Position numbers and translations under genes: made by a program. Shown here one piece after another: positions 1 through 32,000 of a DNA stretch of 32,000 nucleotides. The notes beneath the pieces are model-generated. The model saw nothing but the letters and a program-made list of their open reading frames with translations, did not search any database and was not told the DNA's origin. The DNA comes from Schaalia meyeri (GTDB taxonomy: Bacteria > Actinomycetota > Actinomycetes > Actinomycetales > Actinomycetaceae): the NCBI RefSeq assembly GCF_900105015.1, contig NZ_FNLK01000010.1, forward strand, positions 1-32,000, in the 5' to 3' direction. Positions within the stretch are counted from its first letter, which is position 1. Each line of letters opens with the position of its first letter.

Positions 1-115
1 GACGGCGGTTCGGCGTCTTCCGGTGGGGAGACCGAGGGGACCCAGAACGCACACGATCAGGGACAGCAGCAGGGCGTCTGACGCAAACTAGAGTTAGGGA
101 AAGGACTGTTTGATT

Positions 116-1576
116 ATGGTTTCGTCGCCGATGTATGAGCGTTTGAAGGTTTTCATGGAGGCGGCCCGGGCCAATCGTGGGCTGGATGCCTGGGATACCG
201 ACCACGAGAAGACGATGGAGGGTTTTGAGCAGGCGATTGATCGCTTGAAGGACTATCGCGATGGTCATGGTTTTACGGGTAAGACCGGGGACGCGATGAA
301 CCGGTGGGTGGACCGGTCCATCAGCCGCATCGAGGGCTACCGGGCCAAGTATCAGCGCGGATACAACGCCTATTCCGCGGGCCGCAAATCGATGGAGTCG
401 GCCCTGAAGGAGGCGGAGTTGCTTTCGCCGGATTTGTTGGATGCGAAGACTGCGGCGATGCGTGGTGCTCCGCTTGTTGCGGTTCCTGAGAGTGAGCCGG
501 GGGGTGGCGTGTCACTGTTGGGGATGCGTTTCACGACTGGTGAGGCTTACGCGTCTGCGGTTGAGGAGCAGAACAACGCCCAGCGCGAGGCCGCGGCGGC
601 GCGCGTGCTGCACATGGTGAATGGTAAGACCAAGCTGTTCAGCAGTATCGTGAAGGGCTCTGCTTCCGGCCCGGGAGTAGAGCAAAGCGGCAAGGGATCA
701 CCTGACTCTGGCTCGGACCCGTCAGCTGATACGTGGGGTTATTCTTCTGGGAATGGTTTTGGTCGCCAGGGTGGTCGTAGTTCTTCTTCGGGTGATTATC
801 CGGGTGGGTTTGATCAGCCGTGGTGGAGTGAGGCTGATGCGGCTGCGGCTCGTAATCGGACGGTTGCTTCGGGTGCGTTGCCTACGCGGGAGCCTTCGTA
901 TGGGGATGTGGGGTCGCGGACGAATCCGATTACGGATCCTCAGGATTTGATGGATACGGATTTGTTGCATCGGCGTGTTAATGGTACGGCGTATCGTAAT
1001 GGTGTTGTGGGGGGTCATACGCCGGCTCCTGCGGCGGATGTGGATCATCCGTTGTGGCGCCTTAATGGTGGTGGTGCCTCTGATTCGTCTGTGGCTGGTC
1101 GTTTGGGTGGTGCGGGTGTGCTGGGTGCTGGCGCGCTGGGTATGCGTGGTGCGGCCCGCATGGGCTCGGGTGGTCTGGGCGCCGCTGGCGGGCTCAAGGT
1201 TGGTTCTTATTCTGGGTCTGGGTTTGGTTCCTACACTCCCCCCTCGGCTGGTGCGAATGGTGGCGCGGGCTCGGGTGCGTCTGGTGTGACGGGCGCGGCT
1301 GGTAAGGCCGGCGCTGCTGGCGCTGCTGGTAAAAGCGGTGCTGGTGCTGCTGGTGGTCGTGGTTTCATGGGTGGTGGTGCCGGCGCTGGTGCGGGTGCTG
1401 GTAAGCAGGATCGTAAGGGGCGTAAGCGTAAGTATGTGGCGTTTACGTTTGAGGATGAGGATGAGGGTGGGTTGCCTCGGGGGTATGTGAATCCGTTGTC
1501 GCAGATGTCTGGGAATGACCGGAGTATTACTCCGGCGAAGCGTGTGGATGATGGGTGGGATCCTCGCCAATGGTGA
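116..1576 (+). CDS. Gly/Ala/Ser-rich protein with an N-terminal helical hairpin domain and no signal peptide; possible type VII-style secreted substrate (the product is inference)
   Basis: This is ORF 110-1576. ATG 116 lies 10 nt after AGGGAAAGGA (96-105); TTG 110 is an alternative start. The N-terminal ~110 aa are charged and helical with no hydrophobic leader. The turn motif HGFTGKTGDAMNRW resembles the WXG/LXG hairpin turn pattern [W/L/F]xG..A..W. Residues ~190-440 are Gly/Ser/Ala low complexity. The tail is charged: KQDRKGRKRKYVAFTFEDEDE. Confidence 0.65.
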   Translation: MVSSPMYERLKVFMEAARANRGLDAWDTDHEKTMEGFEQAIDRLKDYRDGHGFTGKTGDAMNRWVDRSISRIEGYRAKYQRGYNAYSAGRKSMESALKEAELLSPDLLDAKTAAMRGAPLVAVPESEPGGGVSLLGMRFTTGEAYASAVEEQNNAQREAAAARVLHMVNGKTKLFSSIVKGSASGPGVEQSGKGSPDSGSDPSADTWGYSSGNGFGRQGGRSSSSGDYPGGFDQPWWSEADAAAARNRTVASGALPTREPSYGDVGSRTNPITDPQDLMDTDLLHRRVNGTAYRNGVVGGHTPAPAADVDHPLWRLNGGGASDSSVAGRLGGAGVLGAGALGMRGAARMGSGGLGAAGGLKVGSYSGSGFGSYTPPSAGANGGAGSGASGVTGAAGKAGAAGAAGKSGAGAAGGRGFMGGGAGAGAGAGKQDRKGRKRKYVAFTFEDEDEGGLPRGYVNPLSQMSGNDRSITPAKRVDDGWDPRQW

Positions 1577-2799
1577 ATCCTATGCATGTTTTCGCGCCCC
1601 ACCCACCCCGCCTGGCTGTGGGGTGGGTGGGGCGTGCTGCGCGCGTCCTTGCTGCTGCTGTCTGCGTCGTGACTATGGCCCTGGGTGTGCTTGTGTTGGT
1701 GCCTGCGTCGGCCCTTGCGGATGATGTGATTACGACGCAGGAGTATTTCTCTTATTATCATTTGGATACTGCTCGTGCGAAGGGGTATACGGGTAAGGGC
1801 GTGACCATCGCCCTCATCGACGGCCCCGTAGACACCAGCGCGCCTGAGCTCAAGGGCGCCAACATCACTGATAAGAGCCGATGCACCATCGAAGCATCCA
1901 AAAAGGGGAGGGGCCATGGCACGGATATGGCGTCGATTCTCGTCTCCCCGTATTTCGGGGTAGCGCCCGACGCGGCCCTCTACTCCTATCAGCTGTCTAA
2001 TGCCAATTCGATCTCGGCAGGTACGTGTCAGAAGGACGGGGAGAAGCTCGATACTTTCGGTAAATTGATCAATCAGGCTATTGATGACGGCGCCCAGATC
2101 ATTTCCATTTCGCAAGGCGGTGATGACAACACTCTTGAGTTGAAGTGGGCGATTGCTCGGGCGATGAGCCGGGGGGTCATTATTGTCAACTCCGCGGGCA
2201 ATACGGGGGCCGATGCTAACGAAGATCAGCTTAGCGGTAGGTCTGGTGTGGTGGGGGTGTCCGCGATCACCAGCGACGGCAAGTTCGCCAACTACTCCTC
2301 TTGGGGCAACGGGGTGACCACCGCCGCTTTTGGCGGACCTGTCACGACACGTGATGATACAGACGCCACCAAGCTGGCGGTGTCTAATGGTTCGTCGAAT
2401 TCGGCGGCGATCGTGTCGGGGTTGTTGGCGTTGGCTCGTCAGAAGTGGCCGGACGCTACGGCGAATCAGACCCTGCAAGTCCTGACCCGCACCGGGCTGA
2501 ACCCAAACCACCAGTGGGATAAGTACACAGGGTACGGGGCCGCTAACATTGGTCCGTTGGTGAACACGGACCCCTCCCAGTACCCAGACGAAAACCCCCT
2601 GGCACAAAAGGAAGGCGGATCCAAACCTACGGTGGAAGAAGTTCAGGACTACGCCGACGGACTTGCTGATCCCAGGTACGTTGGTTCCCCCGACTCTTAC
2701 GTGTATCGGGGAACCGACGAAACGCTCCTGAATCTCGTCGACCCCAATAGCTCGGCCCCCATCCACCTGGGTACCAGTCCCAAGTATCACCGAAAATGA
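1570..2799 (+). CDS. secreted subtilisin-like (S8 family) serine peptidase, paralog A
   Basis: This is ORF 1555-2799. The N-terminal hydrophobic segment VLAAAVCVVTMALGVLVLVPASALADD looks like a signal peptide or anchor. Catalytic motifs are present: IALIDGPVD (Asp), GRGHGTDMASIL (His), NSAGNTG (oxyanion Asn) and NGSSNSAAIVSG (Ser). The start is uncertain: GTG 1555, ATG 1570 (ATGGTGA overlap with the upstream stop at 1574-1576) or ATG 1582. There is no C-terminal TM segment. Confidence 0.85.
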   Translation: MVNPMHVFAPHPPRLAVGWVGRAARVLAAAVCVVTMALGVLVLVPASALADDVITTQEYFSYYHLDTARAKGYTGKGVTIALIDGPVDTSAPELKGANITDKSRCTIEASKKGRGHGTDMASILVSPYFGVAPDAALYSYQLSNANSISAGTCQKDGEKLDTFGKLINQAIDDGAQIISISQGGDDNTLELKWAIARAMSRGVIIVNSAGNTGADANEDQLSGRSGVVGVSAITSDGKFANYSSWGNGVTTAAFGGPVTTRDDTDATKLAVSNGSSNSAAIVSGLLALARQKWPDATANQTLQVLTRTGLNPNHQWDKYTGYGAANIGPLVNTDPSQYPDENPLAQKEGGSKPTVEEVQDYADGLADPRYVGSPDSYVYRGTDETLLNLVDPNSSAPIHLGTSPKYHRK

Positions 2800-4052
2800 T
2801 CACGATGGATCGCGCGCGACACCCTGATCCTGTTTCTGCGGCGCCTTGCACGCCCCGCTCACACCGTCTGGTTTCGGGGTGGGTGGGGCGCCCCGCGCGC
2901 GCCCTTGCCGCGGCCGCTTCCGTCCTGGCGCTGACTGTTGGTGCTCTTGTGTTGGTGCCTGCGTCGGCGCGGGCGGATGATGTGATTACGACGCAGGAGT
3001 ACTTCTCTTATTATCATTTGGATACTGCTCGGGCTAAGGGGTATACGGGTAAGGGCGTGACCATCGCCCTCATCGACGGCCCGGTCGAGCTGAGCGATCC
3101 CGAGCTCAAGGGAGCCAACATCACCGACAAAAGCCGATGCACGATCAACGCAACGATCGCGAGCCGTTACCATGGTAGTGAAATGGCAGCCATCCTCGCG
3201 TCCCAGGCGTATGGCGTCGCCCCGGAAGCAACGATCCTGTCCTACCAAAAGCCTACATCCGACGACACGCCCTCAGAATCGTGCAAGGAGGGTGGCAAGA
3301 AGTTGCACAGTGACGCGAGTTTGATCAACAGTGCTATCGATGACGGTGCGCAGATCATTTCTGCATCTTTTAGTACCAATGACACCAGTGATGACCTCAA
3401 GTGGGCGATTGCTCGGGCGATGAGCCGGGGGGTCATTATTGTCAACTCCGCGGGCAATACCGGAACGGACAACAATCATAGTCAGTTGAGTCAGTGGTCT
3501 GGTGTGGTGGGGGTGTCCGCTATCACCAGTGATGGGAAGTTCGCCAAATACTCCTCGTGGGGTAACGGGGTGACCACCGCGGCCGTCGGCGGGCCACTCA
3601 AGGTGCGAGACTTCGATACTGGCAAAACAGCAGTCACCAATGGTTCGTCGAACTCGGCGGCGATCGTTTCCGGGATGTTGGCTCTGGCTCGTCAGAAGTG
3701 GCCCGACGCCACGGCGAACCAGACCCTGCAAGTCCTAACCCACACCGGGCTGAACCCAAACCACGAGTGGAACAAGTACACGGGGTACGGGGCCGCTAAC
3801 ATTGGTCCGTTGGTGAATACGGACCCCTCCCAGTACCCAGACGAAAACCCCCTGGCCCAAAAGGAAGGCGGATCCAAACCCACCGCGAGCGAGGTACAAG
3901 ACTACGCCGACGGACTGGCTGATCCCAGACGTACCACTTCTGATAGCTCCTACGCTTATCGCGGCACGGACGATTCAATCTTCGCCTACATCAACCCCGG
4001 TGACGAGAGGCCCATCCACCTGGGCACCAGCCCCAGATACCACCGCAAGTGA
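2796..4052 (+). CDS. secreted subtilisin-like (S8 family) serine peptidase, paralog B
   Basis: ATG 2796 overlaps the stop of paralog A (ATGA, 2796-2799). The signal-like segment is ALAAAASVLALTVGALVLVPASARADD. Motifs are IALIDGPVE (Asp), SRYHGSEMAAIL (His), NSAGNTG and NGSSNSAAIVSG (Ser). Long stretches are nucleotide-identical to paralog A. Confidence 0.88.
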   Translation: MITMDRARHPDPVSAAPCTPRSHRLVSGWVGRPARALAAAASVLALTVGALVLVPASARADDVITTQEYFSYYHLDTARAKGYTGKGVTIALIDGPVELSDPELKGANITDKSRCTINATIASRYHGSEMAAILASQAYGVAPEATILSYQKPTSDDTPSESCKEGGKKLHSDASLINSAIDDGAQIISASFSTNDTSDDLKWAIARAMSRGVIIVNSAGNTGTDNNHSQLSQWSGVVGVSAITSDGKFAKYSSWGNGVTTAAVGGPLKVRDFDTGKTAVTNGSSNSAAIVSGMLALARQKWPDATANQTLQVLTHTGLNPNHEWNKYTGYGAANIGPLVNTDPSQYPDENPLAQKEGGSKPTASEVQDYADGLADPRRTTSDSSYAYRGTDDSIFAYINPGDERPIHLGTSPRYHRK

Positions 4053-4077
4053 CCACGACCGTGACTCGCGCGCGACC

Positions 4078-5202
4078 TCACACGCCCGCGGCGGCCTCTG
4101 GGTAAGCGTCAAGGCAACCCGTGTCCGGGCTATCCAGATCGCCACAGTTGACTGGGTTGGTGTCGGCACTCAAGTCAGCTTGCGCAGCTCCTGTCACTGT
4201 CGGTGAATAGTCGATGGGGGTAAGAGCCGCGAGTTTCCGGTCTGCTTGCCGGCAGTAGCCCTCAATGAGTCGCTGGATGGCGCGCAGCGTTGAATTGACG
4301 AGGTGGTTGCGTGGAACCTCCACGTGCAGATCACCGAAGAAGAGGGGACGGCGGCGCTCGATCCGCTCACTAAATCCCTTGAGATCAGCCACCATGTGGC
4401 TCAGCGCCTTGTGCGAATCGGCAAACTCGAGATGGCACAGGAGGGCAGCTGCGAAGTTGTTGACGACCAAGCGGTCGAGGGCGTCGTTGAGAGCCTTCTT
4501 TTTGCCGGAGTTGCGTCTGGGGCTGACGCCGCACATGCGTAAGGCAGCCAGAGTAACCTCTTTGTCGTAGCGCTTTCCGTTGGACTGGCGGCGTCCTTCG
4601 GAGGGGCGCGAGACATCGGCGAGTAGGCAATTGCCGTGAGACACGGCGTTGCGGAGCTTGCGCACGATGAACAATAGATGTGCGTACGGAGCTTGCATGT
4701 CATGGTAGTCGAAGTATGACGAGTAGAGTCGGATGTGTTCGTTGAGAGGAAGCAACTCCCAGAGATGCCAGATGGAGGGGGCATTGTTGCACGCTTCCCA
4801 CATATCCTCCGTGTATGGATTGCAGCGTATCAAGGAGGTATCGCCGTGGAGGATTCGGCGCACAAGAGTCTCCGATAGATCGGGTTTGGGATCGTTCATG
4901 ATGAGCTGGTTGAGCCGCACCTTGAGGAAATGCTCGGTGCTGAGAGCGAGCGAGAGGCAGATTCGGCTCAGCGCAAAATCCATATAAGAAAGCTCAACGA
5001 GGTGACCGAAGTCGAGACCCGAATAGGTATAGGTCGCTCCTATCTCTATCCTTTTGTAGTTTCGTTCGTAGGACTTGATCTTGAAAAAATATGAGCGCGA
5101 GCGAAGAAACTCTCGGGCCGAGTCTTCATCCATTAGCTCGAATGTGATTCCGTGTGACTTCAGTAAAGCAATCTGCTCATCGATGGTGATGCTCCGCCTC
5201 AT
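4078..5202 (-). CDS. Abi family protein (AbiD/AbiF-like, Abi_2 domain), abortive-infection type
   Basis: The start is ATG 5202-5200, preceded by ACGAGG and 5 nt. The sequence MRRSITIDEQIALLKSHGITFELMDEDSAREFLRSRSYFFKIKSYERNY...LLFIVRKLRNAVSHGNCLL is typical of the Abi_2 family. The upstream 152 codons of ORF 4078-5658 are GC-rich read-through with no homology signal. The gene body is visibly AT-richer than its neighbours. Confidence 0.8.
   Translation of the reverse strand: MRRSITIDEQIALLKSHGITFELMDEDSAREFLRSRSYFFKIKSYERNYKRIEIGATYTYSGLDFGHLVELSYMDFALSRICLSLALSTEHFLKVRLNQLIMNDPKPDLSETLVRRILHGDTSLIRCNPYTEDMWEACNNAPSIWHLWELLPLNEHIRLYSSYFDYHDMQAPYAHLLFIVRKLRNAVSHGNCLLADVSRPSEGRRQSNGKRYDKEVTLAALRMCGVSPRRNSGKKKALNDALDRLVVNNFAAALLCHLEFADSHKALSHMVADLKGFSERIERRRPLFFGDLHVEVPRNHLVNSTLRAIQRLIEGYCRQADRKLAALTPIDYSPTVTGAAQADLSADTNPVNCGDLDSPDTGCLDAYPEAAAGV
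4084..4135. repeat. direct repeat copy 1 flanking the Abi cassette (overlaps the last codons of the Abi ORF)
   Basis: GCCCGCGGCGGCCTCTGGGTAAGCGTCAAGGCAACCCGTGTCCGGGCTATCC aligns by eye with 5342-5393 at about 44 of 52 positions, with one indel. Confidence 0.8.
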
Positions 5203-5302
5203 GCGGACCTCGTTGTTCCAAAAATTATGAGGGGGCCGAATCTGCGATCCGACCCCCCGATACCCTGGAGCCGAACCCCCGAGCATCTGACGTAGTGCCC
5301 CC

Positions 5303-5331
5303 AGTCTATAGTTGCTCGTGCTCGCAGTCAA
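5303..5331 (-). promoter_or_regulatory. candidate sigma-70-type promoter of the Abi gene
   Basis: On the minus strand: TTGACT (5331-5326), a 17-nt spacer, then TAGACT (5308-5303). This implies a 5' UTR of about 95 nt before ATG 5202. Confidence 0.45.
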
Positions 5332-5341
5332 ACACCTCCTA

Positions 5342-5393
5342 GCCCGCGTCGGCCTCTGGGTGAGCCTCAAGGCAACCGGGGGCCGGGCGATCC
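5342..5393. repeat. direct repeat copy 2 flanking the Abi cassette
   Basis: GCCCGCGTCGGCCTCTGGGTGAGCCTCAAGGCAACCGGGGGCCGGGCGATCC has the same orientation as 4084-4135 and lies 1258 bp from it. Confidence 0.8.
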
Positions 5394-5574
5394 GGGCCAT
5401 TCCGGCGCTGATGGCCGGATTGTTTCCGCGGGGTCGATTTTTGCAACGCTTCATATGTTGTAATTCCGAGCCAGTGTAGGGTGGAACACAGGGCTTTGCG
5501 CTCCATGTAAAAGACGCATATTCGCACGTTAGAGCCGATTGAGGTGGCCAATGATGTGCGGATACGCCGGAGCT

Positions 5575-5603
5575 TTGACGCGTCACGATCCGGGTCCTAT
5601 GTT
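5575..5603 (+). promoter_or_regulatory. candidate promoter of the activase-fusion gene
   Basis: TTGACG (5575-5580), a 17-nt spacer, TATGTT (5598-5603), then the SD GCAGGAGG (5615-5622) and ATG 5628. The -35 sits inside the perfect 10-bp palindrome TGACGCGTCA (5576-5585). Confidence 0.5.
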
Positions 5604-5627
5604 GTGGGGTGATCGCAGGAGGTCTCC

Positions 5628-8600
5628 ATGACAACGCAGCGCCCCCAGGACGCTCCACGTCCCTACCAGCTCGGTATCGACGTCGGTTCCACGACGGTCA
5701 AGGCCGTCGTCCTGGACGGAAACCGCCGACTCTTCTCGGACTACAGGCGGCACAACGCTGACGTGCGCGCTTCCCTGGGGGCGCTCCTCGCCGACGTCGA
5801 GCGCGCGCTGCCCGATGCCCGCGTGCACGCGGCGATCACCGGTTCCGGTGGCCTGACGACCGCGCGCGCCATGGGCATCCCCTTCGTGCAGGAAGTCATC
5901 GCGGGCACGGAGGCCACGCAGCGCCTGCACCCCGAGGTCGACGTCGTCATCGAGCTGGGCGGCGAAGACGCCAAGCTCACCTACCTGCACCCCACGCCCG
6001 AGCAGCGCATGAACGGCACCTGCGCGGGCGGCACCGGCGCCTTCATCGACCAGATGGCAACCCTGCTGCACACCGACGCCGCCGGATTGGGCGAGCTGGC
6101 GACGCGCCACACGCAGCTCTATCCGATCGCGTCGCGCTGCGGCGTGTTCGCCAAGTCGGACATCCAGCCCCTCATCAACCAGGGGGCCGCCCACGAGGAC
6201 CTGGCCGCCTCCATCTTTAACGCGGTCGCCACGCAGACGATCGCAGGCCTGGCGTGCGGGCGCCCGATCCGCGGGACGGTCATGTTCCTGGGAGGGCCCC
6301 TGCACTTCCTGCCAGCCCTGCGCGAGGCCTACAAAACACTGCTGCCCAAAGCAGACGCCTTCGTCACCCCCGACGACGCCCAGCTCTACGTCGCGATCGG
6401 CGCGGCCCTGCTGGCCGAGAAGGAAGCGGCTAAGAAACGGCGCCAGGCCGACGAAGCCAGGGCCGCCTCCCTGGACTCGCACGGCGACAGGCTCACCTCC
6501 CTGATGGACCGCCTGGCCGCCGCCCCCGTACAGGTCGAGTCACCGCGCATGGACCCCCTCTTCGCCTCCCCCAAGGACCGTGAGGAGTTCATGGAGCGTC
6601 ACGGCCGCGACGTCATTCCAAAGGCGAGCCCAGAGGCGGCCCAGGGGCGCTGCTGGCTGGGCATCGACGCGGGATCCACGACGATCAAGGCCGTCGTCAT
6701 AGACTCCGAGGACCGGATCGTCTTTACCCACTACGCCTCCAACGAGGGCGACCCCGTGGCCGCCGCCGTCGACATCGTGCGCGCGGTGCGCGGCGCGCTG
6801 CCGCAGGGGTGCGAAATCGGGCGCTCGTGCTCCACCGGATACGGCGAGGGCCTGGTGAAATCCGCCCTCACGATGGACGAAGGCGAGATCGAAACCATGG
6901 CCCACTACCGGGCCGCCGAGTTCATCTGCCCGGGCGTCACCTCCGTCATCGACATCGGCGGCCAGGACATGAAGTACCTGCGCATCCGCGACCACGCCGT
7001 GGACTCCATCTCCGTCAACGAGGCCTGTTCCTCCGGATGCGGGTCCTTCCTGCAAACCTTCGCGCAGACGATGGGTACGGACGTGCACTCGTTTGCCCGC
7101 ATGGCGATGGAGTCGAGCTCGCCGGTGGACCTGGGAACCCGCTGCACGGTGTTCATGAACTCCTCCGTCAAGCAGGCCCAGAAGGAAGGCGCGGACGTGC
7201 GCGACATCAGCGCAGGCCTGTCCTACTCGGTGGTGCGCAACGCCCTGTATAAAGTCATCAAGCTCAAGGATCCTTCCGACCTGGGCGAAAGGATCGTGGT
7301 CCAGGGCGGCACCTTCCTCAACGACTCCGTGCTGCGCGCCTTCGAGCTCCTGACGGGACGGCGCGTGGTTCGCCCCGACATCGCAGGCCTCATGGGAGCC
7401 TATGGCGCGGCCCTCACCGCGCGCATGCATGACAGCGGGGAGGGCACCTCGTCCCTGGCCACGGTCGAATCCCTGGAAGACTTTAGCGTAGAGACCACGC
7501 GCAAGACGTGTCGCCTGTGCCAGAACCACTGCCAGATGACCATCTCGACGTTCTCCAACGGCGAGCGCCACGTGTCGGGTAACCGCTGCGAACGCGGCGC
7601 CTCATTAGAGCGCGTCCCAAAGAAGTCGAACCTGCCCAACCTCTACGACTGGAAGTACAAGCGTATCTTTGGATACCGGCGCCTCACAGAGAAAAAGGCA
7701 TTCCGGGGGGACATCGGCGTGCCGCGCGTGCTCGGCATGTACGAAAACTACCCGTTCTGGTTCACGATGCTCTCTGCCCTGGGATTCCGCGTCATGATCT
7801 CCGGCCGCTCCAACCACGACCTGTTTGAAACGGGGATGGAGTCGATTCCCTCGGAGAACGTGTGCTACCCCGCCAAGCTGGTTCACGGGCACATCGAATC
7901 CCTGCTGGACAAGGGCCTCACCACGATCTTTTACCCGTGCGTGGACTTTGAACAAAAGCTGACGGAGGGCGACAACTCCTTTAACTGCCCCATCGTGGCC
8001 ACCTACCCGGAGGTTATTCGCAACAACATGGAGCGGCTGGCCGAACCGGGTGTGCGCTTCATCAGCCCGTTCATCAACTTTGGCAACCGCGATTACCTGC
8101 CCGCCCACCTGTCCAAAACCTTCAAGGAATACGGCTACGACATCCCCGTCGACGAAATGAAGGCCGCCTTGGACAAGGCGTGGGAGGAGGACGCCGCCGT
8201 CAAGGCGGAAATCCGCGCGAAGGGCGCCGAGACGATCGCGTGGATGCGCGAGAACGGCGTGCGAGGCATCGTCCTGGCCGGACGCCCCTATCACCTGGAC
8301 CCCGAGATCAACCACGGCATCCCCGAGGTCATCATCGGGCTGGGAATGGCGGTGCTCACGGAGGACAGCATCGTCGACGCGCGCCTCGAACGACCCCTGC
8401 GCGTGCTCGACCAGTGGACCTACCACTCGCGCCTCTACGAGGCCGCCGCCCGCGTCGGCGACGAAGCGGACCTGGCGATGGTCCAGCTGAACTCGTTTGG
8501 CTGCGGCGTCGACGCCATCACTGCCGACCAGGTTCAGGAAATCCTCGAAGGGCGCGGCGACGTGCACACCGTCCTCAAGATCGACGAGGTCTCTAACCTG

Positions 8601-10196
8601 GGCGCGGCAAAGATCCGCCTGCGTTCCCTCGACGCGGCCATCACCGAGCGCGCCTCGCCTCGCCCCGCCCCGGGCCTGGCCGCGGCCGGGAGGGGGGCAG
8701 ACGGCGCGGAACCGGTGGATCTGGCCCCCGCCTGGTCCGTGGGCATCGTCTCCGGCGCGGTCGATACCGCCGCCCTGCGCGACCCATCGGGTCAGGCCGC
8801 CCGCGAGGAGCAGGCCGGCCACATCCAGCCGCGCGCCGTCTTTACCGAAGAGATGCGCCAGGCCGGCTATCAGATCCTCGCGCCCCAGATGTCGCCCATT
8901 CACTTCCGCTTCCTGACGCCGCTGTTTGCCCAGGCGGGCCTGAAGGTGAAGGTTCTGGAGCACACCAGCCGCGCCTCCATGGAGGTGGGCCTCAAGTATG
9001 TCAACAACGATTCGTGCTATCCGGCGATCGTCGTCATCGGACAGCTGCTTGAGGAGTTTATCTCCGGGCGCGCCGACCCCGACCGCACCGCCGTGGGTAT
9101 CACCCAGACGGGCGGCATGTGCCGCGCCACGAACTACGCGGCGCTGCTGCGCAAGGGATTGCGCGACGCCGGATACCCGCAGGTGCCCGTCATCGCGCTG
9201 TCCGTCCAGGGCTTCGAGGACAATCCCGGCTTTCGCCTGGGCGCGGCACAGATCCACAAGGCCATCCAGGCCTTCGTCATCGGAGACGCCATCCAGTCGA
9301 TGCTCCTGCGCGTGCGCCCCTACGAGGCCCACCCCGGATCCGCGATGGACCTGTACCGCACGTGGGACGGATACGTCCAGGAGTGGATCACCACCGGGCG
9401 GGTCGAGGCCCTGGGCGGGCGCACCTCGTATACGAAGATCATCCGCGAATGCGTGCGCGCCTTCGACTCCCTGCCCCTGCGCGATATCCCCCGTAAGCCG
9501 CGCGTCGGGCTGGTCGGCGAAATCCTGGTCAAGTTCCATCCCGACGCCAACAACCACGCCGTCGACGTCATCGAGGCAGAGGGCTGCGAGGCGGAGCTGC
9601 CGGGCCTCATGCAGTTTTTCCACAACTCGACGGCGACCGCCGCGTGGGATAAGGAAAACCTGGGCATCGACGGTAAGCAGCGCTACATCATGCCGATCGT
9701 GCTGTGGGCGCTCAAGAAGTACGAGAAGCCCGTGCATCGCGCCTTCGCCTCCACCGGCGGCAAGTTCGAGGCGCACCGTCCCATCGAAGAGATGATCGCC
9801 CGGTCCCAGGACATCGCGCGCCTGGGCAACCAGGCCGGAGAGGGCTGGTATCTGACCGCCGAAATGGTCGATATGATCGAGCACGGCTGCCCCAACATCA
9901 TCTGCGCCCAGCCCTTCGCGTGCCTGCCGAACCACATCGTGGGCAAGGGAATGTTCCGGGCGCTGCGCAATCGCTACCCGCAGTCGAATATCGTCGCAGT
10001 CGACTACGACCCCGGCGCTTCGGAGGTCAATCAGCTCAACCGCATCAAGTTGATGCTGGCCACTGCCCTGCAGTCACCGGACGTGCGCGATGACGGCGTC
10101 TTGCACCTGGTGGACGCCGAGGAACCGCCCGGGGGTGCGGGCGCCGTCATGCTGGGCATGCCGACCATCCCCCGCAGGAGGGCCGCGTTCCGCTAG
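5628..10196 (+). CDS. fused acyl-CoA dehydratase activase-related protein: two BadF/BadG/BcrA/BcrD (HgdC-like) ATPase domains plus 2-hydroxyacyl-CoA dehydratase-like (DUF2229-type) domains
   Basis: There are two ASKHA ATPase starts, GIDVGSTTVKAVVLD and GIDAGSTTIKAVVID. Each has cluster-ligand Cys contexts (NGTCAGGTGAFIDQ/ASRCGVFAKSD and NEACSSGCGSFLQT/GTRCTVFMNSS). A Cys motif CRLCQNHCQ...NRCERG follows, then long dehydratase-like regions. A low-complexity linker is encoded at about 8650-8830. Confidence 0.88.
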   Translation: MTTQRPQDAPRPYQLGIDVGSTTVKAVVLDGNRRLFSDYRRHNADVRASLGALLADVERALPDARVHAAITGSGGLTTARAMGIPFVQEVIAGTEATQRLHPEVDVVIELGGEDAKLTYLHPTPEQRMNGTCAGGTGAFIDQMATLLHTDAAGLGELATRHTQLYPIASRCGVFAKSDIQPLINQGAAHEDLAASIFNAVATQTIAGLACGRPIRGTVMFLGGPLHFLPALREAYKTLLPKADAFVTPDDAQLYVAIGAALLAEKEAAKKRRQADEARAASLDSHGDRLTSLMDRLAAAPVQVESPRMDPLFASPKDREEFMERHGRDVIPKASPEAAQGRCWLGIDAGSTTIKAVVIDSEDRIVFTHYASNEGDPVAAAVDIVRAVRGALPQGCEIGRSCSTGYGEGLVKSALTMDEGEIETMAHYRAAEFICPGVTSVIDIGGQDMKYLRIRDHAVDSISVNEACSSGCGSFLQTFAQTMGTDVHSFARMAMESSSPVDLGTRCTVFMNSSVKQAQKEGADVRDISAGLSYSVVRNALYKVIKLKDPSDLGERIVVQGGTFLNDSVLRAFELLTGRRVVRPDIAGLMGAYGAALTARMHDSGEGTSSLATVESLEDFSVETTRKTCRLCQNHCQMTISTFSNGERHVSGNRCERGASLERVPKKSNLPNLYDWKYKRIFGYRRLTEKKAFRGDIGVPRVLGMYENYPFWFTMLSALGFRVMISGRSNHDLFETGMESIPSENVCYPAKLVHGHIESLLDKGLTTIFYPCVDFEQKLTEGDNSFNCPIVATYPEVIRNNMERLAEPGVRFISPFINFGNRDYLPAHLSKTFKEYGYDIPVDEMKAALDKAWEEDAAVKAEIRAKGAETIAWMRENGVRGIVLAGRPYHLDPEINHGIPEVIIGLGMAVLTEDSIVDARLERPLRVLDQWTYHSRLYEAAARVGDEADLAMVQLNSFGCGVDAITADQVQEILEGRGDVHTVLKIDEVSNLGAAKIRLRSLDAAITERASPRPAPGLAAAGRGADGAEPVDLAPAWSVGIVSGAVDTAALRDPSGQAAREEQAGHIQPRAVFTEEMRQAGYQILAPQMSPIHFRFLTPLFAQAGLKVKVLEHTSRASMEVGLKYVNNDSCYPAIVVIGQLLEEFISGRADPDRTAVGITQTGGMCRATNYAALLRKGLRDAGYPQVPVIALSVQGFEDNPGFRLGAAQIHKAIQAFVIGDAIQSMLLRVRPYEAHPGSAMDLYRTWDGYVQEWITTGRVEALGGRTSYTKIIRECVRAFDSLPLRDIPRKPRVGLVGEILVKFHPDANNHAVDVIEAEGCEAELPGLMQFFHNSTATAAWDKENLGIDGKQRYIMPIVLWALKKYEKPVHRAFASTGGKFEAHRPIEEMIARSQDIARLGNQAGEGWYLTAEMVDMIEHGCPNIICAQPFACLPNHIVGKGMFRALRNRYPQSNIVAVDYDPGASEVNQLNRIKLMLATALQSPDVRDDGVLHLVDAEEPPGGAGAVMLGMPTIPRRRAAFR

Positions 10197-10230
10197 GCCG
10201 CAGCAGCCGCGCACTCCGCCTTTACTTCCC

Positions 10231-10266
10231 TTGACGTACTACGACAGACGTGCTATGTTTGTCGTA
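10231..10266 (+). promoter_or_regulatory. candidate promoter plus inverted-repeat operator of the PadR operon
   Basis: TTGACG (10231-10236), a 17-nt spacer, TATGTT (10254-10259). The inverted repeat TACGACA (10240-10246) / TGTCGTA (10260-10266) brackets the spacer and the -10. Confidence 0.45.
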
Positions 10267-10313
10267 TGGTTGGGAGTGCCCAGCCACGGCCTCGTGAACG
10301 GAAGGAGGAATCG

Positions 10314-10643
10314 ATGATCAGCGCCGACGCGATCAGGGGATACATCGACCTCATCGTGCTGGGGCTGCTGCGCGAACGCCCGTCCTACGCCTACGAGCTG
10401 GCCAAGACCATCAGCCAGGTGTCTCAGGGGCAGTACGCCATCAAGCAGACGACCCTCTACTCAGCGCTCAAACGACTGGAAGGGCAAGGGGTCACCGAGT
10501 CCTACCAGGGCGTCTCAGAATCGGGCAAGACCCGCACCTACTACCGCCTGGGCCCCACCGGCCAGGCCTACCTCAACGACAAGATCGCGGAATGGGCCGA
10601 CACCAAGAACCTCGTCGACCGCTTCGTGGAAGGAAGACAATGA
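10314..10643 (+). CDS. PadR family transcriptional regulator
   Basis: ATG 10314 follows GGAAGGAGGAATCG. The winged-helix signature is IDLIVLGLLRERPSYAYELAKTI...TTLYSALKRLEGQGV...RTYYRLGPTG. Confidence 0.88.
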   Translation: MISADAIRGYIDLIVLGLLRERPSYAYELAKTISQVSQGQYAIKQTTLYSALKRLEGQGVTESYQGVSESGKTRTYYRLGPTGQAYLNDKIAEWADTKNLVDRFVEGRQ

Positions 10644-11749
10644 TGGAGACCATCGATAATTTCCTCGACGCCATGTTCGCACCCTACCCAGCCTCGACAC
10701 GACTGACCGACGCCAAAGTCGAACTGCGCGCCATGATGGAGGACGCCTACGCCGACGCCATCGCCTCCGGCATGACGCACAACGAGGCGGTCGGCCGTGT
10801 CATCACCGACTTCGGAAACCTCCAGGAGATCGCCCCCGTCCTCGGTATCGCCGACGACCTCACCGCCGTCAACGGGGCGCCCCAGCCGGAGGCAGCCCCC
10901 GCGCGGGCCGGGACCGACGGGACCGGGACCCCGAGCAGGCCCCGCGTCACACTGCCCGAGGCGCAAGAACTCGCCGAAGCGCGCAGGCGCGGGGCCGCCA
11001 GCCTGGGACTCAGCGTCGCCATCCTGGTCTCGACGGGCATCCCCATGTTCGCGCTCCGGGGGCTGACGGAGGTCGGCCTCGTCCCCTTCAACGAGGACAC
11101 GGCCACCTTCCTGGCCCTGGGTGTGGACCTGCTGCTCGTCGCCCTCGGCGTCATCATGCTGCTGTCCAGATCCCGGTTGTTCGCCAACGTCAAACACCTG
11201 GTGAACCTGGAGTTCACGCCCGACCCCATCGTCACGGCGTGGGCGGCCAGGCTGCGCCTTGAGCACGAGGACCGGCGTATGCGGCGCCTCACCATCGCCG
11301 TCGGACTGTGGATCTGCGCGGCGCTGCCACTCGCGGTGGTCCAAGCGCTGCCACCCATCGGCATCGGTATGGACGTGCCGGCGGGCGCCGACAACGGGAC
11401 GCTCAACGGCGGCGACCTGTTCGAGCTCGCCCTGGCGCTGTCGGTGGCGCTCGTGGCGCTCGGCCTGTGGATCTTCCTGCCCGCCAACTGGGCCGTGCAA
11501 ACGCAGCAGACCCTCATCCGCGAGGGCCGCCAAGAGTACGACTACGACGAAGAGAACTACCGCGACCCCGTCATCGGGATCGTCGCCAGCGTCTACTGGC
11601 CGTGCGTCGTCGTCGCCTACTTCGTGTGGGGGGCCGTCTTCGACCAGTGGGACAAGTCGTGGGTGCTCTTCCCCATCTCAGGACTGCTGTTCGGGGTCTT
11701 CGCCGCAGTGCGGACGTCGATCCGCCGCGCCAAGGCCGGCCCCCGGTAG
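10640..11749 (+). CDS. membrane protein with a PadR-associated N-terminal helical domain (DUF1700/permease-prefix-like)
   Basis: ATG 10640 overlaps the PadR stop (ATGA). The N-terminus METIDNFLDAMFAPYPASTRLTDAKVELRAMMEDAYADAIASGMTHNEAVGRVITDFGNLQEIAP is typical of sensors encoded after PadR genes. Several hydrophobic TM segments follow. Confidence 0.75.
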   Translation: MMETIDNFLDAMFAPYPASTRLTDAKVELRAMMEDAYADAIASGMTHNEAVGRVITDFGNLQEIAPVLGIADDLTAVNGAPQPEAAPARAGTDGTGTPSRPRVTLPEAQELAEARRRGAASLGLSVAILVSTGIPMFALRGLTEVGLVPFNEDTATFLALGVDLLLVALGVIMLLSRSRLFANVKHLVNLEFTPDPIVTAWAARLRLEHEDRRMRRLTIAVGLWICAALPLAVVQALPPIGIGMDVPAGADNGTLNGGDLFELALALSVALVALGLWIFLPANWAVQTQQTLIREGRQEYDYDEENYRDPVIGIVASVYWPCVVVAYFVWGAVFDQWDKSWVLFPISGLLFGVFAAVRTSIRRAKAGPR

Positions 11750-11756
11750 GCGGTGC

Positions 11757-11802
11757 CAAAAATGCGCGGCACCCGGATGGGCCCCACCCGGGTGCCGCGC
11801 AT
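11757..11802 (-). terminator. rho-independent terminator for the GH2-like gene
   Basis: A perfect 15-bp stem: ATGCGCGGCACCCGG (11762-11776) / CCGGGTGCCGCGCAT (11788-11802). On the minus strand it is followed by TTTTT (the complement of AAAAA at 11758-11762). It lies 38 nt after the stop at 11840, between convergent genes. Confidence 0.7.
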
Positions 11803-11839
11803 CCCCACCCGGGGGTGGCAGGGGCGCCCGCCCGGGGCT

Positions 11840-13450
11840 TTACGCCGGTGCGGGCATGAAGCCCCGCCCGATTTCAAATCCCGCCGGAGCCCAGCCCGTG
11901 CCGTACGACAGCCGCACGGACACCTCCCGCATCCCCGAGGCCGGCCACTCCACCGGGAAGAATCCCGTTTCGCCGGGCGCGACGTCCAGGAACGCCGGAT
12001 ACTCCCAGGTCACCTGGCCGTCCTCGACGATGCGGCACAAAAACTCCAGGTCGGACGTCGACGTGAACGTCATGCGGTTGCGCACGGTCACCCCCGAATA
12101 AGACGGCGCGACCGACACGGGCGCATAGTGCAGCTCTTTGCCGCGCACCCTGTCCAGCTCCGGGAAACCGGTTCCCGTGTATTCGGGGCGCGTCGGATCC
12201 AACGCGCGGGTGAGGGAATCCTGTGCATCGCTCTCGCCCACGGCCCACGCGATCACGCTCGGGTGCGCGCGATCCCTGCGAACCGCGGCCTCGATCGCCT
12301 CGTCCCGGGCCGCGCCGGCACCATGCATTGTGGAGGCGCAGTCGATGATGTACAGGCCGTACTCGTCAGCCAGCTCATAGAAACGCGCGTGCGCGGGCGC
12401 GTGTGACACCGCGACCGTGTTGACCCCGTTGCGTTTGCACCACACGACGTCCTCCAGCATCTCGGGCAGCCCGACCGCCAGGCCCGTGCGGGTGTGGCAC
12501 TCGTCGCGACGCACTCCCCGCAGGACCAGCGCCCGCCCGCCCAGGCTCACGTCCTTGGGAGAGGCCACCAGGTCGCGGAAGCCGATCCGCAGAGCAATCG
12601 TGTCTTCCGTGCCGTCCTGGTCCCCCAGCGTCACCACCAGCGTGTACAGCGCGGGTTCTTCCGCGCTCCACCCAATCACGTTCAGCCCCCGCGCCGTCAG
12701 CTGATCACCGGGCGCGCCGACCGCTGACCACAGCTCCTCCTGCTGGGCCTCGCCCAGCAGAGCGGCGCGTACGCGAACACCCCCCGACGCCTCAACAGCC
12801 AGTCGCAGGCTGCCCGATGTCCCGTCGTGAGACGCCACCGGGAAGACGTCTCTGAGGTGCGCCGGGGGCCGCGCCTCCAGCGACACCTCCCGGAACAGCC
12901 CGTGGCAGCACACGGGGGAATCCATCAGCAGCACGCTGATCGCGTGCGTCTGAGTCGGCTCCAGCGCCTCGGTCACGTCGAACGCCGCGGGAATGAAACC
13001 GTCCGGGCAAAAACCGACGAAGGTCCCGTCGACCCACGCGTAGAGGGGGCCCGAAAAGCCGCCGAAAGTCAGGGCCATCATCCACCCGCGTTCGCCCGCG
13101 TCCTTCAGCGGCGCATCCAGCGAAAACTCGCGGCGCAGGATCGAGGCGCGCACCCGGTCGCCTAAAAGCGGCCGATCAGCCCGTGCGCGACTGAACAACT
13201 CGGTTTTCTCGCCCGCCTGTGAACCGTCCGACTCCAGGACGCCGGGAACGGACGTCGCTTCGAATTCTCTCTGGAGGGGAGCGCGCTCAATCAGCTCGGC
13301 GGCAGTGCCGACCACGGCCCGCACCTGCCAGGTGCTGGACAGCATCTGGATCGGCCGACGTGACCTCCACGTCGCGTGGACCTGCAGGCGATTCACCGAG
13401 GCTCCTGGGTCCCGCAGCCACGCGACGTCCGGTTCCAGGATGTGCATCAT
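11840..13450 (-). CDS. glycoside hydrolase family 2 (beta-galactosidase-like) protein, truncated and active-site-degenerate
   Basis: It is collinear with the LacZ N-terminal, sugar-binding and TIM-barrel regions (WLRDPGASVNRLQVHATW; LTFGGFSGPLYAWVDGTFVG; LVLRGVRRDECH; VAVSHAPAH..YELADEYGLYIIDCAS; AHPSVIAWAVGESD). It is only ~536 aa. The segment carrying the LacZ nucleophile (ILCEYAHAMGN region) and the C-terminal domains is missing. Start is ATG 13450 or 13447; TTG 13459 is also possible. Confidence 0.6.
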   Translation of the reverse strand: MMHILEPDVAWLRDPGASVNRLQVHATWRSRRPIQMLSSTWQVRAVVGTAAELIERAPLQREFEATSVPGVLESDGSQAGEKTELFSRARADRPLLGDRVRASILRREFSLDAPLKDAGERGWMMALTFGGFSGPLYAWVDGTFVGFCPDGFIPAAFDVTEALEPTQTHAISVLLMDSPVCCHGLFREVSLEARPPAHLRDVFPVASHDGTSGSLRLAVEASGGVRVRAALLGEAQQEELWSAVGAPGDQLTARGLNVIGWSAEEPALYTLVVTLGDQDGTEDTIALRIGFRDLVASPKDVSLGGRALVLRGVRRDECHTRTGLAVGLPEMLEDVVWCKRNGVNTVAVSHAPAHARFYELADEYGLYIIDCASTMHGAGAARDEAIEAAVRRDRAHPSVIAWAVGESDAQDSLTRALDPTRPEYTGTGFPELDRVRGKELHYAPVSVAPSYSGVTVRNRMTFTSTSDLEFLCRIVEDGQVTWEYPAFLDVAPGETGFFPVEWPASGMREVSVRLSYGTGWAPAGFEIGRGFMPAPA

Positions 13451-13504
13451 ACGGCCCAAAGTACCATTTGCCGATTAGTCACGGAAGGGCATACTTTGCA
13501 TAAA

Positions 13505-13550
13505 CACATATAAATGTGCCTTGACATGCGCATTAGATGCGGATGTCAAG
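13505..13550. promoter_or_regulatory. two adjacent palindromes (operator-like) in the AT-rich region upstream of the GH2-like gene
   Basis: The first is CACATATAAATGTG (13505-13518). The second is CTTGACATGCGCAT-TAG-ATGCGGATGTCAAG (13520-13550), where 13 of 14 arm positions are complementary. No U-tract follows on either strand. Confidence 0.4.
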
Positions 13551-13751
13551 CCGGAGAATGACCGCATCGTGGGATTATTTGTCCTAACAGGCGGACAAAA
13601 AGACGTATTGCGCCGGCCGCGGGGGGCGGCGCCAGGAACCCCGGCCTCGTCGCACGGCGCGGACCCGGCCGGGGTGGGCCGACGCGCACGGACGGACTAC
13701 GGCCTGAGGGGGCCGGCGCACGCGGTCGGCTCTCCGCCTGGCGCCGGGATA

Positions 13752-15752
13752 CTACATCGAGGCGGACTCGCGATCCGAGTCGCGCGAAATCTTGCGCGCG
13801 AAACGGTACAGCAACCACGAGGCGCCGGCGAAGAACGCGACACCCAAGACGTTCGCGACGGGCGTGTAGCCCTGGCCGATGAAGGGTAACGCGAGCGGCG
13901 AATCCAACCCCGTCGCGCCCGCGATACCCGCGTAAACCACACCGAACAGGGATTCGCCCACGATCAGGCCGGTCGCGGCCAGCGTGCCGAAACGCTTCGC
14001 GCGCTCCGCGTCAGCCTGCTTTGACGCCCACCTGTTGTAGAGGAAGCCGGCCAGGCCGCCGATCGGGATCAGGATCGTCAGCGCCGCGGGCAGGTAAATC
14101 CCCATGCCCACCGCCAGCGGAGGCAGAGCCAGCTTGCCCTTCGACGCGGGACGCGCCACCTCGTCAATGACGATGACGACGACGCCAATCACCGCGCCGA
14201 TACCCAGCAGCTTCCAGTCGATGCCGCCGCCCAACACGCCCTTTGCCAGCGACGAAATCAGCGAGGCCTGAGGGGCCGCTAACGCGTCCGGACCCGCGCC
14301 GGGCGCGCCCTGGAAACCAAACGAATTCTGCATCAGCTGCAGCACCGGCGGAATGACCAGCGCGCCGAAAACAACGCCGATGATGAGGGCAACCTGCTGC
14401 TTCCAGGGGGTCGCTTCCACCAGCTGACCCGTCTTCAGGTCCTGCAGGTTATCGTTTGAAATCGTCGCAATGCAGAACACGATCGCCGACGTAAACAGCG
14501 CGAACGCGATCAGCGCCGTATTCTCTTGCACGGTCGCCCCGCGACCGTGCACCGCCAAAATGACGACCGCCGTGACCACGACAACCAGCAGGCCCACGCC
14601 CGACACGGGCGAGTTGGACGCGCCAATCAGGCCCGCCATGTAGCCGCACACCGCCGCAACCAACAGGCCGGCCAGCAAAATGAACAAGACCGACACCGCA
14701 ATCAGCGTGGCCGTATTGTGTTCGATCTGAGTGCCGCGAATAAACCACCACAGCAGGCCGGCGATCGGGATCATCGCCGCGACGATCGACACGATCACCC
14801 ACGTGCCCGGAATATCCTGTTCCGTGCGTTCAATCTCCCGGCCGACGTCCCCGGCCCCGCGCGAGGCGCGCAGCGACTCTTTGATGCCGCGGGCGATCGG
14901 CCCCATGATTTTTACGAGCGTCCAAATGGCGGCGACCGCCATGACGCCGGCACCGATGAAACGCACGTCGTTCTTAAAGATGGTGGACAGCGCCTCCGTC
15001 AAATCCTCCGCGTCTTCGACAGAGCCGTCAGCGTACAGAGGCAGCAGGACCCCGTAGGACAACAGCATGCCGATCAGCATCGCGATGCCGACCGTCATAC
15101 CCACCAGGTGGCCCACGCCGACGAGCGCCAGCGACAGCGACGTCGACAACATCGTGCCCGTCGAACCGATCTTGAGGGCGGCCCCCACCTCGGAAGCCGT
15201 GACCTTCAGGTAGCCGAGCAGCGTCATCGCGGCGGACGCCAGCGCGCCCCACGTGATTGCCAGCAGGCCGCGCTTGTTATCCTGGCCGGCATCCTTCGCA
15301 TCGCCGACCTTCAGGATTTCGGCACCGGCCACGCCCTCTGGATAGGGCAAATCCGAACCCGTCACCAACGCGCGGCGCAGCGGAATCGAATACATGACGC
15401 CCAGCGCACCGCCCACGGCGCACACAAACATGGTTTGCCAATACGGAAACCCGCTCCACCAACCCACGATCACGAGGCCCGGCAGGACGAAAATGACCGC
15501 CGAAAGTGTGCCGGCAGCGGACGCGATGGTCTGAACAATGTTGTTCTCTTGAACCGTGTGATCGCTCCAGAAGCGCAAAATCGCCATCGAAATGACCGCC
15601 GCCGGGATCGACGTCGCGAAGGTCAGGCCGACCTTCAGACCCAGGTACACGTTTGCCGCCGTGAACACCAGCGTGATGATTCCGCCGATGACGATGCCGC
15701 GCAAGGTTAGTTCTTTGAGCGACGTTTGCTTGATCGCATGTGGCGCAGACAC
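13752..15752 (-). CDS. OPT family oligopeptide transporter
   Basis: GTG 15752 is preceded by GAAAGGA and 5 nt. The sequence LRGIVIGGIITLVFTAANVYLGLKVGLTFATSIPAAVISMAILR and about 16 hydrophobic segments are typical of the OPT superfamily. The 52 codons upstream in ORF 13752-15908 look like non-coding read-through. Confidence 0.88.
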   Translation of the reverse strand: MSAPHAIKQTSLKELTLRGIVIGGIITLVFTAANVYLGLKVGLTFATSIPAAVISMAILRFWSDHTVQENNIVQTIASAAGTLSAVIFVLPGLVIVGWWSGFPYWQTMFVCAVGGALGVMYSIPLRRALVTGSDLPYPEGVAGAEILKVGDAKDAGQDNKRGLLAITWGALASAAMTLLGYLKVTASEVGAALKIGSTGTMLSTSLSLALVGVGHLVGMTVGIAMLIGMLLSYGVLLPLYADGSVEDAEDLTEALSTIFKNDVRFIGAGVMAVAAIWTLVKIMGPIARGIKESLRASRGAGDVGREIERTEQDIPGTWVIVSIVAAMIPIAGLLWWFIRGTQIEHNTATLIAVSVLFILLAGLLVAAVCGYMAGLIGASNSPVSGVGLLVVVVTAVVILAVHGRGATVQENTALIAFALFTSAIVFCIATISNDNLQDLKTGQLVEATPWKQQVALIIGVVFGALVIPPVLQLMQNSFGFQGAPGAGPDALAAPQASLISSLAKGVLGGGIDWKLLGIGAVIGVVVIVIDEVARPASKGKLALPPLAVGMGIYLPAALTILIPIGGLAGFLYNRWASKQADAERAKRFGTLAATGLIVGESLFGVVYAGIAGATGLDSPLALPFIGQGYTPVANVLGVAFFAGASWLLYRFARKISRDSDRESASM

Positions 15753-15777
15753 AAATATCCTTTCGCTGCGTTGGTAC

Positions 15778-15794
15778 CTACCCTGACAGGGTAG
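15778..15794. promoter_or_regulatory. perfect 17-bp palindrome just upstream of the OPT transporter start
   Basis: CTACCCTG-A-CAGGGTAG lies 26-42 nt upstream of GTG 15752, between the SD and any promoter. Confidence 0.4.
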
Positions 15795-16159
15795 TGCATC
15801 GATGCTTCGGACCCAGTAGTGCGCATGGCGCCCATCCGCGCTATCACGTCGGTTGTGATCCACAGAGGCGCGGCGAGGATGGGCGGATCCTGCCAGGCGG
15901 CCCCGCAACCGATCGGGCCGTATTTCCGCCCGATGACGCGCCCCGCGAGCTTTCCCGTGCCGACATCGACGGACGTTGCATGCCTGTATCCCTGGCGTGG
16001 GGGCGGTTCGGAGCGTTCGCGCTCAGCGTGCACGCCCGACGCACCTGCTTTAGGTGCTGGGGTCGGTTGAGGGCGCCGCGGCGGCCCGCGTGGGGGCGCG
16101 ACCTGGTTTTCGCGCGGGGGTCGGTTTGGAGGTGGCCCATGTGCCGTTTTGAGCCGGTT

Positions 16160-16362
16160 ACCTTGTTCCCCGCTTCCATGAATGGTTTTGCTTTGCGTCA
16201 CATTTGAATCGTTCGGCGTGACCTGGTTCCCCGCGTGCACGAATGGTTTGATATCGAGGACGGGTTTTTGACCCCCTGTTCCCTTGTGCGTGAATGGTTT
16301 TGCGTGGGTCTGCTTGCTCGCCATCGTCACCCCTGTTTCCCGCGTGCTTGATTGATTTGCGC
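16160..16362 (+). repeat. four imperfect tandem repeats (~27-36 nt units, 53-61 bp period) upstream of tRNA-Ser
   Basis: Unit cores are TGTTCCCCGCTTCCATGAATGGTTTTGC (16164-16191), GGTTCCCCGCGTGCACGAATGGTTTG (16225-16250), TGTTCCCTTGTGCGTGAATGGTTTTGC (16277-16303) and TGTTTCCCGCGTGCTTGATTGATTTGC (16334-16360). Each is preceded by a (G)T(N)ACC(C/T) segment. Confidence 0.75.
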
Positions 16363-16386
16363 TCGCGAGGGTTCCTGCAGTAAAAT
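16357..16386 (+). promoter_or_regulatory. candidate promoter of tRNA-Ser
   Basis: TTGCGC (16357-16362), an 18-nt spacer, TAAAAT (16381-16386). The mature tRNA 5' end lies 11 nt downstream. The -35 lies inside the fourth upstream repeat unit. Confidence 0.45.
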
Positions 16387-16396
16387 TACTAGCCGA

Positions 16397-16486
16397 GGTA
16401 GCGTGTCCGAGCGGCCGAAGGTGCAGCACTCGAAATGCTGTGTGGTGTCACAGCCACCCTGGGTTCAAATCCCAGCGCTACCGCCA
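16397..16486 (+). tRNA. tRNA-Ser (anticodon CGA), class II with a long variable arm, CCA encoded
   Basis: Manual fold: acceptor GGTAGCG/CGCTACC; anticodon stem CAGCA/TGCTG with loop CTCGAAA (anticodon CGA); variable arm GTGG...CCAC; T arm CTGGG-TTCAAAT-CCCAG; discriminator G and CCA at 16484-16486. The D stem has one U-U mismatch. Confidence 0.93.
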
Positions 16487-16490
16487 CTGG

Positions 16491-16524
16491 CCGTCCGGCC
16501 CCAGACGGGGCCGGACGGTTTTGT
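16491..16524 (+). terminator. rho-independent terminator after tRNA-Ser
   Basis: A perfect 12-bp stem CCGTCCGGCCCC / GGGGCCGGACGG with loop AGAC, followed by TTTTGTTGTGTGTTTG. Confidence 0.85.
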
Positions 16525-17036
16525 TGTGTGTTTGTGTGGGTTTGGGCCAATGGGGGCATAGGGCAGAACGGAGTTGTAGGACGGGGCGTGTTGGTTGTGT
16601 TTGTACTTTTCGGTTTGTTTTCGCGGGAAAGTTGGTGTTGAAGTTGGTGGGCACCAGCTTGACGGATGGATAAACGTGTTGGTTTGTCCGTAATTTTTCG
16701 GCTTTCTGACGCGGAAAAATCCCGATTTAAACCGGATGTACGCGCCCCGATTTTAGCTAGGTGTGCGCGTCGTGGCGCCCGCGGCTGCCGACCCGCCTGG
16801 CTCGCGCTCTGTTGCGGGACCTCTTCGGGGCGCAGCCGCCGTCTTCGCTGTCGTTCGCCCAGGCCCGTGTTCTGCTGTTGGTGTTGCTGCCTTTTGCGGC
16901 TGTTTCCCCGTGTGTCTGTTTCCTAATCCAGATGCAGGGCTGCTGTCAACATCGCCCAAAAAGCGGTGCCTGCGATTGGCGGCCCGCCCAAACGCATGAT
17001 CTACCGCTGGTGTTGCTGCCCTTTGCGGCTGGTTCG

Positions 17037-17154
17037 TGGATAGGAAGTGCGTTTCTGGATAGGTTATGCACTCGTGGATAGGTTATTAACCTATCCAGAA
17101 GCTCGTAACCTATCCAGGTGGCCGTTTCCTATCCACGAAGCCGTTTCCTATCCA
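17037..17154. repeat. array of seven 8-bp boxes with strict 19-bp spacing: 3x TGGATAGG, then 4x CCTATCCA (inverted)
   Basis: TGGATAGG starts at 17037, 17056 and 17075. CCTATCCA starts at 17090, 17109, 17128 and 17147. The centre is a perfect 23-bp palindrome, TGGATAGGTTA-T-TAACCTATCCA (17075-17097). The array lies in non-coding DNA between tRNA-Ser and the 3' end of sodA. Confidence 0.9.
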
Positions 17155-17231
17155 GATGCGGGACTCACGCGCGCCGCGCGCTCTCACCCTGGCCCGCCAG
17201 GGCCGCATGAATCCGCCTGGGCCGCCAGCTC

Positions 17232-17873
17232 CTATGAGTTCGGCAAGCCCGCGGGTGCGTTCACCAGGCCGGAGGATAGGCGGGCAGCGTTGAAGCGGGA
17301 CGCGACGTTTTCCCAGTTAACCAGGTTCCACCAGGCCTTCACGTAGTTGGCCTTGACGTTGAGGTAATCCAGGTAGAAGGCGTGCTCCCACATGTCGATC
17401 ATGAGCAGGGGAAGGGTTGCGACGGGGGTGTTGCCCTGCTGGTCGGTCAGCTGGAAGGTCACCAGGCGCTCGGCGATGCTGTCCCACGCGAGGACGGCCC
17501 AGCCGGAGCCCTGCAGGCCCAGGGCGGCGGCCGCGAACTGCGCCTGGAAGGCCTCGAAGGAGCCGAAGAACTCGTTGATCGCGTCCGCGAGCTCTCCCGC
17601 GGGGCGGGACGCGCCCTCACCGGTCATGTTGGTCCAGAAGATCGAGTGGTTCGTGTGGCCGCCCAGGTTGAAGGCCAGGTTCTTTTCCCACAGGTTGATG
17701 GCTCCGAAATCACCGGCCTCGCGTGCTGCGGCCAGCTTGTCCAGCGCGGCGTTTGCCCCGGCCACGTACGCGGCATGGTGCTTATCGTGGTGCAGCTCCA
17801 TGATGCGCCCGGAGATATGGGGCTCAAGCGCGGAGTAGTCGTAGGGGAGATCGGGCAGGGTATAGGCAGTCAT
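17232..17873 (-). CDS. sodA: Fe/Mn superoxide dismutase
   Basis: The sequence MTAYTLPDLPYDYSALEPHISGRIMELHHDKHHAAYV...DMWEHAFYLDYLNVKANYV carries the canonical Fe/Mn-SOD signatures. The SD GAAGGAG precedes ATG 17873. Confidence 0.95.
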   Translation of the reverse strand: MTAYTLPDLPYDYSALEPHISGRIMELHHDKHHAAYVAGANAALDKLAAAREAGDFGAINLWEKNLAFNLGGHTNHSIFWTNMTGEGASRPAGELADAINEFFGSFEAFQAQFAAAALGLQGSGWAVLAWDSIAERLVTFQLTDQQGNTPVATLPLLMIDMWEHAFYLDYLNVKANYVKAWWNLVNWENVASRFNAARLSSGLVNAPAGLPNS

Positions 17874-18026
17874 GTTGCTCCTTCGGTGGGTCCTCTGTCA
17901 TTAGTCTGATGCCTCTAGACTAGTACTTTGGTCCCAGATTGCGAAGGGGGTGTGCGTAGGCTCTCGGCTGAATGCAATCGCTGCCCCCTCCGGTCCGCCC
18001 CGCGACCGCCGCGTGAAAACGTGGGA

Positions 18027-19004
18027 TCATCCCCGCGCGCGGCGCCCGCGAACGGCTTTGACGGCGGCCGCCGTGCCGACGACGATCCAGCAGATGAGCG
18101 CGCCCAGGATGAGACCAAAGAGGCCGGAGATCAGGGTTTCAATCAGCCACGAGAGAACGCCTCCCAGGGATGAAGCGGCGTGGACGGCCGCCTCGAGGAG
18201 GTGATGAAAGACGGACAGCCCGACCTCGGCGAGGTTGGCGATGACCAGGTGGCCGCCGACCCACAGCATGGCGACGGTTCCGACGATGCCGATGACGTTG
18301 AAAATGTGCGGCATGACGTGAACGATGGTGCGTCCCATGTTATCGACGGGTCCGGGACGGTTATCCGCCGGGTCCAGGGCTCCGCGTGCCAGTCGCGCCC
18401 CAAAGTCGTCCGCCTTGACGAGCAGAGCGACCAGGCCGTAGACGAAGAACGTCATGAAGAAAGCGACGGCGATGAGAATCGCGACGCGCCTCGCTCCCGA
18501 TTCCCCCGCCAGGCCCGCCATCGACACCAGCATGATTTCGGCGCTGAGGATCAGGTCCGTTCGGGTCGCGGACGCGATGATCTGTTTTTCGACCTCGTTG
18601 GCGCTGGCGGGGTCGACCTGGTCGTGTTCGGGGTGGTGAGAGGGCAGCCAGCCCAGCTTTTCGAGGACCTTTTCGGCCCCCTCGAAGCACAGGTACGCGC
18701 CGCCCGTGATGAGCAGGACGGGTAGGACCTGCGGAGCGAGCCACGTCAGTGCCAGGGCGACCGGCAGGATGATCAGGAGCTTATTGATGAGGGAGCCGCG
18801 CGCGATATGGCCGATGATCGGAAGCTCGCGCGCCGGGCTCAGACCGGACACGTACTGCGGGGTAACGGCCGTGTCGTCGATGACGACGCCGACGGCCTTC
18901 GAGGACGCCTTGACCGCACTGGAGGCAACGTCGTCGATGGATGACGCCGTGGCCTTCGCGAGGGTAGCGATATCGTCGAGCAGGGCGACGAGTCCTCCGG
19001 ACAT
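18027..19004 (-). CDS. DUF808 family inner-membrane protein (YedI-like)
   Basis: The sequence MSGGLVALLDDIATLAKATASSIDDVASSAVKASSKAVGVVIDDTAVTPQYV...ELPII is characteristic of DUF808. The SD AGGAGG lies 5 nt before ATG 19004. Confidence 0.85.
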   Translation of the reverse strand: MSGGLVALLDDIATLAKATASSIDDVASSAVKASSKAVGVVIDDTAVTPQYVSGLSPARELPIIGHIARGSLINKLLIILPVALALTWLAPQVLPVLLITGGAYLCFEGAEKVLEKLGWLPSHHPEHDQVDPASANEVEKQIIASATRTDLILSAEIMLVSMAGLAGESGARRVAILIAVAFFMTFFVYGLVALLVKADDFGARLARGALDPADNRPGPVDNMGRTIVHVMPHIFNVIGIVGTVAMLWVGGHLVIANLAEVGLSVFHHLLEAAVHAASSLGGVLSWLIETLISGLFGLILGALICWIVVGTAAAVKAVRGRRARG

Positions 19005-19083
19005 TGTTTCCTCCTGTGGGGGGCCTCGCTAGGGTGCCTCGTTGGGTACCCGCGCATTGTACGCGCGGGGATAGGCTTGAGTC

Positions 19084-20760
19084 ATGACGACTTCCGTAAC
19101 CGTCCCGGCCCTTGACCTCGACCTGATTGGCCGACTCCGCGCCGACCTGATCGGCTCGCGCTGGAGCGTCGAACACCTGCAGGCGCTGCTGAGCGGCGCG
19201 GCGTTGGACGCCCTCATGCGCGACCTGCGCCTGCCCGCAGTCGTTGAGCTCGCGGAGGAGAGCGATCCCGCGGCGGTCCTCACGCGCTTCTTCATCCTCG
19301 GCCTGCCCGAACGCGCCTCTTCCCTGAGCCGGGCGCTTCCCGCCCTCGGCGCTCGCGGCCTGGAGTCGCTGGGCCTCGCCTCGGTCATTGAGCAGGACGA
19401 GGCCGCCTGTGCCCTGGTTTTTCCCCGGGCGGGTGGGAAGCGTGCCGGGGGCGAGGGAGCCTCCCCTCGGCCCACACCCAAGCCGGGGACCATGAGCGAT
19501 TCCAGCGAGGAGCCTGCCGAAACGGTCGAGGAACCCGACCCGTGGATGCACGCCCTCTTCGACCTGCGCCCCCACGCGGCCACGCTGCCCGGCGGTGACC
19601 ACCAGTGGTGGGTGGCCTCGGACCTGGGGGAGGGGCTAATGGGCAAGCCGCTGTGCGAGGACCACGTGCTGGGGATCGGCGGCGCGACGCTGACGCTGCT
19701 GGAGATGACGGTGCGCGAGCCGGTCGAATCTGCGCTGGACCTGGGCTGCGGATGCGGCATCCAAGCGCTGTACTTGGCCACGCACGCGGGCCGCGTCGTC
19801 GCCACGGACCTGTCCCCACGCGCGTGCGCGCTCACTCAGTTCAACGCCGCCCTCAACCAGGTCGTGATCGACGTGCGCGAGGGGTCGCTCTTTGAGCCGG
19901 TCGCGGGCGAGGCCTTCGACCTGATCGTGACGAACCCGCCGTTTGTGATCACACCGGACTCGGTGCGTGGGGCCGCCGGGTTGCTCGAGTACCGCGATGG
20001 CGGCATGGAGCGCGACAACCTGATACGCGCGCTCCTGCGCGAAGCGCCGGCCCACATGGCACCGGGGGCCACCTTGCAGATGCTGGCGAACTGGGAGATC
20101 CCCGCCGACCGAGACCCGCACACCCAATGGTCCCGCCGCGTCGACCAGTGGCTGGAGGGGCTGCCGGTCGACGCGTGGGTGGTCCAGCGCGACGTGCTGG
20201 AGCCGGCCCGCTACGTGGACATGTGGATCCGTGACTCGGGGGGCTACCTCATGGCGCGCGCCGACTACGAGCGCGCCTTCACGTCGTGGCTTGCTGACTT
20301 TCATCGCGCGGGCACGGGGGCGATCGGCATGGGCTTCGTCGCGCTGCGCAGGCTGGATGAGGCCGGGGCCGCCTCGGGTGGTAAGCGCGCCTACGACCTG
20401 TCGCTGGATGGGCGCGCTCCCCGCGGGTGCGACGTCGGCTGGGCGCTGTCCTCGCTGCGCGCCCCGCAGCTGTGGGACACGGTGCTCTGGCGCGCGCCCG
20501 ACGTGCGAGAGGAACGCCACTACGTGCCGGGCAGCCCCGATCCGGAGCTGCTGATCCTGCACCAGGGCGGCGGCCTGGGACGGAGCGTGTCCGTGTCCTC
20601 CGCGGTGTCGGCCGTCGTCGGCGCCTCCGACGGGGAGCTCACGGTCGCCCAGATCGTGGCCGCCGTCGCGGCGCTGACCTGCGCCGAGGCGGAGGACGTG
20701 CGCGAGGAGGTCGAGGCACCGCTGCGCGACCTGATCCGCTGGGGGTTCCTCACGTTCTGA
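19084..20760 (+). CDS. class I SAM-dependent methyltransferase with an NPPF motif (HemK/RsmC-like N-methyltransferase fold) and long N- and C-terminal extensions
   Basis: Motif I is ALDLGCGCGIQALYLA and motif IV is DLIVTNPPFVI. No SD precedes ATG 19084. TAGGCT (19072-19077) ends 6 nt before the ATG, which suggests a leaderless transcript. Confidence 0.8.
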   Translation: MTTSVTVPALDLDLIGRLRADLIGSRWSVEHLQALLSGAALDALMRDLRLPAVVELAEESDPAAVLTRFFILGLPERASSLSRALPALGARGLESLGLASVIEQDEAACALVFPRAGGKRAGGEGASPRPTPKPGTMSDSSEEPAETVEEPDPWMHALFDLRPHAATLPGGDHQWWVASDLGEGLMGKPLCEDHVLGIGGATLTLLEMTVREPVESALDLGCGCGIQALYLATHAGRVVATDLSPRACALTQFNAALNQVVIDVREGSLFEPVAGEAFDLIVTNPPFVITPDSVRGAAGLLEYRDGGMERDNLIRALLREAPAHMAPGATLQMLANWEIPADRDPHTQWSRRVDQWLEGLPVDAWVVQRDVLEPARYVDMWIRDSGGYLMARADYERAFTSWLADFHRAGTGAIGMGFVALRRLDEAGAASGGKRAYDLSLDGRAPRGCDVGWALSSLRAPQLWDTVLWRAPDVREERHYVPGSPDPELLILHQGGGLGRSVSVSSAVSAVVGASDGELTVAQIVAAVAALTCAEAEDVREEVEAPLRDLIRWGFLTF

Positions 20761-20811
20761 CGGGGCTCCCCCCTGTGGTAGCCTGTCGCCACGACTGCGC
20801 GAAGGAGCCTC

Positions 20812-22206
20812 ATGGACTACGAGCTCGCCTACAGCTACGGCGCCGCCTCGCGTCTGGAAGAGAGTGCCGGGCTCGCGCTGGCGACCTCGGGAGGATCAAC
20901 CCCCGAGGGGGAGGCCAGCCACCCCTACTTCTTCTCGGGCTTCATGGAGCGCCCCGACGTGGTGGCCGCGGGCCTGCTCGCCGTCGCGCGCGTGGCTCGC
21001 ACCCGCTTCTACATGCCGCCCGGCATGGTGGCCCTGCCCGGCGGGGGCCTGACGCGGGTCGGCGCGCTCGACCCGGTCGTGACCAGCACGGAAGAGGGCC
21101 TGCGTTTCGAGTCCTTTAGCGCCTGCTGCGGCGTCTACGCGCGCCTCGACGTGGACGCCAGTGCCCTGGACGCCAGCCACCGGGCGGTCGGCGTCACCAA
21201 CGTGGACGTCAATCAGCCGCTGCGCGCCGCCCTCGCCTCGTTGCGCGCCGGGGAACCCCTGCACCTGGGTGTCGGTGAGGAGGGCCTGACGGCCACCACC
21301 CTGGATGAGACGGTCACGGAGGAAAAGGTTCCCCTGTCGGTTCGGTGGCTCAAGGGCTTCGCAGAGACGCAGATGCTCTCTGCGGCGATGCTGCCCCTGC
21401 ACGCGCTGGGTGCCGCGCAGGCGCGCGCGTTCATCCGAGGCCTGCCCAGGTCCAGCGCGACGGGCACGGTCATGTGGGCGGGCCGGGCCGTGCGCGGCCT
21501 GCGCCTGGGGACCCGGCCCACGCCCGGCACCGCGTGCGTGGCCGGCCCGGAGCGACTGCGTGTGTTCGAGCCACTCGGACATCTCGTGACCTCGCTCGAG
21601 GCCTACGGTCCGCCCGTGGATGCGGGCAGCGAGCCGGTGGCCTCACTGTGGGTCGCCCACATGCCCGGCGCGCGGTTGAGTATCGGGCTCAGTCCCGCCA
21701 AGTCGCGCGGCTTCTCGGGAGAGGGGTCGGTCCTGGCGGCCCTGGGCAACGCGCGCGTTGAGGAGGACGCGGACATGCTCTCCGTCCTGCTCTCCTTCGA
21801 GCCGCGCATCGACACGGCAGTCATGGCCTCTCGCAGCGGGCTCGCCCCCGACCGGGTGGCCGGGGCCCTGGCGCTCCTGGCTTCCAGCGGGCAGGTCGGC
21901 TTCGACGTGACGAAGGGCGCTTACTTCCACCGGCCCCTGCCCGTCCAGCCCGACGCGCTCACCGCCATGCACCCGCGCCTGGCCGGCGCGCGCCGACTCA
22001 TCGACCGGGGCACGATCACCCGCGAGGAAGGGATGCGCTACCGGGTCTCCTCGGGCTCCAACCGCTACCGGGTTGAGGTGCCCGCCGATCCCTACGCGAT
22101 CAGCGAGTACCGGTGCACCTGCCCGTGGTGGATGAAACACCGCGGCGGGCGCGGCCCCTGCAAGCACGTACTCGCCGTGTCCATCGTCCTCAAGGAGGAG
22201 AGGTGA
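20812..22206 (+). CDS. SWIM zinc finger family protein
   Basis: The SD GAAGGAG precedes ATG 20812. The C-terminal SWIM signature CxCx(n)CxH is present: YRCTCPWWMKHRGGRGPCKHVLAVSI. Confidence 0.88.
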   Translation: MDYELAYSYGAASRLEESAGLALATSGGSTPEGEASHPYFFSGFMERPDVVAAGLLAVARVARTRFYMPPGMVALPGGGLTRVGALDPVVTSTEEGLRFESFSACCGVYARLDVDASALDASHRAVGVTNVDVNQPLRAALASLRAGEPLHLGVGEEGLTATTLDETVTEEKVPLSVRWLKGFAETQMLSAAMLPLHALGAAQARAFIRGLPRSSATGTVMWAGRAVRGLRLGTRPTPGTACVAGPERLRVFEPLGHLVTSLEAYGPPVDAGSEPVASLWVAHMPGARLSIGLSPAKSRGFSGEGSVLAALGNARVEEDADMLSVLLSFEPRIDTAVMASRSGLAPDRVAGALALLASSGQVGFDVTKGAYFHRPLPVQPDALTAMHPRLAGARRLIDRGTITREEGMRYRVSSGSNRYRVEVPADPYAISEYRCTCPWWMKHRGGRGPCKHVLAVSIVLKEER

Positions 22207-24656
22207 GCCAGTCGTCGGACAAGTATTGGCGGCCCGCCACTCTGGACGAGTGCGCTGACTTTTGGAGGCTGCACCACTGGGTCAGGCAGCACCCGGGCCA
22301 GTGGACGCTGGAGCAGGTCTACGAACGCATGCTTGCGATCAACGAGGGGCCGCCCGTGGCCGCCGACCTGGCCACGAGTGCCAGGCTGTCCGGCGACTGG
22401 CTGCGCGGCATCGGCTTCCTGCGGCTGGCGGAGCGAAACGGCGACCTGACTCTCGACCACGACCAGGACTACCTGACGGCGCTGATCGGCCTCGAACCCG
22501 GGCTGCAGCTGCCCCTCATGCGCGCCGACGAGGAGCTGCGCGGTGAGCTTGTGTGGGGGATGCTGCGCCAGGAGGGCAACCGAGGGGTGTCGCTGTCCGC
22601 CTCAGACCGCTCCGCCACCACGGGCTCGGAGTGGGCGACCGGCTGGTCGCGCACGCTCGCGGCCTGCGTCGACGAGGGGCTCATCGACCGGGATCGCCTG
22701 CTCGACGCCCTGACGGAGATGCTGGCCGCGGACCTGCCCGCAGGCCGCGCCGGGTGGTATTCCCGGACCCTGCGTTTGCTGTCCCCGACCATCGACGAGG
22801 CCGACTCCCGTCAGGCGGTCCTGTGCGCGCTGCTCTCCTCGCCCATCGGTCCGACCGTGACCCTGGCGACAGGGCAGCTGGTTGCCCTGTCGCGTGCCGG
22901 GCGGCTCGACGTGGGGCTCTTCGCGCGTAGCTGCGAGGCAGCGCTCATGGGGTCGAAGGCGAACGCCCTGCGCGTGCTCGCGATCCTGCGTGACAACTTC
23001 GGGGCAGCGGAGCCCGCCTCCCTCGAACCCCTGCTCAGCGTGGCCCTGTCCTTTCCGCACGCGCAGGTGCAGCGGGCGGCGCTGGACCTGGCGCGCGACT
23101 GCGTGACCGGCGGCCTCCTCACGCGGGTGAGCGTCGCGGCTGTCGTGGACCAGGCCGACCTGGACCCGCTCGTCGCCCCCACCGCGCGGGACCTGCTGGC
23201 GGACACGGCGCTCGACCAGCCCGGCCCCGGCCTCGTCCTCAAGGAGGAGTCGGCTCAGGAGGGGCCTGCCGCCTTCCTGCCGCCCCGGGAGGTGGCGGCC
23301 CTGCAACCCATGAGCGCCGACGACGTGAGCGGGCGGGTCGGTGTCCTCGCCCAGCACGTGGAGCTGGGGCTCGAATACGAGCTGGCGCTCGCGTTCCTGA
23401 CCTCCCCCGAGTTCGACCCGTCCGCGGTGGAATCGCTGCGCCCGCTCGTGCGGCGCCTGACCACGCGCAGGTTCGGGCACGAGCGCATGCTCGGGGTGCT
23501 CCTGCAAATGGCCCTCGACGGGGGAGAAGAAGACGCGCAGAACCCGCTGGCCTCGGCCGAGCCCTGGCGAGCATCGGAGGCCATGCCCGCCCTCATGCGC
23601 GAGCGCATCACCGAGGTCGCGGGCCTGCTCGCGCGCGGGCAGCGCTACCGCCTCCTGGCCACGCCCACCGACGACCGGGGAGCCGTGGACCCGATTGTCC
23701 TCGTGCGCCGCGCCCTGGACAACGGGGATGCCCCGCCGCTGCCCGCCGACCTCACCCAGGCGCTGCTGCGCGTGGACACGGACCACCCCGACTGTGCCGC
23801 CGCGCTCGCGCTCCTCGACGAGCACGCGGATGACCTGCCCGCCGCGCGGCGGCTCCGGCTCGCGCTGTCGGGCGCGGTGCGCGCGAGGGCCGAGAGCTTC
23901 CTGTCCTCCCTGGCGATTAAGTGGGAGGGGCGCCCCGCCTACGACGCGCGCACCGGGGCGCCCCGGTGCGCGCGCGACGGCTCGCCGGTCTACGCCTTCT
24001 ACGTCCCGCGCGTCATCGGCGCGGATACGGGCGCGACGGGCCCCGAGCTGAGCGCGCTCGCGGACATCACGAGCGCCTCGGGAGACTTTTGGGCCCACCG
24101 CTACATCTACCCCGCGTCGGTGCGCCACTTCGCGGTGTGCCTGCTCGCCTCCCAGTGGTACGTGCTCGACACCACCCAGCTGATGTGGGACTGCTACCGG
24201 GCCCTGGCCGACCACGGCGGGCGGTGGGATGCCCTCAGCGCTCAGCTCCTCGCCCTGGCGATGGGCGAGCAGGCGGTCGAGGTGCGTGCGCTGGGCGTGG
24301 AAACCCTCGCTTCCCTGGTAGCGCGCGGGGACCTCGGCTTCGACGAGGCCGTGGAGGCCTTCGTGAGCGTCGCCCCGACCGTGAAACTGAACCGGTGGGC
24401 GCAGGCCTTCGCCGACCTGGGGGACCTCGATCCCCGGCTCGCACTGGACCTGGCGCTGGCGGTGGCACCCGTCCTCGAACCCGGTCGGACGGGCGTCGGC
24501 AAGGTCCTCGCCACCATGACCGCCCAGTACCAGAGGGCCGCAACGGAGGGCTGGGCGCCCCCACTCGACGAGGGGACCCTGGCGTGGCTCTCGCGTTTCA
24601 AGGGCTCGTCGCAGGCGGCGCGGTACGCGCGAGCATTGAAGGAGAAGAACACGTGA
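22203..24656 (+). CDS. large (817 aa) Ala/Leu/Arg-rich helical protein of unknown function, paralogous to the next gene
   Basis: GTG 22203 overlaps the SWIM stop (GTGA) and lies 4 nt after AAGGAGG. I saw no TM, signal peptide or Walker motif. It shares motifs with the downstream protein. The ORF-track start at 22113 lies inside the SWIM gene. Confidence 0.8.
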   Translation: MSQSSDKYWRPATLDECADFWRLHHWVRQHPGQWTLEQVYERMLAINEGPPVAADLATSARLSGDWLRGIGFLRLAERNGDLTLDHDQDYLTALIGLEPGLQLPLMRADEELRGELVWGMLRQEGNRGVSLSASDRSATTGSEWATGWSRTLAACVDEGLIDRDRLLDALTEMLAADLPAGRAGWYSRTLRLLSPTIDEADSRQAVLCALLSSPIGPTVTLATGQLVALSRAGRLDVGLFARSCEAALMGSKANALRVLAILRDNFGAAEPASLEPLLSVALSFPHAQVQRAALDLARDCVTGGLLTRVSVAAVVDQADLDPLVAPTARDLLADTALDQPGPGLVLKEESAQEGPAAFLPPREVAALQPMSADDVSGRVGVLAQHVELGLEYELALAFLTSPEFDPSAVESLRPLVRRLTTRRFGHERMLGVLLQMALDGGEEDAQNPLASAEPWRASEAMPALMRERITEVAGLLARGQRYRLLATPTDDRGAVDPIVLVRRALDNGDAPPLPADLTQALLRVDTDHPDCAAALALLDEHADDLPAARRLRLALSGAVRARAESFLSSLAIKWEGRPAYDARTGAPRCARDGSPVYAFYVPRVIGADTGATGPELSALADITSASGDFWAHRYIYPASVRHFAVCLLASQWYVLDTTQLMWDCYRALADHGGRWDALSAQLLALAMGEQAVEVRALGVETLASLVARGDLGFDEAVEAFVSVAPTVKLNRWAQAFADLGDLDPRLALDLALAVAPVLEPGRTGVGKVLATMTAQYQRAATEGWAPPLDEGTLAWLSRFKGSSQAARYARALKEKNT

Positions 24657-27259
24657 GCACGGACATGAGCCGCTCCGCCAGGCGCGCGGCCCTTAAACGC
24701 CTGGTCGCAGCCGGCGAGACCTCGATCGACGCCTACGAGGAGGTGATTCGCGGGGCCTTAGAGGCCGAGCGCCGCTCCCTGGCGAAGGCCGCCTCCTACG
24801 AGAACTTCTTCGGGCCGGGCGAGCAACTGCGGGACAGGGAGATCCCGGAGGAGGCAGTGCGCTGCTACTTCTTCCTGTGCGCCGCCCTGGCTGCGCCCGC
24901 CGCCCTCGAGATCAACGACAGCTACACCGCACGCTGGGCCGGGCGCGGCCCCGGGTCTCCGCGCGAGGGGCGGGAAGCCCAGGAGCTACTGTCCGCCTAC
25001 GCGCGCGGCGCCGCAGGGCGCTCCGACGAATGGCTCGAGGAGGTCGCCGGGCTCTCCGGGGGCCGCGGCTTCTGGCTCGTCCACCGTGCCCTGCTGGCCG
25101 AGCGGGGCAGGTACGCCACCACGGCCGCCTCCCTGGAGTTCTTCGTCCGCGACATCGTCCCCGCGCCCGTCCTCTCCAGCGAGGAAACGCGCCGATTCTT
25201 CGAGGGGGAGCCCACGTTCCTCGAGCACGAGTTCTGGCAATTGTTCCATGTCGAGGGCGCCCTGCCGGGGTCTCCCCTCATCGTGTGGGTCGCAGGCGAG
25301 GATCCCGCGAACCCGGGCGGGTCGGGAGCGCGCCTGAGCAGCCAGGACCTCATCCACTACATGGGCGTCCACTTCCCCCGCCTGCGCCCCCGGATCCTGC
25401 GCGAGTGCCTGGCTGCGCAGGCGCGCGACTTCTCCGCCTACTACGCGCGGGCCTTCTCGCTGGCCTGGGAGCTGTTGGAGCCGACGCGCGCCGAATGCCT
25501 CGCGCTGGCCCCTGAGCTGATTGCCCTGCTCGGCGCCGCGCCCTCGCCGACGGTGACTCTGGCGCAGAAGGCGCTCACGGGCCTCGTCGATGCCCTGACC
25601 GAGGAGCAGGCGGACGCCCTCGTGCGCGCGAGCGGCGCGGTGCTGACCCGCACGGAGAAGAAGCTGTTGCGCGCCCACCTGCGCTTGCTCGCCGCCCTGG
25701 TCAAGGCCCACCTCAGCTGCGCGGGCGCCGTCAGCGAGGTGGTCGCCGACGCCGACTTCCCCCTCGACCTGCGCGAGCGCGCCGCCGCGCTCGCCGTGGC
25801 CCCTGCGGGTTCCGACAGCGCGGACCAGGCCGGGGCAGCCCCCGGCGCGAGCGCTCAGGGAAGTGCGCTCGGGGAGGGCGCACAGGCCTCGTGGACGTTC
25901 CCCGACGCGCCAGCCACCGACCTTGCGCGCATCGAGCGCAACACCGAGGTGCCCGCAGACAACGACGCAGCCGTCGCGGCGCTGCACGCCCTCTACCAGG
26001 ATCCCGACGCCGGCGCGGCCCTGCCCGCGATCATGACGCGCCTGGACGGGCAGGGCCTGGAACTCGCCGAGGCGGACAAGGCGCTCCTGCTCAGGTACTG
26101 GCGTTCCGCGCGGAGCTGGTCGGGGTCCGACCAGCTCGCATACATCGCCTCCCGCCTGCTGCGCGGGGAAGTGACCGACGCCCCCGACACCCCACGCTTC
26201 CGGGGCTACCACCGCAAGGGAAACGAGTACGAGAACCACCGCGGACCCGTCCAGCTCCTGCACGAGCAGCTGCGACGCGTCTTCCGCGACAAGCCCTACG
26301 ACAAGCCTCCCGGCCAGGACATGTACCGCTTCGACCCGGTCCTGACCGCGCCCCTGGAGCCGATGCGCCCCCGGTGGGAGCGTCAGGTGATCCGCGTGCG
26401 CGACAACCGCCCGTTCGCGGTCGTGCCGGGAGACTACGACAAGACGGACAACCTGCACGAGACCTGGGTGGTCGCGGGCCAAGAACCGCCGACCGGGACG
26501 GACTCCCTGGCAGACGCCCTCGCCAACGTCGCCAGCGTCCCGCCCGAGTTCCCCGGGCGCCTCATGGAGGCGGGGGACTACCGATCCACCAGCATCGTCT
26601 ACGCGTGGGCGGCGTGGGCGCTGCAGCACAACCCCGACGTGCTGGCCGCCCACTCCATGCCGGTCCTGCAGGGCGCGTACCACAAGTTTCCGCAGGTCAT
26701 CACCGCGTTCGACGTGATCGTGCGAGCCCTGGCCGACGGCTGGAGGGCACCCGGGCCGCCCACGTACTCGGCCCTGGCGTGGGCGTCCGTCGCCGCCCAG
26801 GCGTCCTACCGGGCGAGCGCCGCCGAAGCCCTGGCGCGCCTCATCGACTCGGGGCGCTTCGACGCGGACGCGATGGCCGACCAGCTCGGATACCTGGTCT
26901 CCCGGGGATGGTTCGGCCCCTCGCGCCTGACCCAGACGCTCACCGACTGCGCGAGCATCTCCGCCCTGTCCGGGTATCGGGTCGCGCAGGTGATCGCCGC
27001 GCTGCTGCCTTCCCTGGCGGGGGTGCGGGGCGCGAACGGCATGGTCGAGGCCCTGGTCGCCCTCGCGGGGGACTATGGCATGGGGGTGGGCGTTCCCGAC
27101 GCGCTGCGGCCGAGGATGAAGGGGGCCAGTGCCCTGGCCAAGGCCCTGCGCGCCCTGGATGCCCTGCCGCACTCACCCACGCGCCTCGCTCGCGAGGCCG
27201 CGGAAGCCCTCAGTGCTTTTCCGTCCTCTCCAGCCGGTGGAGGCGGCCCCACCACTTAG
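24653..27259 (+). CDS. large (868 aa) helical protein of unknown function, paralogous to the preceding gene
   Basis: GTG 24653 overlaps the upstream stop (GTGA) and lies 8 nt after GAAGGAG; ATG 24665 is an alternative start. The N-terminal 244 codons of ORF 23921-27259 overlap the previous gene out of frame and are Arg/Gly/Pro junk. Confidence 0.8.
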   Translation: MSTDMSRSARRAALKRLVAAGETSIDAYEEVIRGALEAERRSLAKAASYENFFGPGEQLRDREIPEEAVRCYFFLCAALAAPAALEINDSYTARWAGRGPGSPREGREAQELLSAYARGAAGRSDEWLEEVAGLSGGRGFWLVHRALLAERGRYATTAASLEFFVRDIVPAPVLSSEETRRFFEGEPTFLEHEFWQLFHVEGALPGSPLIVWVAGEDPANPGGSGARLSSQDLIHYMGVHFPRLRPRILRECLAAQARDFSAYYARAFSLAWELLEPTRAECLALAPELIALLGAAPSPTVTLAQKALTGLVDALTEEQADALVRASGAVLTRTEKKLLRAHLRLLAALVKAHLSCAGAVSEVVADADFPLDLRERAAALAVAPAGSDSADQAGAAPGASAQGSALGEGAQASWTFPDAPATDLARIERNTEVPADNDAAVAALHALYQDPDAGAALPAIMTRLDGQGLELAEADKALLLRYWRSARSWSGSDQLAYIASRLLRGEVTDAPDTPRFRGYHRKGNEYENHRGPVQLLHEQLRRVFRDKPYDKPPGQDMYRFDPVLTAPLEPMRPRWERQVIRVRDNRPFAVVPGDYDKTDNLHETWVVAGQEPPTGTDSLADALANVASVPPEFPGRLMEAGDYRSTSIVYAWAAWALQHNPDVLAAHSMPVLQGAYHKFPQVITAFDVIVRALADGWRAPGPPTYSALAWASVAAQASYRASAAEALARLIDSGRFDADAMADQLGYLVSRGWFGPSRLTQTLTDCASISALSGYRVAQVIAALLPSLAGVRGANGMVEALVALAGDYGMGVGVPDALRPRMKGASALAKALRALDALPHSPTRLAREAAEALSAFPSSPAGGGGPTT

Positions 27260-28928
27260 CGATCAGCCACTCGTCATGAGTGGAGACAAGCAGGGTGCCT
27301 GTCCACTGCCGCAGGGACTCCTCGAGGGACTCCACGGCGTCCAGGTCCAGATAGTTGGTGGGCTCGTCGATCACGAGTACACGGGGGTCGGCGCGCGCCG
27401 CCCACCCCAGCTGTGCCCTGCGTTGGTTCCCCGCGGAGAGCCCACTGAGTGGCCGGTTCCACAGCGACGGGGGCACGAATCCCCTCCCGGCCTCCCCGAC
27501 GCCCAGGCGCCACGCCTCGCCGGGGACCAAGGGGTCGCCGGGGCGGGGGAGCTCCTGGGACACGAGGACGACCCCGGGGGAGGCGTCGATGCTTCCGTGC
27601 GCCCCGCTGCTGGGGGCTCCGCGCGCAATCCACTCCAGCAGGGTGGTCTTGCCCGACCCGTTGGGGCCCGTGACCAGGAGGTGCTCGCCGTAGCGCATTT
27701 CGAAGGAGGTCGGAGCCAGGCGTTCCTCCACCGACGCGCCGCGAACGGATAGTGCGATGCCCGCGGGACGCGGGCGCGGCGGTGCGCCAAGGGCGGTGGA
27801 CCCCGCCGGGCGGGGGAAGGAGAAGGCCGCCTCGTCGTAACGGGGCTTGGGGACTTCGCGGGCCGCCAGGGTGGCCAGCCTCCGGGAGTCGTCGTTGATG
27901 CGCCGCGTCGAGGTGGCCTGGGCGCGGTCGGCGTAGTACTTCTGCGCTATCCTCGTCTCCGTGCGGGGTTTGAAGTGCGCGTGCCCGACCACCGCCGAGT
28001 CCCGCCGGTGGGCCGCGAGTCGGCGTTTCTCGGCCTGCTGCTCCGCGTGGATCGCGCCGTGCCGTGAGCGTGCGGCGGCCTTGTCCCGCAGGTAGTCCGA
28101 GTAAGATCCGCCCACCCTGTACGCCCCGAAGCCCGCGGGCTCCCCCTCAGAGATCGCCACCGCCCGCCACGGCGCCGGATCCAGGTCGAGCAGCGTCGTT
28201 GCCGTGCGCTCGATGAAGGTCCGGTCGTGACTAGTCATGAGGACCGGCCCCTGCCAGCCGTCAATGGCGCGCGCCAGGTGCTCGCGTCCGTTAGCGTCCA
28301 GGTGGTTCGTCGGCTCGTCCAGGATGAGGGCGTCCGGGCGCTCGACGAGGGTGAGGGCCAGGCGCAGGCGAGCGCGCTGCCCCGGAGAGAGGGAGGCGAG
28401 GGGGCGGGAGCGGTCGACGCCGCCCAGGCCGAGGCCGTCCATGGTCTGCTCGAGGCGCGTATCGATGGTCCACGCGTCCAGTGCGGTCATCGCCGCCAGG
28501 ACGCGGTCGTACTCCGCCTCGTCGCGCGGGGAGGCGCCCCGGGCGAGGCGCTCGGTGAGGGAGTCGAAGCGCGCCGCCAGCCCTCGGGTGAGGGAAGTCG
28601 CGTCATCGATGAACTGTGCGACCGTGTGGCCACCGTGTTTCTCTGTGAGCGGAGGGACAGGAGCGGGAAGCAGGCCTGGTGTCGACTGCTGTTCAGCCGA
28701 CCGGGGCACCGGGGGGACCAGCGGGGTCGGGGAGAGCGGCGGGCCGGTGATCGTTCCGGAGTCTGGTTGGAGCCGGCCGGCTGCGAGGGCGAGCAGCGTT
28801 GACTTGCCGATCCCGTTCGGGCCGACGACGACGAGGCGGTCGACGGGCCCGCACGTGAAGGAGACGTTGTCGAGGACGGGCAGCGTGCCGTAGGAAAAAG
28901 AGACGTGGGAGAAGACAATCGTGGACAT
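27210..28928 (-). CDS. ABC-F family ATPase (two ABC domains, no TM domain)
   Basis: NBD1 has GPNGIGKST, LSPGQRARL and LILDEPTNHLD. NBD2 has GPNGSGKTT, LSAGNQRRAQL and VLVIDEPTNYLD. Start ATG 28928 is taken because the ABC fold begins there (MSTIVFSHVSFSYG). The alternative is in-frame TTG 29141 behind a strong AAGGAG. Confidence 0.85.
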   Translation of the reverse strand: MSTIVFSHVSFSYGTLPVLDNVSFTCGPVDRLVVVGPNGIGKSTLLALAAGRLQPDSGTITGPPLSPTPLVPPVPRSAEQQSTPGLLPAPVPPLTEKHGGHTVAQFIDDATSLTRGLAARFDSLTERLARGASPRDEAEYDRVLAAMTALDAWTIDTRLEQTMDGLGLGGVDRSRPLASLSPGQRARLRLALTLVERPDALILDEPTNHLDANGREHLARAIDGWQGPVLMTSHDRTFIERTATTLLDLDPAPWRAVAISEGEPAGFGAYRVGGSYSDYLRDKAAARSRHGAIHAEQQAEKRRLAAHRRDSAVVGHAHFKPRTETRIAQKYYADRAQATSTRRINDDSRRLATLAAREVPKPRYDEAAFSFPRPAGSTALGAPPRPRPAGIALSVRGASVEERLAPTSFEMRYGEHLLVTGPNGSGKTTLLEWIARGAPSSGAHGSIDASPGVVLVSQELPRPGDPLVPGEAWRLGVGEAGRGFVPPSLWNRPLSGLSAGNQRRAQLGWAARADPRVLVIDEPTNYLDLDAVESLEESLRQWTGTLLVSTHDEWLIAKWWGRLHRLERTEKH

Positions 28929-29081
28929 GGCGCACCTGGGGGAGGAGGGATGAGGTCGGGGCGTCGTGTCAGGAGTCCATGGGCCGATTATACCGGGAAC
29001 GGGTTGTCGGAAGGGCGGAATCCGCCGGGGGTTGAGAGCCATCGCCTCCCAGGGAGTCGCCGGCGGCGTCCGCACTGGGAA

Positions 29082-29115
29082 GGGCGGGGAGGAGGCGATG
29101 GCCTCCTCCCCGCCC
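29082..29115 (-). promoter_or_regulatory. very stable hairpin in the ABC-F leader (attenuator/terminator-like)
   Basis: A perfect 15-bp stem GGGCGGGGAGGAGGC / GCCTCCTCCCCGCCC with a 4-nt loop. Only TT follows on the minus strand. The 12-nt apex GGAGGCGATGGC (29091-29102) is also perfectly complementary to 29038-29049. Confidence 0.5.
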
Positions 29116-29351
29116 CGTGAACATGAGTGGACTGCTTCCAAATGACTCCTTCGTCTGGGTCGGGCGGGTATTCCGCGGTGTCAATTCGTTGCCGGTGCTT
29201 TCAATTGACTCCTTACGTGTGCCTGGTGCGGTGTTTCCCGCTTCCTTCCATCTGACGGTACTTACTGTAGGTAGCCAACCTTGGGGAATGGACTAAAGCA
29301 GCCTGGAGAATCCTGGGATTTTAGGGCTCGGGCGCGCGTGACACGCGAAAT

Positions 29352-29385
29352 CCCCCGCAGACGCCCAAGCCGGGGCCTGCGGGGG
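29352..29385 (-). terminator. candidate terminator after the small membrane protein gene
   Basis: On the minus strand: CCCCCGCAG (29385-29377), a 16-nt loop, CTGCGGGGG (29360-29352), then ATTTCGC. The U-tract is weak. Confidence 0.5.
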
Positions 29386-29411
29386 AGGAAACCAGTAAGC
29401 GCAGATGGAGC

Positions 29412-29681
29412 CTAGGCCAGCAGCGGGAAAGCCGCCGCGGCGGGGGCGGCCAGCGCAACCCCGCCCAGCAGCGTGTCCTTCAGCATGAAGAACGCGAGGG
29501 CACCGAAGAACACCAGGACCACGAGAATAACCATAAAGATGAGGTTGGTGCGCTGACGCTTGTACTCTTCCGGGGTCAGCTCTGACTTCTTGCGGATCAG
29601 CGGTACTTCGCCGTGGACCGAGCCCGTGTTGCCCCCGGGCTTGGGAACCTGGTGCTCAATGGGCGTGTGTTGGTCAGACAT
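29412..29681 (-). CDS. small (89 aa) single-pass membrane protein, unknown function
   Basis: ATG 29681 lies 4 nt after AAGGAGG. The sequence is MSDQHTPIEHQVPKPGGNTGSVHGEVPLIRKKSELTPEEYKRQRTNLIFMVILVVLVFFGALAFFML..., with one clear TM helix. It starts 25 nt downstream of DUF1266 paralog 1. Confidence 0.7.
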   Translation of the reverse strand: MSDQHTPIEHQVPKPGGNTGSVHGEVPLIRKKSELTPEEYKRQRTNLIFMVILVVLVFFGALAFFMLKDTLLGGVALAAPAAAAFPLLA

Positions 29682-29706
29682 GGTGCCTCCTTGGGGCTGT
29701 CGTGTA

Positions 29707-30732
29707 TCAGTTGACGATCGGCTTGCCGCCGACGGACATGGGGGCGCGGGAGCGCGCCTGGGTGTCGAGTTCCTTCTCCCACGCCGAGGCGTCCTCCCAG
29801 TTGACGGACGACAGGAGGCGCAGGGCGCCGCGGTCCGCGAGCGCGTCCAGCAGCAGGAAGCGGGGGGCCGGGTAGGGGGCGTCCCACGGGATGGCCGTCC
29901 ACAGGCCGCGCGCACCCAGGAGGAATTCGCCGCGGTTGCGGTCGTGCAGGTCGTCGGTGGCGCCCTGTGCTTCCCCCTCGGCAGCCCACAGCCACCGGGT
30001 GGTGCGAAATGCTTCCCAGGCCTCCTCCCACGAGGAGTAGCAGGATTGCAGCGCCCGGTTGATGAGAGCGAGGGTGTCAAAGGCCTCGTCCTCGCTCAGC
30101 CACCCCACGCCGGCGCCGGCGCGCGTCAGCATGGCCGCGCGAATGAAGTCCCACGCGGCGAAATCCAGGTCCTGGATGCCGCGGTCGTTCGCCTGGAAAC
30201 GCTGGATCCGCCAGAGACGCTCCCAGTCGTCCGTCGACACGTCGGCGGTCTTGCGCAGGCGAGAGAGCTCGGCCTCGGTCCACCTCTGGCTGGCGCAGCG
30301 CCCGCGCAGGAACGAGAAGTCCTCGCGATGGCCGTCGCGCAGCAGCGAGTAGAGCTGCGTGATCATCTCGTCGCGATCGGTGATGTGCCAGTCGCGCTTG
30401 AGCATTCCCCTCACCTCGGCAGGATTCGACACCTTCAGGGCGTTGACGGGATCGCCGTTGCACAGCGCGTAGGGCATCGACGGGGCCAGCAGGCGCGCAT
30501 GGGGATCGGTCGCCATCGAGGCGCGTGAGCCCCGAAGGAGCGGCTGATGGTGCTCGTTGAGCTTGTTCCACTCGCCTTCCTTCCCGGCCTTGCGCACGTC
30601 TCGGGGCGCGGGCATTGCCCCCTTTGAACGCCCGATCGCCAGCTTGATCTTGTTCCATGCCAACGCCGCCAACAGGAAGCCGATCGCAAGCCACACGGGG
30701 AAGGGAATCTGAGAGAGGATGTTCGCAATCAC
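29707..30732 (-). CDS. DUF1266 domain protein with an N-terminal TM anchor, paralog 1
   Basis: GTG 30732 gives MIANILSQIPFPVWLAIGFLLAALAW (TM helix), then DFAAWDFIRAAMLTRAGAGVGWLSEDEAFDTLALINRALQSCYSSWEEAWEAF, typical of DUF1266. The rest of ORF 29707-31401 overlaps paralog 2 out of frame. Confidence 0.8.
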   Translation of the reverse strand: MIANILSQIPFPVWLAIGFLLAALAWNKIKLAIGRSKGAMPAPRDVRKAGKEGEWNKLNEHHQPLLRGSRASMATDPHARLLAPSMPYALCNGDPVNALKVSNPAEVRGMLKRDWHITDRDEMITQLYSLLRDGHREDFSFLRGRCASQRWTEAELSRLRKTADVSTDDWERLWRIQRFQANDRGIQDLDFAAWDFIRAAMLTRAGAGVGWLSEDEAFDTLALINRALQSCYSSWEEAWEAFRTTRWLWAAEGEAQGATDDLHDRNRGEFLLGARGLWTAIPWDAPYPAPRFLLLDALADRGALRLLSSVNWEDASAWEKELDTQARSRAPMSVGGKPIVN

Positions 30733-30739
30733 GATGACG

Positions 30740-30769
30740 ATTGTGCCCGATGGGCAGCACGTTACACAA
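30740..30769 (-). promoter_or_regulatory. candidate promoter giving a leaderless DUF1266 paralog 1 mRNA
   Basis: On the minus strand: TTGTGT (30769-30764), an 18-nt spacer, CACAAT (30745-30740), then 7 nt to GTG 30732. The same architecture is found upstream of paralog 2. Confidence 0.4.
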
Positions 30770-30899
30770 GCCAGAGGGAGGGAAAGGGCGGGTGCGAGAC
30801 CGGGCGCGCAAGTCGCCGCCCTCACCGTCGGCCTTGACGGCACTCTCGCGGGCGAGGCCGGGGCGCCCTCGGGCATCCGGCCGCCGGGTACCGGACCCG

Positions 30900-31958
30900 C
30901 TAGTCGCCCTCGGTGGGTTCGCACTTGGATGGGGCGGCGGGAAGATACCGGGAGCGCGGGGTGAGCCGCGCGTGCGACTGTGCATCGAGTTCCTTCTCCC
31001 AGGCCGTGGGGAGCTCGACAGAAAAGGAACAGACATCCGGATCGGGCAGGGCGCCTTCGCTCGCGAGCGCGTCCAGCAGCAGGAAGCGGGGGGTCGGATA
31101 GGGGGCGTCCCACGGGATGGCCGTCCACAGGCCAGCTTTGCCCAGTAGGATGTTGCCGCGGTTGCGGTCGTGCAGGTCGTCGGTGGCGCCCTGTGTTTCC
31201 CCCTCGGCCGCCCACAGCCAGCGGGTGGTGCGAAATGCTTCCCAGGCCTCCTCCCACGAGGAGTAGCAGGATTGCAGCGCCCGGTTGATGAGAGCGAGGG
31301 TGTCCCACGCCTCCTCTTCGCTGAGCCAGCCGAGGCCCGCTCCAGCCCGCGTCAGCATGGCCGCGCGAATGAAGTCCCACGCCGCGAAGTCCAGAGTCCA
31401 AATGTCCCTGTCATTGTTTAAAAAACGGCAGATGCGCCAGCAGTCCTCCCAATCGTCCGTTGAATCGGCTGCGGTTTCGTTCAGCGTGTCGATCATTGAT
31501 TCGGCCCACGCGCGGTCGGCGCAGTTTCGGCGCAGGAACTCGTAATCCTTGCGGTGCCCGTCGCGCAGCAGGGCGTAGAGCTGGGTGATCAGGCGACGTC
31601 GGTCGCGTATGCTCCAGTGCCATGCGAGCATATTTCGCGTGGCGGTGCGGTCCGTCAGCTCCAGGGTATCCACCGGGTTCTCGTGGCACAGCGCATATGG
31701 GATCGCGGGGGCGAGCAGGCGCGCGTGCGGGTCGGTTGCCATAGCCTTGCGCGAGCCTCGCACGATCACGGGATGATTCGCGGTGATCTCATTCCACTGG
31801 TCCTCCTGGCCAGCCTTGCGAACGTCCAGCGGCGCGGGCCCCAGCCCCTTGGTGCGCGCCAAGGAATCCTTGACGAAGGCCACCGCAAAGATCAGGGCAA
31901 GCGCGCCGAGCGCCAACCACACGGAGAGAGGAACGTGGGAGAACAGATCGGCGATCAC
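30900..31958 (-). CDS. DUF1266 domain protein with an N-terminal TM anchor, paralog 2
   Basis: GTG 31958 gives MIADLFSHVPLSVWLALGALALIFAVAF; GTG 31964 is an alternative start. The DUF1266 core is DFAAWDFIRAAMLTRAGAGLGWLSEEEAWDTLALINRALQSCYSSWEEAWEAF. Confidence 0.8.
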   Translation of the reverse strand: MIADLFSHVPLSVWLALGALALIFAVAFVKDSLARTKGLGPAPLDVRKAGQEDQWNEITANHPVIVRGSRKAMATDPHARLLAPAIPYALCHENPVDTLELTDRTATRNMLAWHWSIRDRRRLITQLYALLRDGHRKDYEFLRRNCADRAWAESMIDTLNETAADSTDDWEDCWRICRFLNNDRDIWTLDFAAWDFIRAAMLTRAGAGLGWLSEEEAWDTLALINRALQSCYSSWEEAWEAFRTTRWLWAAEGETQGATDDLHDRNRGNILLGKAGLWTAIPWDAPYPTPRFLLLDALASEGALPDPDVCSFSVELPTAWEKELDAQSHARLTPRSRYLPAAPSKCEPTEGD

Positions 31959-31965
31959 GTGCACG

Positions 31966-31995
31966 ATTGTGCCCGAGACGTGGCGCCTCAGGCAA
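31966..31995 (-). promoter_or_regulatory. candidate promoter giving a leaderless DUF1266 paralog 2 mRNA
   Basis: On the minus strand: TTGCCT (31995-31990), an 18-nt spacer, CACAAT (31971-31966), then 7 nt to GTG 31958. Confidence 0.35.
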
Positions 31996-32000
31996 GCGCG

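Follow-up and report, generated by a model that had tools for sequence, protein, structure and literature searches.

The spacer between the tRNA-Ser(CGA) gene (16397–16486, + strand) and the 3′ end of sodA (17232–17873, − strand) of Schaalia meyeri carries a mirror-symmetric array of short repeats, which raises the question of what kind of element this is and what might recognize it. Within the 32,000-nucleotide stretch of DNA analyzed here (the window), an earlier sequence-only reading had described seven boxes, three direct and then four inverted, and these are found exactly where it had placed them: TGGATAGG on the + strand at 17037, 17056 and 17075, followed by its complement CCTATCCA, marking − strand copies, at 17090, 17109, 17128 and 17147, with same-orientation neighbors spaced by exactly 19 bp throughout. 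The 32-kb window holds eight copies of TGGATAGG where 0.41 would be expected, and none of 100 shuffles reaches eight, which rules out a chance origin of the boxes; the array is real and non-random. The eighth copy stands isolated at 15339, within an OPT gene. Tandem Repeats Finder reports a 19-bp period at 17087–17156. The spacer holding the array measures 745 bp from tRNA-Ser to the sodA 3′ end, in agreement with the roughly 750 bp of gene-free DNA estimated before, and the public record (CP066065.1) calls no gene within it. A distance of 550 bp separates the array from the tRNA, and with respect to sodA it lies at the 3′ end and not at the promoter, as already argued in the sequence-only reading, which took it not to be a promoter-operator.

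Each repeat unit is composed of 5 nt, the core GGATAG and a further 8 nt. Since the conserved stretch of this 19-bp unit covers about 15 nt, and is thus wider than the 8-bp box, the complete array of three direct and four inverted parsed units extends over approximately 17033–17158. In the left arm (17033–17085, + strand), the cores of the three units are located at 17038, 17057 and 17076, and the units begin TTCGT-GGATAGGAAG, TTTCT-GGATAGGTTAT and CTCGT-GGATAGGTTAT, respectively; in the right arm (17087–17158, − strand), which has four inverted units, the core reads CTATCC and is found at 17091, 17110, 17129 and 17148. The two arms meet in a dyad centre at 17075–17097, TGGATAGGTTA-T-TAACCTATCCA, which fits the pattern GGATAG-S-TTA-N-TAA-S-CTATCC found throughout the family described below. 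This junction had been taken for a perfect 23-bp palindrome, and as an 11+1+11 palindrome it is perfect but for the central base, which is unable to pair with itself. The mirroring of the flanks across the axis, with TTCGTGGATAGGAA as the mirror of TTCCTATCCACGAA, was likewise borne out, and the arms (17033–17085 and 17087–17139) are 77% complementary over 53 nt.

The immediate surroundings of the array carry traces of rearrangement. A 51-nt direct repeat has one copy at 16856–16906 (+ strand) and a second, 80% identical, at 16985–17035 (+ strand), abutting the left edge of the array, and this pair, together with the repeat 16926–16941/17150–17165, indicates that flank and a unit, about 129 bp in all, were duplicated locally. 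The offsets of the repeat pairs at the array flanks differ by a whole number of units (224 minus 129 = 95 = 5 × 19 bp). The upstream paralogous copy of the flanks contains a solo degenerate unit, TTTCCTAATCCAGATGC, with one inserted A (16919–16935, − strand), which may be the remnant of a collapsed array or a unit that stayed behind after the local duplication. The sequence-only reading had called for a comparison of strains. In the one other S. meyeri contig that covers the tRNA–sodA locus, the array is present with an unchanged number of units and seven intact cores. The spacer region is 96.4% identical there, and one unit spacer has taken on the sequence of its neighbor by conversion. The closest sister taxa, with sodA 87–91% identical, lack the array, but since their spacer is unalignable, they provide no clean empty allele at the sodA locus. 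At other loci, candidate empty sites were explained by matches to other adjacent repeats or by diverged DNA.

The array is not peculiar to this locus. A scan that covered a single genome for each species, with the conserved centre motif GGATAGNTTANTAACCTATCC as query, returned, among the matches listed, more than 116 genome loci and in addition 6 IMG/VR contigs; nearly all hosts of the listed loci belong to Schaalia, the ‘Actinomyces odontolyticus-group’ or Pauljensenia. Three single matches of the centre motif in unrelated phyla look like chance. In the source genome, three arrays were found within the 53 kb looked at. The architecture is strikingly uniform: of 148 arrays, nearly all (approximately 140) consist of n direct and then m inverted units with a 19-bp period, the opposite, divergent order occurs in none of the 148, and the distance between the two central cores is 15 bp. 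The modal form is 3+3, seen in 60 of 138 parsed arrays, with a range of 1–6 units on one side and 1–8 on the other, and a logo computed from 825 units reads C-A-T-S-Y-GGATAGGTTA-y-k-a-r. Clusters of the GGATAG core are bimodal in size, with single cores at or below chance, almost no clusters of 2–3 and a peak at 5–7, from which it follows that the array is a discrete entity. Past the edges of the array, loci no longer resemble one another, conservation ending 5 nt beyond the outermost core, and by BLAST coverage the resemblance of the window array to other loci is limited to about 17037–17146 of the tRNA–sodA spacer. By its (G/T)TTCT or TTCGT leaders and the GGAAAC of its outer units, the copy in the window falls into a subtype that is also present in S. 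odontolytica and Schaalia sp. ORNL0103. It is essentially certain that the window array is a member of a dispersed and previously undescribed family on Schaalia and Pauljensenia chromosomes, which we call type I, and there are probably dozens of copies per genome. Our search of the literature found no description of these arrays.

Searches of mobile DNA point to a chromosomal family. No match to the arrays was found in 72,556 plasmids and 50,697 phages, and a two-box scan of viral contigs recovered this architecture solely in contigs of high GC content in which host-like genes are present as well. We read these array-bearing contigs of the viral set as host or prophage-border DNA, and the plasmid and phage negatives, together with the host-like genes, rule out a phage or plasmid element. 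The two-box scan also came upon an unrelated 11-box cluster in phage contigs with a GC content of 0.48.

The genomic distribution of the arrays is decidedly intergenic, with 1 of 149 overlapping a likely ORF. By crude gene calls, on which all position classes rest, spacers between convergent genes are over-represented, accounting for 32 of 92 classifiable arrays as compared to 85 of 501 background spacers; arrays are also found upstream of genes, in tandem and divergent spacers, and most are not beside tRNA genes. We observed no excess of target-site duplications in 136 arrays, considering 3–9 bp direct repeats at boundary offsets of 0–9. Identity in the variable columns is 0.573 for pairs within a genome and 0.555 for pairs between genomes, with a maximum of 0.79. 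The absence of near-identical arrays within genomes indicates that there was no recent copying burst, and recent proliferation is thereby ruled out. Orthologous positions in different species retain their arrays, the lengths of which differ by multiples of 19 bp (69, 88, 107, 126 and 145 bp), and units of the same arm are often identical and change together (compare loci L104 and L106). Comparison of equally long orthologous arrays gives identities of about 99% for the 10-nt cores, about 90% for the remaining array sequence and about 80% for the flanks, a contrast that is partly biased towards the cores because the arrays were located through them. These are old arrays that are passed on vertically and keep their positions, and they change mainly when entire 19-bp units are gained, lost or converted. 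The spacers drift, in contrast to the conserved unit core and phasing; the constraint acts at the level of sequence.

The sequence-only reading had left two options for what such an element does, a binding platform for one protein or a long hairpin. The array can certainly fold: the DNA strand forms a long interrupted hairpin (−36.4 kcal/mol, z = −9.6), and the RNA of the sodA-sense (minus) strand reaches −65.8 kcal/mol (z = −8.7), starting about 75 nt past the sodA stop codon. Selection for the hairpin was undetectable, however, since in 50 distinct 3+3 arrays 79.7% of cells are paired, compared to 79.4% in column-preserving shuffles. At the seven variable positions of the unit, hairpin partners agree with an identity of 0.39, random pairs with 0.42 and adjacent units of the same arm with 0.62; the only covarying pairs involve the two bases just before the core and track the subfamilies. 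Rfam matched the tRNA alone, both at E ≤ 1 in 15800–18000 and at gathering score across the window, and a terminator scan did not call the array, which has no U-tract after the stem. The conserved 10–15-nt sequence, the strict 19-bp phasing and the head-to-head order, combined with the lack of a pairing excess, lead us to infer recognition by a sequence-specific protein, and the data favor this over a selected hairpin. The platform half of the earlier proposal is thus the part that core conservation and phasing speak for. A strong RNA hairpin could form in the 3′ region of sodA, but the fold is not what is conserved, and a role tied to the regulation of tRNA-Ser or sodA at this locus is not indicated.

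Which protein might recognize the arrays? Among the loci with multiple arrays, we noticed a gene of about 355 codons that is bracketed by two arrays per side. Its homologue in the genome of the window is I6H42_01385, which lies between arrays at L240:9566–9682 and 11162–11259, of the forms 4+3 and 3+3 and of the same subtype as the window copy; the right arms of these two arrays are identical over 57 nt. Pfam gives weak matches for the product, to DUF559 and REase_MTES_1575 only, and no Y1 transposase domain, and searches of the sequence against NCBIfam and the PDB returned nothing. In an AlphaFold2 model of the protein (mean pLDDT 83), the C-terminal domain resembles 1cw0, the Vsr endonuclease (probability 0.99), and 3r3p, the catalytic domain of the homing endonuclease I-Bth0305I (probability 0.98), and an alignment of the family shows no variation at the residues D251, E262, D264 and K268. 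The model thus predicts a Vsr-like PD-(D/E)xK fold for the candidate partner.

The association of this nuclease-like gene with arrays is recurrent. It is single-copy in the sampled loci, syntenic, between a hydrolase gene and an ECF-sigma/EPSP-synthase block, and array-flanked in nearly every genome sampled and in all of those that bear arrays, with 1–4 arrays on each side in L086, L120, L130, L068, L148, L069 and L153/154. A metagenome search yielded 80 loci, all with close relatives of the protein (69–95% identical), in which an array was present within 600 bp upstream in 72 of 74 cases and downstream in 63 of 63, again 1–4 per side, compared to 7 other arrays in the approximately 390 kb of these loci. 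This amounts to a roughly 70-fold excess of arrays adjoining the gene. Since the type I nuclease locus is syntenic across species, the many flanked copies constitute one evolutionary observation. The unit subtype flanking the gene is the commonest dispersed subtype in 5 of 7 genomes and differs from it in the remaining 2, and other genes are array-bracketed in the same manner (L032, L020). In the literature we found no link between DUF559 and repeats, and no dispersed cognate repeat family for DUF559, REase_MTES_1575 or Vsr-fold proteins.

Because of this synteny, independent support for a link between protein and arrays comes only from two other clades of the protein. Next to apbE, a 40% identical homologue (L152) has arrays of AGTTAGGGAGCATTACACC units on either side, again in a 19-bp direct-then-inverted arrangement, and a 42% identical homologue (L238) has an array of the AGTTAGGGAGCATTACACC type at the start of its contig. 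A 47% identical homologue next to leuB (L146, L235) has an upstream 2+2 array of 19-bp GACACCACTTGGCGGCAT units. The nuclease clades thereby pair with different units, clade 1 with GGATAGGTTA, clade 2 with GACACCACTTGGCGGCAT, on the strength of that one short 2+2 array on one side, and clade 3 with AGTTAGGGAGCATTACACC. The AGTTAGGGAGCATTACACC arrays, which we call type II, are dispersed in loci of the S. odontolytica group, where a control with the reversed unit gave 0 clusters. Neither the type II unit nor the clade-2 unit turned up when viral contigs were scanned. Unrelated regions with a 19-bp period occur at a background of about 1 per 200 kb.

Taken together, and by analogy with the known repeat–enzyme systems discussed below, we consider the chances about even that the arrays and a Vsr-like PD-(D/E)xK partner form a REPIN/RAYT-like system of a new type, in which the array is a protein-binding platform. 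Each 19-bp unit would bind a single protomer, and the sequence-specific protein would assemble along both arms of the array; the candidate for this protein is the single-copy DUF559 protein, here I6H42_01385. Its assignment as the putative partner is based on the adjacency of gene and arrays; it is a credible choice and the best candidate. With at least three protein clades and three unit sequences, and with two array families coexisting in genomes of the S. odontolytica group, one could speculate, somewhat more tentatively, that the Actinomycetaceae carry an undescribed class of repeat–enzyme pairs: single-copy Vsr-like DUF559 proteins, each with cognate phased 19-bp palindromic arrays that it binds. 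Such a protein would bind its arrays and perhaps nick or maintain them, or may once have mobilized them. The system would then be an analogue of REPIN-RAYT built from a different nuclease superfamily and with an iteron-like repeat design, and the array near sodA would be one of the sites of the protein.

Two other readings would dispense with the nuclease. The arrays could be sites for a host chromosomal protein, such as a nucleoid-associated protein, a topology factor or a global regulator, acting much as gyrase and IHF do at BIME/REP elements, and the position of the nuclease gene would then be incidental. Conserved cores amid drifting spacers, strict phasing and the lack of covariation between arms are all compatible with such a factor, as are the enrichment in convergent spacers, which REP/BIME elements share, the array-bracketed genes other than the nuclease and the two genomes of seven in which flanking and dispersed subtypes disagree. 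It would leave unexplained, however, both the 70-fold excess of arrays beside the nuclease-like gene and the fact that distant homologues elsewhere adjoin arrays of a different sequence and the same 19-bp architecture, and we regard it as unlikely. Still less likely, in our judgment, is a role at the RNA level, where the arrays would act as 3′ UTR stem-loops that terminate transcription or shield the mRNA, here the sodA transcript, from 3′ exonucleases. REP sequences in Escherichia coli protect mRNAs or terminate transcription as 3′ stem-loops of this kind, and the stable minus-strand fold just after sodA, as well as the intergenic placement and the over-representation between convergent genes, would suit such a function. 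On the other hand, pairing is no better than column composition predicts, and the conserved feature is a specific 10–15-nt sequence rather than pairing; the missing U-tract, the negative terminator scan, the lack of an Rfam match at the array and the arrays upstream of genes, in tandem and divergent spacers, speak against it as well.

A mobile origin was also weighed. According to the sequence-only reading, an array found at many loci with target-site duplications would be simply a MITE. The many loci were indeed found, but as there are neither target-site duplications nor recent copies, the array is not simply a MITE. In the classical form of this explanation, the arrays would be non-autonomous DDE-transposons with iterated transposase sites as terminal inverted repeats, moved in trans; joined ends of the Mu, Tn7 or IS21 type are the comparison for such iterated transposase-binding termini. 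The dispersal, the multiple copies, the sharp edges and the inverted arms of repeated sites fit this description, and the modal 3+3 form recalls what we take to be the L1–3/R1–3 layout of Mu. Besides the missing duplications and the similar identities within and between genomes, the retention of arrays at orthologous sites across species, the lack of related elements in the plasmid and phage collections and the lack of any transposase gene between half-arrays make this improbable; no autonomous, transposase-encoding relative was seen in the fetched loci, plasmids or phages. Finally, the array could be an element specific to this locus, consisting of att arm sites, origin iterons, a cluster of DnaA boxes or a sodA operator of the DtxR/MntR type, and this we consider very improbable. 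It would draw on the proximity of the tRNA gene and sodA, on one unit that fits a DnaA box at 7 of 9 positions and on the TAGGTTA half-site that the array centre has in common with TTAGGTTAGCCTAACCTAA, which we take to be the DtxR/IdeR box consensus. The breadth of the family, with its more than 116 unrelated loci among the matches listed, the position at the 3′ end of sodA and the array-free, unalignable spacers of close relatives all stand against a function confined to this site. The sequence-only reading had compared the array to origin iterons, att arms and the ends of mobile elements, a comparison that did not survive, given these many loci and the absence of integrase, initiator (Rep) and transposase genes from the 32-kb window. 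Origin iterons are ruled out by dozens of loci per genome group and the lack of a rep gene in the window, and att arms of a tyrosine recombinase by the lack of an integrase gene in the window and the 550 bp to the tRNA. The resemblance to a DnaA box, which had also been pointed out, fell away at the level of the family, the consensus of which has GG where the DnaA box has AC. A DtxR/IdeR operator, presumably a 19-bp palindrome, TTAGGTTAGSCTAACCTAA, with half-sites 3 nt apart at a promoter, was rejected since the TAGGTTA/TAACCTA half-sites of the array are 1 nt apart and lie at the sodA 3′ end. A literature match for the string GGATAGGTTA was to a DtxR paper containing it.

Among the known systems, REP/BIME and REPIN-RAYT of the Proteobacteria provide the closest analogue to the proposed repeat–enzyme pair. 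They, too, are short extragenic palindromes dispersed along the chromosome with unrelated flanks, biased towards gene 3′ ends and convergent spacers, lacking target-site duplications and inherited vertically over long periods, and in REPIN-RAYT, as here, a single-copy gene is flanked by the repeats and the repeat sequence differs from one gene clade to the next. The Schaalia arrays nevertheless do not qualify as members, because defining features differ. The protein considered here has a predicted Vsr-like PD-(D/E)xK fold, whereas RAYT is an HUH/Y1 transposase of the IS200/IS605 type; the arrays have 2–11 iterated 19-bp units, whereas a REPIN is a pair of 20–35-nt hairpins; the Schaalia arrays have no GTAG-type leader, nor do they form, in any one genome, a population of nearly identical copies around a ‘master sequence’; and the host lineage is Actinomycetota.

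Other families share individual traits. Pneumococcal BOX and mycobacterial MIRU elements are likewise intergenic, dispersed, variable in module number in a VNTR-like manner and foldable as RNA or DNA, but BOX is organized as boxA-(boxB)n-boxC with 45-bp units and MIRU has 40–100-bp units in direct tandem only, and neither has a flanked partner gene or strictly phased 19-bp units whose orientation is reversed at a dyad. MITEs and foldback elements resemble the arrays in being small and numerous with inverted arms of short tandem units; in the Schaalia arrays we found no target-site duplications, recent copies, autonomous parent or content between the arms. Plasmid iterons, which are 19 bp in P1 and F, and partition centromeres have phased 17–22-bp units, and direct and inverted sets can co-occur. 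Their units each bind one protomer of a dedicated protein, as the Schaalia units may do, but they form 1–2 sites per replicon beside rep or par, whereas the Schaalia arrays are chromosomal and were not found in plasmids or phages. On the protein side, I-Bth0305I and the DUF559/REase_MTES_1575 proteins share with the candidate partner its predicted Vsr-like catalytic fold and conserved acidic and lysine residues. I-Bth0305I recognizes a long pseudo-palindromic site. The intron, intein or homing context of the Vsr-fold homing endonucleases is absent here.

To our knowledge, repeats tied to a domesticated enzyme have so far been known essentially as REP/REPIN with the RAYT tyrosine transposases of Proteobacteria. 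If the proposed partnership is correct, it would represent a second, independently evolved system, and repeat–enzyme partnerships would be a recurrent outcome of genome evolution. This system would combine a Vsr-fold nuclease with iteron-like arrays in a high-GC, Gram-positive bacterium from the oral and gut flora of humans, and would provide a first functional lead for the large, uncharacterized DUF559/MTES_1575 protein group. On a practical level, the arrays explain contig breaks in Schaalia assemblies, and their variation in 19-bp copy number makes them candidate markers for strain typing.

Two further small genes are, like the single-copy gene for the Vsr-like nuclease-like protein, bracketed by type I arrays (the dispersed family with the GGATAG core), in these cases about 1.3-1.6 kb apart. 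One (L032:2736-3377) encodes a 213-aa protein for which an NCBIfam search gave no match, and the other (L020:3571-4224) an uncharacterised 217-aa protein; the existence of these genes means that the arrays around the nuclease gene carry less significance.

A second palindromic array family, type II, has the unit AGTTAGGGAGCATTACACC with a period of 19 bp, and again direct units are followed by inverted ones (L152:1886-1990 and 3264-3365; L059:164-225; L082:334-395; L099:6438-6499; L025:2010-2110; L033:6925-7035; L184:479-540). These arrays are dispersed in loci of the S. odontolytica group, where they are often placed between two type I arrays, and a distantly related (40%) homologue of the nuclease-like gene has them on its flanks. 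Neither the window nor L240, the S. meyeri CP066065.1 locus that holds the nuclease-like gene, was found to contain any. At this latter locus, the sequence upstream of the gene includes a (GGGTGGAC)n microsatellite (L240:9380-9425), and tandem repeats of roughly 78 bp directly downstream (10920-11160) separate it from its flanking arrays. The annotated protein has 312 aa in S. meyeri, against about 360 in relatives.

Schaalia-type arrays also occur in records named Sanguibacter keddieii 250_SKED (L025, L028, L041, L108, L115, L131) and Xylanimonas cellulosilytica 352_XCEL (L053, L068, L084, L099, L106), the latter including the syntenic nuclease locus (L068) whose protein is about 90% identical to that of Pauljensenia/Schaalia. 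The species labels of both sets of records are probably wrong.

False matches to an empty site, that is, an orthologous position without an array, arose from another dispersed intergenic Schaalia repeat that often directly adjoins arrays, caatttcgcaYgYaattccc…gactatttcaRa…gaattca…gttgSaattScaa (L104:4330-4412; L026:1912-2002; L070:278-370; L053/L129; L145:3900-4050). GGATAG arrays are absent from the orthologous sodA-OPT spacer of the sister taxon (L137-L144, about 4180-4330), which contains ccctccaatccgcacgNcgg units in tandem, three ATAGCGGGTT boxes at intervals of about 21 bp and, in some strains (L142, L144, L145), an IS256-family (Transposase_mut) insertion.

Elsewhere in the window, positions 1-5700 have a GC content of 0.58-0.62, lower than the 0.65-0.75 of the remainder; this region, which may be acquired DNA, carries a tandem pair of subtilase (Peptidase_S8) genes together with a gene that encodes an Abi_2 domain. 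Directly after the tRNA-Ser terminator hairpin (16489-16520) lies a C-poor, strongly G/T-rich stretch (ttttgttgtgtgtttgtgtgggtttggg…, 16520-16660), and the AT skew of the 16-17 kb bin is -0.36. Unrelated to the arrays, an irregularly spaced cluster of 11 TGGATAGG/CCTATCCA boxes is nearly identical in two phage contigs from IMG/VR (L001:8922-9201 and L004:4494-4773; GC 0.48), where it may represent an origin or operator region of the phage.
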